From positions 1 through 59,428 of the IMG/VR virus record IMGVR_UViG_3300025127_000036: a stretch of DNA of 59,428 nucleotides. One strand, written 5' to 3'. The notes beneath the pieces are model-generated. The model saw nothing but the letters and a program-made list of their open reading frames with translations. It had not been told where the DNA came from and did not search any database. Within the stretch, counting starts at the first letter, position 1; every line of letters starts with the position of its first letter. Origin of the DNA: a virus. Lineage: Duplodnaviria; Caudoviricetes. Below are positions 1 to 59,428 of this stretch, in pieces. The translations under genes and the position numbers were made by a program.

Positions 1-1
1 A

Positions 2-76
2 CAAAATACGGACTATATTGAAATACAAGAATGGATAGCAAATGGTGGAAGTGTAATTGATAATTCACCAGAATAG
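2..76 (+). CDS. 3' fragment of small tail-associated protein (truncated by window start)
   Basis: Frame reads QNTDYIEIQEWIANGGSVIDNSPE*; shares the N-x-x-Y-x-EIQEW motif with ORF 4014..4193. Confidence 0.7.
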   Translation, partial: QNTDYIEIQEWIANGGSVIDNSPE

Positions 77-104
77 TATAATATAGAAAAAAGGAGGACA
101 AACT

Positions 105-455
105 ATGGCATCACTATCAAGCAAAGTTAAAACATATTTGGCTAATAACGGAGTTAACGATGTTGACTTTATGGTAGACGTTTTGCTTCAAGATGATTCG
201 AATGGAAAGGGCCCATACATCAAAAGTTGGAATGTATCAGGTGTAGCTCAACCGACATCGGAACAACTGGACGCTGTAGATTCTGCTGCTGATCTTGAAG
301 AAAGACAAAATGCAGTAAGAGCTACAAGACGAAACGCCTATGGGGATATCGGTAGCCAGCTCGACATGCAATACCACGATTCAGTGGACGGCACTTCTAC
401 ATGGAAGGACCACGTTGCAAAGGTCAAGACTGACAATCCAATCCCAACTGAATAA
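105..455 (+). CDS. tail fibre-associated/chaperone-like protein
   Basis: GGAGG RBS; C-terminal RRNAYGDIGSQLDMQYHD..TWKDHVAKVK..P resembles phage fibre-associated chaperones; context. Confidence 0.6.
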   Translation: MASLSSKVKTYLANNGVNDVDFMVDVLLQDDSNGKGPYIKSWNVSGVAQPTSEQLDAVDSAADLEERQNAVRATRRNAYGDIGSQLDMQYHDSVDGTSTWKDHVAKVKTDNPIPTE

Positions 456-469
456 GGAGGTAATACAAA

Positions 470-928
470 TTGGCTTACGTAGGAAAAGCTCCAAGCACGG
501 GGCGATACAGTATACTAGATGATATCAGTAGTTCATTTACTGGTTCAACCGCGGGTCCGTTTAACTTAACGGTCAACGGGACTGCTATATCTCCAGGTAA
601 CGAAGCTAATTGTATTATCTCTGTTTCAGGAGTTGTCCAAGAGCCGCAAAGCGCGTATATCATAACAGGATCACAAATTACTTTTACATCAAACCCTGCT
701 GCATCAGATACATTTTTTGGTGTAGTATTAGGTGATGTATTTGATATTGGAACTCCAACAGATTCAACAGTCACAGCAGCAAGTTTAGGTTCAACATTTT
801 TTGTAAAGAACAGTCAGACGTTTACAAGTATATCTATGGCAAGTACAACTAACGGAGCAGTTGTTGGTCCTGTTACAGTTTCAGGCACAGTGACTATACC
901 ATCAGGGAGTACATTCGTAATTTTATAA
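470..928 (+). CDS. tail fibre/virion structural protein (paralogue of 58802..59245)
   Basis: AAGGAGGT RBS with TTG start; MAYVGKAP..VSGVVQEP..AYIITGSQITFTSNP and C-terminal GPVTVSGTVTI shared with 58802..59245. Confidence 0.75.
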   Translation: MAYVGKAPSTGRYSILDDISSSFTGSTAGPFNLTVNGTAISPGNEANCIISVSGVVQEPQSAYIITGSQITFTSNPAASDTFFGVVLGDVFDIGTPTDSTVTAASLGSTFFVKNSQTFTSISMASTTNGAVVGPVTVSGTVTIPSGSTFVIL

Positions 929-1458
929 TGAGTAAACTTGAGACAAATATAATTGATACAGTATCAGGAACAACTAATTTAACTATTGGTTCTACTAATA
1001 CATCTACAATAACTGTACCTAATGGTAAAATGACTGGACAAAATAATCCATCTTTTTATGCTTATAAAAATGCTGGTCAGACAATATCAAACAATACTAA
1101 TACAAAAGTAGTTTTTGATTTAGAATTATTTGATAATGGTTCATGCTATGATACTAGTAGTTCGCGTTTTACTCCTGGAATTGCGGGTAAATATTTATGT
1201 ACAGGTGTTGTCGCTATGACTAATCATCCGTCTAGTAAATATGTTGGACTTTATCCATACAAAAATGGTGTACAAATCTATAGTGAATTAGACGTAAATG
1301 GGACTGCTGGAGATTTTGATACAAGATGTATAGGTACTTTCGTGGTTGATTTAGATGCAGATGATTATCTAGAAATATTTTTAAGACACAATGGTGATGC
1401 TACTGAAGATACAAGAAGTGGTCATGAAGTAAGATTTATGGCACAGAGAATAGGATAA
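928..1458 (+). CDS. C1q-like beta-sandwich tail/receptor-binding protein
   Basis: PSFYAY..KVVFD..YDTSSSRFTPGIAGKY..YKNG..DDYLEIF pattern of C1q/TNF-like domains. Confidence 0.7.
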   Translation: MSKLETNIIDTVSGTTNLTIGSTNTSTITVPNGKMTGQNNPSFYAYKNAGQTISNNTNTKVVFDLELFDNGSCYDTSSSRFTPGIAGKYLCTGVVAMTNHPSSKYVGLYPYKNGVQIYSELDVNGTAGDFDTRCIGTFVVDLDADDYLEIFLRHNGDATEDTRSGHEVRFMAQRIG

Positions 1459-1460
1459 TA

Positions 1461-1997
1461 ATGGCAAACGGAATTTTAAAAGTCGGTGAAATAACAACTA
1501 GCTCTGGATCTGGTAACATTACTATTGGATCAGGTGTTACGTTAGTAAATAATACACCAGCCTTAAAAGTTACAAGAGCCTCTTCAAATCAAACAAGTAT
1601 CTCAAGCGCTACTGCTACAAAAATACAATTTAATTCTGAAGATTCTTTAACAACATCTGGTACTTGGGATTCAACTAATTATAGATGGACTCCAGGTGTA
1701 GCAGGAAAATATTTAATATCTTTAAATGTAGAAATAGTTTCTGCATCAGATACGGCAAAACAATGCATTGCGTACATATATAAAAATGGATCTAGTATTT
1801 GCTACGGTTATTTAAATATGAATGCTTTTGATTTAAGAAGCAGTGGTTCTCAAGCAATTGGTGCTGTTACAGTTGATACAGCAACAGCGACTGATTACTA
1901 TGAGGGATTTGTGTATATGCAAACTAACTCTGGAACTGTTAGTGTAAGAACACAAGCTGATAATACAAATTTAATAGGATATAAATTAGGAATATAG
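1461..1997 (+). CDS. C1q-like beta-sandwich tail/receptor-binding protein
   Basis: KIQFNSE..WDSTNYRWTPGVAGKY..IYKNG..TDYYEGFVY; paralogue of preceding ORF. Confidence 0.7.
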   Translation: MANGILKVGEITTSSGSGNITIGSGVTLVNNTPALKVTRASSNQTSISSATATKIQFNSEDSLTTSGTWDSTNYRWTPGVAGKYLISLNVEIVSASDTAKQCIAYIYKNGSSICYGYLNMNAFDLRSSGSQAIGAVTVDTATATDYYEGFVYMQTNSGTVSVRTQADNTNLIGYKLGI

Positions 1998-1998
1998 T

Positions 1999-2625
1999 AT
2001 GAGTAGTATTTTAAAAGTAAACACAATTCAAGACGGTGGTGGTAATAATTTAATTACTTCTGACGGAAGTGGTAATGTAACTTCAGTTGGTTTTAATAAT
2101 GCAGGTACAAATGTTTTATTAAATTCTCAAACTGTATCAACAGCAGTTGCAACAGTAGCTTTTGATAATACATATTTTACTGATAATTATGAATATTATA
2201 AAATTTTATTTTATAAGGTTTTACCAAGCGCAACTAATTCAAGTTTTCAATTAGAATATTCTATCGACAATGGTTCAAACTTTTTATCAAGTGCTGTTAA
2301 CACTATGAGAAGATTTTCTAGATTAGATTCTGATTCTACAGGAACAGAAATAGGTGCAGGAACAAGTTTCACCAGATTTGCTACAAATATTTCAAACACG
2401 GCAAGCAAAGGTGTTCAAGGAGAAATTATTTTTTTTAATTTAAGACAGACTTGGACAAAATGGGTAAATGCTCATTGCATAGGGCAAGAAAATGCACAAA
2501 TGTATCAATGGAGAGTAGGGTCATTTATAAATAGCACAGACAAAATTAATTACATGAGATTTTTTTTCAGCAGTGGTGCAAATTTTACAAATGGTAGATT
2601 TGATTTGTATGGAGTGAAATCATAA
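1999..2625 (+). CDS. tail fibre-associated beta-sandwich protein
   Basis: N-terminal MSSILKVNTIQD assembly motif shared with neighbours; ends GRFDLYGVK. Confidence 0.6.
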   Translation: MSSILKVNTIQDGGGNNLITSDGSGNVTSVGFNNAGTNVLLNSQTVSTAVATVAFDNTYFTDNYEYYKILFYKVLPSATNSSFQLEYSIDNGSNFLSSAVNTMRRFSRLDSDSTGTEIGAGTSFTRFATNISNTASKGVQGEIIFFNLRQTWTKWVNAHCIGQENAQMYQWRVGSFINSTDKINYMRFFFSSGANFTNGRFDLYGVKS

Positions 2626-2900
2626 TGAAGAAAATGGTTAATGGTATAGTTATGGATATGACAGCAGAGGAAACATCTGTTTTTAATTCAAGAATTCAAA
2701 CATCTTTTGAAGAAGCCATGCAAGATTTGAGGAATAAAAGAAATAATCTTTTAGCAGAAACTGATTGGTATTCTAATTCAGATGTAACAATGAGTGATGA
2801 TATGAAAATATATAGACAACAATTAAGAGATTTAACACAAGGATTAACAACAGCAGAAGAAGTTGAGGCAGTTGTTTTTCCCACAAAACCTGGAGCATAG
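2625..2900 (+). CDS. tail fibre assembly chaperone
   Basis: LRNKRNNLLAETDW..YRQQLRDL..FPTKP signature of phage tail assembly chaperones. Confidence 0.8.
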   Translation: MKKMVNGIVMDMTAEETSVFNSRIQTSFEEAMQDLRNKRNNLLAETDWYSNSDVTMSDDMKIYRQQLRDLTQGLTTAEEVEAVVFPTKPGA

Positions 2901-4013
2901 ATGGCAATAACTAGAATAGGTAACCCAGCAATCGCAGATGTCAGAGGCGTTAATTTTAGGAATATAATAATTAATGGTGACATGAGTGTATCTCAACGTG
3001 GAACTTCTTTTGCTGGTGCAAATGATGATGACTATACTTTAGATAGATTTAGATATGATATAAGTGGAACAGACGTTTATCAATTTACAATTTCACAAGA
3101 TACAGATGTGCCAACTGGTCAAGGTTTTGCAAAATCTATGAAGTTTGATTGCACAACTGCTGATGCATCTTTAGATGCAGATAACTTTGCTATAATTCAT
3201 ACAAGACTTGAAGGACAAAATTTACAGTATTTAAAAAAAGGAACATCCTCTGCTGAAAGCACAACTTTATCTTTTTGGGTAAAATCAAATAAGACTGGAA
3301 CATATATTGCTGAACTTCAAGATAGTGATAACAATAGAGTAATTTGTAAGTCTTATACAATTTCATCTTCGGATACTTGGGAAAAGAAAACTATAACTTT
3401 TGTTGGAGACACCACTGGTGCTTTTGATAATGATAATGCCGCTAGTTTAAGAGTTAATTTTTGGTTGTTAGCAGGAACACAATTTACTTCTGGTACTTTA
3501 GCAACATCATGGGAAAGTAGAACCAATGCAAACAGAGCAGTAGGTCAAGTTAATCTTGGAGACAATACATCCAATGAATGGTACATAACTGGAATCCAGC
3601 TTGAGGCAGGCTCACAAGCCAGCGACTTTGAGTTCTTGCCAATTGATGTAAACTTAGAAAGATGTAAAAGATATTTTCAAACAAAAGGAACATCTTTATC
3701 ACCTAATGCATTTACCAATAACCAAACAGTTGCTATGGGTTTAGCAAGAACAGTCAGTCAGGCTCAATGTTACATGGAACTTAATCCTATAATGAGAAGT
3801 GAGCCTACAGTTAGCGGCATAGGAACTTTGTCAAATTTAAAATGTCATACTGCTACAGGCGGTAATGTAAACACATCAAGTATAGGTTCAGATGGAACAC
3901 CTAATAGACAGCAAGTAACATATCTTGCAAACAATCTAACATCAGGTCTTAATAACAATGAACCAATAAGACTTTATGGTGGCTATACAATAACATTTGA
4001 TGCGGAGTTATAA
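2901..4013 (+). CDS. tail fibre/carbohydrate-binding receptor-binding protein
   Basis: FRNIIINGDMSVSQRGTS..DRF..TLSFWVKS..ITGIQLEAG..FE..LERCKRYFQ, a common marine phage fibre domain. Confidence 0.75.
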   Translation: MAITRIGNPAIADVRGVNFRNIIINGDMSVSQRGTSFAGANDDDYTLDRFRYDISGTDVYQFTISQDTDVPTGQGFAKSMKFDCTTADASLDADNFAIIHTRLEGQNLQYLKKGTSSAESTTLSFWVKSNKTGTYIAELQDSDNNRVICKSYTISSSDTWEKKTITFVGDTTGAFDNDNAASLRVNFWLLAGTQFTSGTLATSWESRTNANRAVGQVNLGDNTSNEWYITGIQLEAGSQASDFEFLPIDVNLERCKRYFQTKGTSLSPNAFTNNQTVAMGLARTVSQAQCYMELNPIMRSEPTVSGIGTLSNLKCHTATGGNVNTSSIGSDGTPNRQQVTYLANNLTSGLNNNEPIRLYGGYTITFDAEL

Positions 4014-4193
4014 ATGATAGTTTCAGTTATAAAAGAATATGGAATAACAGATAATACAGATTTTAACTATAGAGTAGAATATTCTGATGGAACAGAGCAT
4101 ATAGTTCCACATTCAGAAGCAAACAGACACTACCAAGAAATACAAGAATGGGCCAAGATAGAAGGCAATAACATTATCGATCCAGGAGCGTAA
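4014..4193 (+). CDS. small tail-associated protein (59 aa, not in ORF track)
   Basis: ATG abuts previous stop; MIVSVIKEYG..HIVPHSEANRHYQEIQEWAKIEGNNIIDPGA*. Confidence 0.75.
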   Translation: MIVSVIKEYGITDNTDFNYRVEYSDGTEHIVPHSEANRHYQEIQEWAKIEGNNIIDPGA

Positions 4194-4195
4194 CC

Positions 4196-4906
4196 ATGGC
4201 TTTTGGACATAGTTCATTTTCAGGCGCAGCCTTTTCATCAACTGGAAGTACACCAGGAACAGTTGTTGTTACAGGTATATCTCTTACAGCTTCTTTAGGT
4301 AATACAACAACACAAGCAAATGCAAATGTATTTCCAACATCAAACTTAATTACCTCAGCTATAGGAAGTGTAAGTGTTGCTTTAAACACACCTGTTAATG
4401 TATCAGGTTCCCAACTTACAACTAATATTGGTAACTCAATCATATCTGGTAATGCAAACGCAAATGCAACAGGTTCATTGCTAAGTCTTTCAATTGGAAG
4501 TGTTACAACGATCGGTAATGCGAACGTCACTGTTACAGGAAATCAATTAACATTATCTTTAGGTAACACAACACAGCAAGCAAATGCAAACGTAAATGTT
4601 ATTGGACAACAGTTATCGCTAAATATTGGTAATGCATCAGTTGACCTTAATACTCCAGTCAATGTAACTGGTAGTGCTTTAAACACTAATATTGGTAGTG
4701 TAAGTGTACAAGCTAATGCAAATGTAAGTCTGACAGGTATACAGCTAACTACAAGCATTAATTCACCGTTAATTATAGCTTGGGCTGAAGTAGATCCTGG
4801 AGTCACTAATACGTGGACAGCTGTTGATCCAAGTGTAACAAATACTTGGAATGTAGTAGATCCAGACGTTACAAACACTTGGACTGAGGTTGATATAGCA
4901 GCTTAG
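4196..4906 (+). CDS. repetitive virion structural protein
   Basis: ~26-aa repeats (V-x-V-x-G-x-x-L-x-x-x-[IL]-G) and four C-terminal W-x-x-V-D repeats. Confidence 0.7.
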   Translation: MAFGHSSFSGAAFSSTGSTPGTVVVTGISLTASLGNTTTQANANVFPTSNLITSAIGSVSVALNTPVNVSGSQLTTNIGNSIISGNANANATGSLLSLSIGSVTTIGNANVTVTGNQLTLSLGNTTQQANANVNVIGQQLSLNIGNASVDLNTPVNVTGSALNTNIGSVSVQANANVSLTGIQLTTSINSPLIIAWAEVDPGVTNTWTAVDPSVTNTWNVVDPDVTNTWTEVDIAA

Positions 4907-4923
4907 GGGAGTTATAATACGGT

Positions 4924-5622
4924 ATGCCTTCAACATTTTCTACAGATTTGAAACTAGAGCTCATGGCAACCGGTGAAAACGCTGGTACTTGGGGAACTAA
5001 AACAAATACAAACCTTAATCTAGTTCAACAATCTATAGCAGGTTTTCAAGAAATAGATGTAGCGTCAAATGACGTTACACTGGCAATGACAAACGGTAGT
5101 ATATCTAATGCAAGAAATATGGTTCTTAAATTTACAGGAACTCTTGCTGCCAATAGAACTGTAAATTTTCCAGCAAGTATAGAAAAATATTTTTCTGTGA
5201 TTGATGGCACAGATCACGCAGGAAATTCTCTTACATTTAAAGTAACGAGTCAAACAGGTTTTAAATTATGTGAGGGTCATTCTTATATTTGTCACTCAAA
5301 CGGAACAGACATTATAAAAAACCATGAAGAAAAAGTTTGGAGAACTATCAATGCGGCAGAGACAGTACAGGCAGGGGCACAGTTATTTGTAGATACTTCT
5401 TCTTCTGCTGTTACAGTAACGCTACCTGCTTCACCATCAGTAGGTGATGAGGTAACTTTTTTAGATTCAAAATATAATTTTGACAGTAACAATTTAACTG
5501 TGGCAAGAAATTCAAGTAAATTATTAAATGCAACATCTGATTTAACGGTAGCAGTTGAAGGAGCAGCTTTTACATTAGTTTATGCTGATGCTACTATTGG
5601 TTGGACTTATAAGGATAAATAA
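4924..5622 (+). CDS. tail structural protein
   Basis: MPSTFSTDLKLELMATGENAGTWGTKTNTNL N-terminus; DTSSSAVTVTLPASPSVGD fibre-type motif. Confidence 0.7.
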   Translation: MPSTFSTDLKLELMATGENAGTWGTKTNTNLNLVQQSIAGFQEIDVASNDVTLAMTNGSISNARNMVLKFTGTLAANRTVNFPASIEKYFSVIDGTDHAGNSLTFKVTSQTGFKLCEGHSYICHSNGTDIIKNHEEKVWRTINAAETVQAGAQLFVDTSSSAVTVTLPASPSVGDEVTFLDSKYNFDSNNLTVARNSSKLLNATSDLTVAVEGAAFTLVYADATIGWTYKDK

Positions 5623-6167
5623 TGTCAGGATATTCAGAAACAAAATATTCAGCATCGGGTGTAAAAACAGGGACTATTGTACCACATGGAAGTACAACTG
5701 TACCTACTGGATTTTTATATTGTGATGGGTCTGCTGTATCACGAACTACTTATGCTAATTTATTTTCTGTAATCTCAACAACTTATGGTACAGGTGATGG
5801 AGCTTCAACATTTAATTTACCTGATCTACAAAACAATGTTCCTCTTGGAAGATCTGGCACTAAAGCATTAGGATCAACTGGTGGTGCAGAATCGCAAACA
5901 CCTTCTGGAACTGTTGCGAACCACACTTTAACAGTTTCACAAATACCTTCACATACTCATACGCACCCAGGTCATCAACAAGAACAAGGTATTAGACACA
6001 GAGATGGCACTGATAGAATTCCTCAAAGAGGTGATCAAGGAAGCGCTAGTGGAACTTTTACTTTTGGTAGCACTGGTGGTGGTGGAGCGCACAACCATGG
6101 TTGGACTGGTTCGAGCATGTCAATTTTACAACCTTATCTTGCTTTAAATTATATTATAAAAACTTAG
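5622..6167 (+). CDS. tail collar domain protein
   Basis: PTGFLYCDGSAVSRTTYANLFSVISTTYGTGDGASTFNLPDL..HNH..QPYLALNYIIKT. Confidence 0.9.
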   Translation: MSGYSETKYSASGVKTGTIVPHGSTTVPTGFLYCDGSAVSRTTYANLFSVISTTYGTGDGASTFNLPDLQNNVPLGRSGTKALGSTGGAESQTPSGTVANHTLTVSQIPSHTHTHPGHQQEQGIRHRDGTDRIPQRGDQGSASGTFTFGSTGGGGAHNHGWTGSSMSILQPYLALNYIIKT

Positions 6168-6175
6168 GAGATTTT

Positions 6176-8086
6176 ATGCCTTTAACTAGCGTTTCTATAA
6201 GAGCAGGCATTAATAAAACCGACACACCTGCAGGTGCAGAGGGTCAATGGATTGATAGTGATTTTGTAAGATTTAGATATGGACAACCTGAAAAGATTGG
6301 TGGCTTTGAGGCTATAGGTCAAAAAACAATATCTGGCCCTGCAAGAGCTCAGCACACTTGGAATGATTTAGAAGGTAGAAAGTATGCTGCACTAGGGACA
6401 TCTAAAGCTTTATATGTTTATTATGAGGATGCGTTTTATGATATTACTCCTCTTGATACAGCTATATCTGGTGCAACATTTACAACAACAAATACATCAA
6501 CTACAGTTACAGTAAACAAAACATCACATAATTTAGAATTAGGGGAGTATATAACATTCACATCAGTTACACCTCCAACTGGAGCAGGATTTGTAGCTAC
6601 TGATTTTGAAAATAATACATTTGAAGTTTTAAATGTGGCAGCTAATACTTTTGATATAACAATGCCTTCCGCAGCATCTGGGTCAACTTCTGCAACAGGT
6701 AGTGGAGTAATAAACCCATATGTTGAGATTGGTCCTACGATACAAACCTATGGTTATGGTTGGGGCACAAGCACATGGGGAACTGTGGCATGGGGTATAG
6801 GAAGTACATCAACACAAGTTATACTTGATCCTGGTTCATGGTCATTAGATAATTTTGGTCAACAACTTATTGCCACAATTAAAGATGGTAAAACTTGGGT
6901 GTGGGATGCAGGTCTATCAAATCCACTTGAAAGAAGAGCTGTCGTTATGTCAGGTGCGCCAACTGCATCAAGACTAACAATAACTTCTGATAGAGATAGG
7001 CACGTAGTACACTTTGGTACTGAGACTACAATAGGTGATGGAACAACTCAGGATCCTATGTTTATTAGATTTAGTGACCAAGAAGACTACACGACATATG
7101 TTCCAACTTCTACAAATACGGCAGGAACATTTAGACTGGACACCGGAAACAAAATAGTAGCAGCCGTATCTGGTAAAGATTACAATTTAATTTTAACTGA
7201 TCAAGCAGCATACGTAATGCAGTTTGTTGGACCACCTTTTACTTTTTCTATAAGACAAGTTGGTTCTAACTGTGGATGTATTGGTCATCACGCAGCAGTT
7301 TATGCAGATGGTCAAGTCTTTTGGATGGGAAAAGGTGGGGGATTTTTTAAATTTGATGGTACAGTAAAACTTTTACCTTCGCTTATTGAAGATTTTGTAT
7401 TTACAACTACAGGCACTAATGTTGGTGTAAATTATGCATCTAATGAAATTATATATGCATCTCATAATTCTTTATTCAATGAAATTGTATGGTTTTATCC
7501 TGCTGGGACTCCAGTCAGTAATCCATCTTTACAGAATAATAGATCAGCAACATATAACTATATAGAAAATACTTGGACTACAATGACTTTATCAAGAAGC
7601 ACATATGCAGATGCATCTACATACGCAGTGCCATACGCAACAGAGTACGACCCGACTGCTGTGCCAACTGCATCAAATTTATTTGGTGCTACAAATACTT
7701 TTGGAGCTACCACTTATTATGCACATGAAGTTGGTGTTAATAAAGTTGATCTCAATTCACAAGTTACAGCGATACCCGCTTTTGTTACCTCTGGAGATTT
7801 TGATTTACCAACAGAGGGTGACGGTCAATTTTTGTTACGAGTGAGTAGGTTTTTACCAGATTTTAAAAACTTACAAGGTACCGCTAAAGTAACTTTGAAC
7901 ACAAAAGATTTTCCAATATCAGGTAATACAACCACAGCTCAATTTGATGTAACTACTAGCACAAGTAAAATTGATACTAGAGTTCGTGGAAGATTAGCTA
8001 ACCTTAAAATAGAAAATACTTCTACAAATGAAACTTGGAGGTTTGGAACATTTAGGGCAGACGTTAATATTGATGGTAGAAGATAA
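6176..8086 (+). CDS. tail tube/nozzle (tubular protein B-like)
   Basis: GGAG RBS before ATG 6176; WIDSDFVRFRYGQPEKIGG, IRFSDQED, FWMG..FFKFDG motifs of podophage nozzle proteins. Confidence 0.75.
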   Translation: MPLTSVSIRAGINKTDTPAGAEGQWIDSDFVRFRYGQPEKIGGFEAIGQKTISGPARAQHTWNDLEGRKYAALGTSKALYVYYEDAFYDITPLDTAISGATFTTTNTSTTVTVNKTSHNLELGEYITFTSVTPPTGAGFVATDFENNTFEVLNVAANTFDITMPSAASGSTSATGSGVINPYVEIGPTIQTYGYGWGTSTWGTVAWGIGSTSTQVILDPGSWSLDNFGQQLIATIKDGKTWVWDAGLSNPLERRAVVMSGAPTASRLTITSDRDRHVVHFGTETTIGDGTTQDPMFIRFSDQEDYTTYVPTSTNTAGTFRLDTGNKIVAAVSGKDYNLILTDQAAYVMQFVGPPFTFSIRQVGSNCGCIGHHAAVYADGQVFWMGKGGGFFKFDGTVKLLPSLIEDFVFTTTGTNVGVNYASNEIIYASHNSLFNEIVWFYPAGTPVSNPSLQNNRSATYNYIENTWTTMTLSRSTYADASTYAVPYATEYDPTAVPTASNLFGATNTFGATTYYAHEVGVNKVDLNSQVTAIPAFVTSGDFDLPTEGDGQFLLRVSRFLPDFKNLQGTAKVTLNTKDFPISGNTTTAQFDVTTSTSKIDTRVRGRLANLKIENTSTNETWRFGTFRADVNIDGRR

Positions 8087-8250
8087 TGGCTAAAATAAAT
8101 GTATATATACCTGAACCTCAACCAGAATATTCTGCTGAAAATTTTAGGCAGATAAACCAAGCGATAGAAACTGTAGAAAATCAACTTAACACTTCGTACC
8201 AACAAGACTTGAAAAATGAACAGGATGCGTTTAATTACTTTTTATCATGA
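8086..8250 (+). CDS. small virion protein (54 aa, not in ORF track)
   Basis: TAATG/ATGA coupling on both sides; MAKINVYIPEPQPEYSAENFRQINQAIE.. Confidence 0.75.
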   Translation: MAKINVYIPEPQPEYSAENFRQINQAIETVENQLNTSYQQDLKNEQDAFNYFLS

Positions 8251-8597
8251 CCATAAGATATAAAAACCAAGGTTTTGTACAAACTAATACAAATAAAACA
8301 ACAGTGTTGACGTGCCCAACTGATGCAACTTTAATTGTTAAAAGTATTTATTGTGCAAACAATGATGCATCATCAGCAATTTTAGTACACATGAATATAA
8401 AAGACTCTTCTGATTCTAATACAGAATATGAATTTTTTAGAGATGATGTTGGAGCAAAGTCACAAGTTAATGCTTCACCGCAAGGTTTAAACTTAGAAGC
8501 AGGAGATGCAATCACCGTTCAAGCAGGTACAGGAAGTAACAAAATACAAGGTTTAATTAGTTACGCACAAATAGATAGATCACAAGAAAATGGCTAA
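8247..8597 (+). CDS. virion structural protein (paralogue of 58467..58793)
   Basis: Similar beta-rich pattern (IYCAN..LNLEAGDAI vs IRCAN..IVLQNGDQL). Confidence 0.65.
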   Translation: MTIRYKNQGFVQTNTNKTTVLTCPTDATLIVKSIYCANNDASSAILVHMNIKDSSDSNTEYEFFRDDVGAKSQVNASPQGLNLEAGDAITVQAGTGSNKIQGLISYAQIDRSQENG

Positions 8598-8724
8598 ACG
8601 TAAATTTGTAAATTTTACACCAAGACCGAAACCTAGAAAACGTCCACGTAGACATAAAAAAAAGCTTTCAAAGGATGAGAAAAGAAGTTATAAGAAATAC
8701 AACAGACAAGGAAGGCCTCAATGA
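8590..8724 (+). CDS. small very basic protein (44 aa, not in ORF track)
   Basis: MAKRKFVNFTPRPKPRKRPRRHKKKLSKDEKRSYKKYNRQGRPQ*, coupled to both neighbours. Confidence 0.7.
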   Translation: MAKRKFVNFTPRPKPRKRPRRHKKKLSKDEKRSYKKYNRQGRPQ

Positions 8725-8924
8725 AATTTAATTTTGACGGTAAAGAATATGATTCTGACAAATTATCAGACAATGGTAAAATTTGTTTAGCAAGATTGCA
8801 AAACATAAAAACAAAGAAAGATAGTCTTACATTAGAGTTTAGTGAATTGAATGTTATAGAAAAACACTACGCTGATGAATTAAGAAAAAATTTACCAAAA
8901 GAAGATAAGGAAAAACAACAATGA
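8721..8924 (+). CDS. hypothetical protein
   Basis: ORF coupled in operon (ATGA overlaps). Confidence 0.7.
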   Translation: MKFNFDGKEYDSDKLSDNGKICLARLQNIKTKKDSLTLEFSELNVIEKHYADELRKNLPKEDKEKQQ

Positions 8925-9136
8925 ATTACGTTATAGTAGATGGTAAACAAGTTCCAGTAATTCCTGCAAAATCAAAAGAGGAAGTTTCTAACAAAAGAAC
9001 AGGACAGAAATATGAATCTAAACAGGAATTTGATAATGATGTAGCTAATCCTGAGACAGATACAGTTGCTGAGGATTTAAGAGTTGATCATACAATAACT
9101 GTTGCATCACTAGTCGTTGCTGGCGATACCCAATAA
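8921..9136 (+). CDS. hypothetical protein
   Basis: ORF coupled in operon. Confidence 0.7.
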   Translation: MNYVIVDGKQVPVIPAKSKEEVSNKRTGQKYESKQEFDNDVANPETDTVAEDLRVDHTITVASLVVAGDTQ

Positions 9137-10071
9137 TGGAACCTCAAGGCGGTACTGAGTTACAACATGCTTTTTTAGAAAAGTATGTAGACAAAGATTT
9201 ACTTAGTAATTTTCAAATATGCACATCCATACCTGGTAAGGTGCCTTTAGTAAAAGATAAAATAAATATACTTTGGCAAAAAAATTCTTACGATCAAGCA
9301 AACCTACAAGATTTTTTTAAAAATAAAAAAAGACATAATGAATATGATTGGTATGTTTTTAATTCACATTGGACATACGAAAAGTTTAGATTTTTTTTTG
9401 ATATACCTACAGAAAAATCTGTTGTCATAAAAAATGGTGTAACAAATTTTCCAAAAATAAAACCTTACAAAAAAAGTGATCCTGTCAGATTATTATTTCA
9501 CCCTACTCCATGGCGAGGATTGAATGTTATTTTAGGCGCCATGCAATATATCAAAGATCCAAATATTACTTTAGATGTTTACTCAAGCTGCGATGTTTAT
9601 GGTTCTGAGTTTAGAGATGCGCATCATAATGATTTTGTTGAGTTATTTGATCAAGCAAAGAAATTACCTAATGTAAATTATATAGGATATAAACCAAACC
9701 AATATATTTTAGATCACATTACAGATTATCAAATATTTGCCTACCCAAGTATATTTGAAGAAACGTTTTGTATATCTGCGGTTGAGGCAATGTCTGCGGG
9801 TCTGTATACAATTGTAACTAATTTTGGTGCATTGTTTGAAACTTGTTCTGAATGGCCAATATATGTAAACTATGAAAAAGATTACAAAAATTTATCTTAT
9901 GCCTTTGCTCACGCAATACAAATAGCAGCTTCACAACTTCATGAACCTTCAATACAAGAACATTTGCAAGATCAACAAAATTTTTATAAAAAGTTTTACA
10001 GTTGGGAAAAGAAATCAAATGAGTGGACTAAATTTTTAAAAGGAGCTCTAGATGCAAGACCAAGACCCTAG
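9136..10071 (+). CDS. glycosyltransferase (GT-B fold, GT4-like)
   Basis: GGTE N-terminus; YPSIFEETFCISAVEAMSAG (E-x7-E) motif. Confidence 0.85.
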   Translation: MEPQGGTELQHAFLEKYVDKDLLSNFQICTSIPGKVPLVKDKINILWQKNSYDQANLQDFFKNKKRHNEYDWYVFNSHWTYEKFRFFFDIPTEKSVVIKNGVTNFPKIKPYKKSDPVRLLFHPTPWRGLNVILGAMQYIKDPNITLDVYSSCDVYGSEFRDAHHNDFVELFDQAKKLPNVNYIGYKPNQYILDHITDYQIFAYPSIFEETFCISAVEAMSAGLYTIVTNFGALFETCSEWPIYVNYEKDYKNLSYAFAHAIQIAASQLHEPSIQEHLQDQQNFYKKFYSWEKKSNEWTKFLKGALDARPRP

Positions 10072-10849
10072 TAAGCCTATATGGGTTCAAAAGGCTGAAG
10101 ACATACATTTATTTATTGGAACACCTGTGCACAGTGATTGTTCTATTCATTATGCACAAGCATTGATAGAATTACAAAAAGCTTGTTACCATAAAAGAGT
10201 TAAAATAGAATTTAGTTTAGTAAAATCATCTTTAGTTACACAAGGAAGAAATTTATGTGTTGCTGCTTTTCTTGACTCTAAAGCTACACATTTGTTATTT
10301 GTAGATTCTGATATAGATTTTAAATCGCAATCAATATTTAAAATGATTGCAAAAGATAAAGATGTCATATCCATACCTTACCCTCTTAAAAATTTTGATT
10401 GGGAGAAGGGTTTTGATAAATTCAAAAACAAAAAAATAGAATCACCCAAAGATTTAGCACAGGCATTTAATCAATACCCAATGAAGGTAGCAGAGCCTGA
10501 TAATATAACAGTCAATAATGGTGTTATTGAAGTCACTCATAGCCCTACAGGATGCATGCTTATTAAGCGTAGTGTGCTTGAAAAGATGATAGAAAAATAT
10601 CCACATTTGTTAGTAAAACAAAAGACAATAATTAACGGTGAGTTGGTGGATAGGACCAATCTTTATAACTTTTTTGATACATTATTTGACCCTGATACTA
10701 ACACATATCATGGTGAAGATTTTGCTTTTTGTAAACGATGGAGGGATATAGGTGGTAAGTGCCATGCCTATATTAATGATGAAATCAGTCATATTGGCGA
10801 GCATCGATATATTGGATGTTTTGGCGATGAGTTGATACTAACTGAGTAA
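10052..10849 (+). CDS. glycosyltransferase (GT-A fold)
   Basis: SLVTQGRN, HLLFVDSDIDF (DxD), TGCMLIKR, GEDFAFCKRW, HIG motifs. Confidence 0.8.
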   Translation: MQDQDPSKPIWVQKAEDIHLFIGTPVHSDCSIHYAQALIELQKACYHKRVKIEFSLVKSSLVTQGRNLCVAAFLDSKATHLLFVDSDIDFKSQSIFKMIAKDKDVISIPYPLKNFDWEKGFDKFKNKKIESPKDLAQAFNQYPMKVAEPDNITVNNGVIEVTHSPTGCMLIKRSVLEKMIEKYPHLLVKQKTIINGELVDRTNLYNFFDTLFDPDTNTYHGEDFAFCKRWRDIGGKCHAYINDEISHIGEHRYIGCFGDELILTE

Positions 10850-10892
10850 AATGGTAATATTTAACTTTTAGATCTAAGGAGAAAATATTTAA

Positions 10893-11885
10893 ATGCTACA
10901 ATTCTTACCTTATGCATTAGCAGCCTACGGTGGATACAAAGGATACAGAGAAGCTAAAGATGCTGGAGCTTCTGGTCTTGGTAGATTAGCGGGAGGAGCT
11001 ATAGGCGCCACATTAGGTTATTATGGTGGGCAAGCAGGATTAAAAGGCGGTGCAAAATTAGGAATACCAGGTTTTCAAACAGGACTAGATAAATTTGGAG
11101 GCACAATAACGGGATCGATTCCTACATTTACTAATTTACCTATTGTTCAAAACATACCTTTTGTTGGTGCAAACCAATCTAAAGGAATATCAGACTTAGG
11201 GAATTTTTTTACAAGACAACGTGTTGAAAATGGAAAAATTATTAAGGGTGAAAGACAAATAGATCCTATGAAAGCAGGGTTAGGTATTGGTGCATTAACA
11301 TATTTATCTGGTGCGTTTGATCCTCAAGATACAGATATTTTTTCACCGACTTACAATCTAGGTGTAGCAGATTTACAAGAGAAAAGAGATTTTAGATATA
11401 TAGATCCAGTCACTGGAGAAGAAAAAGTTTATGAAAAACTTTACATACCAGAAGCTGATCCAAAAAATAGAGGCGATGCACAGATGGGTAATATAGCAAT
11501 TGAGAGAACAACATTTAAAGCAAAGACCGGAGGTTTAGCTGAGATAAGAAAATTTAACGAAGGTGGTATAAATTATCTACCTTCGAAAGTTTCACACGAT
11601 GAAAACGATGCAAATAATTATGTTAGAGCACGTGGTTATGTTGAAGATGGATCAGGAAATGGTGATAAAGATGAAGATACGATGTTAGCACAATTAGCTG
11701 ATGGAGAATTTGTAACAAGAGCTGATGGTGTTTTAGGTGCAGGAATAATAAATGGCGGTAATCCAAACAGCATAAAAGATATGCGTGAAAAAGGTGCAGC
11801 TTATTTTTACGATCAACAAAGAAAATACAAAAGAGTTTTTGATTTATTAAAGGAGTCACATGGCCTCGACAAGAAAAAAAATTAA
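10893..11885 (+). CDS. internal virion protein
   Basis: Gly/Ala-rich hydrophobic N-terminus; C-terminal GDKDEDTMLAQLADGEFV motif common in phage virion proteins. Confidence 0.6.
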   Translation: MLQFLPYALAAYGGYKGYREAKDAGASGLGRLAGGAIGATLGYYGGQAGLKGGAKLGIPGFQTGLDKFGGTITGSIPTFTNLPIVQNIPFVGANQSKGISDLGNFFTRQRVENGKIIKGERQIDPMKAGLGIGALTYLSGAFDPQDTDIFSPTYNLGVADLQEKRDFRYIDPVTGEEKVYEKLYIPEADPKNRGDAQMGNIAIERTTFKAKTGGLAEIRKFNEGGINYLPSKVSHDENDANNYVRARGYVEDGSGNGDKDEDTMLAQLADGEFVTRADGVLGAGIINGGNPNSIKDMREKGAAYFYDQQRKYKRVFDLLKESHGLDKKKN

Positions 11886-12324
11886 GCCTCTTGTAAATGT
11901 CATTCCTGTAGAGCCAACTGACATTGATAAATTTTGGCCACTCGCAGAGTTTATGGTAAAGCAGGCTTTAAATTATTCGGGTAAATATGCTGAGCCTAAA
12001 CATATATTTGATATGTTAAAAAAAGATATGATGCAATGTTGGATATTTTTTGGGTCAGATGAAATGGAAGAAAATAAAGTTTTTGGTATAGGTGTAACAA
12101 GAATTACAGAGATGCCAAACTACAGTCAGTTGGAGGTAATTATCTGCACTGGAAAAAGAAGAGAACTATGGGAAAATCAATTTGTTAAATCAATAACACA
12201 ATTTGCAAAAGTAAATAAATGTAAAAGAATGAGTATTTGGGCCAGACCCGGATGGGAAAAAGTTTCCAAAAAATGGGGATGGGAAAAGAAACACGTACAA
12301 TTGGAGAAATGGTTAGATAAATGA
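11860..12324 (+). CDS. GNAT-like protein preceding ejection genes
   Basis: FAKVNKCKRMSIWARPGWEKV..WGW; position typical of podophage acetyltransferase-like genes. Confidence 0.55.
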   Translation: MASTRKKIKPLVNVIPVEPTDIDKFWPLAEFMVKQALNYSGKYAEPKHIFDMLKKDMMQCWIFFGSDEMEENKVFGIGVTRITEMPNYSQLEVIICTGKRRELWENQFVKSITQFAKVNKCKRMSIWARPGWEKVSKKWGWEKKHVQLEKWLDK

Positions 12325-13160
12325 GTTTATTTGGAGGAAAACCTAAGGCGCCTTCTATGCCTGCTTCATCTACACAAATTGTTAGAGAAGCACCAGGTAT
12401 AGAAGAAAGAAAAATTGAATTAATGGATATTGCAAGACAGATTGCACAGCAACCTGTCAGTTTACCCGATATTCAAATAGCTGGTTTAGGAGCTTTAGAG
12501 CAACAGGGAATTAGACAAGCAGGAAGAACAGGAGTTGGATCACAAGCAGTTAGACAAGGTATTAGTGCTGCTCAACAAGCCGCTGCCCCAATAGGAGCTG
12601 CTCAGATACAACAATTTTTAAATCCGTTTCAATCCTATGTGACTGGCGAGATAGCAAGACAGGGACAGATGGCTCAAAACCAACTTGCTGCACAGGCAGC
12701 AAGATCAGGAGCATTCGGTGGTGGAAGAGAAGGAGTACAACAAGCTGAGCTTCAGGGGAGAACTTTAGAAGCTATGGGTAGAGCACAACAATCAGGATTT
12801 AATACTGCATTGCAAGCTGCACAAAATCAACAAAGAACTGGATTACTTGCGGGACAACAACTTGGACAATTAGGTCAGTTAGAACAACAAATGTCTCAAT
12901 CAGATTTACAACAATTGATGGCAGCTGGAGGTATTCAAAGAGAGTTAGCACAAAGAACTCTTGATGCACAAAGAGCAACGCAACTACAAAGATCCTTTGA
13001 ACCTTTCCAAAGAGCTGAATTCTTAAAAAATATTTATGCTGCAGGGCCTACAACTCAATCACAGATAACAATGGCCACCGCACCACAAGCTAATCCTTTA
13101 GCTCAATCTATTGGTACTGGTTTAGGGGCGTTTCAAGCATTTTCAGGTGTACAGGGATAA
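12321..13160 (+). CDS. DNA ejection/pilot protein
   Basis: Q/A/G-rich; FLNPFQ..V, GAFGGGREGV, QSGFNTAL motifs; hydrophobic C-terminus. Confidence 0.7.
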   Translation: MSLFGGKPKAPSMPASSTQIVREAPGIEERKIELMDIARQIAQQPVSLPDIQIAGLGALEQQGIRQAGRTGVGSQAVRQGISAAQQAAAPIGAAQIQQFLNPFQSYVTGEIARQGQMAQNQLAAQAARSGAFGGGREGVQQAELQGRTLEAMGRAQQSGFNTALQAAQNQQRTGLLAGQQLGQLGQLEQQMSQSDLQQLMAAGGIQRELAQRTLDAQRATQLQRSFEPFQRAEFLKNIYAAGPTTQSQITMATAPQANPLAQSIGTGLGAFQAFSGVQG

Positions 13161-13164
13161 CTAA

Positions 13165-14493
13165 ATGAATAAGGTATTAATGAGACCTTTGTTTAGAAAA
13201 GCTTATCTTGCAAGGGAAAAAACTGCGAACGTTAAAAAATTTAAAGTAGGTGGATTTTCTCAAACTGAAAGAAGAAATTTATTACTCACCCCTATAACTT
13301 CTGCATTATTACAAGCTAAAACTATGCCGGGAGAAAGTCAGTTAAGTTCTTTGGCAAGAGCTTTTGGTAAAGGTATTCAACCAATACCTAATATAGCAAT
13401 GAATATAAAACAAATAGACGATGCAGCTAGAGCTAAAGAACAAGATAAAATATCTAAAACAAAAGAGGTTTTAGATACAACAACAAACAACGTAGTTTTT
13501 AAAACTGAGTTTGATATTCAAAATGAAGTAAAAGCTGATAACACTCCAAGATATGTACCAGTGCCGAGCAAAGAGTCTCAGATAAAACCAATGAGAGTTT
13601 TTGATTTAAAAGAGGGGGTTAAAACTTTTGTAAACCCTAATGATGTTTTAACAACCAAATATACGGTAAATGATGAAGAAAAATTAAGATATGCTCCAGT
13701 TGGAGATGAAGATTCTTTAGTAAAGGCTTATAAAAAATTAGATACTGGTGAGTTTAACACAAGCGCAGGTTATTTTAAAAAGTCAGAGGTGTTGGCAAAT
13801 CCTGAATTATTTAAACCTATAGAGGGTAATATAGAGATGATGTTAAAAATGAAAGATATAGACAGGATGAAAAAAATAAAATCTGAGGCAGATGGATCTA
13901 TGGTAGCTGCAAATGCGGCTGCTAAAACAATACGTACCATTGAGAACGATATCGCTAAAGGAGCATTTACGGGTAACGCAGCAGACCTAACTAGCATAAT
14001 TACAGGCACAACAGGTTTTGTAGAACAATTTATTAATAGAGAAAAGAAAACTAATATGCAAGTTTTTAACTCTGAGTATAATGCAACAAAAAGAGAAATT
14101 GATGCTATTTTATCAGGCAGAAAGACAGTTAATGAAAGAGTTACAAGATTTTTAAAGGCAGCTGAAACTCAAGGTTTGAAAACTTCTGTAATTAATTTAG
14201 CTTATTTAATTGCTAAAGCTAGAGAACCTGGAGGCAGATTTAGTGTACCTGACATTGAATTAGCTTTATCTTCTATAGGTCAAAGTTCTAATAAAATTAG
14301 TTTTTTAGCAGGATTAAAAAGAACTGGAGAAGAAATTACAAGAAACGCAATAGATCAGTATAAATTAGCGTATAATGTTTTAGATGAAGATATTCCAAAT
14401 AAATATAGGGATTTAATAGATAATTATAATTATTTTGGTGGTTATCAAATAAATAAAGATGATGACGTAATGCCAGGTAGTTTAAATTTTTAG
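13165..14493 (+). CDS. internal virion/ejection protein
   Basis: Begins VLMRPLFR; lies between pilot and large ejection genes. Confidence 0.6.
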   Translation: MNKVLMRPLFRKAYLAREKTANVKKFKVGGFSQTERRNLLLTPITSALLQAKTMPGESQLSSLARAFGKGIQPIPNIAMNIKQIDDAARAKEQDKISKTKEVLDTTTNNVVFKTEFDIQNEVKADNTPRYVPVPSKESQIKPMRVFDLKEGVKTFVNPNDVLTTKYTVNDEEKLRYAPVGDEDSLVKAYKKLDTGEFNTSAGYFKKSEVLANPELFKPIEGNIEMMLKMKDIDRMKKIKSEADGSMVAANAAAKTIRTIENDIAKGAFTGNAADLTSIITGTTGFVEQFINREKKTNMQVFNSEYNATKREIDAILSGRKTVNERVTRFLKAAETQGLKTSVINLAYLIAKAREPGGRFSVPDIELALSSIGQSSNKISFLAGLKRTGEEITRNAIDQYKLAYNVLDEDIPNKYRDLIDNYNYFGGYQINKDDDVMPGSLNF

Positions 14494-14501
14494 GATTAAA
14501 A

Positions 14502-17500
14502 ATGGCCTTACTAAAAGCTGCAAATGTTGATGAATATAGACAAATGTACGGTGAAGCTCTCGCTGAAAGAGAGAAAGAATTAGGTAAAGAGATTACAGAT
14601 GAAATGCTTACTGAGGCAATTTACAAAAAATTATCAGGAAAAGCAGATATAGATTATTATTCTTTTTATAAAGCTTTTAATCCACAAGGTAAATATTCTA
14701 ATCTTGCAACATATAGAACTGAAATAGAAGATAATGAATCAAATGATACTGATATAATCAATCAAGCTTATGAGGAATTACAAGCAAACGGAAAAGTAAG
14801 ATTTAAAGATTTTGTAAATGTATTTGCTCCAAAAGATTTTAATAAGGATAAATATTTAGAGGATTTAACTTTTTCTTTTGATGTACCAAAAATACCGGAC
14901 ACCGAATACTCTATAAAAGAAATAGCCGAAATGAGAGGTATTAACCCGGAGACAGATGTTAATTTGTCAGAGGTAGGGTTTGCTCAAGCTTTGGCTAGAG
15001 ACGATGAAGATAAAGCTTTAGCTGCGAAAACTGTTTTAAGTAATTATTTTAATCAAGATGTTCCAATTCGATATGGTCAAGAAACAGAAGAATTAGAATT
15101 TTTAAATCCACAATCAGGAAAGTATGAATTAGTAAATGCCTATGGTTTAGACTCTGGAGATTTAGCTAAGTTTGGAACTTATGGATTATTTATAGTTCCA
15201 GAAATTATTGCCACTACTTTTGCGGCAGGAACCACAGGGCCAACAGGAGCTGTAATAACATCTGCAGCATCCTCGGCAATATTAGAAACAGCTAGACTTG
15301 CTTTAGGAAATGAATTGTATGGCATAAATAAAACAGAAAAGGGATTTACTGATTATTTGAAAAATGAAGGAAAAGATATGGCAGTTTTAAATGCTGCTTT
15401 AACACAAGCGGGAATTACAATACCTAAACTATATAGAATGGTAAAGGATCTCAGAAGATTTGGTAAAATTAATGCATCAGAGTTTGGCGGTAAAATAAAA
15501 GACGCTGAGCAAGCCAATAAATTAATGATGGAGATAAACGATAGATTAGTACAACTTGGCGAAAAAAGAAAATTAAAATTTACTTTAGGTCAAGCTAGTG
15601 ATGATCCGGAACTTCTTGCTTTACAAAATGCCTACGAGTCAAATCCAAAATATGGTGTAAAAGGCACATTTGATGAATTTAACAAGGAACAAGCAGAAGC
15701 ATTAGATGTTTATATGAATTTAATGTCAGATCAATATAATTTTACAAGTTTATCTGGAAAAAACAATATAGCAGCAGATGAGTTAGGGGAGTTAATTCAA
15801 GAGACAATAGTAAAAAGATTAAGTCCTAAACAAAAAAAACTTACAGCTAATCTAGAAGCAGCACAAACGGATTTGACTGATGCCATAATAAAATTTCCTG
15901 ATGGTAGTGCTAAAGAAGCAGGAGATAGAATAAGAAGTGTTATTGACGATCTATATGATGATTTTGAAGAGTCATATTCAAAAAAATATACAGCTTTGTT
16001 TGAGACAGGTAAGGGTCGAAAAATAAACACTGATATTATTAGAAGTGCTGTAAAGGATTTAAACAAAAGACAAAGAGAAACGTTATTTAAAAAATATCCA
16101 AGTATAAAAACTTTTTTTAAATTACCCAAAGGTTCTAAAGTTAACATAAATACATTAAAAAATACTTTAAGTGATTTAAGAAGGTTTGACAGGGAGATTC
16201 AAAAAGGGATAGTGCCAGTAGAAGGTTCTCCTGTTGAGGGTTCAGTTTCAAAATTAATAGGATCTATAAAAGATCAATTTGCTCAAGACTTAGGCACGGA
16301 TGATGTTTGGTATAGAGAGTTTTTAAAATTGGATAAAGCTTATAAGAAAAACAAAGATTTATATAGAGGAACAATCGCTAAAATTATTGCAACTAAAAAT
16401 GGTAGACCAGTTATTGCGGGTGAAGATGTTTTCAAACAGACTTTCAAAAAAGGAGCTGGCCAAATAACCAGAATTGATGATGTTTATAATATTTTAAAGA
16501 AAAGACCAAGTTTAATAACAGATTACAAAAATCAAATATTAGGAGCTTACAAACAAGCTGTAGACCCTAACAATACAGGAAAAGTAAATTTGGTTGCGCA
16601 TCAGAGATTTTTAAATGATTATTCATATGCTTTAGAAAAGTTTTTTGGTGGTAAAGCAGGTGCAAAAAAACTTGAAACGATCGGTGCTTTAGCAAAAAAT
16701 GTTGAAGCTGCAACATTAAAAAGAGATAAAATAATGAAGCAATTAGGTAAATCCACTGAGGGTAAAATTGAGGCTATGGATCCAGATAAAATATTTCAGT
16801 TTTTGTATAACAATAAATCGCCTACAACTTTGAATAAAGTAATGACTATAATTCGACAAGATAAAGATTTATTAAATGCATTTCAAACTGTAGCCAAAGA
16901 TGATTTGTTATTTAAGGTTACAGACAATAGAGGTAAACTTAATTTTAATAATTTTGCAAATTATTTAAAAAATAATAAACAAATTTTAGATAGGACTTTT
17001 TCTGACAATCCTCAATTTATTTTAGATTTAGGAAGAATGAGAGATGCTTTAGAAATAACTACTAGAACATCAACACAGAAAACAATAGGTAAAGCTGAAA
17101 CTGCATTAAATGATATTATAAGAGCGAGACTTGGTCAATTTACAGTTGCCGGTAGAACGTTTACTGCTTTGAAAAAGATTGTAAGATCAGATGTTGATAG
17201 ACAATTAGCTGAAATAATTACAGATCCAAAAAGACTTAAAGAACTTTTAGATTTAAAAAATGTTCCAAAAGATTCAAAATTGGCAAAACAAACAATAACA
17301 AGATTATTTGGTTATTATATTTTTGATGAAAAATTCTTTGAAGACGATCAGTACACTCCTACTATGATTGATATAGTAGATGCACAACAAATCAATCAAG
17401 CTTCTAGACAAGGATCTCCAATTCAAGAAGAGCAACCTACCGAAGAAATAATTCAAACAACTGCTTTACCACAAAATGCACCAATGCCTAGAACAACTGG

Positions 17501-17591
17501 TTTAGAGGGAATTCAAGCTAGGCAAAATTACGAGTCTTTGTTTCCAGATGATACAATAGGTGCAGCTTTAGCTAAAAGAGGTATGTCATAA
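14502..17591 (+). CDS. large internal virion/ejection protein
   Basis: 1029 aa, helical, one hydrophobic Gly/Ala/Thr segment, ends YESLFPDD; position. Confidence 0.6.
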   Translation: MALLKAANVDEYRQMYGEALAEREKELGKEITDEMLTEAIYKKLSGKADIDYYSFYKAFNPQGKYSNLATYRTEIEDNESNDTDIINQAYEELQANGKVRFKDFVNVFAPKDFNKDKYLEDLTFSFDVPKIPDTEYSIKEIAEMRGINPETDVNLSEVGFAQALARDDEDKALAAKTVLSNYFNQDVPIRYGQETEELEFLNPQSGKYELVNAYGLDSGDLAKFGTYGLFIVPEIIATTFAAGTTGPTGAVITSAASSAILETARLALGNELYGINKTEKGFTDYLKNEGKDMAVLNAALTQAGITIPKLYRMVKDLRRFGKINASEFGGKIKDAEQANKLMMEINDRLVQLGEKRKLKFTLGQASDDPELLALQNAYESNPKYGVKGTFDEFNKEQAEALDVYMNLMSDQYNFTSLSGKNNIAADELGELIQETIVKRLSPKQKKLTANLEAAQTDLTDAIIKFPDGSAKEAGDRIRSVIDDLYDDFEESYSKKYTALFETGKGRKINTDIIRSAVKDLNKRQRETLFKKYPSIKTFFKLPKGSKVNINTLKNTLSDLRRFDREIQKGIVPVEGSPVEGSVSKLIGSIKDQFAQDLGTDDVWYREFLKLDKAYKKNKDLYRGTIAKIIATKNGRPVIAGEDVFKQTFKKGAGQITRIDDVYNILKKRPSLITDYKNQILGAYKQAVDPNNTGKVNLVAHQRFLNDYSYALEKFFGGKAGAKKLETIGALAKNVEAATLKRDKIMKQLGKSTEGKIEAMDPDKIFQFLYNNKSPTTLNKVMTIIRQDKDLLNAFQTVAKDDLLFKVTDNRGKLNFNNFANYLKNNKQILDRTFSDNPQFILDLGRMRDALEITTRTSTQKTIGKAETALNDIIRARLGQFTVAGRTFTALKKIVRSDVDRQLAEIITDPKRLKELLDLKNVPKDSKLAKQTITRLFGYYIFDEKFFEDDQYTPTMIDIVDAQQINQASRQGSPIQEEQPTEEIIQTTALPQNAPMPRTTGLEGIQARQNYESLFPDDTIGAALAKRGMS

Positions 17592-17782
17592 TGAGTAAAA
17601 CAGCTTTAGATAGAATAGAATCTCATGAAAAACTTTGCAGAATAATGCAAAAACAAACACATGATAGAATATTTAAAATTGAGCAATCTATTTCAAGAAT
17701 AGAAAGAATATTAATTGGTTGTGCAGGTGGTTTATTAGCTGGCATGGCATGGATAATATTTGAATTAATTACGAGGTTATAA
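17591..17782 (+). CDS. small coiled-coil plus TM protein (XhlA/holin-like)
   Basis: HEKLC..RIERILIG followed by C-terminal hydrophobic helix. Confidence 0.55.
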   Translation: MSKTALDRIESHEKLCRIMQKQTHDRIFKIEQSISRIERILIGCAGGLLAGMAWIIFELITRL

Positions 17783-17783
17783 A

Positions 17784-18659
17784 ATGCCTGCTCCTGTTTT
17801 AGGTTTACCAGCTTTATTACAATCAATTGCCACGATAGGTGTTGGTGGAGCAATAGGTTACAAAGCACAGAAATCATTAAAGGATGCTAATATAAATGTT
17901 AGAGACTTTGAAGAGCCACAATTAAGAATGTTAAGAGCTTTGTTGATGCCATCACAAGGAATTGGTTCTGAAATTAAAGAAGCTTTAGTTCAAAAAAAAG
18001 AAGATAAACAACCTGAAAAGGAACAAGAAAGATCTTTTGAGATAGTTACCAAACCAATGCCAAAAAAACCAGAAGATCCAGAGCCGCCACAAGATCCAAA
18101 TCCAGTTGAAGAAGTGGCAAAAGATTTAATTTTAGAAAAAGCTGTTGAAAAAGCACAAGAACCAACAGAAAAATTATTTGATTTTATTAAAAAAAGTCCT
18201 TTTGGATTTACAACAGATTTAGAAGGTAATCCTGTAAAAGAAGGTTTTGTTGTAGCAGAAACAAAATTAACTGAAATTGCTTTACCACAAAAAGAGCTTA
18301 CATTAGAAACTGTTAAAAAATATGCACAAAATTTAAAAAGACTATCAGATGCAACAGATAGAGAGATTAAAGCAGGGGGTTGGTTTAATGAAGATGATGG
18401 TAAATATTACCTTGACGGCCCTGTAGTTTATGATACACTTGAGGAGGCTCTGTATGCAGGTGATGCAGGTGACCAAATTGCAATTTATGATTTAGGAAAT
18501 GATGAACAAATCGATACAAAAGAAGGAATCAAAAGACTCAAGGAGGCAGGTTCATACAATAGTGAAACCGCAGATGTCTTTAGAAGAAATAGAGAAAAAC
18601 TTGATAAAAGGCTTAGAGAAGTCGGGGTTCAAGATAAAGGACAATCAGACGAAGAATAA
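17784..18659 (+). CDS. hypothetical two-domain protein
   Basis: Hydrophobic N-terminus, Pro/Glu linker, C-terminal GGWF..YYLD..DQIAIYDL domain. Confidence 0.6.
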   Translation: MPAPVLGLPALLQSIATIGVGGAIGYKAQKSLKDANINVRDFEEPQLRMLRALLMPSQGIGSEIKEALVQKKEDKQPEKEQERSFEIVTKPMPKKPEDPEPPQDPNPVEEVAKDLILEKAVEKAQEPTEKLFDFIKKSPFGFTTDLEGNPVKEGFVVAETKLTEIALPQKELTLETVKKYAQNLKRLSDATDREIKAGGWFNEDDGKYYLDGPVVYDTLEEALYAGDAGDQIAIYDLGNDEQIDTKEGIKRLKEAGSYNSETADVFRRNREKLDKRLREVGVQDKGQSDEE

Positions 18660-18671
18660 AGAGTAGTTGTC

Positions 18672-19328
18672 TTGAAAATAATCAAGAAATATCCTTACAA
18701 ACATTATAATCGTTTTTCAGATACTACCGGTAGAAAATATTTAGTGGGTGAAGCAAAAGTTCCAAGCGTTACTACAATATTATCAGCTACAAAAGACAAC
18801 AGATTTTTAGATAATTGGCGTAGAAAAGTTGGAGATAACGAGGCTGATAGAATAATGAAACAGGCTTCAACAATTGGAACAGAGATGCATCAAGTTTTAG
18901 AGTACGCGTACAACGGACAAGGATATTACAATGCAAACGAAGACGGTAAACAACCACGAATGATGGCTAAAATAATTTTAGAAAATTTAAAAATAGATGA
19001 AGTATGGGGTAACGAAGTATCTTTAGAATATGAAAATAAATTTGCGGGGACAACTGATTTAGTGGCTATGGCTTACGGTAAACCGTCCATAGTAGATTTT
19101 AAACAAGCAAACAAACCTAAAAGAGAAGAGTGGGTGGATGATTATAAATTACAATTAGGAGCGTATTATTTAGCACATAAAAAGAATTATGGGCCCATAG
19201 AACAGGGTGTTATTAGTATTTGCACTAGAGGATTACAATATCAAGAATTTAAATTAGACGAATCTGAACTATCTGAATATGGAGATAAGTTTTTAGAAAG
19301 AGTAGAAAAATTTAATAAATTACAGTAA
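18672..19328 (+). CDS. PD-(D/E)XK exonuclease
   Basis: PSVTTIL, GTEMH, E..AGTTD..IVDFK, QLGAY motifs; TTG start. Confidence 0.88.
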   Translation: MKIIKKYPYKHYNRFSDTTGRKYLVGEAKVPSVTTILSATKDNRFLDNWRRKVGDNEADRIMKQASTIGTEMHQVLEYAYNGQGYYNANEDGKQPRMMAKIILENLKIDEVWGNEVSLEYENKFAGTTDLVAMAYGKPSIVDFKQANKPKREEWVDDYKLQLGAYYLAHKKNYGPIEQGVISICTRGLQYQEFKLDESELSEYGDKFLERVEKFNKLQ

Positions 19329-20750
19329 CCAATCTTTAAGATCTTCTTCGCCTAAGGTTTTAGCAGCTATCTGACCTTTTTTTGTTAAAGCTTTCATTAT
19401 ATTTTCATCGATTGTTTTTTCAGCAATAATATCGATTATAACAACAGTTCCTGTTTGTCCTGAACGATGCGCTCTATCTTCAGACTGTTTTCTTACTTCT
19501 AAATTATAATTATTGGAAAAATATACCACCGTTTTTGCGGCAGTCAAAGTTAATCCATAACCACCCGTTGTTGGGTTGCTTAAAAAAAATCTAACTTTAG
19601 GATTGTTTTGAAAGGCCTCAATAGCATTAGTTCTATCTTTTACTTTTGTTTCACCATAGATTTCTACAAATGATTCTTTGCCATATTTTTCAGATAAAAA
19701 ATTTTTTAATTGTCTAATGTTATGAAGATAATTTACCCAAATAATTATTTTATCATCTGTCTCATCTATTATTTCTTCTAATGCATTAATTTTTGCTTTA
19801 CCAAATTCTTGTATATTACCATCATCATCTTTTATAAAACCATTAGTAAGTTGATGTAGTTTTACAATTTCTGAAAGTTTATTTGTAAAAGATACTGTAG
19901 TATCACGGACAACGGCTAACGCACGTCTCTTTAGTTTTTCATATAATATGCCTTGTTCTCCAGTTAGTTGTATCAAACGTTTTTGCCTTACCTTTGGTTT
20001 TAAATCTAAACATTGATCTTTGCGAACTCTAAATGAAAAAACATCGAGTTTATGTTCTAATTCTTCAATATTTTTGTAAAACTTTGGAATAGATATGTAA
20101 CGATTTGCTCCCATTTGTATTTGTTGCATTTCAGCGTATCTATTCCTAAACGCATAATAACTTTCATAACCTAAAAGTTTTGGGTCTAGAAAATAACATT
20201 GACTATATAAATCTAAAGGTGATTTAGTTACTGGTGATCCAGTCAAAATTCTTCTATACTTAATTAATTTTCTAAGTTCTAAGATAAATTTAGTTCTTTT
20301 TGCTTTTGGATTTTTAATTGTAGTAGATTCATCAACAACGACATAATTTTTTGGAAATTTTTTAAGAAATTTTACAACTGTGTTAAAACCGTTTTTGTTA
20401 CTTAGTGCCTCTACATTAATTAGAAATATTTTTAAGTTTTTACTTTTTTCAAACCAATTCCAATTTTTAGGCCTATCAACCTTCCATTGAAAAATATCTC
20501 TCACTACTACATCTGGTAGATGTATATCTATTTCTTTACACCATATTGTGTATACTGACTTTGGTGCAATCACTAGGGCTGTATCTATTTCATTTTTAAG
20601 GTATAAATAACCCATGTTATCTATAGCTGTTTTAGTTTTTCCAGTGCCCATCTCCATAAAATATGCAAATGATTGAGTCTCAGCAGATTTTTTTAATGCG
20701 TTTCTTTGGTGATCAAAAGGGTTTGTCTTATAGGGGTATTTCCATTCCAT
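19320..20750 (-). CDS. SNF2-family (SF2) helicase
   Basis: MEMGTGKT, VVDES, LTGSP, GGYGLTLT, QSEDRAHRSGQ; start taken at MEWKYP. Confidence 0.92.
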   Translation of the reverse strand: MEWKYPYKTNPFDHQRNALKKSAETQSFAYFMEMGTGKTKTAIDNMGYLYLKNEIDTALVIAPKSVYTIWCKEIDIHLPDVVVRDIFQWKVDRPKNWNWFEKSKNLKIFLINVEALSNKNGFNTVVKFLKKFPKNYVVVDESTTIKNPKAKRTKFILELRKLIKYRRILTGSPVTKSPLDLYSQCYFLDPKLLGYESYYAFRNRYAEMQQIQMGANRYISIPKFYKNIEELEHKLDVFSFRVRKDQCLDLKPKVRQKRLIQLTGEQGILYEKLKRRALAVVRDTTVSFTNKLSEIVKLHQLTNGFIKDDDGNIQEFGKAKINALEEIIDETDDKIIIWVNYLHNIRQLKNFLSEKYGKESFVEIYGETKVKDRTNAIEAFQNNPKVRFFLSNPTTGGYGLTLTAAKTVVYFSNNYNLEVRKQSEDRAHRSGQTGTVVIIDIIAEKTIDENIMKALTKKGQIAAKTLGEEDLKDWLL

Positions 20751-20817
20751 ATCAAAAATTATTTTTACATTTTTTTGTTGCAATTGTAAATAAAAATATT
20801 ATGAATATGGGAGGAGG

Positions 20818-21375
20818 ATGATTATGGAAAATCAATTAAATATAGAACAATTTTCAAACATAGAACTAGACAATAATACCGTGAGTTCTATAACTGAAAA
20901 ATGTAATGAGTTAAAAACTCTTCAAGATAGTATTGAGGAGAAAGAAGAAGAAATTTCAAAGCTAAAACAAAAAGCTAAATCATATGAGGAAAGAATAATT
21001 CCGGACATGATGCAAGAGGCAGGTGTTCAGAAACTGGAATTATCTGATGGCACGAAGGTAGAAGTAAAACCTTTTTATGCCGCTAAAATTCCTGAATCTC
21101 GTAATGATGAAGCCTTTGATTGGCTTAGAAATAATGGTCATGGTGACATGATCAAAAATGTTTTAACAGCAAATATAGATAAAGGACAAGACAATCAGGT
21201 ATCTGTTTTGATTGATCTGTGTGAAAAATTAGATTTTTCATACACACAAAAACAAAAAGTAGAACCTATGACTTTGAAAGCCTTTGTAAAAGAACAAGTT
21301 GAAAAAGGAAAAGAAGTTCCTTTCGATATGTTTGGGGTGTATATTGCTAATAAAACAAAACTAACGAAAAAATAA
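20818..21375 (+). CDS. replication/recombination-associated coiled-coil protein
   Basis: GGAGGAGG RBS; AFDWLRNNGHGDMIK..VEPMTLKAFVKE; first gene of replication operon. Confidence 0.6.
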   Translation: MIMENQLNIEQFSNIELDNNTVSSITEKCNELKTLQDSIEEKEEEISKLKQKAKSYEERIIPDMMQEAGVQKLELSDGTKVEVKPFYAAKIPESRNDEAFDWLRNNGHGDMIKNVLTANIDKGQDNQVSVLIDLCEKLDFSYTQKQKVEPMTLKAFVKEQVEKGKEVPFDMFGVYIANKTKLTKK

Positions 21376-21387
21376 AAGGAAATAACG

Positions 21388-22176
21388 ATGAAGACTAACG
21401 ATCAAAAAGAAGTCGCTATCAAAGAAAAAGGTGGCGCAATTGCAAATGTTAATATTGAACAATTTGCAGATCAAGGATTTGATAATGTAGATTCAAAAAG
21501 TTTGGCTCTACCATTTTTAAAAATTCTTGGACAATTATCTCCACAAGTAACACAAGGAGATTCTCAATTCATACAAGAGGCAAGACCTGGTATGATTTTT
21601 AACACAGTAACCAATCAACTATTTGATGGATCAAAAGGGGTAACTGTAATTCCATGTTTTTATAAATTAGAATATATAGAGTGGAAAGATAGGGGTATGG
21701 AAGGTAGTTCAGCACCTGTTAATATTTATCCTGCTGATAGCGATATCATGTCTAAAACAACTAGAGATGATAAAAATAAAGATAGACTGCCTAATGGTAA
21801 CTATGTTGAAGAGACAGCATCTCATTACGTTACCGTTCTAGATGATAAAAATGTTGCTAGTACGGCTTTAATTACTATGAAATCCACGCAGAGAAAAAAA
21901 TCTAAAAAGTGGAATTCTATGATGATGTCTGTAAGGGCTAAAAGAAAAGATGGGAGCTTTTTTAAACCTGGTACATTTACACAAATGTACAACCTTAAAA
22001 CTGTTTTAGAAAAAAACAATTTAGGTTCTTGGTATGGATGGGAAATAGAACATATCGGAACTGTAAACTCTGGTGATGTATTACAGGGTGCGTTTGAATT
22101 TCATAAAACATGTAAAGAGGGAGCTGTTAAAGTAAATCACGATAAAGAAGAGACCGTAGAAAAAACACCTTTCTAG
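21388..22176 (+). CDS. putative ssDNA-binding/annealing protein
   Basis: LPFLKILGQLSPQ, MKSTQRKKSKKWN; acidic tail ending in PF like SSBs. Confidence 0.6.
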   Translation: MKTNDQKEVAIKEKGGAIANVNIEQFADQGFDNVDSKSLALPFLKILGQLSPQVTQGDSQFIQEARPGMIFNTVTNQLFDGSKGVTVIPCFYKLEYIEWKDRGMEGSSAPVNIYPADSDIMSKTTRDDKNKDRLPNGNYVEETASHYVTVLDDKNVASTALITMKSTQRKKSKKWNSMMMSVRAKRKDGSFFKPGTFTQMYNLKTVLEKNNLGSWYGWEIEHIGTVNSGDVLQGAFEFHKTCKEGAVKVNHDKEETVEKTPF

Positions 22177-22177
22177 T

Positions 22178-23749
22178 ATGCAGATACTTGACAAGACTCT
22201 GGAAGAGTTTGTAGAACTCTTCCAGGGTTCCAATACATATTTTGGTGTTTCCAAGCCTACAGGTAAAAAAAATTCCAAGGGTAAGGCAGAATTCAAACAT
22301 TGGCTTGAACCTACATCAATGACAAAAGATCATTGGTTAGAACATTTAAAAGGAGAAGCTTATTATGGATCTGTCCCTATCAGAGATGATAATACATGTA
22401 ATTGGGGGGTCATCGATGTTGATCGTTATAATATACGGCATCAAGACCTTGTTTCTATCATCAGAAAAAGAAGATACCCACTAGTACCCTATAGATCAAA
22501 GTCTAACGGGTTACATTTAATTTTACACATAGATGGTGTTGTTTCAGCATCAGATATGCGAAGAAAACTTATTCAAATCGCTTCCGATTTAGGTATTAAC
22601 GATACCACTACCGATATTTTTCCTGCACAAGATGAAGTTGATTTAACACCTGAGAACTGGGATGAAAAAAGAAAAGGTAATTTTGTTAACCTACCTTACC
22701 AAAAGGCTCACATGACTACACGAGTCGCAATGGATGATAATTGTAATTCAATAAAAATAGAAAACTTATATGATTTTGTAAGCAAATTTAGACTTACACC
22801 CGCAGAGTTTAAAAAATTAAAAATATTTCAAGATGATGAAACAAAAGATTACCCTCCTTGTGTGGTTAACTTTATGAAAAATAAGGTTGTAAAGGGTGAG
22901 GGAAGAAATGATGCGATGTTTAATGTTGCAGTGTTAGCAAAAAAAATAAATCCAGATCCTGTTATGTACGAAGAGTGGACAAGAGAAATGATGACAAAAG
23001 TTTGCACAGAAAAATTACACCCAAAAGAATTACAAAATATATTTAAAGGTGTTGAAAATAAAGAATATGCATATAAATGTAAAACATCTATTGCTAGAAT
23101 GCATTGTGTTTCTAGTGAGTGTATAAAAAGAAAATTTGGAATTGGTGCGAACGAGGCTTTACCTGAGGTAGGTAAATTACTCAAAGTCAATTCTTATCCT
23201 GAACCATATTGGATTTTACCAATACAGGGTAAATCTATTAGACTATCTACTAAACAATTATATCAACAACAATTATTAGGTGAACAACTTTTAAATTACG
23301 ATATTGTTTGGAGAGTTTTAAAACCATCTAAAAGAGATCCAGATCCTTACCGTGATTGGTTAGAAGAATTAATTACTAATAAACAAGATATGGAAGGATT
23401 TGATGCACATGAGGAAAGAGAAGATGTATTTAATTCTAGGATGTCTCAATTTTTAGAAGATACAGAAGATACAACTGAATTTGATCAAATAGATTCTGGT
23501 AATATATGGATAGATAAAGTGGAAATGAGATTCAAATTAGAAACATTTAGAAAATTTATGAAAAAGATGGGGTATAATTGGTCTGAAAGAGATTGCACAA
23601 AATTTCTTGAACAAGGAGGAGCGCAACCTAAAAAGAAATTTCAAAATATTGATACTCGTCATTGGGTAGTAAATTTACCAAAACAAACAGAGCATAAAAA
23701 TAAAAATGTCACGTTCACTAAAACAAAAGCTGCATGGGAAGACAATTAA
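22178..23749 (+). CDS. AEP-type primase/primase-polymerase
   Basis: WGVIDVD (DxD), RSKSNGLH (SxH), GNFVNLPY, PPC..GEGRND C-terminal domain. Confidence 0.85.
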   Translation: MQILDKTLEEFVELFQGSNTYFGVSKPTGKKNSKGKAEFKHWLEPTSMTKDHWLEHLKGEAYYGSVPIRDDNTCNWGVIDVDRYNIRHQDLVSIIRKRRYPLVPYRSKSNGLHLILHIDGVVSASDMRRKLIQIASDLGINDTTTDIFPAQDEVDLTPENWDEKRKGNFVNLPYQKAHMTTRVAMDDNCNSIKIENLYDFVSKFRLTPAEFKKLKIFQDDETKDYPPCVVNFMKNKVVKGEGRNDAMFNVAVLAKKINPDPVMYEEWTREMMTKVCTEKLHPKELQNIFKGVENKEYAYKCKTSIARMHCVSSECIKRKFGIGANEALPEVGKLLKVNSYPEPYWILPIQGKSIRLSTKQLYQQQLLGEQLLNYDIVWRVLKPSKRDPDPYRDWLEELITNKQDMEGFDAHEEREDVFNSRMSQFLEDTEDTTEFDQIDSGNIWIDKVEMRFKLETFRKFMKKMGYNWSERDCTKFLEQGGAQPKKKFQNIDTRHWVVNLPKQTEHKNKNVTFTKTKAAWEDN

Positions 23750-25322
23750 AATTTTTGGGCCTCCCGGAACAGGAAAAACCGAAAACTTATTGAAAAGAGT
23801 TCAAAGATTTTTAAAACAAGGATTTGAACCTGAAGATATTTGCTACATTTCTTTTACCAATAAAGCCGTAGATGAATGTGTAAGCAGGATAAGAAAAAAA
23901 TTTTCAGATATTGATGAGGATCGTTTTAAATATTTCAGAACATTACATAGTTTAGCAAGACAACAGTTTGCTGAAATACCAGTTTTAGATCCTAAAGTAG
24001 ATTTATTAAATTTTCATACTGAATACGGAACAATAAAAATTAATTTTAAAGAAAGTTGGGATGATCAAAAGGTATATAATAATTGGTCTTTGCAGTTGTA
24101 TGATCGTGCAAGAAATATGAAGGTAGATCCAGTTTCTCTATATAAAAAACAAACAAGAAAAGGTGTTAGATTACAGCAATTTAAATCTATTATTGCAGGA
24201 TACGAAAATTTTAAAACCATGGAGTTAGAAAACGGACAACGGACACCGGATCGATTAGATTTTACAGACATGGTGCAAAAATTTATCTCTGATGGTGGGG
24301 GTCTTCCTATAAAAGTTTTGATGGTAGATGAAGCTCAAGATCTCACACCTTTACAATGGGATATGGTTGTAAAGTTAGCGAGAAATGTTTGGAGAGTTTA
24401 TATTGCGGGAGATGATGATCAAGCTATATACGAGTGGAACGGGGCTGATGTAGAACATTTTCAAAATTTTCCTGGTAAAAATGTAATTTTAAAAAAATCA
24501 GTAAGATTAAATAAACAAGTGCATTTTTTTTCTAAATGTCTGTTATTAGGGATGAAGAATAATAGAATAGAGAAGGAGTTTTATTCAAACCAAAAAGAGG
24601 GTGAAATATATTATTGGAATAATTTAAAGAAAGTGCCCTGGGAAATAGATGGTAGTTGGTTAGTTTTGGCCAGAATTAATGATGTAAAAAAAGAATTACA
24701 ACAGGAAGCAAAAGAAATGTCTTTATATTTTCAAGATGTAAAAGGTAATAAGTCTTTTGAAATAAATCAGTATCAGGCCATAGAATATTGGCAAAAAATA
24801 TGTGAGGGAGGTTCTATCACTAGAGAAGAGGCCTGCATTATGTATGAATATTTACTTAACATTGATCACGGATATAGATCACAAGAAAGCAAAAAATGGA
24901 GTTTTGCCCATCCGAATCAAGTATTTAACTTTGACGAATTACATTTAAGAGGAGGTATGAGAGAGGAAAGAGGAAATTGGCTTGATATTTTCAAAAGAAA
25001 ATTTAAAGATAGGGATAAGCAATATTTTAAAAAACTTATGAAGGAAAAGATAGATCTTACTCAACCGCCTAAAATAATAATTGATACAATACATCAAGTT
25101 AAAGGAGGCGAAGCAGATAACGTTGTTTTATCAAGTAAATGTAATTTTCCATCCCATTTTGAAAAAAAGAATAGTAAAGAAAAAGCAAAAGAACTTAGAG
25201 TTTGGTATACAGGAGCAACTCGATCAAAAGGAACTTTACATCTATTAGGGACATACCATCAATACAATTTTCCGTTAGGGAGATATTTTAAAACTTACGA
25301 GGCAAATTATGGACGGACTTAA
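23706..25322 (+). CDS. UvrD/Rep-like SF1 helicase
   Basis: GPPGTGKT, SFTNKA, VDEAQD, AGDDDQAIY, TIHQVKGGEAD, YTGATRSK. Confidence 0.93.
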   Translation: MSRSLKQKLHGKTIKIFGPPGTGKTENLLKRVQRFLKQGFEPEDICYISFTNKAVDECVSRIRKKFSDIDEDRFKYFRTLHSLARQQFAEIPVLDPKVDLLNFHTEYGTIKINFKESWDDQKVYNNWSLQLYDRARNMKVDPVSLYKKQTRKGVRLQQFKSIIAGYENFKTMELENGQRTPDRLDFTDMVQKFISDGGGLPIKVLMVDEAQDLTPLQWDMVVKLARNVWRVYIAGDDDQAIYEWNGADVEHFQNFPGKNVILKKSVRLNKQVHFFSKCLLLGMKNNRIEKEFYSNQKEGEIYYWNNLKKVPWEIDGSWLVLARINDVKKELQQEAKEMSLYFQDVKGNKSFEINQYQAIEYWQKICEGGSITREEACIMYEYLLNIDHGYRSQESKKWSFAHPNQVFNFDELHLRGGMREERGNWLDIFKRKFKDRDKQYFKKLMKEKIDLTQPPKIIIDTIHQVKGGEADNVVLSSKCNFPSHFEKKNSKEKAKELRVWYTGATRSKGTLHLLGTYHQYNFPLGRYFKTYEANYGRT

Positions 25323-25518
25323 AAAAGCTATAATAACTGCATTAGAAGACAGATATAATTCCCAAATTTCTGAGGCTGATGCGACTTTGAAGATATATTT
25401 AGAAAAATCAGTAGGCATAGGTGAACATCCACAACACATTGACGAGGTTGATAAGCTTATAGAAAAAATAGCAACTGCAGAGGAAAAGTTAAAAATTCTT
25501 CAAGAATTTAAATTATGA
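25309..25518 (+). CDS. hypothetical protein
   Basis: VGIGEHP motif seen in marine phage small proteins; coupled ORF. Confidence 0.7.
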   Translation: MDGLKKAIITALEDRYNSQISEADATLKIYLEKSVGIGEHPQHIDEVDKLIEKIATAEEKLKILQEFKL

Positions 25519-25751
25519 CAAATAAAGATATATTTAATGATGCTTTTCCACAAGATAGGCAGGTGGGAGGATCTCATTATAAAAAATTCCGTATTCAACC
25601 ATATGAATTTATATCAAAAAACAATTTATCTTTTTTTCAGGGAAACGTAATAAAATATGTTTGCAGATATTTATTTAAAAACAAAATAGAAGATTTAGAA
25701 AAAATAATTCATTATTGTGAATTAGAGATTAAAAAACTGAAAGATAAATAA
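25515..25751 (+). CDS. DUF3310/SaV-like protein
   Basis: QVGGSHY..QPYEFI..FFQGNVIKYVCRY..K..EDLEK..HY. Confidence 0.85.
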   Translation: MTNKDIFNDAFPQDRQVGGSHYKKFRIQPYEFISKNNLSFFQGNVIKYVCRYLFKNKIEDLEKIIHYCELEIKKLKDK

Positions 25752-25870
25752 TGACTTTTTTCCACGGGTTAGGAATGTTTTTATTAGGATTAGTTTCAAT
25801 TATTTTTGCATCAATAATAATTTATTTTATTTTTAATAAAATTCTAAAAGATGAAGAAGAAAATAAATGA
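25751..25870 (+). CDS. small membrane peptide (39 aa, not in ORF track)
   Basis: MTFFHGLGMFLLGLVSIIFASIIIYFIFNKILKDEEENK*, coupled to both neighbours. Confidence 0.65.
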   Translation: MTFFHGLGMFLLGLVSIIFASIIIYFIFNKILKDEEENK

Positions 25871-27735
25871 CCCATCAATTAAATTTTATTTACAATGACA
25901 GTGATTGGATTGCCCCAAGTGAATATCCAGACTTATCTCAAGCAAAAGAGATTGCTATAGATTTAGAAACAAAAGATCCTAATATAAAAACTAAAGGTGC
26001 AGGTTGGGCAACTTTTGATGGTGCTATTGTGGGTTTTGCTGTAGCTGCCTTTGATCAACAATGGTATTTCCCGATTCAGCATGATGCAGGTGGTAATATG
26101 GATTTAGGTATTACAACCGCATGGATGCAGGATGTTTTAAAAACTCCTGCAACAAAAGTTTTTCACAATGCAAGTTATGATGTTGGTTGGTTATTAGTTA
26201 ATGGCTTTGAAATAAATGGCCCAATAGTAGATACGATGGTTGCGGCCGCAATCGTTAACGAAAATAGATTTAGTTTTAGTTTAAATGCTTGCGCTAAAGA
26301 CTATTTAGGTGAAATTAAAAATGAAACGTTTTTGAACGAAAAAGCTAAAGAATGGGGAATTGATCCTAAAGCAGACCTTTGGAGACTGCCTGCGGGCTAC
26401 GTAGGCTTCTATGCTGAGCAAGATGCGGGCTTAACCCTACGTCTTTGGAAATATTTTAAAAGTGAAATAACTAAACAGAGTTTAAACGATGTTTGGGAAA
26501 TGGAGATGGAGCTGTTGCCGATACTAATTGACATGAGAAGAAGAGGAATAAGAATTGATGAAGAAAAAGCTCACTTGTTAAAAAAAGAATTTAAAACAAA
26601 GGAAAATATTTTATTAAAAAAAATTAAAGATGAAACTACTATAAGGGTAGATATTTGGGCCGCAAGGAGTGTAGCTCAGGTATTTGATAGATTAGGTGTT
26701 GAATACCCACGGACACCGAAAACCGGAGAACCCAGTTTTACACAAAATTGGTTAGTAAATTGTAGTAACCCGATAGCGCAACTAATAAGAGAAGCAAGAG
26801 AAATAAATAAATTCCATTCAACATTTATAGATTCAATTCAACGTTATGTTCACAAAGGTAGAATACATTCAGAAATAAATCAACTAAGATCTGATCAGGG
26901 AGGAACTGTTTCAGGAAGATTATCCTATTCAAATCCAAATCTTCAACAAATTCCCGCTCGTAATAAAGAGTTTGGAGATAAGATAAGAAGTTTATTTTTA
27001 CCCGAAGAGGGTAGACAATGGGGTAGTTTTGATTACTCTCAACAAGAGCCTCGTTTAGTTGCTCATTACGCGGCCTCCGTAAACGAAAAATTTACAGGTG
27101 CAGATGATTTTATTAAATCTTACCAAAATGAAGAGGCTGATTTCCATCAACTAGTGGCTGATATGGCGGGTATATCAAGAACACAAGCTAAAACAATTAA
27201 TTTAGGATTATTTTATGGCATGGGAAAAGCAAAATTATCAAAAGAATTAGGTATAGATAAAGAGAATGCTGAAAGATTATTAATTAAATACAACGATAGA
27301 GTACCATTCGTTAAAAAATTAGCTAATGAGGTTACTAATAGTGCATCAAAATACGGCTTTATTCGCACAATAAGGGGTCGTAAATGCCGATTTGACATGT
27401 GGGAGCCATCTACCTTCGGAATGAACAAAGCTATGCAATATGAGGAGGCTAAGGCAATTTATGGAAATAACATAAGAAGAGCATTTACTTACAAAGCTTT
27501 AAATAGATTAATACAAGGCTCCGCGGCTGACCAAACAAAACAAGCTATGATAGATTGCCACAAAGCGGGGCAACTACCTATTTTACAAATTCATGATGAA
27601 TTATGTTTTTCAGTTGGATCTGATAATGATATTAAAATAGTTAAAGATAAAATGGAAAATGCAATTGAAAATCTTAAGGTGCCTTTTACAGTTGATGTAG
27701 CAACTGGGAAAAGTTGGGGTGAAGCCAAGGAATAA
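25867..27735 (+). CDS. polA: family A DNA polymerase with 3'-5' exonuclease domain
   Basis: IDLET (ExoI), HNASYD, SGRLS..PNLQQIP, DYSQQEPR (motif A), RTQAKTINLGLFYG (motif B), IHDEL (motif C). Confidence 0.96.
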   Translation: MTHQLNFIYNDSDWIAPSEYPDLSQAKEIAIDLETKDPNIKTKGAGWATFDGAIVGFAVAAFDQQWYFPIQHDAGGNMDLGITTAWMQDVLKTPATKVFHNASYDVGWLLVNGFEINGPIVDTMVAAAIVNENRFSFSLNACAKDYLGEIKNETFLNEKAKEWGIDPKADLWRLPAGYVGFYAEQDAGLTLRLWKYFKSEITKQSLNDVWEMEMELLPILIDMRRRGIRIDEEKAHLLKKEFKTKENILLKKIKDETTIRVDIWAARSVAQVFDRLGVEYPRTPKTGEPSFTQNWLVNCSNPIAQLIREAREINKFHSTFIDSIQRYVHKGRIHSEINQLRSDQGGTVSGRLSYSNPNLQQIPARNKEFGDKIRSLFLPEEGRQWGSFDYSQQEPRLVAHYAASVNEKFTGADDFIKSYQNEEADFHQLVADMAGISRTQAKTINLGLFYGMGKAKLSKELGIDKENAERLLIKYNDRVPFVKKLANEVTNSASKYGFIRTIRGRKCRFDMWEPSTFGMNKAMQYEEAKAIYGNNIRRAFTYKALNRLIQGSAADQTKQAMIDCHKAGQLPILQIHDELCFSVGSDNDIKIVKDKMENAIENLKVPFTVDVATGKSWGEAKE

Positions 27736-27855
27736 TTAATCATTTTTTTCATCATCTTCGCTCTCCTCTTCTTCTTTTAACTCTTTTTCCTCTAGTTCTT
27801 TTTTTAATTCTTTTAATTCTTTATAATAGTTCGGGTGCTTCCATTCAAAAGTCAT
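27736..27855 (-). CDS. small acidic protein (39 aa, not in ORF track)
   Basis: AAGGA RBS; MTFEWKHPNYYKELKELKKELEEKELKEEEESEDDEKND*. Confidence 0.65.
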   Translation of the reverse strand: MTFEWKHPNYYKELKELKKELEEKELKEEEESEDDEKND

Positions 27856-27874
27856 ATCTTTTCCTTATAATTTT

Positions 27875-28538
27875 GTGAACATGATCCGGCAATTATTATT
27901 TATTTAATCTCTTTAACTTAGTTTTATATTTCTTTAAATAAGTTAAAGTTGTTTTACTTTTTCGTTCCCACTTTTTTATCAAAGCTTCCAAATGTTTTAT
28001 TTTCTTTTGCTTTTTTTCTTCGGGTGTGAGAACAATTGTTTTTTTCTTAAGTGTACCATTCAACCAACCTTTGGCTTGAACAAATTTTATCATGTCCAAT
28101 TCCAATTCAGCCTGTTGATAGCAATGGTGGTTCATTCTAGGTCTTAACCATTTATGTACCATATGTGATACATCATGGATTAACCTTCTCCATCCATTAT
28201 GCAAAGTGGATGGATCACCAGATAAACAGATCCAACATCTTCTCGGTTCCTTAGCATAAATTTGAATAGGCATTTTTCTATTCAACCATTTATCTTTAAA
28301 GGGGTGTCTAGTTTGTTTTCTTCCAAACTTTCTTGTCAAAAGGCGGTAGGCCCTTTGAGCTTCATCCCTAGTTATATACGGAAGGACACTTGGCAATGTT
28401 GAATTGCAATCATTATATTTTTTGGCGGTGTTAAATTTAACATCTAACGTAGCCATCATTGAGTCTAACTTTGTTAAAGTTTGACTTATGGTTTTTTCAC
28501 TCATAGTTACTCCTGTTGTTAAGCCGGATCATATTCAC
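27875..28538. repeat. 16-bp inverted repeat pair bracketing ORF 27896..28504
   Basis: GTGAACATGATCCGGC (27875-27890) and GCCGGATCATATTCAC (28523-28538), 15/16 complementary. Confidence 0.9.
27896..28504 (-). CDS. hypothetical protein with zincin-like HDxxH motif
   Basis: AGGAG RBS; LIHDVSHMVH..NHH; own extended -10 promoter (TGCTATAAT) upstream. Confidence 0.7.
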   Translation of the reverse strand: MSEKTISQTLTKLDSMMATLDVKFNTAKKYNDCNSTLPSVLPYITRDEAQRAYRLLTRKFGRKQTRHPFKDKWLNRKMPIQIYAKEPRRCWICLSGDPSTLHNGWRRLIHDVSHMVHKWLRPRMNHHCYQQAELELDMIKFVQAKGWLNGTLKKKTIVLTPEEKKQKKIKHLEALIKKWERKSKTTLTYLKKYKTKLKRLNK

Positions 28539-28768
28539 GATGTTTAATAGCTAATAAAAAATTTATAAAAAAACTTTTTATCTCCTATTATAGCATTTTT
28601 GATTTTTCACTTTTTTGCGAAAAAAAAATTTTATTCAATTCTAGAGCGATGAAATTTTAGGGTGTTTCATTTTTGGTGCGACAATTCGCAGCTTTCTGGG
28701 ATTTGATGGGTTTTTGTTTTTTTGGGCAGACAAGTCCCCTATGAAATAAATTGAAATAATTTGCTAGT

Positions 28769-28957
28769 CTAGCTAGCTATGTCTAAAAGATCTTTTTTTG
28801 CATCCTCAACGCTTTGATCGTTGATTTGTTTTCTAAGATCCTTAATTTTGATGTCTATCCATTTCATATCAGTTGTTACTCGGCCCTGTTGCAACGCTTG
28901 GTTTGCCCATTTTGACTCCAACTGTAGTTTCTCCGACACCAGTTTTTGTAAGCACAT
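28769..28957 (-). CDS. hypothetical protein
   Basis: GAGGAGG RBS inside upstream ORF; helical sequence. Confidence 0.65.
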   Translation of the reverse strand: MCLQKLVSEKLQLESKWANQALQQGRVTTDMKWIDIKIKDLRKQINDQSVEDAKKDLLDIAS

Positions 28958-29147
28958 CCCTGTCTACCTCCTCGAAAGTTATATAAAGACGGTTTGGATC
29001 AACAAATCCTCCACCCTCTTTTTCAATTACGTCTCCTGACTCAACTTTCGTAGCAAACGTGTCAAGAGCCTCCGCATCACTCTTAGCCTCAAGCATCTCA
29101 TCAAGTAATATCCCCTTATATTTTGCTTGGACGCGATACAGTTTCAT
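28869..29147 (-). CDS. hypothetical protein
   Basis: ORF track; YRVQAKY..EAKSDAEA motif. Confidence 0.6.
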   Translation of the reverse strand: MKLYRVQAKYKGILLDEMLEAKSDAEALDTFATKVESGDVIEKEGGGFVDPNRLYITFEEVDRDVLTKTGVGETTVGVKMGKPSVATGPSNN

Positions 29148-29182
29148 GTATTATTATATATCAAATTGTGACTAGATTGCAA

Positions 29183-29437
29183 CTATGCGCCTACTTTGGG
29201 TTTTTTCTTAGGAACTATTAGATCTTCAAAAACATTTACCTGTCTACACTCAAATTTTACGGCAATTTTTTCAATATTTACTTTTCTATCCTCCATCTCA
29301 AATACACTCATATATGCTAATTTATAGCCCATTAATGAGCATTCTTTATGAGATTGAAACTCAAGCGATGGAATTCTTCCATTATCACATGATTGAGAAA
29401 GAATAGAACAAACATACATTACTAAAACAAATTTCAT
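29183..29437 (-). CDS. hypothetical Cys-containing protein
   Basis: MKFVLVMYVCS..C..F..HKEC..G..KFEC; AGGA RBS. Confidence 0.65.
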   Translation of the reverse strand: MKFVLVMYVCSILSQSCDNGRIPSLEFQSHKECSLMGYKLAYMSVFEMEDRKVNIEKIAVKFECRQVNVFEDLIVPKKKPKVGA

Positions 29438-29574
29438 AAAATTCCTATATTATCCTATAATATTTTTTTGTTGCATATCCCATTAAAATGTTTATATTAA
29501 AAATTAAAATTACTTAGAGGGTATCATGGAAAAGATGAAAAAGATATATGTCAAAATTAACAGCAAAGGAGGTT

Positions 29575-29829
29575 ATGAGTATAAAATCTAAATCTCATGC
29601 TTTTAATAGTTGGGTTAAAGAAATGGACGAGGTGCTTTCTGAAACTCAAAGTTTAACAATTGATGGTCAGCCAATGGAGGCTTCCGACTATCATTTTAAA
29701 GATCAAATAAAAAAACTTGCAAAAGTTCCGCTAGTCCTTGATGGTCAAGCTGTCTATCCATTAAACGATTGGACAGCATCTGATTTAGTCCATAGTGAAA
29801 TTGATGCAAAAAACACGAGTGAGGTATAA
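29575..29829 (+). CDS. hypothetical protein
   Basis: AAGGAGGT RBS favours ATG 29575 over 29548. Confidence 0.65.
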   Translation: MSIKSKSHAFNSWVKEMDEVLSETQSLTIDGQPMEASDYHFKDQIKKLAKVPLVLDGQAVYPLNDWTASDLVHSEIDAKNTSEV

Positions 29830-30608
29830 TGTCAAAAACCAAAAAAAGCGAAAGTAACATAATTTATGTTACGCGTGATTACAGTATGTTTAAAACTGTA
29901 AAAGGAAATCGTGCAATTGATGAAGCGCACGTGCAGAGACTAGTTAGGGAGATGAAGAGAAAAGATTTAGATCTTCCTATCTTTATAAACGAGAATGATG
30001 AAGTTGTTGATGGTCAACATACTTTACAAGCTCGAAAAGAGTTGGGTAAACCAGTCAGATATATAAGAGGCAAATTCGAAAATGAATTCGATGTTGCAAT
30101 TATGAACGCCAATAGAAAAAATTGGCCCATGACTGCTTACTTAAATTTTCATATTGAAAATGGGAAAAAAGATTATAGCATAGTTAAAGCAATGACTAAG
30201 CAATATTCTTTACCATTAGAATGCGCAGTATTTATTCTTGCCGGTGGTTATTCAATGTGGAGAGAAACAAGAAATGATTTTAAACAAGGTAAGTTTAAAA
30301 TTAAAACTCTTCAAAGATGTAATGATGTAGGTTCATCGTTGATGTATATGAAAAATAATTTCAATATAAATTTGACGAGACCTTTTATTACTGCATACTT
30401 GGTAATATCAGAACATCCTAAATTTAAGTGGGAACGTTTTAAAACTGCTCTTAAAACAAAATCTGCTTTGTTATTGAGGGGAACAAACACTGAGGATTTT
30501 ATCAGAGTATTTGATAAAGTTTATAACGGAAATGTTCATAACAAAATAAATTTCACGAGATATTTTTTAGATCGTGAATATCAAGATAGAGAAGACGAAA
30601 ACAAGTAA
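29829..30608 (+). CDS. ParB/Srx-like N-terminal domain protein
   Basis: GNRAIDEAHVQRL..PIFINE..VVDGQHTLQA. Confidence 0.75.
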   Translation: MSKTKKSESNIIYVTRDYSMFKTVKGNRAIDEAHVQRLVREMKRKDLDLPIFINENDEVVDGQHTLQARKELGKPVRYIRGKFENEFDVAIMNANRKNWPMTAYLNFHIENGKKDYSIVKAMTKQYSLPLECAVFILAGGYSMWRETRNDFKQGKFKIKTLQRCNDVGSSLMYMKNNFNINLTRPFITAYLVISEHPKFKWERFKTALKTKSALLLRGTNTEDFIRVFDKVYNGNVHNKINFTRYFLDREYQDREDENK

Positions 30609-30618
30609 AGGAAAGAAG

Positions 30619-30834
30619 ATGGACATCAACAAATGGAAATCGTGCGCTGTTGACATTGATACCTATTGCATTTTGCGTGCAATGGGTAGTCATGGTTTTA
30701 GAAAGCCCGCATCTATGATTGCAAAAATTGTGGATGATGAAGTGAAAAAAATTTCTAAAAAGAACAACTCATCGTACGATAAAACTAGAGAGAATTTACT
30801 TAGTCAAGGAAAGAAACTCTTGAACGGTAAATAG
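30619..30834 (+). CDS. putative ribbon-helix-helix DNA-binding regulator
   Basis: AAGGA RBS; WKSCAVDIDTYCILRAM..RKPASMIAKIVD fits strand-helix-helix pattern. Confidence 0.55.
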   Translation: MDINKWKSCAVDIDTYCILRAMGSHGFRKPASMIAKIVDDEVKKISKKNNSSYDKTRENLLSQGKKLLNGK

Positions 30835-30888
30835 CTGATCGGCAAAATAAGGCCTGGGAGACTGGGCCTTATTTGAGAGCGATTAGTT
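30833..30888 (+). terminator. long hairpin/bidirectional terminator after the regulator gene
   Basis: AAATAAGGCCTGG-GAGA-CTGGGCCTTATTT core, plus outer AGCTGATCG/CGATTAGTT helix. Confidence 0.65.
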
Positions 30889-30930
30889 AATCGGGAACCT
30901 AACCGCCCTCAACCCCTTATGTGATTTTTC
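30843..30930 (-). ncRNA. candidate small RNA
   Basis: Extended -10 TGGTACAAT (30937-30945); 14-bp hairpin TTGAGGGCGGTTAG/CTAATCGCTCTCAA with G-U pairs only on minus strand; ends at terminator-like hairpin. Confidence 0.5.
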
Positions 30931-30990
30931 AGTTAAATTGTACCAAAAAAATCAGTTGCATTATAAAATTTTATCCTATATTTATTAATT

Positions 30991-31101
30991 AATCGTATTC
31001 CTAACCACCTAAATGAAAAAGAGGGGTTAAACTCTTTATCTTCACTAAAAACGAAAATTTAAATTAATTTAACTTTAGAGGTTGGTTATTTGAATATGAT
31101 T
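30991..31101 (+). ncRNA. candidate structured ncRNA (~110 nt)
   Basis: AATCGTATTC/GAATATGATT, TAACC/GGTTA, ACCT/AGGT closing helix with inner hairpin; promoter-like TTGCAT..TATATT just upstream. Confidence 0.5.
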
Positions 31102-31132
31102 TATAAGTTTTTGACAAATTTCATTCGTGAAA

Positions 31133-31186
31133 TTACTCGTGCGGAGGCTATCATCCATATCATCTTTTCCCCTCCGCATGATGTAA
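31133..31186 (+). ncRNA. GC-clamped stem with 23-nt pyrimidine-rich (anti-SD/anti-AUG) loop
   Basis: TCGTGCGGAGG/CCTCCGCATGA stem, loop CTATCATCCATATCATCTTTTCC. Confidence 0.5.
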
Positions 31187-31375
31187 ATGGAAATATTTTT
31201 TAAGAAAAAACCTCATATTGATTTTTGCCGTGATTTAGAGGGCCCTGAAAAAAGTGAGTATATTGACATGGTTCTTGATGATTACAATTTTTCGTTAGAA
31301 ATGGCCTTCTCTCCTAAAACTAAAATGTTTCACCGTGAATTACTCAGCAAACTTGTTAAAACTTTTGGGCATTAG
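31187..31375 (+). CDS. hypothetical protein
   Basis: ORF track; no clear RBS. Confidence 0.5.
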   Translation: MEIFFKKKPHIDFCRDLEGPEKSEYIDMVLDDYNFSLEMAFSPKTKMFHRELLSKLVKTFGH

Positions 31376-31751
31376 GATATCATCGACCGTGGTTGAAAAG
31401 ACTAAGTCCCCTGAAGAAAAATTATTTCAAGCCGTATTATTGCAGGCTTTTGAAGATGTAAGTACCCTATCTGGCTCTAAACAGGAAAGTTATCTTAAAA
31501 AAGATGCTCATGATTGGATATTAGATAATGGTAAAAATTTTAAAAATGTTTGTTGGTGCGCGGGCCTTGATCCTGATTACGTACATGATCGGTATATAAA
31601 ACTGGTAAAAAATGGGTCAATAAAGTTTACCGAATTACAGAGATCGTGGGTAAAATATAGGAAATTATATAAAGATTATAGGAGTGCAAATTCTTCGAGT
31701 GAGAGGAGAGAAATTATGTTTAAAATTTCTGAGGTAAATTTAAAAAAATAG
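31335..31751 (+). CDS. hypothetical protein
   Basis: PEEKLFQAVLLQAFED..DAHDW..FKNVCWCAGLDPDYV, a recurrent phage family; start uncertain. Confidence 0.7.
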   Translation: MNYSANLLKLLGIRISSTVVEKTKSPEEKLFQAVLLQAFEDVSTLSGSKQESYLKKDAHDWILDNGKNFKNVCWCAGLDPDYVHDRYIKLVKNGSIKFTELQRSWVKYRKLYKDYRSANSSSERREIMFKISEVNLKK

Positions 31752-31769
31752 TCATGGTGGTCTTATAAA

Positions 31770-31862
31770 TTTTACCCCTGAGGGAAAATTAACTAATTGA
31801 GAGCATAAAATGAGAAAAACCCTCAGGGGCATGTTACATACTAAATGAGTGTTAATAAACAC
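31770..31862 (-). ncRNA. candidate antisense-loop sRNA B
   Basis: Promoter TTGTCC-17-TATAAA (31897-31869); 12-bp stem TGCCCCTGAGGG/CCCTCAGGGGTA with 35-nt U-rich loop. Confidence 0.6.
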
Positions 31863-31900
31863 ATCTTATTTATACAATAAAAACGGATAATGGACAACGG

Positions 31901-31990
31901 AAAAAGGCCCACGGCCCGTGGTGACAAATAAATGATAAAAAGAACCACGGACAACGGGCCAACAAAAGGTCTTTTATGAGTATAAAAAAC
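31901..31990 (-). ncRNA. candidate antisense-loop sRNA A
   Basis: Promoter AAGACA-17-TATAAT with TG extension (32025-31997); GC-rich stem 31906-31960 with 21-nt U-rich loop, then U5 tract. Confidence 0.6.
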
Positions 31991-32038
31991 TTTATAATTA
32001 TAACACAAAACCCTAAAAATGTCTTTAAGAAAAATTCC

Positions 32039-32261
32039 CTATATAGATTATACAGACCTTTGATTAATAAAAAGTACCCCCGTGGTCTAAAATGGTGTCC
32101 CTGATGTCCCTGAAGATGAATAAAGCAATAATATCAATGATTTAAGTAGGTTTTTATGGTGTCCCTATGGTGTCCCTATGGTGTCCCTTAGGGACACCTC
32201 TTGCGGGAACGCAACCTAAACTTTTTTGAAAGTTGATCATGTGTTAAAATAATCTATATAG
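32039..32261. repeat. iteron-like repeats inside a 13-bp inverted repeat; candidate replication origin or packaging site
   Basis: ATGGTGTCCCT at 32092, 32156, 32167, 32178; inverted AGGGACACC at 32190; CTATATAGATTAT (32039) / ATAATCTATATAG (32249). Confidence 0.7.
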
Positions 32262-32270
32262 TAAAAAATT

Positions 32271-32792
32271 ATGCCTCAAATTAAAAAAATTGAAAGATCT
32301 GAAAAAGATTTAACACCTAAGCAACGTATGTTTTGTGATATTCTCGTTGCAAATTGGGGTGAAATTACATATGCCGAGGCCTGTAAAAGGGCCAAATATG
32401 AGTGTGCTAATGAAAAAGATTATTCAGCTATAGCCTCAAGATTATTAAATAGAAGGTTAAATCCCCATATAGCAAAATATTTAGACAAAAAATATGAAGA
32501 AGAAGTTAATAAATTCTCAAAAGATAAACTTAAAAGATTTAAAAGATTAGATCATTTATCTAAAGAAGCTGAGAAGAGTAAACAATTTAATGTATCTGTA
32601 CAGGCTGAATATAGATCAGGCCAATTAGCGGGCTTGTATGTTGATAAGAGAGAAGTTAAAGTAAGTGGTTTAGAAGGAATGAGCCGTGTTGAACTTGAAA
32701 AAAAACTCAGTGAATTGTCAAAAAAAATTGATGGTTACAACGCCAAAACCATCGAAATCGAAGCCGAAGAGACAAAAGAGCTTCAAAAATAA
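32271..32792 (+). CDS. terS: terminase small subunit
   Basis: LTPKQRMFC..AEACKRAKY..ASRLL..NPHIAKYL N-terminal HTH; GLYVDKREV C-terminus. Confidence 0.75.
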   Translation: MPQIKKIERSEKDLTPKQRMFCDILVANWGEITYAEACKRAKYECANEKDYSAIASRLLNRRLNPHIAKYLDKKYEEEVNKFSKDKLKRFKRLDHLSKEAEKSKQFNVSVQAEYRSGQLAGLYVDKREVKVSGLEGMSRVELEKKLSELSKKIDGYNAKTIEIEAEETKELQK

Positions 32793-32866
32793 GACTTGGT
32801 CAGAATTTATATTTCTTTTTAATAAAAAACATAATTCTAATTTAAAAGTAAATACTGGAATAGTTA

Positions 32867-33163
32867 ATGTCAAAACGAAAAATAACGTTAAATAAAAGAG
32901 CTAAAACTGAAATAGAAAGATATCCCATGGTCTCCGTGGAGTGGTACGATATCGTATCAAATAGTTCATGGTCAAGTTTTCAAGAACTAAAAAAATCAAA
33001 ACTCGCAACATGCATTACAAAAGGCCATCTTTACAGTCAAGCAAAAGGAGTTACCAGAATTTTTGGAGATTATTCTTATTCTGAAAATGGCTTAGATATT
33101 GAAAGCATTGGAAACACAACTATAATACCTAATTCAGTAATTAAAGAAATAAAAAAAATTTAA
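32867..33163 (+). CDS. hypothetical protein
   Basis: VEWYDI..W..CITKG..IPNSVIKEIKKI conserved phage pattern. Confidence 0.7.
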   Translation: MSKRKITLNKRAKTEIERYPMVSVEWYDIVSNSSWSSFQELKKSKLATCITKGHLYSQAKGVTRIFGDYSYSENGLDIESIGNTTIIPNSVIKEIKKI

Positions 33164-33287
33164 TGTGGCGGACACAAATTTGATTACACATTGCTTTTAA
33201 GGTAGTACATGACACAAAACCCTTTTCAGCGTGAACTTGCATAGACTTCTGGAGTAAAGCCTGAGGCCCGCCACTGCCCCAATTCAT

Positions 33288-33842
33288 TTAATTTAGTTTT
33301 TTTACTTTTAAACCTTGTTTTACAATATTATCCTCCCCAAAATTTTTGGATAACATTTTTCCTATTTGAGATATCATTTTTACCTCAGTATGTTTTGGAG
33401 TTTCCGACACCTTAAACTCTTTATGTTTCGTTAAAAGCATTGGATTAGTCCAATAATAAACACCCTCACCACCATATGTATCTTTTGGTTTTTTTACAGA
33501 TTTACATTCTGATATGTACCATTCATTATCTTTAAAAATATAAATGTACTCAATCATGAAATCACCCCGCATAGAATTAAAATACATCCATTCATCTCTA
33601 AATTTTTGTGGGCCATTATCTTCTTCGTTTCGATCTCTTCCATAAAAAAAACATTCATCCAAAGTATCTGCTAAATATGATGCACTACCTAAATTTACTA
33701 ACTCATTTACTTTATCATAGGTATTATAGAATTTATGCAAACATACCCCAACTCCCTCAGGATACCCATCACTATGAACATATATTACTTTTAATTTATT
33801 TGTTGCGGGATCAATTATTGCAACATTACTTCTTGTAGACAT
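33288..33842 (-). CDS. conserved early phage protein
   Basis: GGAGG RBS; MSTRSNVAI..IYVHSDGYPEGVG..EYIYIF family. Confidence 0.75.
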   Translation of the reverse strand: MSTRSNVAIIDPATNKLKVIYVHSDGYPEGVGVCLHKFYNTYDKVNELVNLGSASYLADTLDECFFYGRDRNEEDNGPQKFRDEWMYFNSMRGDFMIEYIYIFKDNEWYISECKSVKKPKDTYGGEGVYYWTNPMLLTKHKEFKVSETPKHTEVKMISQIGKMLSKNFGEDNIVKQGLKVKKLN

Positions 33843-33859
33843 CTTTTCCTCCTGCATTG

Positions 33860-34045
33860 TTATTTGACTTCATTTTTTAAGTGTAACGGTGTTTCACAAA
33901 TATAAAAAAACACGTCTCCCTTATCTTCGATCACTTTAAATGCTGATCTTTTCTCTTCCGCAATATCTTTTGTTTTATATTGCCCCGCAATACTGAAAAC
34001 GCTTTCATTATTTGCGAAAGTCTTTTCTCTTATTATTAAAAACAT
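33860..34045 (-). CDS. hypothetical early protein
   Basis: AGGAGGT RBS; operon. Confidence 0.7.
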   Translation of the reverse strand: MFLIIREKTFANNESVFSIAGQYKTKDIAEEKRSAFKVIEDKGDVFFYICETPLHLKNEVK

Positions 34046-34047
34046 AT

Positions 34048-34236
34048 TTACCTCCTTTCTTTTAAATTAAAATTTATTGTTACTGTTTCATCATTCGAGT
34101 TGTCATCCTTAGTGTCATAAATAATTGGACACTTTTTTAACCACTCCTCAAATAATTTTTTTGTTTTATCTTTATATCCTTTTGCTTTATTTTTTGATTG
34201 AACATGATCTATTCCATGTCTTGTCTGATCATTCAT
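34048..34236 (-). CDS. hypothetical early protein
   Basis: Coupled ORF in leftward operon. Confidence 0.65.
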   Translation of the reverse strand: MNDQTRHGIDHVQSKNKAKGYKDKTKKLFEEWLKKCPIIYDTKDDNSNDETVTINFNLKERR

Positions 34237-34516
34237 AATGGCCCTCTATAATTTCAAAAGTTATTGGTTTTACCTTTGACCAACCATCAACTTGATCAAA
34301 ATCATGAATAAAATCTAAAACATCACTTTCATTTTTGTAATCAACTTCATATTTTTTTTCATTAACTGTTAAAATAATATCTCCACCATCAACTTCAGTA
34401 TAAGCCTCATCAACTTTAAAAGTTCTTTTTAGAGCTTGAGATATTGCACAAGTATTACATTGTCCAGGTTCACCGTCTTTTATATCTTCTTCAGTTACAT
34501 TGATTGTATATTTCAT
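34229..34516 (-). CDS. hypothetical early protein
   Basis: GGAGG RBS; INVTEEDIKDG..C..CAISQAL..FIHDFD..VKP. Confidence 0.7.
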   Translation of the reverse strand: MKYTINVTEEDIKDGEPGQCNTCAISQALKRTFKVDEAYTEVDGGDIILTVNEKKYEVDYKNESDVLDFIHDFDQVDGWSKVKPITFEIIEGHYE

Positions 34517-34548
34517 TTTCTCTTTTCCTCCCATAAGATATCATAAGA

Positions 34549-34776
34549 TTATTTATTTGCAAGAACTTTTATACCATCATATTCAAGATTATCTAAAATA
34601 TTCAGGGCCTCTGCTATGCCTCTAGCTAATTCTTTTGTCTCGCAATAGCATAAAACCTTTATGGCCCCGTTTTGATCATCAAATTTTACTGCATTATCTT
34701 CAGCAAAATTTAAACCCTCAAAACAATCTTTTTTTATCATGTCTCGGGTTACATAATTATATTTTTTACTTTTCAT
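34549..34776 (-). CDS. hypothetical early protein
   Basis: GGAGG RBS; operon. Confidence 0.65.
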   Translation of the reverse strand: MKSKKYNYVTRDMIKKDCFEGLNFAEDNAVKFDDQNGAIKVLCYCETKELARGIAEALNILDNLEYDGIKVLANK

Positions 34777-35072
34777 ATTTCTAAACCCTCCCTAATTATT
34801 TTTGATATTTTTTTAAATTCATCTGCGGGGTCGTGTTCAACTTCATTCCATTGTTTTGCATTGGTATCGCAAATATTTAGAATTGTTTTTAATTTTTCCT
34901 TGTATGGATTTTCTAGAATGAAAGCATGATCCCTATCTACATCTTTTGCCAAATCTTCGTCATAACTTATAATTAAACCCGTACTCTCACACTCTTGTAT
35001 TATGCAATCTTGTAATTCATCTGCATTTATTCCATCATCATAAGCATAATAATTTTTTTTTAAGTTACTCAT
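34773..35072 (-). CDS. hypothetical acidic early protein
   Basis: RBS; operon. Confidence 0.65.
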   Translation of the reverse strand: MSNLKKNYYAYDDGINADELQDCIIQECESTGLIISYDEDLAKDVDRDHAFILENPYKEKLKTILNICDTNAKQWNEVEHDPADEFKKISKIIREGLEI

Positions 35073-35082
35073 TTTTTTCCCT

Positions 35083-35232
35083 TCAGTTTATCTCTTCTGT
35101 TGTCGCTGTCACATATTCCTGTAAATTCATTTTACAATCTACAAGAGCTTCTACTTCAGCTTCATCTTCATTTTCAGCCTCAATTATATTTTCATATCCT
35201 AACTCTTCTATATTAACTTTAAACTTCTTCAT
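35083..35232 (-). CDS. small acidic protein (49 aa, not in ORF track)
   Basis: GAGGAG RBS; MKKFKVNIEELGYENIIEAENEDEAEVEALVDCKMNLQEYVTATTEEIN*. Confidence 0.7.
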   Translation of the reverse strand: MKKFKVNIEELGYENIIEAENEDEAEVEALVDCKMNLQEYVTATTEEIN

Positions 35233-35407
35233 TCTTGTTTTCTCCTCTGTTTTTGTTAAATGATTTTGTTAAGTGAAATTGTTTAAATTGTTCTCTAGCC
35301 TTTTCTTTTGTCATTAAAAAACCCTTGTAGCCTATTACAGCTACAAGGATTATAAACAAAACAACAAACCCAATTATTCCAAAAAATATTTCAATTAATT
35401 CTGACAT
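35219..35407 (-). CDS. single-TM membrane protein
   Basis: IFFGIIGFVVLFIILVAVIG hydrophobic helix. Confidence 0.65.
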   Translation of the reverse strand: MSELIEIFFGIIGFVVLFIILVAVIGYKGFLMTKEKAREQFKQFHLTKSFNKNRGENKNEEV

Positions 35408-35796
35408 TCAAAAACTCCAATTGTTAATTGAAACTGGCCTTCTGAAATAATTCCAAAACCTAATGATGGTCTGTTATTTAATAACTTAGCCATTAAACTA
35501 ATTAATTGTTCAACAGTAAGAGCGGGCTCATTTGGTAGTCCCAATCCGCTACTATCGACAAATAAACCACCTTTATTTAATATTTTATGTGAGTAAGGTA
35601 ATTCCCAACTCATTACATATTTTTTTATATTAAGCCTTTTCCAACCTTTGGGAATATAGTTTCCTAAATTTACTATCTCCCCTAAGTTTTTCACACTCAA
35701 GTTTTGGCCCTCAAAAGTTGTAGGTTTCATTCCATGTCTTTTTGCTTTGTTGCCCGCCTGCTTATTGAGAGCAACAATTGTTTCTATGTCCATCAT
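35395..35796 (-). CDS. hypothetical early protein
   Basis: GAGGAGG RBS; FVDSSGLG..EPALT..GQFQ family. Confidence 0.7.
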   Translation of the reverse strand: MMDIETIVALNKQAGNKAKRHGMKPTTFEGQNLSVKNLGEIVNLGNYIPKGWKRLNIKKYVMSWELPYSHKILNKGGLFVDSSGLGLPNEPALTVEQLISLMAKLLNNRPSLGFGIISEGQFQLTIGVFECQN

Positions 35797-35799
35797 TGT

Positions 35800-36033
35800 C
35801 TATTCCTCCTCATTTATTTGATTTACTTTGTCCCAATCTATATGACCCCTATTATAAGTAACGGGCCTTCCATAACCATCAACTATTGAGACAGTTCCAT
35901 TTTTTTTATCTTGTAAGATTATTTTTAATTCTAAAAATTCATTAACCCATCTTCCAATTGATCCTTCTAACTGAAGCCATTGGCCTGTGTTAAAGTATTT
36001 TAAAGCTTGTTTACATTCTTGATCTGCTATCAT
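35800..36033 (-). CDS. hypothetical early protein
   Basis: AGGAG RBS; TGQWLQLEGSIGR. Confidence 0.7.
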   Translation of the reverse strand: MIADQECKQALKYFNTGQWLQLEGSIGRWVNEFLELKIILQDKKNGTVSIVDGYGRPVTYNRGHIDWDKVNQINEEE

Positions 36034-36051
36034 CTTTTCTCCTATTTTTTA

Positions 36052-36354
36052 TTATCTTGGATCTTCCCATTCATAGCCATCAAAAATTTTAACCAGTGGT
36101 GATCCACTCATATCAAAATCTTTTTTGTGTCCATATTTGAAAAATATTTTATGAGCTAATTTTGCTAAATGCTTTCTAACTCTTAACATTTTTCCTAATG
36201 TGTACTCATCACCGATTTGCTCTAACTCTGTTCTTACATGTTTGTTTTCAGTGTCCAGAGCTTCTGCAATAGCATTCATTAAAATCTCTCTAGCCATCTG
36301 CCCCTCTGTGTAACCTTCAAACTTTTTTTGTTCGTATCTCATTTTTTCCTCCAT
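36052..36354 (-). CDS. hypothetical early protein
   Basis: ORF track; start uncertain (36354 or 36342). Confidence 0.65.
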   Translation of the reverse strand: MEEKMRYEQKKFEGYTEGQMAREILMNAIAEALDTENKHVRTELEQIGDEYTLGKMLRVRKHLAKLAHKIFFKYGHKKDFDMSGSPLVKIFDGYEWEDPR

Positions 36355-36377
36355 TATGTTTTTTCATTTATTCTCCT

Positions 36378-36425
36378 ATCATATCCCATGTAAATAAGAT
36401 ATACAATGGTCAAAAGTGTCGCACC
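36378..36425 (-). promoter_or_regulatory. sigma70-type early promoter with upstream GGTGCGACACTTTTGAC box
   Basis: TTGTAT-17-TATGAT; 17-mer identical to 38188-38204. Confidence 0.6.
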
Positions 36426-36445
36426 TTATTTAGAATTATTCTAAA

Positions 36446-36643
36446 CTAGTCTTCCGAAAAATCACGCCATCCCGCTCTTCTGCCTTTATTGTCTTTTACA
36501 AGTTTATCTATTGTGGCCCAAATTTTATTCCAGTCTCCTTTGCTCGCGACCCATTCCGCGAGCGTTGAATTACATGAGCCGTGAGTAACTTTAATTATGC
36601 CTTTAGATTTTTTTATATTTATTTCTGCTGAGCCGTATTCCAT
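36446..36643 (-). CDS. hypothetical early protein
   Basis: GGGGG RBS before MEYGSAEINIK. Confidence 0.6.
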   Translation of the reverse strand: MEYGSAEINIKKSKGIIKVTHGSCNSTLAEWVASKGDWNKIWATIDKLVKDNKGRRAGWRDFSED

Positions 36644-36822
36644 TTTTCCCCCTTTTCTAATGTTTGATATTCTAGCCATCCGTTGCCCTCACTTACACCC
36701 TCTAAAAATGCATTTAATTCATCATCCGTTTTAAAAGTGTATGTTTTGTCTGTGTAACCTTTAATTGGTTTTTCTGTTTTTCTTACTGCCTCAGTGCCCC
36801 AAATAATCCTAATTTTTTTCAT
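36619..36822 (-). CDS. hypothetical early protein
   Basis: IIWG..YTFKTDDELNAFLEGV..GWLEY. Confidence 0.7.
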   Translation of the reverse strand: MKKIRIIWGTEAVRKTEKPIKGYTDKTYTFKTDDELNAFLEGVSEGNGWLEYQTLEKGEKWNTAQQK

Positions 36823-37046
36823 CCTTGACCCCCATATTTTAATGTTTCAAGTTTATCAATCACCTTATCAAATTCTTCACAACTACAAGTTGTATCCTCC
36901 TCAGTCTCTGGTTCGCCTTTTGCCTGCCATTCGCTATGCTTGCATACATGGAAATCAGCGTCTCTGAGATCTCTTATATCTTGCATTATATCTTCGATAA
37001 CGTCATCATGAAGTTGATCTGCTTTATCTAAAATGTCTAAATGCAT
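36819..37046 (-). CDS. hypothetical acidic early protein
   Basis: GGAGG RBS; coupled. Confidence 0.65.
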   Translation of the reverse strand: MHLDILDKADQLHDDVIEDIMQDIRDLRDADFHVCKHSEWQAKGEPETEEDTTCSCEEFDKVIDKLETLKYGGQG

Positions 37047-37523
37047 TTAATTACCCTCCAATCCAAATTGTTCAGCGTTGTTTATTCTTTTTGTCTTTTC
37101 TTCGAGACTTAGGCTGTCCCAATCCTCAGGAAACGTACAACCCGCAATTTCAAAAAATCTTTTTTTCTGCTCTATTGATTTTTCATCCCCTGTTGATAGT
37201 AACCCAAAAAGTTTTGAAACCATGGCGGTCGTTTTTATTACATCGTTTTTTGGTTTATCTGGATTTATGCCCTGAGCTTTTTTTAATTCATCTTCAAATA
37301 TAGAGTTTTTAATTCTATACTCTTTTCTGGCATAACCATTAAAGTCTTCGATCCAATTAAGATGTTTTGCTGTTGTTACCGACCAAACATTTTGACTAAT
37401 ATAAAATCTGTGTTGATCATCAACAAACGCTACTGGTGTTGAATAAGAATAAAATACTCTTATTCCGTCTTCATCTTTATAATAAAGATTTTTAGTTGAT
37501 CTTAGATATATTTTTTTACTCAT
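37047..37523 (-). CDS. conserved early phage protein
   Basis: AAGGAG RBS; FYSYSTPVA..WSVTTAKHLN motif. Confidence 0.75.
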   Translation of the reverse strand: MSKKIYLRSTKNLYYKDEDGIRVFYSYSTPVAFVDDQHRFYISQNVWSVTTAKHLNWIEDFNGYARKEYRIKNSIFEDELKKAQGINPDKPKNDVIKTTAMVSKLFGLLSTGDEKSIEQKKRFFEIAGCTFPEDWDSLSLEEKTKRINNAEQFGLEGN

Positions 37524-37542
37524 TTTTTTCTCCTTTTGTTTA

Positions 37543-37584
37543 ACCCCTTAATCTTATCATATCCCATCAATAAGATCAAGGGGT
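37543..37584 (-). promoter_or_regulatory. promoter embedded in a 15-bp inverted repeat
   Basis: TTGATC-17-TAAGAT; ACCCCTTGATCTTAT/ATAAGATTAAGGGGT. Confidence 0.6.
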
Positions 37585-37591
37585 AATTTAT

Positions 37592-37795
37592 TTATTTTTT
37601 ATTTTCTATTTCACGCTCTTTTAGTTTATCTGCGATAAAAGACCTGACACTATTTGAAATTGCGGTCTGGTGTTTACCTCGATCACGTTTTGACATTTTT
37701 AATTGAAAATGTTTCTGTTCATCTCTCAGGCCCGTTGCTTGATCAAATTTATAGATCAAGTATCTAGCCTCTTGTCTCTGTTTAAATGTACTCAT
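37592..37795 (-). CDS. hypothetical early protein
   Basis: AAGGA RBS before MSTFKQRQEAR; the longer ORF-track start runs through the ribozyme. Confidence 0.65.
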   Translation of the reverse strand: MSTFKQRQEARYLIYKFDQATGLRDEQKHFQLKMSKRDRGKHQTAISNSVRSFIADKLKEREIENKK

Positions 37796-37813
37796 TTTTT
37801 TGTCCTTTTGTTT

Positions 37814-37873
37814 TGGCATCTCATCAGTATGCGACCGCCACTCGCATAGACGGGGCAATGCCCCGTTTCGATA
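37814..37873 (-). ncRNA. type II hammerhead ribozyme
   Basis: UAUC-GAAA-CGGGGC(AUU)GCCCCG-UC-UAUGCGA(GUGGCGG)UCGCAUA-CUGAUGA-GAUGCCA: full core, three stems, GUC site. Confidence 0.92.
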
Positions 37874-37875
37874 GA

Positions 37876-38121
37876 TTAATTAAAATGTAATTCACCGCTT
37901 TCATTAACTCTAAGATTATTTTCCATTTCAGTTAAAAATTCGTCAAAATAACCTTGACCCGCGCCACTCTCTGCTTGTCTTTTATATCTATAATTAAACC
38001 ATGATAACAATTCATCTTTTGTTGATTTGAAATAATCTTCTGCAAAACCGTTGTAAATATAAATTGATTTAGCTGATTTTATTTTTTTGTTTATCGCTGT
38101 TCTTCTCTGTGCATTTGTCAT
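37876..38121 (-). CDS. first gene of early leftward operon, hypothetical
   Basis: AAGGA RBS before MTNAQRR; ORF-track start lies inside the promoter. Confidence 0.65.
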   Translation of the reverse strand: MTNAQRRTAINKKIKSAKSIYIYNGFAEDYFKSTKDELLSWFNYRYKRQAESGAGQGYFDEFLTEMENNLRVNESGELHFN

Positions 38122-38163
38122 TTTTTTATCCTTTGTTGTTTTGTTCATATAATATCTATATAA

Positions 38164-38204
38164 GATATAATGGGATATAATCATATAGTCAAAAGTGTCG
38201 CACC
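38164..38204 (-). promoter_or_regulatory. sigma70-type early promoter with upstream GGTGCGACACTTTTGAC box
   Basis: TTGACT-17-TATATC. Confidence 0.65.
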
Positions 38205-38266
38205 CATAAATTAATTACACGTATAAGTTGTGTTGTAAATTTGCAACATGTGTTGTAGTTTTGTTC

Positions 38267-38686
38267 ATGTCACAACCTGAGGCCCAACTTTGGAAACAAG
38301 TAAAAGAAGCTTTACAACATCAAAATTATTTTTTAACCAGAATTGAAACGTTGACGGTTTCAGGTGTTCCAGATGTATTTGGTTGTTACCGTGGACAATC
38401 TTTTTGGTTAGAATTAAAATCAAATCAGGTCAATTATCCAACGTTGAATAAACATCAAATTGTCTGGATTAACAAAGCAATTAAACATGGATTAAATGTA
38501 TTGATCTTGCATAGAGCCCAAAAGCAAAAGACGCTCAAAATCTACAGACCATTAACTTTTTTTACTGATCCGCGATCCCTTATCCCTGTTTTTATTTGCA
38601 AAATTCCTGTGCGATGGCCGTTATTCGTTGACCATTTTACGCGGGCCGTGTTGACTGATTTAAAAAACTTAAACGCGGATCAGTGA
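38267..38686 (+). CDS. VRR-NUC/Holliday-junction resolvase-like PD-(D/E)XK nuclease
   Basis: PEAQLW..RIET..SGVPD..FWLELK..HQIVW. Confidence 0.82.
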   Translation: MSQPEAQLWKQVKEALQHQNYFLTRIETLTVSGVPDVFGCYRGQSFWLELKSNQVNYPTLNKHQIVWINKAIKHGLNVLILHRAQKQKTLKIYRPLTFFTDPRSLIPVFICKIPVRWPLFVDHFTRAVLTDLKNLNADQ

Positions 38687-38710
38687 CCGTTGACCGTTGA
38701 CCGTTGACCG
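38684..38710 (+). repeat. tandem 7-mer (TGACCGT) x ~4
   Basis: TGACCGT TGACCGT TGACCGT TGACCG just upstream of terL. Confidence 0.9.
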
Positions 38711-38854
38711 CTTACAAGGCTCAATCGAAACATGAAACCAGATCCGTTAAAATTAAAAAAAACACCACCGCGCGCGAAAAATGTATCTTACAGCGCGACA
38801 CTTGTGGCAAGTTGCATAGACGTATATAAGGTTCAAATGAAACGGATTTCTTAA

Positions 38855-40339
38855 ATGCAAACCAACCTTGATAGATTAACCGATGAAGAACTAAGGGACT
38901 TAGTATTAAAGAAGCAGCTGGAATATATAAAATTATGCCAAGATGATTTCTTAGCTTTTGCGCAGGCAGTTTGGCCAGACTTCATTTATCGTAAAACAAA
39001 GGACCCAAAAAGATACGGCCACCATCAAATAATTTCGGAAAAATTTCAGGACATAGCGCAAAACAAAGAAAAAAGATTAATTATAAATATGCCACCAAGG
39101 CATACTAAATCTGAATTTGCTTCATACTTATTTCCTGCTTGGATGATTGGCAGAAACCCTAAAATGAAATTGATGCAAGTTTCACACAATGCTGAACTTG
39201 CAGTAAGGTTCGGTAGCAAAGTAAGAAATTTAATGGATACCGAAGAATACAAAACTATATTTGGAGATGTTAAACTAAGAGAAGATAGTAAAGCAAAAGG
39301 ACGTTGGGAGACCAATCATGGTGGGGAATATTTTGCAGCGGGTGTTGGCGGTTCTATCACAGGACGAGGGGCGGACTTACTTATTATCGATGATCCACAT
39401 ACGGAACAAGATTCAATGTCAGACAAAGCAATGGATCGTGCTTACGAGTGGTATAGCTCAGGGCCAAGACAACGTTTGCAACCAGGTGGAAGAATAATAG
39501 TGGTCATGACCCGTTGGGCAACAGACGATCTCACCGGTCGTTTAGTGAAGGCTCAAACAGAACCAAAAGCGGACAGATGGAACGTAATAGAATTTCCAGC
39601 CATCATGCCTACCGGAAAACCAGTTTGGCCTGAGTATTGGAAACTAGAAGATTTAGAAGCAGTCAAAGCATCTGTGTCAACAAAGAACTGGAATGCACAA
39701 TATATGCAGGACCCAACCTCAGAGGAAGGGGCTATAATAAAAAGAGAATGGTGGAATGATTACGATAAAGATTACCTCCCTAGATTGCTGCATGTCATAC
39801 AAAGTTATGATACTGCATTTAGCGCCAAAGAAACGGCAGACTACTCTGCAATAACAACTTGGGGAATATTTCAACCAGTTGAAGGTTACGAAAACGCAAT
39901 TATTTTACTTGATGCAATAAAAGGCAGATATGACTTTCCTGATTTAAAAAATGTTGCTTTAGAACAATATAAATATTGGGAACCTGAAACAGTGATCATT
40001 GAGGCTAAAGCAAGTGGCCAACCTTTAATACACGAATTGAGAAGAGCAGGACTACCTGTAATAGATTATGTGCCCGCAAAGGGAAGAGATAAGTTTACCA
40101 GGATTAATAGCTGTTCTCCAGTGTTTGAATCAGGAATGGTGTGGGCCCCTTTAGATGAAAAATTTGCTCAAGATGTAATTGAGGAATGTGCAGCTTTTCC
40201 TAATGGTCAATATGATGACTATGTAGACAGTATGACCCAAGCTGTGCTAAGATATAGACAAGGTGGTTTTGTAAATACATACTCAGACGATTGGGACGAT
40301 CCACCAATTAAATTAGAAAAGGAATATAAATATTATTAG
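38855..40339 (+). CDS. terL: terminase large subunit
   Basis: INMPPRHTKS (Walker A), LLIIDD (Walker B), MTRW, SYDTA..ADYSA, FPNGQYDDYVDS nuclease motifs. Confidence 0.95.
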   Translation: MQTNLDRLTDEELRDLVLKKQLEYIKLCQDDFLAFAQAVWPDFIYRKTKDPKRYGHHQIISEKFQDIAQNKEKRLIINMPPRHTKSEFASYLFPAWMIGRNPKMKLMQVSHNAELAVRFGSKVRNLMDTEEYKTIFGDVKLREDSKAKGRWETNHGGEYFAAGVGGSITGRGADLLIIDDPHTEQDSMSDKAMDRAYEWYSSGPRQRLQPGGRIIVVMTRWATDDLTGRLVKAQTEPKADRWNVIEFPAIMPTGKPVWPEYWKLEDLEAVKASVSTKNWNAQYMQDPTSEEGAIIKREWWNDYDKDYLPRLLHVIQSYDTAFSAKETADYSAITTWGIFQPVEGYENAIILLDAIKGRYDFPDLKNVALEQYKYWEPETVIIEAKASGQPLIHELRRAGLPVIDYVPAKGRDKFTRINSCSPVFESGMVWAPLDEKFAQDVIEECAAFPNGQYDDYVDSMTQAVLRYRQGGFVNTYSDDWDDPPIKLEKEYKYY

Positions 40340-40347
40340 GAGATATT

Positions 40348-41328
40348 ATGCCATTAAAAATGTTTAGAAAAAACAAAGATAAAAAAGAAGACAAAAATAA
40401 AAAATCAAAAGGCTCTTCTAAGTTAGATATTTTCAAAAGCTACGGCAAATATGATGGCAAACCTGTAGAATTAAAAATAGGAGGAACGATGCTCAAAAAC
40501 CCAAAAAAAGCAGATTTAGATAAAGACGGAAAACTTTCCGGTTACGAAAAGAAAAGAGGAATGGCCATCGAAAAATCTATGAGTGGAAAAAAATTTGGTG
40601 GTGCCATGAAACAAAAACCAATGAAGGCTGTATTAGGAGCGATTGCATTAGGATTAGGTGCTAAAAAAATGATGGAGAAGAAAAAAGGTTCTGCATCACC
40701 AGGAAAAATTGGTATGACAGGCGTAGGTGGAATGGCCGCTAATCTTTATGAAAAAAAGAAAAAAGAACTTATGCAAGGTAAAAAAAGAGGCGGTGTAATG
40801 AAGTACAACAAAGGTGGCGGAGCTGATACCGGAAGAATGGGTGAAATAAAAAGTAGCTTAGCTGTTACTGCAAACAAATTAAGTAAAATTAATACACCAG
40901 GAAGACTTTCCGAAAAAGATAAGGAAACATTAAAAAAACTTTCTAAAGTTAGAAATGCTAAGCCATTAAAAAAAATGGGTGGTGGATTAATGAGTGCTAC
41001 TAAAAAATCTATGGGAGGACCAGCTGGAGAAAAAAGAGATATTAGAAAAGTTGAACACATGACTGGAAAAAACGAAAATAAATTTGTAGACAAAAGAAAA
41101 AAAGCTATGGGTGGCGGCATGATGCAAAAACCTATGGGTTATGGCAAAGGCGGAATGAAAGATAAAAAAATTGTTAAGATTGCTATAGGTATAGGTAAAG
41201 CAAAAGATTATCCTGGAATGAAAAAAATAATGGAGATGAACAAAAAAGGTAAAAAAAGATTTAACACCGGTGGTTCAGTTTCAGTAAGTACAAAATTAGG
41301 TAGAAATAAACCAACAAAACTTTATTAG
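40348..41328 (+). CDS. highly basic K/G/M-rich repeat protein, likely capsid-internal
   Basis: About ten xxxGG repeats; EF-hand-like ADLDKDGKLSGYE. Confidence 0.7.
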   Translation: MPLKMFRKNKDKKEDKNKKSKGSSKLDIFKSYGKYDGKPVELKIGGTMLKNPKKADLDKDGKLSGYEKKRGMAIEKSMSGKKFGGAMKQKPMKAVLGAIALGLGAKKMMEKKKGSASPGKIGMTGVGGMAANLYEKKKKELMQGKKRGGVMKYNKGGGADTGRMGEIKSSLAVTANKLSKINTPGRLSEKDKETLKKLSKVRNAKPLKKMGGGLMSATKKSMGGPAGEKRDIRKVEHMTGKNENKFVDKRKKAMGGGMMQKPMGYGKGGMKDKKIVKIAIGIGKAKDYPGMKKIMEMNKKGKKRFNTGGSVSVSTKLGRNKPTKLY

Positions 41329-41362
41329 TTGATTCTCAGCCAGGAAAAGGCTAGAGGTATTT

Positions 41363-43699
41363 ATGGCTGTTGAAAAAGACAATATAGAAATTTCTGAAAA
41401 CGAAAAAATAGAAGACGGCAAGGGAACTCCAATTATAAATGAAGCGGTAGAGGATGTCTCTGTAGAGGGAGAGGATCAACCAGAGCTAAGACCACAAGAT
41501 GATTTTAACGCAAATCTTGCAGAGTTTATGGATGAAAGAACTCTCCAAAGGATGGGATCTGATTTAGTATCAGAATACAAAAAAGATAAAACATCAAGAA
41601 AAGAATGGGAAGATGCATATATAAAAGGATTAGATCTTCTTGGAACTAAATACACTGAAGTTTCAAAACCATTTAAGGGTGCCTCTAATGTAACACATCC
41701 TTTGTTAGCAGAATCAGTAACACAATTTCAAGCACAAGCTTATAAAGAATTAGTTCCATCAGATGGTCCAGTAAGGACCCAAGTAGTAGGTCTTCAAACT
41801 CCAGCAATAGAAGAACAAGCAGATCGTGTAAAAGATTACATGAACTATATGTTAATGGAAGAGATGGAGGAATACACAACTGACATGGATAGCATGTTGT
41901 TCCATTTACCGTTATCCGGTAGTAGTTTTAAAAAAATATATTACGATGAAATATTAAAAAGACCTGTATCGAAGTTTATTCCTGCTGAAGATTTAGTAGT
42001 GCCATACTACGCATCTGATTTAAAAGATACAGATAGAATTACTCACGTACAACGGCTAACGGAAAACGAAGTTGTAAAACTTATGGCCGGTGGTTTTTAC
42101 AGAGATATAGATTTACCTAAACCTGGAGAAGCGTCCACGGACAACGTACAGAAAAAGATAAATGAATTAGAAGGTGTTAAAAAATCTGGTGAAGATTATC
42201 TACACACGATACTGGAAATACACGTAGATTTACATTTAGATGATTATGAAAAATTTGATTCTAGAGCTAAAAAAATAAAGATACCATACGTAGTTACAAT
42301 TGACGAAGGTTCAGGTGAGGTATTATCAATCTATAGAAACTATAGACCAGATGATGCTACTTACAAAAGAATAGAATACTTCGTTCACTATAAATTTTTA
42401 CCAGGATTAGGATTTTATGGATTTGGTTTGACACATATGATTGGTGGTTTAAGCAGAGCGGCCACACAATCTTTAAGACAATTGATCGATGCAGGGACTT
42501 TAAAAAATTTACCAGCAGGTTTTAAGTCTAGAGGCATTAGAGTTAGAGATGATGATCAACCAATGCAACCAGGAGAGTTCAGAGACGTTGATGCTCCGGG
42601 CGGAAACATCAGAGATCAGTTTTTCCCTCTACCTTTTACAGAACCAAGCACAACTTTATTTAATCTTTTAGGATTTGTTGTACAAGCAGGACAAAAATTT
42701 GCTGCAATAACTGATTCCAATGTTGGAAATGACCTACAAAACCGTGCTGTGGGCACCACAGTGGCCTTAATGGAGAGAGGTTCACGTGTAATGAGTGGTG
42801 TTCATAAGCGTTGTTACTACGCTATGAGGTTAGAATTTAAAATTTTAGCTAGAATTATGGCTGATGCGCTGCCTCCAAGCTATCCTTATGATGTTTATGG
42901 TGGCCCAAGAATGATAAAAGCATTAGATTTTGATAATAGAGTGGATATTTTACCAGTTGCAGACCCAAATATCATGTCAATGGCACAAAGAGTAATGCTT
43001 TCTCAGCAACAATTACAAGTTGCCATGTCAAATCCACAAATTCATAACATTCATGAAGCTTATAGACGTGTTTATGAGGCGTTAGGCACAAAACAAATAG
43101 GAACTTTACTAAAACCACCACCAAAACAACCAGAACCAATGGATCCAGGTAAGGAAAACGCACGTGCTTTACAAATGCAACTACTTACAGCGTTTGAATT
43201 CCAAGATCATGATGCACACATAGCAGCTCACAGTGCTTTTATGCAATCTAGAATGGTTCAAATTAATCCACAGGTCTATGCATTACTACAAGCGCACATT
43301 TCTGATCACATTTCTTTTAAAGCAAAGATAGAAGTAAGAGAACAATTGATGCAAGACCCTAATATGGTAGCTCTGTCTCAACAAAACCCACAACAATTTC
43401 AAATACAATTTGATAAAGCGGTTGCAACTGCAGTAGCAGAGATAACTGAAGAACTTGTTAGAGGTGAATTAGAAAGTGCTGCAGGAAAAGTTGATCCTTT
43501 AGTAAGATTAAAACAACAAGAAATAGATTTACGTGCTATGGACATGCAGCGTAAGGAGAGAGAAACAGAATTAAAAGCTCAATTGGATATGACTAAGGAA
43601 GCTAATAGATTAGACTTCCAATACGATAAATTATCAGAGCAATCTGATCAATCAGATCAAAGATTAGAAGTAGCGAGGCAAAAACTTGCCAAAAAATAA
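41363..43699 (+). CDS. portal protein
   Basis: 778 aa after terL; SRKEWE..YIKGLDLLG, HPLLAE..QFQA, GSSFKKIYYD, GFYGFGL motifs. Confidence 0.88.
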   Translation: MAVEKDNIEISENEKIEDGKGTPIINEAVEDVSVEGEDQPELRPQDDFNANLAEFMDERTLQRMGSDLVSEYKKDKTSRKEWEDAYIKGLDLLGTKYTEVSKPFKGASNVTHPLLAESVTQFQAQAYKELVPSDGPVRTQVVGLQTPAIEEQADRVKDYMNYMLMEEMEEYTTDMDSMLFHLPLSGSSFKKIYYDEILKRPVSKFIPAEDLVVPYYASDLKDTDRITHVQRLTENEVVKLMAGGFYRDIDLPKPGEASTDNVQKKINELEGVKKSGEDYLHTILEIHVDLHLDDYEKFDSRAKKIKIPYVVTIDEGSGEVLSIYRNYRPDDATYKRIEYFVHYKFLPGLGFYGFGLTHMIGGLSRAATQSLRQLIDAGTLKNLPAGFKSRGIRVRDDDQPMQPGEFRDVDAPGGNIRDQFFPLPFTEPSTTLFNLLGFVVQAGQKFAAITDSNVGNDLQNRAVGTTVALMERGSRVMSGVHKRCYYAMRLEFKILARIMADALPPSYPYDVYGGPRMIKALDFDNRVDILPVADPNIMSMAQRVMLSQQQLQVAMSNPQIHNIHEAYRRVYEALGTKQIGTLLKPPPKQPEPMDPGKENARALQMQLLTAFEFQDHDAHIAAHSAFMQSRMVQINPQVYALLQAHISDHISFKAKIEVREQLMQDPNMVALSQQNPQQFQIQFDKAVATAVAEITEELVRGELESAAGKVDPLVRLKQQEIDLRAMDMQRKERETELKAQLDMTKEANRLDFQYDKLSEQSDQSDQRLEVARQKLAKK

Positions 43700-43973
43700 C
43701 GATCCAAAAACTGGTACAGGTAAAAAACCAAAAGGTTCTGGTAGAAGACTATACACAGATGAAAATCCTAGAGATACAGTTAAGATAAAATTTGCAACAC
43801 CTGAAGATGCAAGAGCAACTGTTGCGAAAGTCAAACGTGTAAACAAACCGTTTGCTAGAAAAATACAAATATTAACAGTGATGGAACAAAGAGCTAAAGT
43901 TATGGGTAAAAATCAGGTTGTATCAATTGCTAAGAAAGGAAAAAATGAAATTAGAAAAACACAACAGTCTTGA
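43686..43973 (+). CDS. small basic protein
   Basis: GTGKKPKGSGRRLYTDENP..QILTVMEQRAK; TTG start. Confidence 0.7.
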   Translation: MPKNNDPKTGTGKKPKGSGRRLYTDENPRDTVKIKFATPEDARATVAKVKRVNKPFARKIQILTVMEQRAKVMGKNQVVSIAKKGKNEIRKTQQS

Positions 43974-44139
43974 AACTTCAAGTGGTGGTGTTAAATCAGG
44001 ACCACCCCCTAAAAGAGGACCAAACCCACAAGGATTAAAAAAAGGTGGTTGTCCTCATCGAGAACCAGGAGTAAAATCTGATATCAAAGGCATTAAAGAC
44101 ATACAAACTACCGGAAAAAAGTTCATCGGTTTACGATAA
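43945..44139 (+). CDS. small basic Pro/Gly-rich protein
   Basis: AAGGA RBS; GPPPKRGPNPQG..GKKFIGLR. Confidence 0.6.
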   Translation: MKLEKHNSLETSSGGVKSGPPPKRGPNPQGLKKGGCPHREPGVKSDIKGIKDIQTTGKKFIGLR

Positions 44140-44467
44140 TCTTTCTGAAAAAGAAAAAATAATATTTTTAGCAGGAGTATTTGATGGAGAGGGAAGTTTT
44201 GGTATTTGGTCAAAGCTAAAAACAAAAAAATATTTTGCATGTAGCGTAGAGATGTCTGATAAGGATTTGGTTAAAAGGTTTCATGACTTTTTTGGGGGTT
44301 GTATTTACCTTTGTAAGAGAAGAAAACTACATCATAAAGATACATGGAGATGGAGGATCAATGGTCAAGGGGCTTTATCTACAGTTGATAAAATGATAGA
44401 TTATTTAAGTAATAGACGTAAGGAGAAATTTAAGAATGTGGTTCAGTGCCTTAAAATTAGCAATTAA
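44078..44467 (+). CDS. single-motif LAGLIDADG homing endonuclease
   Basis: Frame upstream of the 44252 ATG reads IFLAGVFDGEGSF; open from stop 44072-44074; AGGAG-6nt-CTG at 44078. Confidence 0.8.
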   Translation: MISKALKTYKLPEKSSSVYDNLSEKEKIIFLAGVFDGEGSFGIWSKLKTKKYFACSVEMSDKDLVKRFHDFFGGCIYLCKRRKLHHKDTWRWRINGQGALSTVDKMIDYLSNRRKEKFKNVVQCLKISN

Positions 44468-44816
44468 TGCTGGCAGTAAAATTTATGCCAACAAACAAAA
44501 AGCAAAAATTGCAATGTCCGATGCACAATTATTACATGCAGAACGTCAAGCTCGAGGTGAAGAAGCTTACCAGGGTAAATTGTTAGAGGCTAGACAATCA
44601 GACTGGAAAGACGAGGCAGTTTTGATAATTCTAACTTTGCCAATCTTGGTGATTGCTTGGGGGGTCTTCTCGGATGATCCGGGTGCGTCTGAAAAAATAA
44701 AAATGTTCTTTGAGCAGTTCCAGCAGCTGCCGTCATGGTTCACTAATTTGTGGATTCTTGTCGTGGCGAGCATTTATGGTATAAAGGGAACACAAATATT
44801 TAAAGGAAAGAAATAA
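44436..44816 (+). CDS. holin-like membrane protein
   Basis: SDWKDE, two hydrophobic helices, LPSW..VVASIYGIK. Confidence 0.65.
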   Translation: MWFSALKLAINAGSKIYANKQKAKIAMSDAQLLHAERQARGEEAYQGKLLEARQSDWKDEAVLIILTLPILVIAWGVFSDDPGASEKIKMFFEQFQQLPSWFTNLWILVVASIYGIKGTQIFKGKK

Positions 44817-44817
44817 A

Positions 44818-45192
44818 ATGACTAAATTATGTCCAAGAGGTAAAGCCGCAGCAAAGAGAAAATTTTCAGTTTATCCGTCAGCATATGCGAACGCATACGC
44901 TAGCAAAATTTGTGCAGGAAAAATCAAAGATCCATCTGGTGTGAAAAGAAAAGATTTTAAAGGACCTAAACCTGCAGGAAAAAAAGTTGGTGGAATGACG
45001 GCAGGTTCTCAATCAGCTTTAGGTAGAATTCAAAAATCTAAAATGATGAATAAAGGTGGAGATGCGAAAATAAAAAAAGTTGCTAAAGCTTTACACAAAG
45101 CGTCTGGGTTACATAAACAACAGGCACAATCATTAGATTCTATTAAATTAAAAAGCGGTGGAATGAGTGATTATTATAAAGATTTAATGTAA
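44818..45192 (+). CDS. small basic protein
   Basis: AKRKFSVYPSAYAN motif plus xxxGG repeats. Confidence 0.7.
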   Translation: MTKLCPRGKAAAKRKFSVYPSAYANAYASKICAGKIKDPSGVKRKDFKGPKPAGKKVGGMTAGSQSALGRIQKSKMMNKGGDAKIKKVAKALHKASGLHKQQAQSLDSIKLKSGGMSDYYKDLM

Positions 45193-45470
45193 TGCAAAAA
45201 AATATTCAGTACATGAAATCAGGTGGACTGAAAAAATGGTTCAGTGAAAAATGGGTAGACATTGGATCAAAAAAACCTGGGGGAGGTTTTAGAGAATGTG
45301 GAAGAAAATCTGCAAGTGGATCAAAAAGAAAGTACCCCAAATGCGTGCCTGCTGCAAAAGCCGCCCGAATGACAGAATCGCAAAGGCGTTCTGCGGTTGC
45401 AAGGAAGAGAAGTAAAGCTCAAGGAGTTGGTGGTAAACCAACTAACGTAAAAACATTTGCAAAAGCATAA
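45192..45470 (+). CDS. small basic protein
   Basis: GLKKWFSEKWVDI..CGR..YPKCVP motif. Confidence 0.75.
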   Translation: MQKNIQYMKSGGLKKWFSEKWVDIGSKKPGGGFRECGRKSASGSKRKYPKCVPAAKAARMTESQRRSAVARKRSKAQGVGGKPTNVKTFAKA

Positions 45471-45505
45471 ATTATCTTTATAAATCATAAAAGTTTAAAA
45501 CTTAT

Positions 45506-45742
45506 GTGATGATAATTAATCTTGATACAATTTCTTTAATACAAAAAACAATTCATAAAAGATTAGAACGTTATAAGGAAGCAGCTATATATAGTGTTGA
45601 CACCATGGACCAACTACAATATGTTAGGGGGCAAATCAAATCCCTAGAGGATTTGCAACAGGAACTAAAAGACCTGCTGAATAAACAGGAGATAGAAGAT
45701 GACAATGTCCACGGTGAAACCGAAACGGACTGGGAAACTTGA
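45506..45742 (+). CDS. hypothetical protein
   Basis: YVRGQIKSL helical motif preceding groES-like gene; start uncertain. Confidence 0.6.
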   Translation: MMIINLDTISLIQKTIHKRLERYKEAAIYSVDTMDQLQYVRGQIKSLEDLQQELKDLLNKQEIEDDNVHGETETDWET

Positions 45743-46145
45743 GGATTCATATAAATCTGAAGAAGAAGTTTCAACAGTTCTGGATCCCAAATCAATAGAC
45801 GATAACCTTTTAGAAAGATTACCATCACCAACAGGGTATAGATTACTAGTTTTACCTTATGCTGGGCCAAAAAAAACTAAGGGTGGTATAATTCTTTCCG
45901 ATACAACTCAAGAAACAATTCAAATGACCACAGTTTGTGGCCTTGTTTTGAAAATGGGAAATCTTTGTTATAGAGACAAAGAAAAATTTCCTCTTGGTGC
46001 TTGGTGTAAACTTCATGACTGGATTATTTTTAGCAGGTATGCTGGTTCAAGATTCAAAATTGAAGGTGGAGAAGTAAGAGTGTTGAATGATGATGAGGTC
46101 ATATCAACCATTAAAAATCCACGTGATATTTTGCACCATTTTTAG
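45699..46145 (+). CDS. groES: co-chaperonin GroES-like protein
   Basis: PTGYRLLV..KTKGGIIL..VLKMG..IFSRYAGSRFKIEGGEVRVLNDDEVI. Confidence 0.88.
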   Translation: MTMSTVKPKRTGKLEDSYKSEEEVSTVLDPKSIDDNLLERLPSPTGYRLLVLPYAGPKKTKGGIILSDTTQETIQMTTVCGLVLKMGNLCYRDKEKFPLGAWCKLHDWIIFSRYAGSRFKIEGGEVRVLNDDEVISTIKNPRDILHHF

Positions 46146-46153
46146 GAGGAAAT

Positions 46154-47146
46154 ATGGCTGAAGATAATAAAGCTCAAGAAGTTGAGTTAGACACCGATGG
46201 TGTTAATGAGGAAAATGTAAACGTACCTGAAGCAAAAGAACCCGATGAATCATTTGCACAAAAAGAAAATGTAGATCTTGGTTATACCGATGTAACAGGT
46301 GGTAAAACAGCAAAAGAACTTTTACAAGAAACAAAAGACTCTGAGGAAAAACCTGAAGAAAAAACAGAGGAAAAAATACAAGTCGAAGAAAAAAAAGAAG
46401 ACTTGCAAGACTATTCTGAAAAAGTAAAAAAAAGAATAGATAAACTAACTTTTCAAATAAGAGAAGCTGAAAGAAGAGAAAAGGCTGCACTCGAATATGC
46501 AAAAGGATTGAAAAATAAATATGATACTTTGGACAAAAAGTTTGAAGAAACTGATACAAATTATCTTAAGGAATACGATTCAAGAATTGATGCTGAAAGA
46601 GAAAAAGTAAAAAATACTTTAAGAGCTGCCTTGGAGTCAAACGATGTAGAAAAAATTACGGAGGCTCAAGACGCACTTTCTAAACTTTCTGTAGAAAAGG
46701 AAAAGGTATCTTTAGCTCAAGCTGAAAAAAAAGCTAAAGCTGAGACACCACAGGAAAAATCATCTGAAGAAGCACCACCCCCACCAATTTCGCAAAAAGC
46801 CCAAAAATGGGCTGAGACTAACGAGTGGTTTGGAACGGATAGGGTCATGACCGGAGCGGCCATGAGTATTCATGAAGAACTTATGGGTCAGGGTATTGAT
46901 GCGGAAACAGATGAGTATTATAATGAAATCAACAAACGTATGAAGGAGTATTTCCCTCAAAAGTTTGCACAGGACACTACTGAAGAAACTAAACCTGCGA
47001 AAGAACCCGTCCAAAATGTAGGTTCAGTTAGTAGACGTTCAGGTGGACGCAAATCTGTGAGGCTCACCAAATCACAGGTAGTTATCGCTAAGAAATTAGG
47101 GGTGCCACTAGAGGAATACGCAAAATACGTGAAGGAAGGAGTATAA
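46154..47146 (+). CDS. capsid scaffolding protein
   Basis: Acidic coiled coil; WAETNEWFG; C-terminal VRLTKSQVVIAKKLGVPLEEYAKY; upstream of capsid genes. Confidence 0.75.
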   Translation: MAEDNKAQEVELDTDGVNEENVNVPEAKEPDESFAQKENVDLGYTDVTGGKTAKELLQETKDSEEKPEEKTEEKIQVEEKKEDLQDYSEKVKKRIDKLTFQIREAERREKAALEYAKGLKNKYDTLDKKFEETDTNYLKEYDSRIDAEREKVKNTLRAALESNDVEKITEAQDALSKLSVEKEKVSLAQAEKKAKAETPQEKSSEEAPPPPISQKAQKWAETNEWFGTDRVMTGAAMSIHEELMGQGIDAETDEYYNEINKRMKEYFPQKFAQDTTEETKPAKEPVQNVGSVSRRSGGRKSVRLTKSQVVIAKKLGVPLEEYAKYVKEGV

Positions 47147-47147
47147 C

Positions 47148-47615
47148 ATGGAAAAAATAAAAACTTCACGCGAGTCGGAATCTAGATCTAAACAATCTCG
47201 AAAAAAAGATTGGACTCCACCATCCAGTTTGGATGCGCCAGCTGCTCCGCAGGGTTATGCACATAGATGGATAAGAACTGCGACTATGGGTTTTGAAGAC
47301 GTTGCAAACGTTTCGAAAAAACTTAGAGAAGGTTGGGAATTTGTTAAAGCTGAAACACTTTTAAGTGAAATAGGTCAAAATGAATACCCAGTTATTTCTG
47401 AAGGAAAACATGCTGGTCTCGTTGGAATTGGGGGCCTTGTGTTGGCAAGGATACCAGAGGAGATTCTAAAACAACGTGCTGAGTATTTTCAAAAAATTAC
47501 TCAAGACAGAACAGACGCGATTGATAGGGATCTTATGAAGGAACAACACCCGGACATGCCAATCAATATTGATAGGCAGTCTAGAGTTACCTTTGGCGGT
47601 TCTCGTAAAAAGTAA
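47148..47615 (+). CDS. head-associated protein
   Basis: WTPPSSLDAP..HRWIR..LREGWEFV..GGLVLARIP; head operon. Confidence 0.65.
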   Translation: MEKIKTSRESESRSKQSRKKDWTPPSSLDAPAAPQGYAHRWIRTATMGFEDVANVSKKLREGWEFVKAETLLSEIGQNEYPVISEGKHAGLVGIGGLVLARIPEEILKQRAEYFQKITQDRTDAIDRDLMKEQHPDMPINIDRQSRVTFGGSRKK

Positions 47616-47677
47616 TATTTTTGCGATACCTACAAGTAGCTTGGATTTAATATAAACGTTAAAAGGAGAAAACAACT

Positions 47678-48253
47678 ATGGCAAACGTAAGTGAAAAGTT
47701 TGGTTTAAGACCTTACAGAAAACTTGACGGTTCACCATTAGTAGGAGCTCAAAACAGATATACGATTGCGAGTGGCTATGCGACTGCGATTTACCAAGGT
47801 GATTTAGTGGAACCACTAACATCTGGAAATATTCAGAAACATGGTGCTAATACATCGGACGCTGTTGTGGGAGTTTTTAACGGATGTTTTTACACTGATC
47901 CAACTACAAAAAAGCCTACATTTAGCAATCACTATCCAGGTTCAATTGCAGCTAGTGACATCACAGCTTTTATTGTTGATGATCCAGATGCAGTTTTCTT
48001 GATAGATGCAGATGCGGCTTTTACTAGAGCAGATCTATTTAAAAACTATTCTGTTACTAACACTACTGGTGTAACACAAACAGGAATATCAAAAGCACAA
48101 CTTGATGTTTCAGTATCAGGAACTGCGACTACTTTCGCTATTCAAGCGATCGACATTTCGCAAGACCCAGATAATTCTGACACAAGTTCTGCAAACGCAA
48201 ATGTTCTTGTTAGAATAAACAACCACTTCTACAGAAGTGGCACAGGCCTATAA
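47678..48253 (+). CDS. capsid decoration/cement protein
   Basis: AAGGAG RBS; FGLRP..IYQGDLV..GVFNGC..DDPD; directly upstream of MCP. Confidence 0.7.
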   Translation: MANVSEKFGLRPYRKLDGSPLVGAQNRYTIASGYATAIYQGDLVEPLTSGNIQKHGANTSDAVVGVFNGCFYTDPTTKKPTFSNHYPGSIAASDITAFIVDDPDAVFLIDADAAFTRADLFKNYSVTNTTGVTQTGISKAQLDVSVSGTATTFAIQAIDISQDPDNSDTSSANANVLVRINNHFYRSGTGL

Positions 48254-48272
48254 TAAATAAAGGAGAATAACT

Positions 48273-49190
48273 ATGGCAATATCACGTTCGCAACTAGTTA
48301 AAGAACTAGAGCCAGGTTTGAATGCTTTATTCGGCCTGGAATATAGTAGATATGAAAATCAGCATGCTGAAATTTATACTACTGAAACATCTGACAGAGC
48401 TTTCGAAGAGGAAGTAATGTTAAGCGGTTTTGCTTCTGCACCAGTCAAACAAGAAGGTGCTGGAGTAGTGTTTGATCAAGCTAGTGAGACTTTCACTTCT
48501 AGATACTCACACGAAACAATCGCGTTAGCATTCTCAATCACTGAGGAAGCAATCGAAGATAACCTATACGATAGATTAGCTGCAAGATACACAAGAGCTC
48601 TTGCAAGATCTATGGCAAATACGAAGCAAGTTAAAGCTGCAAACGTATTGAACAACGCGCAGGTTACAACAGTAACTGGTGGAGATGGTGTATCATTAAT
48701 TAATGCATCTCACCCACTTGCAACTGGTGGAACTTTCTCAAATGTTCTTTCAACTGCTGCAGACCTTAACGAAACTTCACTTGAGCAGTCGTTAATCGAC
48801 ATCGCAGGATTTGTAGACGAAAGAGGTCTTAAAATCGCTACTCAAGGTAGAAAAATGATAATTCCAAAAGAATTACAATTTACTGCTGAGAGACTGATGA
48901 AGACTCCTATGAGAACAGGAACTGCAGATAACGACATCAATGCTGTAAGAAGCATGGGAATGGTTCCAGAAGGATATGTTGTAAACAACTTCCTTACTGA
49001 TACTGATTCATACTTCTTAACGACTGATGTACCTAACGGATTCAAAATGTTCGTTAGATCACCAATCAAAACAGCGATGGAAGGTGACTTCGATACTGGT
49101 AACGTAAGATTTAAAGCTAGAGAAAGATACTCTTTCGGATTTTCTGATCCAAGATGTGTTTTTGGTAACGGAAATTTACCAACTAGTTAA
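48273..49190 (+). CDS. major capsid protein (HK97 fold, Mu gpT-like)
   Basis: MAISRSQLVKELEPGLNALFGLEY..ITEEAIEDNLY..DFDTGNVRFKARERYSFG; followed by terminator. Confidence 0.9.
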   Translation: MAISRSQLVKELEPGLNALFGLEYSRYENQHAEIYTTETSDRAFEEEVMLSGFASAPVKQEGAGVVFDQASETFTSRYSHETIALAFSITEEAIEDNLYDRLAARYTRALARSMANTKQVKAANVLNNAQVTTVTGGDGVSLINASHPLATGGTFSNVLSTAADLNETSLEQSLIDIAGFVDERGLKIATQGRKMIIPKELQFTAERLMKTPMRTGTADNDINAVRSMGMVPEGYVVNNFLTDTDSYFLTTDVPNGFKMFVRSPIKTAMEGDFDTGNVRFKARERYSFGFSDPRCVFGNGNLPTS

Positions 49191-49214
49191 TAGATAATAC
49201 GTAAGTATTTACTA

Positions 49215-49247
49215 AAGGGGCGGTGTTTTACATCGCCCCTTTTTTTA
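49215..49247 (+). terminator. Rho-independent terminator after MCP, overlapping a promoter
   Basis: AAGGGGCGGTG-loop-CATCGCCCCTT plus T-tract; TTTACA-17-TATAAT at 49227-49255. Confidence 0.85.
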
Positions 49248-49261
49248 TGTATAATGTAAAA

Positions 49262-49328
49262 ACCTAGAGAAACTATTATGTCGACTGGCTAGGCAGACGG
49301 TATAGAGACGACATAATTAATGCTATAC
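49262..49328 (+). ncRNA. double-pseudoknot RNA downstream of MCP (possibly Mu-gpT-DE motif)
   Basis: ATTATGTCG/CGACATAAT stem; CCTAG/CTAGG and GTATAG/CTATAC cross-pairings. Confidence 0.65.
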
Positions 49329-49341
49329 AAAGGAGAAAATT

Positions 49342-49887
49342 ATGGCTAACACAACATTTTCGGGACCAGTAAGATCGGAAAACGGTTTTATCGGAGCAAC
49401 GAAAAATGCGACTACAGGTGCTTTTACTAATGTATTCGCAATTAGTTCAACAGGTGCGTACACAGGTACAAAACTTGTTGCACAAGGAACTGCAGACGTA
49501 ATAGTAGCAGCAACAGCTGGAACGACTGAGGTACAATTCTCTCAGCCAGATAATTCAATTATTACTTCTATTGATATTGTTTGTACATCCGCACCAACTT
49601 TAACAGGTGCAGGTGACATTGGTTTTAAAGTTGGAACTGCAACAGGCGGAGCACAATTAGTGGCTGCAATTACAGATCAAATTCTTGATGGCGGTACTAC
49701 TGTTCCTGCAGGAGCTGGTTACAACTTAACATTAATTAACACTACTGGAAGTGATGCATCACCTGCAGCATCTCCAGCGGCTAATGTTTCTGGTGCAGCA
49801 AGAAATATTTTCTTGCAAATTACAAACACTGTAAATGCATCAGCTAGTGGTAACTTTAGATTTATTATAAACATACAACAGTTTTAA
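49342..49887 (+). CDS. virion structural protein (head fibre/decoration)
   Basis: AAGGAG RBS; MANTTFSGPVRSENGF start; A/G/T-rich. Confidence 0.7.
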   Translation: MANTTFSGPVRSENGFIGATKNATTGAFTNVFAISSTGAYTGTKLVAQGTADVIVAATAGTTEVQFSQPDNSIITSIDIVCTSAPTLTGAGDIGFKVGTATGGAQLVAAITDQILDGGTTVPAGAGYNLTLINTTGSDASPAASPAANVSGAARNIFLQITNTVNASASGNFRFIINIQQF

Positions 49888-49899
49888 TAGATAAAATTA

Positions 49900-49919
49900 G
49901 TGGCTCCTTCGGGAGCCAC
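49900..49919 (+). terminator. stable C(UUCG)G hairpin (terminator or mRNA stabiliser)
   Basis: GTGGCTCC-TTCG-GGAGCCAC; lacks clear U-tract. Confidence 0.55.
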
Positions 49920-49935
49920 ATATTAAGGAGATTAA

Positions 49936-50265
49936 ATGGCAGCTAAAACTGACATACAAGCAACTAGATCGGCAGCAGCCGCTGGTGCTTCCGCAGTTAT
50001 TGCACAACCAGTTCGTTTAAGAGGTATTATAATTGCTTCAAGCGGTGGTGGTGCTGGTGTATTAGAATTAACAACAGAGTCAAATACGGGAACAACTTTA
50101 TTTCAAGCTGATGTTCCTACTGGTGATGTAATTAATTTTAATTTTCCTGAAGATGGAATTTTATTTCCAAAAGGTATTTTTTGTAAGACAAAAACACATG
50201 TTACAGCTTATACCTTATTAACAGATAAATTCTCAGGACCAAATTTAACTGGAAGTAACGGATAA
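49936..50265 (+). CDS. virion structural protein
   Basis: RLRGI..FPEDGILFPKGIF; paralogue of next ORF. Confidence 0.65.
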   Translation: MAAKTDIQATRSAAAAGASAVIAQPVRLRGIIIASSGGGAGVLELTTESNTGTTLFQADVPTGDVINFNFPEDGILFPKGIFCKTKTHVTAYTLLTDKFSGPNLTGSNG

Positions 50266-50267
50266 AA

Positions 50268-50561
50268 ATGTCTGGTGGTGGTTCATTTACAAGTGACCAA
50301 TCGGTAGCTCATGCTACATCGACTGCACAAATGGTTCCTACAAATAGGAGAGCTAGATTAACTTCTATACAAGGTAAAGGTAATTCAGCAAGTGGCTCAA
50401 TTATTTTTAAAACTGGAGGAGCTAGTGGAACCACCATCGCAACATATTTGTTTGGAGAAGAGGGTTTAGATATGTATCTACCAGGTTCGGGTATTCTTTT
50501 TGCAAATGGAATCCATGCAACAATCTCAGGCACTGCAGGTGTCACAATAACTTTTACATAA
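50268..50561 (+). CDS. virion structural protein
   Basis: RLTSI..LPGSGILFANGIH. Confidence 0.65.
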   Translation: MSGGGSFTSDQSVAHATSTAQMVPTNRRARLTSIQGKGNSASGSIIFKTGGASGTTIATYLFGEEGLDMYLPGSGILFANGIHATISGTAGVTITFT

Positions 50562-50562
50562 A

Positions 50563-50877
50563 ATGAATAAATCTGGTTTAGATATCTTAGGCTTTAAACG
50601 TGGTGGTGACGTGATGCCTAAAAGAAACAAAAAAAATTTTAGACCCACTGAAAAAGGTGCGGGTATGACTCAAGCAGGAGTTGCTGCTTATAGAAGAGCT
50701 AACCCAGGATCAAAATTAAAAACAGCTGTGACTGGTAAAGTTAAACCAGGGTCAAAAGCTGCAAAAAGACGTAAATCATTTTGCGCAAGATCAGCAGGAC
50801 AAATGAAAAAATTTCCAAAAGCTGCTGCAGATCCTAACTCAAGATTAAGACAGGCAAGAAGAAGATGGAAGTGTTAA
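50563..50877 (+). CDS. small basic protein
   Basis: GMTQAGV..NPGSKLK..RRKSFCARS..DPNSRL..ARRRWKC. Confidence 0.75.
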   Translation: MNKSGLDILGFKRGGDVMPKRNKKNFRPTEKGAGMTQAGVAAYRRANPGSKLKTAVTGKVKPGSKAAKRRKSFCARSAGQMKKFPKAAADPNSRLRQARRRWKC

Positions 50878-51086
50878 CGTGTTCGTTATGCCTTCATCCT
50901 TGTCATTGTAAAGGGGTAGGGCCGTATATTAACACCAATCAATGTATTGGTTATAATTGTAATTGTATGAATTGTATACATACAACAACAGAGGAGGAGA
51001 CTATGGCAAAGAAATTAGTAAAATGGATATGGAAAATTATTTGTTGGCCAGGTAGAAAAGTGGCTGATTGGCTTTGGACTAAATAA
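50865..51086 (+). CDS. Cys-rich small protein with internal start at 51003
   Basis: CxxCxHxCHC..CxxxxCxCxxC; GAGGAG RBS before in-frame ATG 51003. Confidence 0.55.
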   Translation: MEVLTCSLCLHPCHCKGVGPYINTNQCIGYNCNCMNCIHTTTEEETMAKKLVKWIWKIICWPGRKVADWLWTK

Positions 51087-51508
51087 TGTCTAACAAACCA
51101 CTCAACATATCTGAAGAGGCAGCTGTCCAAATGCCTATGAAGACGGTTGCCTCTTTGATCATCATCGTGGCACTCGGCACCATGGGTTACTTTCAAATAA
51201 TAGAACGTCTCAATGTTGCAGACACCCGTATACAAATAATGGAGAAAGATCTTGAAGAGAACACAGAGTTTAGAATTAAATGGCCACGTGGACAACTAGG
51301 ATCACTGCCCGCAGATTCTGAGCAGTTTATGATGATTGAAGATCTTTACAAGACTACAGATAAGTTAAACAAACACATAGAGTCTATGGCTTTAAATAAA
51401 GTCAACATAGAATTTTTAAGAAAACAAATGGATAAAGTTTTAGTTGATATCGAAAAATTAAAAGATGCAAATCGTGAAATGAAATATACAAACGGGAGCT
51501 CACAATGA
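51086..51508 (+). CDS. membrane-anchored coiled-coil protein
   Basis: N-terminal TM helix then coiled coil; near endolysin. Confidence 0.65.
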   Translation: MSNKPLNISEEAAVQMPMKTVASLIIIVALGTMGYFQIIERLNVADTRIQIMEKDLEENTEFRIKWPRGQLGSLPADSEQFMMIEDLYKTTDKLNKHIESMALNKVNIEFLRKQMDKVLVDIEKLKDANREMKYTNGSSQ

Positions 51509-51714
51509 TTGAGTCTGTGATAGCCCTACTTATGTTTGTAAACGGAGAGATTAAGGAGCATCGTATTCAAGAATCTATGGCTGTATGTCTTCGAGGCAAG
51601 CGTCATGCGGAGAGACAATATAGCGAGTCAGTATCATATAAATGCTGGAAGGGTAAAGCAGAAACAGAGTTATATTTAGGTGAAAAACACATTAAAGCTA
51701 TTATTCTTAAATAA
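51505..51714 (+). CDS. hypothetical protein
   Basis: ALLMFVNG..CLRGKR.AER..YKC; coupled. Confidence 0.65.
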   Translation: MIESVIALLMFVNGEIKEHRIQESMAVCLRGKRHAERQYSESVSYKCWKGKAETELYLGEKHIKAIILK

Positions 51715-51734
51715 TTTTATGTTATATTGTATTT

Positions 51735-52448
51735 ATGGCTTATCTAAATGCAAACATTCCTCCAATATACTGTAAAATAAAAAAGGAGTATCTTTATGAT
51801 ATGGATAAAAACTACGATAAAGATTCTGAAGACTGCGTTGTCTTTGGGATTACTTCGATCACAGGACGTGCGATCCTTTTTAATATCATGTTACCGAACG
51901 GGGCGTGTTATTGGAGACTGCCTATCTCAGCGTTTTTTCAAAAACATCTTTGTAGAACCGAGGTGCCCGATATGTTGTTACACGAGTTGGAGTTGTGGAA
52001 CTGTTTCAGTTATTATCCTAGTGTGCATCGTTTTGATTGGTTGGATGGTTTAGATGGAAAATATTTAGGCTTAAACAAAAAATTTTATCATGGAAGATAT
52101 TTATTTACTATTGATTGGGGCCATCCAGAAAATAATATTTTGGATACAGAACATTCTGAAATTCCTCAAGAACATAAGTGTGCACATGTATTGGCTCTTG
52201 ATAACGGCAATTATGCAGCTCAGCCTAATAATCGTATTTTGTGGCACGTTAATAGTTATACTACTGACAACAGTTGGCCAGATTATAAAGTTCAAACTAC
52301 TTACTGGGATGCAGAAAATTCAAAAATGGTTACAGAAGATTCTGATAAAATGTTCTATGAAATGGAAACAAAAAAAGAAACTAAAAGAACTTACAATAAA
52401 CTTCAAGAATGGGGAGAAGATATATCTTATGAGGGAGAAAAAAAATGA
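51735..52448 (+). CDS. conserved phage hypothetical protein
   Basis: LNANIPP..RLPISAF..LWNCFSY..YLFTIDW..EHKCAH..GNYAAQPNNR. Confidence 0.75.
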   Translation: MAYLNANIPPIYCKIKKEYLYDMDKNYDKDSEDCVVFGITSITGRAILFNIMLPNGACYWRLPISAFFQKHLCRTEVPDMLLHELELWNCFSYYPSVHRFDWLDGLDGKYLGLNKKFYHGRYLFTIDWGHPENNILDTEHSEIPQEHKCAHVLALDNGNYAAQPNNRILWHVNSYTTDNSWPDYKVQTTYWDAENSKMVTEDSDKMFYEMETKKETKRTYNKLQEWGEDISYEGEKK

Positions 52449-52921
52449 ATTTAAGTAGAAACTTTAGTTTATTAGAACTTACTAAATCAGATACAGCCAT
52501 ACGTTTGGATATAGATAACAATCCTAATGCAGATCAAATAGAAAAGTTAAAAGCATTGTGTGAAAATATTTTGCAGCCAGTTCGTGATCACTTTGGTAGA
52601 GTTAAGGTGACCAGTGGGTATCGTTCTCCTGAATTATGTGCAGCGATAGGTAGTTCTGTAAATTCACAGCATGCAAAAGCTGAGGCTGCAGATTTTGAAT
52701 GTGTTGGTGTAGACAATGCTGAAGTTGCTGATTGGATCAATATGAACTGCACAACAGATCAGTTAATACTCGAGTTCTACACTCCCGGAGAACCCAACTC
52801 GGGGTGGATTCATGCATCATACGTACCCTTTCAACCAAGAGCACAATATATGAGAGCTTATAAAGAAGATGGTAAAACAAAATACAAACCAATTATTGGT
52901 AAAGCCACAGATCTTATCTAA
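52445..52921 (+). CDS. peptidase M15 endolysin
   Basis: LSRNFSLLE, SGYRSPEL, SQH..AEAAD, WIHAS zinc ligands. Confidence 0.9.
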   Translation: MNLSRNFSLLELTKSDTAIRLDIDNNPNADQIEKLKALCENILQPVRDHFGRVKVTSGYRSPELCAAIGSSVNSQHAKAEAADFECVGVDNAEVADWINMNCTTDQLILEFYTPGEPNSGWIHASYVPFQPRAQYMRAYKEDGKTKYKPIIGKATDLI

Positions 52922-53011
52922 TCCTGTAGCTAAAATTCTAAGGTCTAGAACTTTTAAAGCAAAAGTGATACAATCCAAGAAGTTGTACAACCGCAAAAAG
53001 GAGAAACTTAG

Positions 53012-53284
53012 ATGGCAAAACAAGGAACTTGCTGGGATGGATACATTCAAAAAGGTATGAAAAAAAAGGGTAATAAATTAGTGCCAAATTGTGTTCCTGC
53101 TGGAAAAGTTATGAAAGCAGCGATGGGTAGGGCAGCATTTAGCCAAACAACATCAAAACCTTCCGGAATGAAAACAGAAAAATATATAGGTAGCCATATA
53201 AAATCAGAAATTGATGGAAAAAAAATTAGTAACAAAAGTTATGAAAATTATTATGGAAATTTAATTAAAGGATTTAAATTATAA
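53012..53284 (+). CDS. small basic protein
   Basis: AAGGAG RBS; CWDGY..GMKKKG..VPNCVP motif. Confidence 0.7.
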   Translation: MAKQGTCWDGYIQKGMKKKGNKLVPNCVPAGKVMKAAMGRAAFSQTTSKPSGMKTEKYIGSHIKSEIDGKKISNKSYENYYGNLIKGFKL

Positions 53285-53286
53285 CA

Positions 53287-53985
53287 ATGTCTACAAGTTT
53301 CGATTTAAATATTGATGAAATAATAGAAGAGGCGTATGAAAGATGCGCTATGAGAACTAACAGCGGTTATGATTTAAGAAGCGCTAGAAGATCCTTGAAT
53401 TTGCTTTTTTCAGAATGGGGTAATAGAGGTATACATTTGTGGAAGGTCGAGCAAGATGAAAAAGCCTTAGTTTCAGGACAAGCAGAGTACACAGTAGATT
53501 CTGATGTAAGTGATGTTCTTGAAGCTTTTGTGTCTACTACTGCTGCAGCAAGTAATACTTCAAATACTGATGATTTATCTTTAACTAAAATTGATAGATC
53601 TGCATATGCTGGCTTACCAAATAAATTTTCTACTGGAACACCTTCACAATATTATGTAGCTAGAGAAAAAACACCAAAAATATTTTTATATCAAACTCCT
53701 GATTTGAATAACTACACGCATTTGAAATATTTTGTAATAAAAAGAATAGAAGATGCGGGTACAACAGCAAGTGAATCTTTTTCTTTTTCACGATCGGCAG
53801 ATGTTGTTTATAGATTTTTACCATGCATGTGTGCAGGCTTAGCATATTATCTTGCTATGAAGAAGGCACCGCAACTAGTTCAACAAAATAAAATTATTTA
53901 TGAAGATGAAATGAAACGTGCTTTAGATGAAGATGGTCAAAGAACTTCAGTTTATATATCTCCACAATCATTTAATTTAGGATAG
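53287..53985 (+). CDS. head-tail connector/adaptor protein
   Basis: IIEEAYER..ARRSLNLLFSEWGNRG..RFLPC..GLAYYL..YEDE..RA..ED. Confidence 0.7.
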   Translation: MSTSFDLNIDEIIEEAYERCAMRTNSGYDLRSARRSLNLLFSEWGNRGIHLWKVEQDEKALVSGQAEYTVDSDVSDVLEAFVSTTAAASNTSNTDDLSLTKIDRSAYAGLPNKFSTGTPSQYYVAREKTPKIFLYQTPDLNNYTHLKYFVIKRIEDAGTTASESFSFSRSADVVYRFLPCMCAGLAYYLAMKKAPQLVQQNKIIYEDEMKRALDEDGQRTSVYISPQSFNLG

Positions 53986-53987
53986 TT

Positions 53988-54455
53988 ATGGGAAAATTTG
54001 CAACAGGTCAAAAGGCAAAAGCTATATCAGATAGATCAGGTATGGAATTTCCATATGATGAAATGGTTAAAGAATGGAACGGTTCATTAGTACATTACAC
54101 AGAATTCGAACCGAAACACCCACAAATAAGAAGGCGTAGAACAAACGCAGATGCAATTGCTTTACAAAATGCAAGACCCATGAAATTTCAACAACCAACA
54201 CAAATGCAAAGTATTAACACTTTAGCAACAAGCGATATTACAGTTGTTAGCTCTGGTGGTGCAACAGTATGTGAAGCAGATTTAACATTACCTGGTGACT
54301 TTGCTTTTAGAACGGAAGTATTTACAAGTGTTGTTAAAAATCCAGGTGATTTTACTACAACTGTTTCTTCAATGGCACCAGAAGATCCCTCTGTTCAAAA
54401 CAGACGTAGAGAGTTAGTAACAACAATTGGTAAAACAACAGTGAGTATAAGTTAA
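53988..54455 (+). CDS. virion structural protein
   Basis: AISDRSGMEFPY..EWNG..EPKHPQ; connector operon. Confidence 0.65.
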   Translation: MGKFATGQKAKAISDRSGMEFPYDEMVKEWNGSLVHYTEFEPKHPQIRRRRTNADAIALQNARPMKFQQPTQMQSINTLATSDITVVSSGGATVCEADLTLPGDFAFRTEVFTSVVKNPGDFTTTVSSMAPEDPSVQNRRRELVTTIGKTTVSIS

Positions 54456-55117
54456 TGGCAATTACACATTCAAATTTTTTAACTCAAGTAAGAAGTTATA
54501 CAGAGGTAGATAGTAATGTATTATCAGACACTCTTATAGATCAATTTATTAGAAATATAGAATTAGAAATTGCTGGTAAAGTTGATTATGATGATACAAG
54601 AAAATACGCAACTTCATCCTTTACAGCTAACAAAAGATATCTTGTTACTCCATCCGATTTTTTAGTAATAAGATCATTACAAGTGTTTGCTGATAACACA
54701 ATTACTTCTGCAAGAGAATTTATGGAAAAAAGAGACACAAGTTTTATATCTGAATTTAATGCATCAGGTACAACTGGTAAACCAAAATACTATGCAAATT
54801 GGAATGAGAATACTATTGTTGTTGCTCCTACTCCAAACATTGCATATGGAGTTCAATTGAATTATGTTATATCACCACCACACTTTGACAGTAGTACGAC
54901 TACTTATTTATCAACAAATCAAGAATCAATGTTGTTACACGGTGTCTTAACAGAATGTTTTGCGTATCTTAAAGGCCCGATGGATATGTACAACTTATAC
55001 AAAAGTAAGTATAATGAAGAAGTACAAGCTTTTGCTATCCAACAAATGGGTAGAAGAAGACGGGCAGAATTTGATGATGGTGTTCCAAGAATAAAAGTGG
55101 ACTCTCCATCACCATAA
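54455..55117 (+). CDS. head-tail adaptor (tubular protein A-like)
   Basis: GKPKYYA..VAPTP..LLHGVL.E...YLK pattern. Confidence 0.7.
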   Translation: MAITHSNFLTQVRSYTEVDSNVLSDTLIDQFIRNIELEIAGKVDYDDTRKYATSSFTANKRYLVTPSDFLVIRSLQVFADNTITSAREFMEKRDTSFISEFNASGTTGKPKYYANWNENTIVVAPTPNIAYGVQLNYVISPPHFDSSTTTYLSTNQESMLLHGVLTECFAYLKGPMDMYNLYKSKYNEEVQAFAIQQMGRRRRAEFDDGVPRIKVDSPSP

Positions 55118-55135
55118 TAATTATAGGAGAATAAC

Positions 55136-55594
55136 ATGGCAATAACAACTAACGCAATTTGCGATTCATTTAAAAAAGAACTTATGCAAGGAAAACATAG
55201 TTTTGAATCCTCTGGAGGACACACATACAAACTTGCATTATACACAAACTCGGCAACGATTGGTAAATCAACTGCTAACTATCCAGGAGATAGTACAGGT
55301 GGTCAAGTCTCAAATACTGGAACATACACACAAGGTGGTAAAGCATTAGTAAATCAAGGAGTAAAAGTTTCATCTAGTGTTTCAATAACTGACTTTGCAG
55401 ATTTATCTTTCACAGGTGTAACATTAACTGCAAGAGGTGCATTAATTTACAATACAACAACTGACGGTGGATCTAATACCACTGACGCGGTATGTGTATT
55501 AGATTTTGGTGGAGATAAAACAGCTACCGCAGGAACATTTACAATTCAGTTTCCTGCATTTACTACATCTGCTGCTATTATAAGAATTAGTTAA
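55136..55594 (+). CDS. virion structural protein
   Basis: SFKKELMQG..KLALYT..TARGALIYN..VLDFGGDKT..FTIQFP. Confidence 0.7.
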   Translation: MAITTNAICDSFKKELMQGKHSFESSGGHTYKLALYTNSATIGKSTANYPGDSTGGQVSNTGTYTQGGKALVNQGVKVSSSVSITDFADLSFTGVTLTARGALIYNTTTDGGSNTTDAVCVLDFGGDKTATAGTFTIQFPAFTTSAAIIRIS

Positions 55595-55602
55595 GGACTT
55601 AA

Positions 55603-58440
55603 ATGGCACTGGTATTTAACGATAGGGTTAAGGAGACCTCTACTACAACAGGTACGGGGACACTAAATCTTGGAGGAGCTTTTCAAGATTTTCAGACCTT
55701 TGTTGCAGGTATTGGTAATTCCAATGAGACTTACTATAATATCGTTTTACCACAGACAGGTGAATTTGAAGTTGGTAGAGGTGTCGTAACTGATGCCTCT
55801 CCAGACACACTATCAAGATTAGAAGTTTTCACTTCTTCAAACAGTGGTAATTTAGTAGATTTTTCAGCAGGGACCAAAACAGTATTTTGTACTCTTCCTG
55901 CAAATAAATTTGTACCAGGTAAATTTGAAGGGGCAAATTTTACAAATTCACTATTAATTGGTCATGCAACTACAGGTACTTTAAACTCCGCTCAGAATAA
56001 CTTAGGTGTTGGTATTTCGGCTTTGGATGCTATCACTAGTGGTGATAGTAACGTGGCGCTTGGAACAAGTGCTGGGTCTGCATTAACAACAGGTGCATTA
56101 AATGTTTTCATAGGTACTAGTGCTGGTGCAGGGGCGACAGACCCGCAAGGAAATATTGCAATAGGAGCAGCTGCTTTAGGAAGCGCTGATCCAGGTAACA
56201 ATAACATTGCAATAGGTGAAAGTGCTGGAAAATTAATTACTGGTGTTAGAAATTTAGTTATTGGTGAAAATGCTGGAGATAATATTACATCTGGTTCAGG
56301 TAACGTAATTATAGGTTCAGCTGTGGATGCAGATTCAGCCACAGGTAACAGACAATTAAAAATTGCTGGTAATAGTGGTGGAGCAACTACAACTTGGATT
56401 TCAGGTGATGATGCAGGTGCTTTAACGTTTGCTGACAAAGTAGTTTTAGCTGCAAACAAAACAATAGAGTTCGGAGATTCAGGAGAAACAATTACAGGAG
56501 ATGGAACTAACTTAACTATTGCATCAGGTTCCAAAACAATTGTAGACAGCACAGGTAATATTGAATTAAAGGTTGGCTCTGCCTCTGGTGCCCTTGAGTT
56601 AGATATTGGTGGCACAAGTATTGCTAAATTTGAAAACTCTTCAAACACAGTACAATTAAGAGCGATTGTTCAAGATAAAGACATTGAGTTCAGAGGTAAT
56701 GACGGTGGCTCACAAATTACAGCATTAAGTTTAGATATGAGTGAAGCAGGTGCTGCTACATTTAATGACAATGTTTTATTAGGTTCAGGTAAACAATTAA
56801 AATTTCATACTGCTGGGGATAACATAAAATTTGATGGAACAAATCTCTTAGTAACTGCTACAAACGGTTTAATATTAGACGGCGATCAACAAATATTATT
56901 AAACGATGGTGGTGTAAATTATGCTGCTTTTGTTAGTTCCTCAACTAGATTTACAATACATTCTCAAACATCAGATAAAGATTTTGCAATTAATGTAAAT
57001 GATGGAGGATCACAGCTTGACGCTCTTATTTTTGACGCGTCGGCAGCAGGTGCTGCTACATTCAACAGCACAGTAACAGCAAATGCAGGTCTTAAAGCTG
57101 ACAATATTACAATCGATGGCACAGAAATAGATTTAAGTTCAGGTGATTTAACTATTGATGTTGCAGGTGATATTACTTTAGACGCTGATGGTGGTGATAT
57201 CATATTTGCAGACGCCAGCACAGAAATTGGTAGATTTACAAATGACTCTTCAGACTTTGTAATTAAATCATCGGTATCAGATAAAGATTTAGTGTTTAGA
57301 GTAAATGATGGTGGCTCTGAAGTCACAGCAATGAGAATAGACGCAAACAATGCTGGTAGAGTTTCAATTGGAACTAATAATGTTGCTGCTGAAAATTTAA
57401 GTGTTGTTGGTCAAAACAATTCATCATCTGCTACATTTAAAGTCAAAGACACAGATGGTAGAGGTATTATTTTACAATCGCCTTTTTCAGGTCAAGGTAT
57501 TGGTAGTATTGGAACACATGGAACTAATTCTGCTTTAGGATTTTTAGTTAATTCAAATGAAGTAGCAAGATTTGGAACAAATGGCTTTTTAGGTATTGGC
57601 ACAACTAATCCACAAGAAGAAATACATATTAATGGAGCTGATCCTTCAATAAGAATACAAGATAGTGATGGTGGTCTTACAATAATAACACAGGCTGGTG
57701 ATGATTTAACCATTGACTCTCCAGGCGATATTATATTAGACGCTGATGGCACCGAAGTTAAGTTTTTAGATGGTGGCACTCAATTTGGTCATATATTAAA
57801 AAGTGGAAATAACTTTGAAGTAAAAAGCACAATAAGTGATGGCGATTTAACATTTCATGGTAATGATGGTGGATCAGCAATTGAGGCACTTAAACTTGAT
57901 ATGTCAGAGGCAGGTGCAGCTACATTTAATGATAAAGTTATTTTAGGTGCTAACAAAGTCATTGAGTTCGGAGACTCAGGTGAAACTATATCTGGCGATG
58001 GTACAGACATGACTGTTTCTTCGAGTGGAATTTTAAATTTAAACTCATCAGCTGCTACTGGCCCTGCAATAAGACTTGCTTCATCAGCGGGTGGAATATC
58101 AGTAGAATCTAATTCATTAATTGTGTTGGACGCTCATAATGCTGATAATGGTATTCAATATAAAGATGGCGCAACAGAAATGTTGCGTATTCATAATTCA
58201 TCAAGTGATGTCATTCTACATACAAAAGTTCAAGATAAAGATTTAATCTTTAAAGGTAACGATGGGGGTTCTGATATTACTGCATTAACTCTTGACATGA
58301 GTGAAGCTGGTGCCGCTACATTTAACGCAGGAATTACAGCAACAACAGGAACATTTTCTGGAACAGTAACAGCAAACGGAGAGGTTTTAACAGCAGGGGT
58401 ATCGGCAGGGTTCGCCGTAGCAATGGCAATTGCACTCTGA
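55603..58440 (+). CDS. long tail fibre with internal repeats
   Basis: DRVKETSTTTGTG N-terminus; N-x-x-[LI]-G beta-helix repeats; five NDGGS modules; ends AMAIAL. Confidence 0.85.
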   Translation: MALVFNDRVKETSTTTGTGTLNLGGAFQDFQTFVAGIGNSNETYYNIVLPQTGEFEVGRGVVTDASPDTLSRLEVFTSSNSGNLVDFSAGTKTVFCTLPANKFVPGKFEGANFTNSLLIGHATTGTLNSAQNNLGVGISALDAITSGDSNVALGTSAGSALTTGALNVFIGTSAGAGATDPQGNIAIGAAALGSADPGNNNIAIGESAGKLITGVRNLVIGENAGDNITSGSGNVIIGSAVDADSATGNRQLKIAGNSGGATTTWISGDDAGALTFADKVVLAANKTIEFGDSGETITGDGTNLTIASGSKTIVDSTGNIELKVGSASGALELDIGGTSIAKFENSSNTVQLRAIVQDKDIEFRGNDGGSQITALSLDMSEAGAATFNDNVLLGSGKQLKFHTAGDNIKFDGTNLLVTATNGLILDGDQQILLNDGGVNYAAFVSSSTRFTIHSQTSDKDFAINVNDGGSQLDALIFDASAAGAATFNSTVTANAGLKADNITIDGTEIDLSSGDLTIDVAGDITLDADGGDIIFADASTEIGRFTNDSSDFVIKSSVSDKDLVFRVNDGGSEVTAMRIDANNAGRVSIGTNNVAAENLSVVGQNNSSSATFKVKDTDGRGIILQSPFSGQGIGSIGTHGTNSALGFLVNSNEVARFGTNGFLGIGTTNPQEEIHINGADPSIRIQDSDGGLTIITQAGDDLTIDSPGDIILDADGTEVKFLDGGTQFGHILKSGNNFEVKSTISDGDLTFHGNDGGSAIEALKLDMSEAGAATFNDKVILGANKVIEFGDSGETISGDGTDMTVSSSGILNLNSSAATGPAIRLASSAGGISVESNSLIVLDAHNADNGIQYKDGATEMLRIHNSSSDVILHTKVQDKDLIFKGNDGGSDITALTLDMSEAGAATFNAGITATTGTFSGTVTANGEVLTAGVSAGFAVAMAIAL

Positions 58441-58466
58441 CCGCAATTAACATATAATGAGGTATT

Positions 58467-58793
58467 ATGGCACAAGATTTTGAACGAGATATACAAAGAA
58501 ATGTAGGCACGAGTTCCGTAGTTTTACGAACAGCTAATTCTGATGATGCAATTATTTCAATAAGATGCGCAAATGTAACTACTTCTACAATCAATGTGGA
58601 TGTATTTATTTTAAACGGAGGAAATGAACATAGACTAATCAAAGGAGCACCGATAGTCCCAGGCGGATCGCTTGAGCTCATTGATGGGGGTAGTAAAATA
58701 GTTCTTCAAAATGGAGATCAACTTAAAGCTCGTAGCGATACGGCATCGAGTTTAGATATAGTATCTTCTTTTGTTGATGCAATAAGTACGTAA
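58467..58793 (+). CDS. virion structural protein
   Basis: IRCANVT..LIKGAPI.PGGSLELIDGGSKIVLQNGD. Confidence 0.7.
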   Translation: MAQDFERDIQRNVGTSSVVLRTANSDDAIISIRCANVTTSTINVDVFILNGGNEHRLIKGAPIVPGGSLELIDGGSKIVLQNGDQLKARSDTASSLDIVSSFVDAIST

Positions 58794-58801
58794 GGAGATT
58801 C

Positions 58802-59245
58802 ATGGCCTATTTAGGAAACGCACCAAAAGGAAATTTACTTACCATGAACTCTTCGCAGTTCAGCGGTGATAATTCAGAAACAAATTTTACACTTTCACAA
58901 ACTGTTACGAATACCAACGAAGTAGAAGTTTTTGTGGGAAATGTTCGTCAGGACCCTCACTCAGCTTACACAATATCTGGTGGCACAACTTTAGCTTTTA
59001 CAGCTGCACCGCCAACAGGAACTAATAATATTTATGTAGTATACCAAGGTAAATCTATAGGTGAAACTACACCTGGAGAAAACTCAATTGAATTTGGTAT
59101 GATAAAAGCAATCAACGGTGGTTATGAAAATAAAGCATCTATATCATCCAATATCACAGTTGCATCTGGGGATAACATGATGATAGCAGGTCCTGCTTCT
59201 TTCACAGGCACAGTAACAGTTAATGGAACATTGACGGTAGTATAA
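58802..59245 (+). CDS. tail fibre/virion structural protein (paralogue of 470..928)
   Basis: MAYLGNAP..VGNVRQDP..AYTISG..FTAAPP..GPASFTGTVTV. Confidence 0.75.
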   Translation: MAYLGNAPKGNLLTMNSSQFSGDNSETNFTLSQTVTNTNEVEVFVGNVRQDPHSAYTISGGTTLAFTAAPPTGTNNIYVVYQGKSIGETTPGENSIEFGMIKAINGGYENKASISSNITVASGDNMMIAGPASFTGTVTVNGTLTVV

Positions 59246-59428
59246 TGGGAACTCTATTTGTAGATAATATCAAACAACAATCTTCACAAGGTAGCGGTAC
59301 AATTACTATTGGTGCAAGTGGTGAGACAGTTGCTTTAGCATCAGGCGTAAATAGTCAATTACTAAGACCATCATTTCAAGCATATTTAGGTTCTTCTCAA
59401 AGTATTGGAGTCAACACAAATACAACGG
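59245..59428 (+). CDS. 5' fragment of C1q-like tail protein (truncated by window end)
   Basis: TAATG coupling; MGTLFVDNIKQQSSQGSGTITIGASGETV..RPSFQAYL.. Confidence 0.7.
   Translation, partial: MGTLFVDNIKQQSSQGSGTITIGASGETVALASGVNSQLLRPSFQAYLGSSQSIGVNTNTT

What the first reader, a model, noticed from the sequence alone, without database searches (positions are those of the whole stretch)
31770..32025. Tandem small-RNA cassettes displaying anti-Shine-Dalgarno/anti-AUG loops (best candidate for a new system)
Seen: two head-to-tail ~90-nt minus-strand units in non-coding DNA. Each has a 17-bp-spaced sigma70-type promoter (AAGACA/TGnTATAAT; TTGTCC/TATAAA), a small 5' hairpin, and a GC-rich clamp with G-U pairs favouring the minus strand. 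The loops are UCUUUUUAUCAUUUAUUUGUC (21 nt) and UUUUUCUCAUUUUAUGCUCUCAAUUAGUUAAUUUU (35 nt). Both are reverse complements of initiation-like regions (GACAAATAA-ATG-ATAAAAAGA; GAGAGCATAAA-ATG-AGAAAAA) with CAU exposed. Unit A ends in a U-tract a few bases before the -35 of unit B. I found only ~10-nt matches in this phage, so targets may be host or competing-phage mRNAs. Inference: a modular scaffold-plus-guide antisense array that blocks translation initiation.
Basis: partly seen in the sequence, partly recalled or inferred. Interest (0 to 1): 0.85.

Follow-up and report, generated by a model that had tools for sequence, protein, structure and literature searches.

The report
Two small antisense RNAs in pelagiphage
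A marine SAR11 phage most likely makes two small non-coding RNAs from the strand opposite its neighbouring genes, one of them a previously undescribed RNA family shared by many relatives, but nothing shows that they block ribosome-binding sites.

Summary
The 519-bp gap 31752-32270 contains two strong GC-stem hairpins with long loops. Each lies behind a 17-bp-spaced sigma-70-type promoter on the minus strand, and unit A ends in a U-tract 3 nt before unit B's -35.

The window is an HTVC023P-type pelagiphage. Unit B (31875-31749, minus) belongs to a conserved structured element. A covariance model finds one copy in 37 loci, including cultured HTVC023P and a phage contig in a Pelagibacteraceae assembly. 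All 10 stem pairs show compensatory changes. Non-Watson-Crick cells are almost all G.U on the minus strand, and the promoter is conserved in position. It matches no Rfam family.

Unit A occurs in only four lineages. In HTVC023P its hairpin lies about 65 nt downstream of a minus-strand gene (gp20).

The "modular anti-SD/anti-AUG guide array" reading is not supported:
- The units are not paralogues.
- Most relatives carry only unit B.
- Unit B's loop motif (GCUCUC) is conserved rather than variable.
- CAU is not conserved.
- The phage's own SD is AGGAG-type.
- The loops bind predicted start regions of one complete SAR11 genome no better than shuffled loops.

Best reading: lambda-OOP-like convergent antisense RNAs beside an iteron-like array. 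No RNA data were available. The scan had not noted this element on other DNA.

The parts
31997..32025 (-). Unit A promoter: -35 AAGACA (32025-32020), 17-nt spacer, extended -10 TGTTATAAT (32005-31997)
   Evidence: scores it 10 of 12 with TG, the best site in 31300-32700. The extended -10 is kept in the L006/L007 and L034/L036/L041 lineages while the flanks diverge. The -35 is not conserved.
31969..31990 (-). Unit A predicted start (about 31990) and 5' AU-rich 9-bp hairpin (GUUUUUUAU-ACUC-AUAAAAGAC)
   Evidence: The same hairpin is present in L006 and L034 with U.G at different positions, which would be C.A mismatches on the plus strand. The start site is inferred from the -10, not measured.
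31906..31960 (-). Unit A long hairpin (17-nt arms, 21-nt U-rich loop at 31943-31923)
   Evidence: On the minus strand 16 of 17 positions pair, three of them G.U. On the plus strand 13 of 17 pair (my reading). Homologous hairpins with different arms occur in L006, L034 and HTVC023P.
31901..31905 (-). U5 tract ending unit A (intrinsic-terminator-like)
   Evidence: One search lists terminator-like sites on the minus strand only, both in this spot. A U-tract is also present in L034 (U6) and HTVC023P (U10) but absent in L006.
31869..31897 (-). Unit B promoter: -35 TTGTCC (31897-31892), 17-nt spacer, -10 TATAAA (31874-31869)
   Evidence: the pattern TTG[TC]C[CA]-N16-18-TAnAn[TA], always with a 17-nt spacer and at the same offset, is present in 15 of 29 distinct unit-B loci. 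Background expectation is 0.009 per window of that size.
31749..31875 (-). Unit B RNA element (model R1 match). Parts: small 5' hairpin 31862-31850; hairpin arms 31829-31820 and 31784-31775; 35-nt loop 31819-31785 with the GCUCUC motif; conserved tail UAAAAUUUAUAAGACCACCAUGACUA at 31774-31749
   Evidence: One search gives 98.8 bits and it is the only hit in the window. The tail's last three bases are the complement of the ORF138 stop codon. The 3' end of the RNA is unknown.
31335..31751 (+). ORF138, the convergent upstream gene whose 3' end unit B abuts (function unknown)
   Evidence: Searches find no family and one search finds no solved relative. One search finds viral clusters only. The model has low confidence (pLDDT 54) and is all-helical.
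32039..32261 (.). Context: iteron-like array (five direct GGTGTCCCT copies plus one inverted copy at 32093-32198) framed by the inverted 13-mers CTATATAGATTAT / ATAATCTATATAG
   Evidence: This is the part of the gap that blastn aligns in most relatives. The unit-B promoter points away from it.
32271..32792 (+). Context: terS-like gene
   Evidence: Weak Terminase_2 match (E 3e-4, below the cutoff) and phrog_51. It is 50% identical to the protein annotated as terminase small subunit in HTVC023P.

Best explanation
The stretch encodes two small non-coding RNAs, each with its own promoter, transcribed by the host sigma-70 RNA polymerase from the minus strand. They run convergently to ORF138 and away from the iteron-like array upstream of the terS-like gene.

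- RNA-A is about 90 nt (about 31990 to 31901). It has a 5' AU hairpin, a long GC hairpin and a U-tract.
- RNA-B is at least 115 nt (about 31862 to 31749 or beyond). It has a small 5' hairpin, a 10-bp hairpin that exposes a conserved GCUCUC-containing loop, and a conserved tail ending at the ORF138 stop codon.

Shown by comparison: RNA structure on the minus strand, conserved promoters, and the family status of RNA-B.

Inferred mechanism: they work like lambda's pO/OOP. Convergent transcription and antisense pairing would act on the plus-strand transcript that leaves ORF138 and would otherwise run through the iteron array into the terS-like gene. This would separate the replication-gene module from the array and terS region, and possibly destabilise the 3' end of the ORF138 mRNA.

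My odds: a minus-strand structured RNA, about 0.85. An OOP-like cis or convergent role, given that it is an RNA, about 0.5.
For: Identity of the phage: terL is 71% and the terS-like protein 50% identical to those of Pelagibacter phage HTVC023P.

RNA-B is a family:
- Model R1 finds 37 matches in 94 sources, and 29 rows are distinct. There is one hit per locus.
- The 24 hits in terS-anchored loci are all on the strand opposite the terS-like gene.
- HTVC023P has a match at MN698239 10683-10794, minus strand.
- A contig titled 'uncultured Pelagibacteraceae bacterium' (L246) has one too.

Structure:
- 90.3% of stem cells are paired, and 10 of 10 pairs show changes on both sides.
- 0 of 500 shuffles reach any of the five measures. 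Sliding the partner by 1-3 columns drops pairing to 41-67%.
- RNAalifold recovers 8 of the pairs on its own.

Strand:
- In 23 distinct stems, 28 cells are G.U on the minus strand. Four would be G.U on the plus strand, and those four sit in mis-registered rows.
- A model-free scan of upstream regions gave 60 against 4.
- Near-identical L003 and L004 each carry one G-to-A change that keeps pairing only on the minus strand.

Promoter: strict -35/17/-10 pattern at the same offset in 15 of 29 distinct loci, against 0.009 expected.

RNA-A: the same two-hairpin fold occurs in four lineages. Minus-strand energies are -31.0, -28.2, -27.9 and -27.9, against -23.1, -25.9, -14.5 and -22.5 for the plus strand. 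Minus-strand z-scores are -5.9 to -6.5. The extended -10 is conserved.

Termination: in a second group of relatives (L014, L016, L017, L018, L022, L025, L037, L038, L045) the equivalent hairpin overlaps the stop codon of the ORF138 homologue. In 7 of 9 it is followed on the minus strand by at least four U. The motif UCAUUAUUUGCUCUCUU lies single-stranded just 5' of it.

Layout parallel with lambda: no plus-strand terminator is predicted in the gap. In lambda, pO drives a short leftward RNA that is antisense to cII and converges on pR transcription heading into the iteron origin. It tunes that transcription and replication (PMC3985674; abstract and passages read).

Not a known family: no Rfam hit at gathering score. 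The best weak hits have E 0.6 and 2.6.
Against: - No RNA evidence of any kind. Start sites, 3' ends and even transcription are inferred.
- RNA-B has no canonical terminator in this window. The stem is followed by UAAAAUUU, so its end is unknown.
- Pure cis-antisense action does not explain why the loop motif GCUCUC and the 26-nt tail are conserved.
- The covariation alignment was fitted to the model, and many rows are close kin, so cell counts are inflated.
- RNA-A is confined to four lineages, lacks a U-tract in L006, and may be a leftover cassette.
- That the array is an origin is itself untested.
- A strand-biased G-to-A mutation pressure could add to the G.U asymmetry, though it cannot produce the double changes.
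Confidence: 0.5

Rival explanations
1. These are cassette boundaries, not functional RNAs. The terminator-plus-promoter composites would mark the ends of minus-strand accessory gene cassettes (PeSL-like), serving as transcript ends, insulators and recombination points. Unit A would be an empty cassette left after loss of a gp20-like gene.
For: - Hairpin A's U-tract is followed 3 nt later by the next -35.
- In HTVC023P a 132-aa minus-strand gene (gp20) sits just upstream of the homologous hairpin, which has U10.
- In L005/L021/L047 only the 19-nt end of unit A remains, directly next to the CTATATAG box.
- The gap differs greatly in content among relatives.
- Earlier scan note e1-3413489 describes strand-specific GC-rich modules bounding cassettes in another pelagiphage (not checked on that DNA).
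- PeSLs are defined in PMC4122927 (abstract read).
Against: - RNA-B is present once, at a fixed place, in all lineages examined that match the model. It has a conserved loop motif and tail, which a mere boundary does not need.
- There is no family of repeated copies in this genome: one R1 hit and no other comparable hairpin.
- Unit A keeps its promoter, 5' hairpin and terminator across lineages whose flanks have diverged to about 71% identity.
Confidence: 0.2
2. One or both RNAs would be trans-acting regulators whose exposed U-rich/CUCUC loop pairs with translation start regions of host or competing-phage mRNAs.
For: - The GCUCUC motif is always single-stranded. It sits in the loop in one group of relatives and just 5' of the terminator in another. 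That is typical of a seed.
- CAU lies 4-6 nt 5' of the motif in about half of the loops (by eye).
- The loops of A and B and the HTVC023P A-like loop share UUUUU(A/C)UCAU.
- GAGAGCAWWAA occurs 180 times in 31 genomes drawn from the genus of the L246 genome (G001), against 56 for the reversed control. The control contains CG, so the comparison is unfair.
Against: Tests against predicted start regions of genome G005 (composition-matched shuffles):
- Loop B: top-10 energy beaten by 2 of 45 shuffles, mean by 14 of 45, minimum by 10 of 45. Start regions average -8.67 against -8.49 for internal windows.
- Loop A and the 17-nt core of B: not better than shuffles. Top-10 was reached by 51 of 61 and 39 of 81 shuffles.

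Other points:
- Only 2 of 72 GAGAGCA sites in that genome are intergenic.
- There are 2 sites in the phage itself, against 4.9 expected.
- The phage SD is AGGAG-type.
- The test has low power. Gene starts were called crudely, only one genome was used, and accessibility was not modelled.
Confidence: 0.12
3. This is a DNA-level element. The hairpins would form in single-stranded minus-strand DNA, or as cruciforms, as part of a replication origin, priming signal or packaging site next to the iteron-like array.
For: - The hairpins are adjacent to the repeat array and the terS-like gene.
- The phage encodes a primase, helicases and DNA polymerase A.
- G.T pairs are tolerated in DNA hairpins, so the strand signal alone does not exclude minus-strand ssDNA.
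Against: - Position-conserved sigma-70 promoters lie directly upstream of each hairpin, and U-tracts directly downstream in many lineages. DNA hairpins would not need either.
- When the iteron sequence switches to GGTGTATCT in some relatives, unit B is unchanged.
Confidence: 0.08
4. The plus-strand mini-ORFs (MRKTLRGMLHTK in loop B, MIKRTTDNGPTKGLL in loop A) are the products, as leader or micro-peptides.
For: - ATG follows a GAGAG-type purine run in several loops.
- Three unit-A lineages each keep an open frame of 15-19 codons ending at the same TGA (my reading).
Against: - The ATG is absent in many unit-B loops.
- The ORFs range from 2 to 17 codons and have unrelated sequences (my reading).
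- A 1-nt indel in L034 shifts the frame across the conserved GGACAACGG block.
- Loop lengths of 16-46 nt differ by non-multiples of 3.
- The stems pair as minus-strand RNA.
Confidence: 0.03

Closest known systems
Lambda OOP RNA and its promoter pO
   Same: Both are short RNAs from a sigma-70 promoter, transcribed opposite to the main operon. Both end at or over the 3' end of the upstream gene (cII there, ORF138 here). Both sit between that gene and an iteron-bearing region, so they converge on transcription heading into the iterons (PMC3985674, abstract and passages).
   Different: There is no sequence relationship, and no Rfam family matched. Here there are two tandem units. The hairpin loops are long (21 and 35 nt). 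RNA-B has a conserved loop motif and tail. The array has not been shown to be an origin. This phage group is described as lytic for its member HTVC027P (PMC12753301 abstract), so no lysis-lysogeny switch is expected.
PeSL composite terminator/promoter motifs of T4-like phages
   Same: A stem-loop transcript end is followed at once by a promoter. The site is one where accessory genes come and go among relatives (PMC4122927 abstract).
   Different: PeSLs are many near-identical copies spread through hyperplastic regions. Here there is one RNA-B copy per genome and no repeated family in the window.
Trans-acting phage or prophage sRNAs that occlude ribosome-binding sites (for example DicF; recalled, no paper read here)
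   Same: It is a small phage-borne RNA with an exposed pyrimidine-rich single strand next to a stable hairpin.
   Different: No target was found, and the loops are not complementary to the AGGAG-type SD used here.
Intrinsic (Rho-independent) terminators
   Same: There is a GC-rich stem followed by U-tract on the minus strand for hairpin A. The same holds for the unit-B-equivalent hairpins of a second group of relatives.
   Different: Loops are 13-46 nt instead of the usual 3-8. In this window hairpin B is not followed by a U-tract.

Membership tests
Intrinsic terminator | GC-rich stem | tested here: met
   Both hairpins qualify.
Intrinsic terminator | Short loop (about 3-8 nt) | tested here: not met
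   The loops are 21 and 35 nt. They are 13-46 nt in relatives.
Intrinsic terminator | U-tract immediately 3' of the stem | tested here: inconclusive
   Hairpin A has U5. Hairpin B is followed by UAAAAUUU, so the feature is not met there. It is met in 7 of 9 stop-codon-overlapping hairpins of relatives.
Lambda OOP/pO-type convergent antisense RNA | Short RNA from its own sigma-70 promoter, opposite to the flanking operon | tested here: met
   This holds at sequence level only. The promoters are conserved in position. No transcript data exist.
Lambda OOP/pO-type convergent antisense RNA | Overlap with the 3' end of the upstream convergent gene | tested here: inconclusive
   In the window the conserved tail stops at the ORF138 stop codon. 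A second group of relatives shows a clear overlap of the last codons.
Lambda OOP/pO-type convergent antisense RNA | Placed upstream of an iteron origin with respect to read-through transcription | tested here: inconclusive
   The array is adjacent, but its origin function is untested.
Lambda OOP/pO-type convergent antisense RNA | RNase III-dependent decay of the target, or promoter interference | not testable with these tools
   This needs experiments.
Trans-acting anti-RBS sRNA | Exposed seed complementary to the SD and start codon of target mRNAs | tested here: not met
   The phage SD is AGGAG-type. Pairing with predicted start regions of one SAR11 genome shows no excess over shuffles. There are 2 GAGAGCA sites in the phage against 4.9 expected. 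The test has low power.
Trans-acting anti-RBS sRNA | Seed conserved and single-stranded across homologues | tested here: met
   GCUCUC sits in the loop, or just 5' of the terminator, in all groups.
   There is one R1 hit in the window. Most relatives have a single unit. The unit-B loop motif is conserved.
PeSL-like composite motif | Terminator stem-loop directly followed by a promoter | tested here: met
   The U5 tract ends 3 nt before the unit-B -35.
PeSL-like composite motif | Many similar copies per genome flanking variable ORFs | tested here: not met
   Searches find no other copies. Only HTVC023P gp20 shows a gene in this slot.
Any Rfam 15 family | Score at or above the gathering cutoff | tested here: not met

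The most novel reading that the evidence does not exclude
RNA-B is a conserved riboregulator or decoy of the ocean's most abundant known pelagiphage group. Its exposed GCUCUC loop and nearly invariant 3' tail (AGACCACCAUGACUA) would bind a host RNA or protein to help take over SAR11 cells. RNA-A would be an accessory second regulator.
Probability: 0.15. Interest if true: 0.8.

Novelty: new member of a known kind. Interest (0 to 1): 0.55.

Why it matters
[quoted passage not shown] Two full-text searches found no description of small RNAs in pelagiphages. The terms were 'pelagiphage' with 'small RNA', and term finds in PMC12753301 and PMC9599517.

RNA-B has strong covariation, is absent from Rfam, and is present in the cultured phage HTVC023P. 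That makes regulation by phage RNA in SAR11 infections directly testable in an existing culture system. It also gives a model for annotating this element in viromes.

Tried and rejected
Searches that gave little or nothing:
- blastn of 31300-32900 against the phage collection found no match.
- ARAGORN found no tRNA or tmRNA.
- The look-up of sequencing runs listed no RNA holder. It returned three runs of unknown kind with shares of 0.20-0.28. I did not lay reads, because contigs of unknown library type cannot show strand or ends.
- The unit-A core pattern scan returned 30 stretches. Only those of three lineages were related; the rest were chance RBS-like matches.
- The 14-mer tail scan returned 119 or more stretches. 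Fifteen passed my filter, and I kept 9 of them as relatives for the alignment.
- The search for related loci with the terS-like protein found nothing in genome contigs.

Target tests (low power):
- Duplex energies of loop B, loop A and the 17-nt core of B against 1,342 crudely called start regions of one complete genome of that genus were not distinguishable from shuffled loops.
- The single best core hit was the start region of an ETF-beta-like gene (named by eye from the translation). I treat it as chance.

ORF138:
- It has no family and no solved relative, and the AlphaFold model is poor (pLDDT 54). The function of the putative cis target stays unknown.

Ideas considered and dropped:
- The tail as a degenerate iteron copy. 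The iterons switch to GGTGTATCT in some relatives while the tail does not change.
- The tail or loop as a coding read-through or a minus-strand ORF. No frame is conserved.
- A closing helix between the 5' region and the tail. It appears in some folds but is not consistent.
- Similarity of loop B to the terS-like start region (pair I20). It is not kept in relatives.

HTVC027P, the phage with a published transcriptome, lacks RNA-B. Supplements of PMC12753301 were not opened and would not bear on this element.
Full report
WHAT THE WINDOW IS

The window is a whole virus record of 59,428 bp, 98% complete. Its large terminase is 71% identical to that of Pelagibacter phage HTVC023P, and the terS-like protein is 50% identical. 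It is therefore an HTVC023P-type pelagiphage.

The finding lies in a 519-bp gap (31752-32270). On one side is ORF138 (31335-31751, plus strand, no known family). On the other is a terS-like gene (32271-32792, plus strand). Replication genes lie to the left: primase, helicases, DNA polymerase A and a ParB-like protein. To the right is a block of minus-strand small genes, then terL and portal.

THE OBSERVATION

- Hairpin B has a perfect 10-bp stem and a 35-nt loop. Hairpin A has 17-nt arms and a 21-nt loop.
- The unit-A promoter AAGACA-17-TATAAT with an upstream TG is the best sigma-70-like site in 31300-32700.
- The unit-B promoter is TTGTCC-17-TATAAA.
- The U5 tract after hairpin A ends 3 nt before that -35.
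- The two terminator-like sites found by the scan are both on the minus strand at hairpin A.
- As RNA the stretch folds better on the minus strand: -70.0 kcal/mol with z -5.1, against -58.6 with z -3.3.
- Such GC stems are rare in the genome. The whole window has 14, against 0-6 in 20 block shuffles, and six of the 14 are in this gap.

COMPARATIVE DATA FOR UNIT B

By blastn only the right half of the gap, which holds the repeat array, aligns in most relatives. The finding's half aligns in only a few. Relatives nevertheless carry, at the same place, hairpins with different GC stems and A-rich plus-strand loops.

I built a covariance model from 19 sequences. It found 37 matches in 94 sources, and 29 rows are distinct. 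There was one hit per locus. The 24 hits in terS-anchored loci are all on the strand opposite the terS-like gene. The matches include cultured HTVC023P and a contig titled as an uncultured Pelagibacteraceae assembly (L246). That contig also supports the SAR11 host assignment. HTVC027P has no match.

On the model-fitted alignment:
- 90.3% of stem cells pair, and all 10 pairs show changes on both sides.
- No shuffle out of 500 reaches the observed values.
- Sliding the 3' partner by 1-3 columns lowers pairing to 41-67%.
- RNAalifold recovers eight of the pairs.

Caveats: the alignment leans towards the model, and many rows are kin.

WHICH STRAND

Among 23 distinct stems, 28 cells are G.U when read on the minus strand. 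Only four would be G.U on the plus strand, and these lie in rows the model mis-registered. A model-free stem scan of upstream regions gave 60 against 4. The near-identical relatives L003 and L004 each carry one G-to-A change in the plus-strand 3' arm. Each becomes U.G on the minus strand and C.A on the plus strand. A DNA cruciform would not show this asymmetry. Minus-strand single-stranded DNA is not formally excluded.

THE UNIT B PROMOTER

A strict -35/17/-10 pattern sits at the same offset upstream of the hairpin in 15 of 29 distinct loci. Background expectation is 0.009 per window. By eye, several of the others have variants such as TTGACC-17-TACACT or an extended -10.

The recurrent GGACAACGG motif of the gap is the complement of this -35 region.

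OTHER CONSERVED PARTS OF RNA-B

- The loop always contains GCUCUC or a close variant.
- A 26-nt tail (UAAAAUUU, four variable bases, then AGACCACCAUGACUA) is the most conserved part. It ends at the complement of the ORF138 stop codon.
- Loop lengths run from 16 to 46 nt.

A second group of relatives (L014, L016, L017, L018, L022, L025, L037, L038, L045) lacks the tail. There a hairpin overlaps the last codons of the ORF138 homologue. In 7 of 9 it is followed on the minus strand by at least four U. The motif lies unpaired just 5' of it, as UCAUUAUUUGCUCUCUU. The motif is thus kept single-stranded in two different architectures.

No Rfam family matches.

UNIT A

Its conserved core was found in only three lineages: window/L003/L004/L088, L006/L007, and L034/L036/L041. 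HTVC023P carries a recognisably homologous stretch.

All four fold into the same two-hairpin RNA on the minus strand, with z-scores of -5.9 to -6.5. Minus-strand energies are 2 to 13 kcal/mol better than plus-strand energies. The extended -10 TGTTATAAT is kept while the flanks diverge. The 5' hairpin has U.G at different positions in different lineages.

The loops differ. They are 21, 22, 13 and 15 nt long, and one lacks CAU. L006 has no U-tract.

In HTVC023P the hairpin, with U10, lies about 65 nt downstream of the minus-strand gene gp20. Unit A may therefore be a cassette end that lost its gene, or a 3'-end-derived RNA with its own promoter. In L005/L021/L047 only the last 19 nt of unit A remain.

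1. The units are not repeats of one scaffold, and most relatives have only RNA-B.
2. Anti-SD. Of 74 gene starts in the window, 29 have GGAG and 32 have AGGA upstream, while 5 have AGAG. The loops complement GAGAG-type runs, not the SD in use.
3. Own-genome targets. GAGAGCA occurs twice in the window, against 4.9 expected. One occurrence is the locus itself. The other is on the non-transcribed strand of a minus-strand gene.
4. Host targets.
   - The iteron sequence led to the L246 contig, and from it to handles for 31 genomes of that genome's genus.
   - I fetched one complete genome, G005 of 1,343,202 bp, and called 1,342 ORFs crudely.
   - I compared duplex energies of the loops with windows from -35 to +20 around the starts, using composition-matched shuffles and internal windows as controls.
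   - Loop B: top-10 energy was reached by 2 of 45 shuffles, the mean by 14 of 45, the minimum by 10 of 45.
   - Loop A and the 17-nt core of B were not better than shuffles.
   - Of 72 GAGAGCA sites, 57 lie in genes in sense, 13 in antisense, and 2 are intergenic.
   - The test is weak, because starts are approximate, only one genome was used, and accessibility was ignored. It gives no support.
5. Plus-strand mini-ORFs. They vary from 2 to 17 codons, are often absent, and shift frame by a 1-nt indel in L034.

MECHANISM

Shown by comparison: minus-strand RNA structure, conserved promoters, and terminator features in many lineages.

Inferred: the role. The layout matches lambda's pO/OOP. There a short leftward RNA, antisense to the 3' end of cII, is made from a promoter that converges on pR transcription running into the iteron origin. 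That promoter's activity lowers the pR transcription and affects replication (PMC3985674; abstract and passages).

Here plus-strand transcription leaving ORF138 meets no predicted plus-strand terminator. It would run into the GGTGTCCCT array and the terS-like gene. Two convergent promoters and their antisense RNAs stand in between. I take this as the best-supported working model.

It leaves the conserved loop motif and tail unexplained. That keeps open a trans-acting or protein-binding role. The main rival is that these are PeSL-like cassette boundaries (PMC4122927 abstract; scan note e1-3413489). This fits unit A better than RNA-B.

NOVELTY

Small antisense RNAs of phages are a known kind. 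RNA-B is a new family with good comparative support. The group that carries it is reported as the most abundant known pelagiphage type (PMC12753301 passage). The searches found no description of pelagiphage small RNAs in the held library. No transcript evidence could be obtained (see Tried and rejected).

Noticed in passing
window 37811-37873 (minus strand): Type II hammerhead ribozyme match (Rfam RF02276, 42.6 bits against a cutoff of 37, full length) inside the minus-strand early-gene block.
   Followed up: no
window 32039-32261; relatives L122, L166, L175, L199, L050: The array of five direct and one inverted GGTGTCCCT copies, framed by inverted 13-mers, is the best-conserved non-coding part of the gap. 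In some relatives all copies switch together to GGTGTATCT/GATACACC, as expected if a binding protein changed its specificity.
   Followed up: partly
L008, L011, L014, L016, L018, L023, L038, L040, L042 (upstream of the terS-like gene): Relatives carry 3-5 spaced repeats of about ATCCTCCCCnnnCCCCG in the gap. Read on the plus strand these look like anti-SD sequence. On the minus strand they read GGGGAGGAU, a perfect SD core with no ORF behind it. They are absent from this window.
   Followed up: no
L246 (contig titled uncultured Pelagibacteraceae bacterium): A 47.8-kb contig in a Pelagibacteraceae genome assembly carries the iteron array and RNA-B (83.8 bits). This is independent support that this phage clade infects SAR11.
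   Followed up: partly
L072, L064, L056, L059, L058, L080, L246: In more distant relatives a small, very basic ORF (starting MMKK...) is inserted between the iteron array and the terS-like gene, directly behind the ATAATCTATATAG box.
   Followed up: no
window 31140-31178: Another GC-stem hairpin (8-bp stem TGCGGAGG/CCTCCGCA, 23-nt loop) lies 600 bp to the left. It is not matched by the RNA-B model.
   Followed up: no
MN698239 (HTVC023P) 10921-11319, minus strand: gp20, a 132-aa minus-strand gene, occupies the slot between the repeat region and the unit-A-like hairpin. It is absent from this window, so the gap is a site of gene gain and loss.
   Followed up: partly

Follow-up and report, generated by a model that had tools for sequence, protein, structure and literature searches.

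A type II hammerhead ribozyme in a portable intercistronic cassette of HTVC023P-like marine phages

Background

What does a hammerhead ribozyme do between two small genes of a marine phage, and does it cut the messenger RNA that carries it? Natural type II hammerheads, with a pseudoknot between loop I and the 3' tail, were described by Perreault et al. 2011 (PMC3088659), who report that this pseudoknot comprises at least 4 bp in most type II members and that, when tested by mutation in a metagenome-derived hammerhead, it was shown to matter. According to the same paper, hammerheads flank non-constant genes in prophages, and it was proposed that they divide long phage transcripts into mRNAs of gene length. 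Three type II hammerheads of Desulfovibrio vulgaris have been shown by cyPhyRNA-seq to be active (PMC8782182), and a 2019 review describes the purpose of genomic hammerheads as still undefined (PMC6765202).

The locus considered here lies in an IMG/VR virus record. The whole of this record, 59,428 bases that are 98% complete by CheckV and have 34% G+C, was analysed and is referred to as the window. A type II hammerhead had been proposed on its minus strand from the sequence alone, together with a predicted cleavage site, a loop I/tail pseudoknot, a location between the first and the second of the early genes, and a role in self-processing of the earliest polycistronic mRNA; the function of such ribozymes was at the same time called unresolved, in agreement with the review just cited. 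Below we examine this original prediction, follow the element through related phages, and weigh what it may do.

Identity and anatomy of the ribozyme

Searching the whole window, on both strands, against the 4227 families of Rfam, which the original prediction had named as a check, returned Hammerhead_II (RF02276) at 42.6 bits against a gathering score of 37 (E = 2.3e-5). The match covers the full model (1-66 of 66) and is the one retained after clan competition. It spans 37811-37873, reaching 3 nt beyond the 3' limit of 37814 first given, and every feature listed in the prediction is present, exact to the nucleotide (Table 1). At E<=1, a permissive scan of the window with all 4227 families gave no match to any other family and a single copy of the ribozyme, and RF02276 had no match in 14 control genomes.

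Table 1. Features of the ribozyme and its surroundings in the window, in the order in which leftward transcription would meet them
Feature	Position	Strand	Basis
Conserved promoter-like block (16 nt) heading the leftward unit of the ribozyme	38188..38203	-	
g1, 102-aa ORF as listed; only gene on the predicted 5' product	37876..38184	-	
Type II hammerhead ribozyme, whole element, 63 nt	37811..37873	-	Rfam RF02276; own model R1, 85.7 bits
Stem II 5' strand UAUC, open helix; starts 2 nt past the g1 stop codon	37870..37873	-	
Core GAAA (G12 A13 A14 A15.1)	37866..37869	-	Invariant in MAFFT alignment of 9 relatives
Stem III hairpin: A15.1-U16.1 pair, CGGGGC (37865-37860) with GCCCCG (37856-37851), loop AUU	37850..37866	-	
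Predicted cleavage site: 3' of C17 (37849), 5' of U1.1 (37848); U16.1 is 37850	37848..37849	-	Position from hammerhead core (GUC triplet) and two RNA-library contig ends
Stem I hairpin: UAUGCGA (37848-37842) with UCGCAUA (37834-37828), loop GUGGCGG	37828..37848	-	
Core CUGAUGA	37821..37827	-	Invariant in 9/9 distinct relatives (MAFFT alignment)
Stem II 3' strand GAUG, pairs with UAUC	37817..37820	-	
3' tail GCCA, candidate pseudoknot partner of loop I UGGC (37840-37837)	37814..37817	-	Complementarity read from sequence
A-rich leader with Shine-Dalgarno AAGGA (37807-37803) for g2; accompanies the ribozyme in relatives	37796..37813	-	
g2, 67-aa basic protein, ATG 37795; first gene on the predicted 3' product	37592..37795	-	ORF and Shine-Dalgarno sequence
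17-bp hairpin at the g2-g3 junction, followed by a similar A-rich Shine-Dalgarno leader	37543..37584	-	Fold z = -4.79; 0/200 shuffles fold as well

Read along the RNA, the order is stem II (5' strand), GAAA, stem III hairpin, cut, stem I hairpin, CUGAUGA and stem II (3' strand), so that stems I and III are capped and stem II is open: the type II permutation. The cleavage triplet GUC (37851-37849) has the form NUH, as have all those of the relatives described below (GUC, CUC, UUC, GUA and GUU), and A37866 pairs with U37850 to close stem III. The predicted cut between 37849 and 37848 follows from the core and this triplet. Loop I and the 3' tail carry the complementary letters that had been pointed out, UGGC at 37840-37837 and GCCA at 37817-37814; past stem II, the tail within the ribozyme reads CCAAAA. 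G37817 is common to the terminal U.G pair of stem II and to the putative pseudoknot, so stem II would effectively be 3 bp once the 4-bp pseudoknot forms. The nearest-neighbour minimum free energy (MFE) fold, at -22.5 kcal/mol against -20.0 kcal/mol for the hammerhead fold computed without its pseudoknot, retains stem III and not the whole hammerhead, a discrepancy that is common where a fold depends on tertiary contacts.

Genomic setting

The carrier of the ribozyme is an uncultured HTVC023P-like marine phage. Its large terminase (TerL; 38855-40339, plus strand) has 71% protein identity to that of Pelagibacter phage HTVC023P, with 79% nucleotide identity across part of the gene, and 61-63% protein identity to those of HTVC027P, 023Pt_psg01 and DSL-LC04; no tRNA genes were found in the window. 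About 18 small minus-strand ORFs run from 38184 down to 33288, divergent from an endonuclease-like gene (38267-38686, plus strand; PHROG 2165/93), the terminase and the portal; a replication module, which includes SNF2 and UvrD helicases as well as a family A DNA polymerase, flanks this block on the other side. The ribozyme sits in the first leftward unit, after its first gene. Only g1 separates it from the promoter-like block at 38203-38188, which bears out the proposed location between the first two ORFs of the unit; that g1 and g2 are expressed early is plausible from gene size and position.

A second exact copy of the 16-nt block is found on the minus strand at 36424-36409, before a 100-aa ORF, and a copy with three mismatches precedes TerL (chance expectation 0.31). 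The block is kept in relatives with and without the ribozyme, and we infer that it is part of a promoter; since it shows no clear -35/-10 spacing, the start of transcription is a presumed one. Scanning for sigma-70 promoters was uninformative, with 22 sites found and 21.5 expected. The real start of g1 is probably the ATG at 38121 (81 aa, Shine-Dalgarno sequence AAAGGA) and not 38184. Neither g1, at the curated cut-off, nor g2 matched a Pfam or PHROG family. A longer g2 ORF that would run through the ribozyme is not credible, because g2 homologues that head the operon in relatives, with no ribozyme before them, start at the same methionine.

Conservation of the fold among relatives

To follow the element beyond the window, 80 loci were fetched via the terminase (83-99% identity) and the full records behind them were searched with RF02276. 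At E<=0.01 there were matches in four of the 80, with 41.5 (L002), 39.5 (L003), 41.1 (L011) and 34.3 bits (L004); the last is under the gathering cut-off, and positions 15.2-16.2 form a C.U mismatch in some relatives, L004 among them. In 63 of the 80 loci the sequence extends 1100 nt or more upstream of the terminase. Eight loci combine the same local architecture with enough sequence, and the ribozyme is present in four of these and absent from the other four (L005, L012, L016 and L020). The four closest deposited phage genomes (HTVC023P, HTVC027P, 023Pt_psg01 and DSL-LC04) had no RF02276 match at E<=0.1. Given these three counts (4/80, 4/8 and 0/4), the element is dispensable. Nor did blastn of the 91-nt element against 50,697 phage records return a match, and no cultured system was found. 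In relatives that lack the hammerhead, no other known ribozyme took its place at Rfam gathering scores (12 loci, 147,479 bases). Ahead of g3 in L012 there is a hairpin that resembles stem III and, after it, a motif close to the hammerhead core. This string was considered as a decayed relic and rejected: the resemblance is visual only, and there is no hammerhead match at E<=10.

A pattern for the conserved 3' half identified 10 viral contigs, six of them new, and 32 metagenome stretches; five were scored, and all are above the Rfam cut-off (37.8-41.5 bits). When nine distinct sequences were aligned with MAFFT, 98.4% of cells were paired, against 31-48% when the partners were slid, and seven pairs had changed on both sides. 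From this alignment we built a model, R1, which was run over 43 loci at E<=0.01 and gave 45 matches in viral and metagenome contigs, 42 of them full length and three cut by contig ends, comprising 30 distinct rows; there was no match in four ribozyme-lacking control loci. The R1 alignment of these 30 rows has 98.5% of cells paired (slid controls, 33.5-46.4%) and 14 of 21 pairs changed on both sides, namely six of seven in stem III, all seven in stem I and one of three in stem II. Stem I pairs are 100% paired and stem II pairs (2-4/96-98) 97.5%, and none of 500 shuffles reached the observed value on any of five measures. Being fitted to a model, the R1 alignment leans toward the structure, and the MAFFT alignment serves as the independent check.

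The pseudoknot calls for a different treatment. Its letters, UGGC and GCCA, are invariant in 29 of 29 rows, most copies having been found by a pattern that fixes those very letters; pattern searches of this kind bias the sample toward copies that share loop and tail. Covariation in the sequences is thus uninformative here and would neither back nor oppose the pseudoknot, the letters being fixed by the search patterns. Two copies found by R1 alone have the same loop and tail as the others. The second copies in two contigs (L089, 1715-1782; L247, 347-414) have a CUGAAGA core, with A at core position 7, which we take to be the single variable position of the hammerhead core.

The type II identity is thus backed both by the covariance-model score and by strong covariation in stems I and III of the relatives. 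Judged by its sequence, the locus is a genuine and well-conserved member of a known ribozyme class.

RNA contigs at the predicted cleavage site

The RNA data at hand are assembled contigs from four marine metatranscriptome runs of one study, of which seven contig pieces map to 36800-38700. Two of these, a 225-nt contig (X2 record 4; 37624-37848, 3 differences) and a 180-nt contig (X3 record 5; 37669-37848, 2 differences), align over their full length and stop at 37848, the nucleotide with which the 3' product had been predicted to begin. The former is from sample S2 and the latter from sample S1; neither has loose ends, and their other ends differ. Under a uniform null, at least two of 14 contig ends would share a single position named in advance with a probability of about 2.5e-5, a figure to be read with the knowledge that assembled contigs cannot prove an RNA end and that both runs are from a single study.

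Assembly itself must be considered as a source of such ends, since the ribozyme is a repeat where assemblies tend to break. The DNA assemblies of the window, L002 and L088 continue across the cut site, and the RNA contigs pass the downstream edge of the repeated element unbroken. None of the 32 metagenome stretches ends exactly at the cut, and three stop elsewhere within the ribozyme, at model positions 9, 31 and 44; the stretches appear to be DNA assemblies and are thus uninformative on RNA ends. In principle, a co-occurring variant that differs at C17 and shares stem I and g2 could cause the same contig break, but no variant of this description was observed.

Two further features of the RNA data were rejected as evidence for cleavage, because contigs cannot show absence or level: that no contig bridges 37849/37848, and that gene depths are unequal. 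For the same reason we do not count the gap of 45-50 nt between the cut and the contigs on the g1 side, which end at 37894 and 37899. As to the self-processing at GUC that had been proposed, the two contigs that stop exactly at 37848 agree with the site and amount to a weak-to-moderate hint that the predicted bond is cleaved in nature.

A proposed mechanism

On balance we consider it likely, with a probability of roughly 0.8, that the element is an active type II hammerhead that serves as a cis-acting, host-independent processing site and cuts the leftward operon mRNA between g1 and g2. For this reading we infer the end chemistry, the timing and the effects on stability and translation as follows. 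Once the 63 nt have been transcribed and the ribosome is off the adjoining g1 stop codon, stems I, II and III and the pseudoknot between loop I and the 3' tail would form, and the RNA would cut itself 3' of C17 (37849). The 5' product would be a short g1 message with the GC-rich stem III hairpin at its 3' end, bearing a 2',3'-cyclic phosphate. The 3' product, with g2 and the downstream genes, would carry a 5'-OH on a compact structure of stem I and pseudoknot; both strands of the pseudoknot lie within this product, where it would lock stem I, and the unstructured A-rich Shine-Dalgarno leader would follow about 10 nt beyond the structure.

The likely pay-off would be that decay and translation of the two parts of the mRNA are uncoupled. 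5'-OH ends are poor entry points for 5'-end-dependent decay, and terminal hairpins shield the 3' ends of mRNAs. Comparable cuts are made between the early genes of T7 by host RNase III, and synthetic ribozymes such as RiboJ insulate downstream genes from upstream context. Against activity stands the pseudoknot of only 4 Watson-Crick pairs: in another type II hammerhead, a reduction from 6 to 4 pairs is reported to make kobs about 20-fold lower (PMC3088659). Other type II hammerheads cleave in vitro and in vivo (PMC3088659, PMC8782182).

Packing against stop codon and Shine-Dalgarno sequence

The surroundings of the ribozyme are uniform. In each of the 11 viral-contig instances, the upstream stop codon ends within -2 to +2 nt of the point where the ribozyme begins; 12-19 nt past the ribozyme 3' end comes an ATG, behind a Shine-Dalgarno sequence of the AAGGA or GAGGA type in an A-rich leader. 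For the metagenome contigs the corresponding ranges are -3 to +2 nt, in every one of the 29 instances that have a callable ORF upstream, and 12-22 nt to the ATG.

A class-wide pattern for type II hammerheads, which was found in at least 120 viral stretches, provided a wider frame, with 117 new loci among the matches listed. From these listed matches, 90 complete type II hammerheads (79 distinct) were parsed, mostly from GC-rich contigs, several of which have two or three copies. Upstream ORFs were called naively, as the longest ORF of at least 60 aa, and among the matches listed such an ORF ends within 200 nt in 80 of 88 non-redundant contexts. The stop codon is no more than 8 nt before C11.1 in 57 of those 80 (median 4 nt), and the distance from tail to next start has a median of 16 nt (n = 70; at most 25 nt in 45), again among the matches listed. 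With the caveat of naive ORF calling, the packing in the window is typical of the class, not special.

Could such packing mean that the cut is controlled by ribosomes? The ribozyme may be an active, translation-gated switch that senses translation of the upstream ORF and couples operon processing to it, a ribosome on the adjoining or overlapping stop codon covering stem II and part of stem III so that the RNA is cut only after release or on untranslated mRNA. A stop codon within 3 nt of, or overlapping, the 5' strand of stem II in every subfamily instance (11/11 and 29/29) would suit this, as would the class-wide figures for the listed matches (57/80 contexts within 8 nt, median 4 nt) and a stem II of merely 2-4 bp. 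Yet tight packing is equally expected from simple genome compaction, ordinary junctions without a ribozyme in the relatives are about 20 nt, and the class-wide ORF calls are naive, so we regard a translation-gated switch as rather unlikely.

A portable cassette

What is constant at these junctions is the RNA element and its spacing, and not the genes it separates. At least 15 gene families are found upstream and at least 15 downstream, counted over both sets and read from ORF ends, not clustering. Such a variety of neighbours with a constant packing argues for selection on the RNA element itself and not on a particular neighbouring gene. The order g1, ribozyme, g2 is shared by the window, L002 and L088; L091 and L093 have another 92-aa gene upstream of the ribozyme, and in L003, L004, L089 and L011 a g2-like gene is upstream and a 101-aa gene or g3 downstream. 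Two copies stand around one gene in five contigs: L089 and L247 (g2'), L230 and L237 (a 75-aa gene), and L242. The position within the genome is nevertheless steady: wherever both could be located, 946-1272 nt separate the ribozyme from the start of TerL on the opposite strand, also in two records whose TerL is only 56-64% identical, and in at least seven of the 10 records examined the ribozyme comes after the ORF that opens the leftward unit. The same junction may carry different things: in L004 and L089 the ribozyme is at the g2'-g3 junction, where the window has its 17-bp hairpin, and L003 and L005 have at a g2-g3-type junction a GC hairpin nearly identical to stem III of L011. The element is, in short, a portable intercistronic cassette.

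Portability of this kind might also be a purely genomic affair. The cassette of about 80 nt, ribozyme plus Shine-Dalgarno sequence, could be a selfish or neutral linker in mosaic genomes, a patch of homology for recombination or a small mobile unit, with no benefit for expression. An identical type of cassette between many different gene pairs, its patchy distribution in close relatives, the paired copies around one gene in some records, and a 3' half and leader that stay nearly identical where TerL is only 56-64% identical can all be read in this way. That 13 of 14 pairs in stems I and III are compensatory and 96-100% paired, however, points to selection on the RNA fold and not on DNA identity, and the catalytic core is strictly kept; we consider a linker without benefit quite unlikely.

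A broader and more speculative proposal joins these threads. Stop codon, hammerhead and Shine-Dalgarno sequence may together form a general, mobile, host-independent module for operon processing in phages, with cleavage gated by ribosome release. We are doubtful that this is so, but, if true, abundant SAR11-type phages would rely on the cassette and not on sites processed by host RNases; single small genes would be excised by the cut, and the downstream message would be left with a 5'-OH, pseudoknot-capped end that escapes 5'-end-dependent decay; and the cassette would double as a recombination joint that shuffles genes among these phages.

Relic or simple hairpin

Two readings deny cleavage altogether. 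The element might be an inactive relic or a chance look-alike that does not cleave in vivo, and a short pseudoknot, an MFE fold unlike the hammerhead, and the many relatives without the element would fit; a score over the Rfam cut-off, an intact core, strong covariation and RNA contigs that end at the predicted nucleotide make this very improbable. An intrinsic terminator, attenuator or protein-binding hairpin in place of a ribozyme, as might be suggested by a GC-rich stem III directly past the stop codon and by the stand-alone GC hairpins resembling a relative's stem III at other junctions (L003, L005), is scarcely credible, given that stem III is followed by UCUAUGCG and not by a U-run, that a terminator scan lists no site at 37811-37873, and that the conserved CUGAUGA and GAAA core and the covarying stem I would be left unexplained.

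Significance

The locus leaves the picture of genomic hammerheads unchanged. Its value, on the reading of an active processing site, is that of a clear-cut example from nature: one canonical ribozyme at a well-defined junction of an operon, in the nearly complete genome of a phage from an abundant marine group. The ribozyme is represented by dozens of naturally occurring sequence variants, and nature has provided what amount to swap experiments, in which the same junction has the ribozyme, a plain hairpin, or nothing; transcript contigs from the field give a hint of the predicted end. The packing against stop codon and Shine-Dalgarno sequence is a simple, testable regularity that bears on the coupling of cleavage and translation, and is looser across the 88 other viral contexts among the matches listed.

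Comparison with known systems

Where phage mRNAs are cut between genes by RNase III, as in T7, or where a ribozyme such as RiboJ is placed at the junction, the intercistronic cut leaves mRNA segments that end in hairpins and can be stable and translated independently of each other, and it frees the 5' leader from upstream context. The ribozyme of the window would work alike but belongs to neither group. It differs from a T7 RNase III site in that no host enzyme would take part and in its predicted ends, 5'-OH and 2',3'-cyclic phosphate as opposed to 5'-phosphate and 3'-OH.

With the RF02276 class, as described in PMC3088659, the element of the window shares core, topology, a loop I/tail complementarity of at least 4 bp, and the proposed role in transcript processing. 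It differs in that the AT-rich, HTVC023P-like marine subfamily to which it belongs has the loop GUGGCGG and the tail GAUGCC in place of the consensus GCAGCC. The main text of PMC3088659 does not contain the terms 'stop codon', 'Shine-Dalgarno' or 'ribosome binding'; its Dataset S1 and supplementary figures may already list members of the subfamily.

Compared with clustered hammerheads, the genome in the window has one copy. Like the prophage clusters (PMC3088659) and the trio of D. vulgaris (PMC8782182), as these sources describe them, it lies between phage-like genes of non-constant identity. The bracketing of genes seen in prophage clusters is absent from the window and present in the relatives L089, L247, L230, L237 and L242. 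The host group is a different one, and the present ribozyme is known from sequence whereas those of D. vulgaris are known by cyPhyRNA-seq (PMC8782182).

Two viral systems come close in position. In HHphage of the haloviruses HF1 and HF2, a hammerhead is reported just 5' of the first ORF in a polycistronic transcript, whose 5' end was mapped no more than 3 nt from the cleavage site (PMC3088659), a parallel to the RNA contigs of the window that end at 37848; the core of HHphage, from an archaeal virus of hypersaline habitats, carries an atypical insertion, whereas the core in the window is canonical. Ribozymes in the untranslated regions of RNA mycoviruses adjoin the 5' side of an ORF, and their self-cleavage is described as enabling translation initiation (PMC13725137). 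Those reported cases, however, are type I hammerheads of eukaryotic RNA viruses with cap-independent translation, in contrast to a DNA phage with a Shine-Dalgarno leader.

The class, its pseudoknot and a proposed role in phage transcripts were thus already known in 2011. Added here are the behaviour of a subfamily as a cassette in HTVC023P-like marine phages, its packing between stop codon and Shine-Dalgarno sequence, the variants of the junctions at which it is found, and transcript contigs that end at the predicted bond.

Hammerheads between and around small genes

The window has a single ribozyme between g1 and g2, the first small ORFs of the leftward operon. In relatives of the window two hammerheads flank a single small gene, either the g2-like gene g2' or a 75-aa gene (five loci, see table). 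Such a bracketing pair would free a one-gene RNA ending in a 5'-OH and a 2',3'-cyclic phosphate. In two of these loci, L089 and L247, core position 7 of the second hammerhead copy is A.

Close packing against genes is also seen in other viral contigs, for which the matches listed (L095-L211) gave 88 non-redundant type II hammerhead contexts. Among these matches, the upstream stop codon usually adjoins the ribozyme (within 8 nt or less in 57 of 80 contexts), a Shine-Dalgarno (SD) sequence and ATG follow close behind it, and in a subset the ATG lies just 3 nt past the GCCA tail, without a visible SD.

Three metagenome contigs end inside the ribozyme, that of L218 1 nt upstream of the predicted cut. 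The likely reason is that assemblies break where an element is repeated, which cautions against taking contig ends as RNA ends.

Hairpins at the junction before g3

At the g2-g3 junction of the window there is a 17-bp hairpin, which is followed by an A-rich SD leader of the type associated with the ribozyme. The hairpin lacks a U-run; it may serve as an RNase III-type site or to stabilise the RNA. A short motif is common to its loop and to a stretch at about 36400, just downstream of a promoter-like block.

In two related viral contigs (L003 and L005) the junction before g3 carries stand-alone GC hairpins nearly identical to stem III of the relatives' hammerheads. In a third (L012, 4639-4768) a near-core motif comes after a stem-III-like GC hairpin, and this combination gave no hammerhead match even at E<=10. 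The hairpins of all three contigs may be what is left of decayed ribozymes, or they may be hairpin elements in their own right.

Promoter-like block and the start of g1

A 16-nt block stands before g1, before a 100-aa ORF at 36354 and before the terminase gene; two exact minus-strand copies and one copy with mismatches were seen, against a chance expectation of 0.31. Relatives keep the block, which resembles a portion of a phage promoter or operator, although its -35/-10 spacing was not clear enough to assign. In the stretch 38119-38184 (minus strand), the start given for g1 (38184) probably falls within promoter or leader sequence; alignment with relatives favours a start at the ATG at 38121, with AAAGGA ahead of it, giving a protein of 81 aa.

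Features of the window and of related loci
Feature	Sequence	Coordinates	Strand	Remark
17-bp hairpin, g2-g3 junction	window	37543-37584	minus	fold z = -4.79
16-nt block before g1	window	38188-38203	minus	exact repeat
16-nt block before 100-aa ORF	window	36409-36424	minus	exact repeat
16-nt block before terminase	window	38793-38808	plus	3 mismatches
326-aa ORF, terminase-portal interval	window	40348-41328	plus	K-, G-, M-rich
Hammerhead pair	L089	1715-1782 and 2013-2080
Hammerhead pair	L247	347-414 and 48-115
Hammerhead pair	L230	656-721 and 966-1031
Hammerhead pair	L237	617-682 and 309-374
Hammerhead pair	L242	372-437 and 842-910
Contig end inside ribozyme	L218	1715-1753		model position 31
Contig end inside ribozyme	L226	1781-1841		model position 9
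Contig end inside ribozyme	L236	1-26		model position 44

Comparison with the isolate HTVC023P

The 326-aa ORF between the terminase and portal genes has a very high content of K, G and M and contains repeated KKxGG-like stretches. In the isolate HTVC023P (L212, 13282-22703) the genes upstream of the terminase share its strand, whereas the clade of the window has the start of a divergent, leftward operon at this place; the ribozyme operon thus sits where genome organisation departs from that of the isolate.
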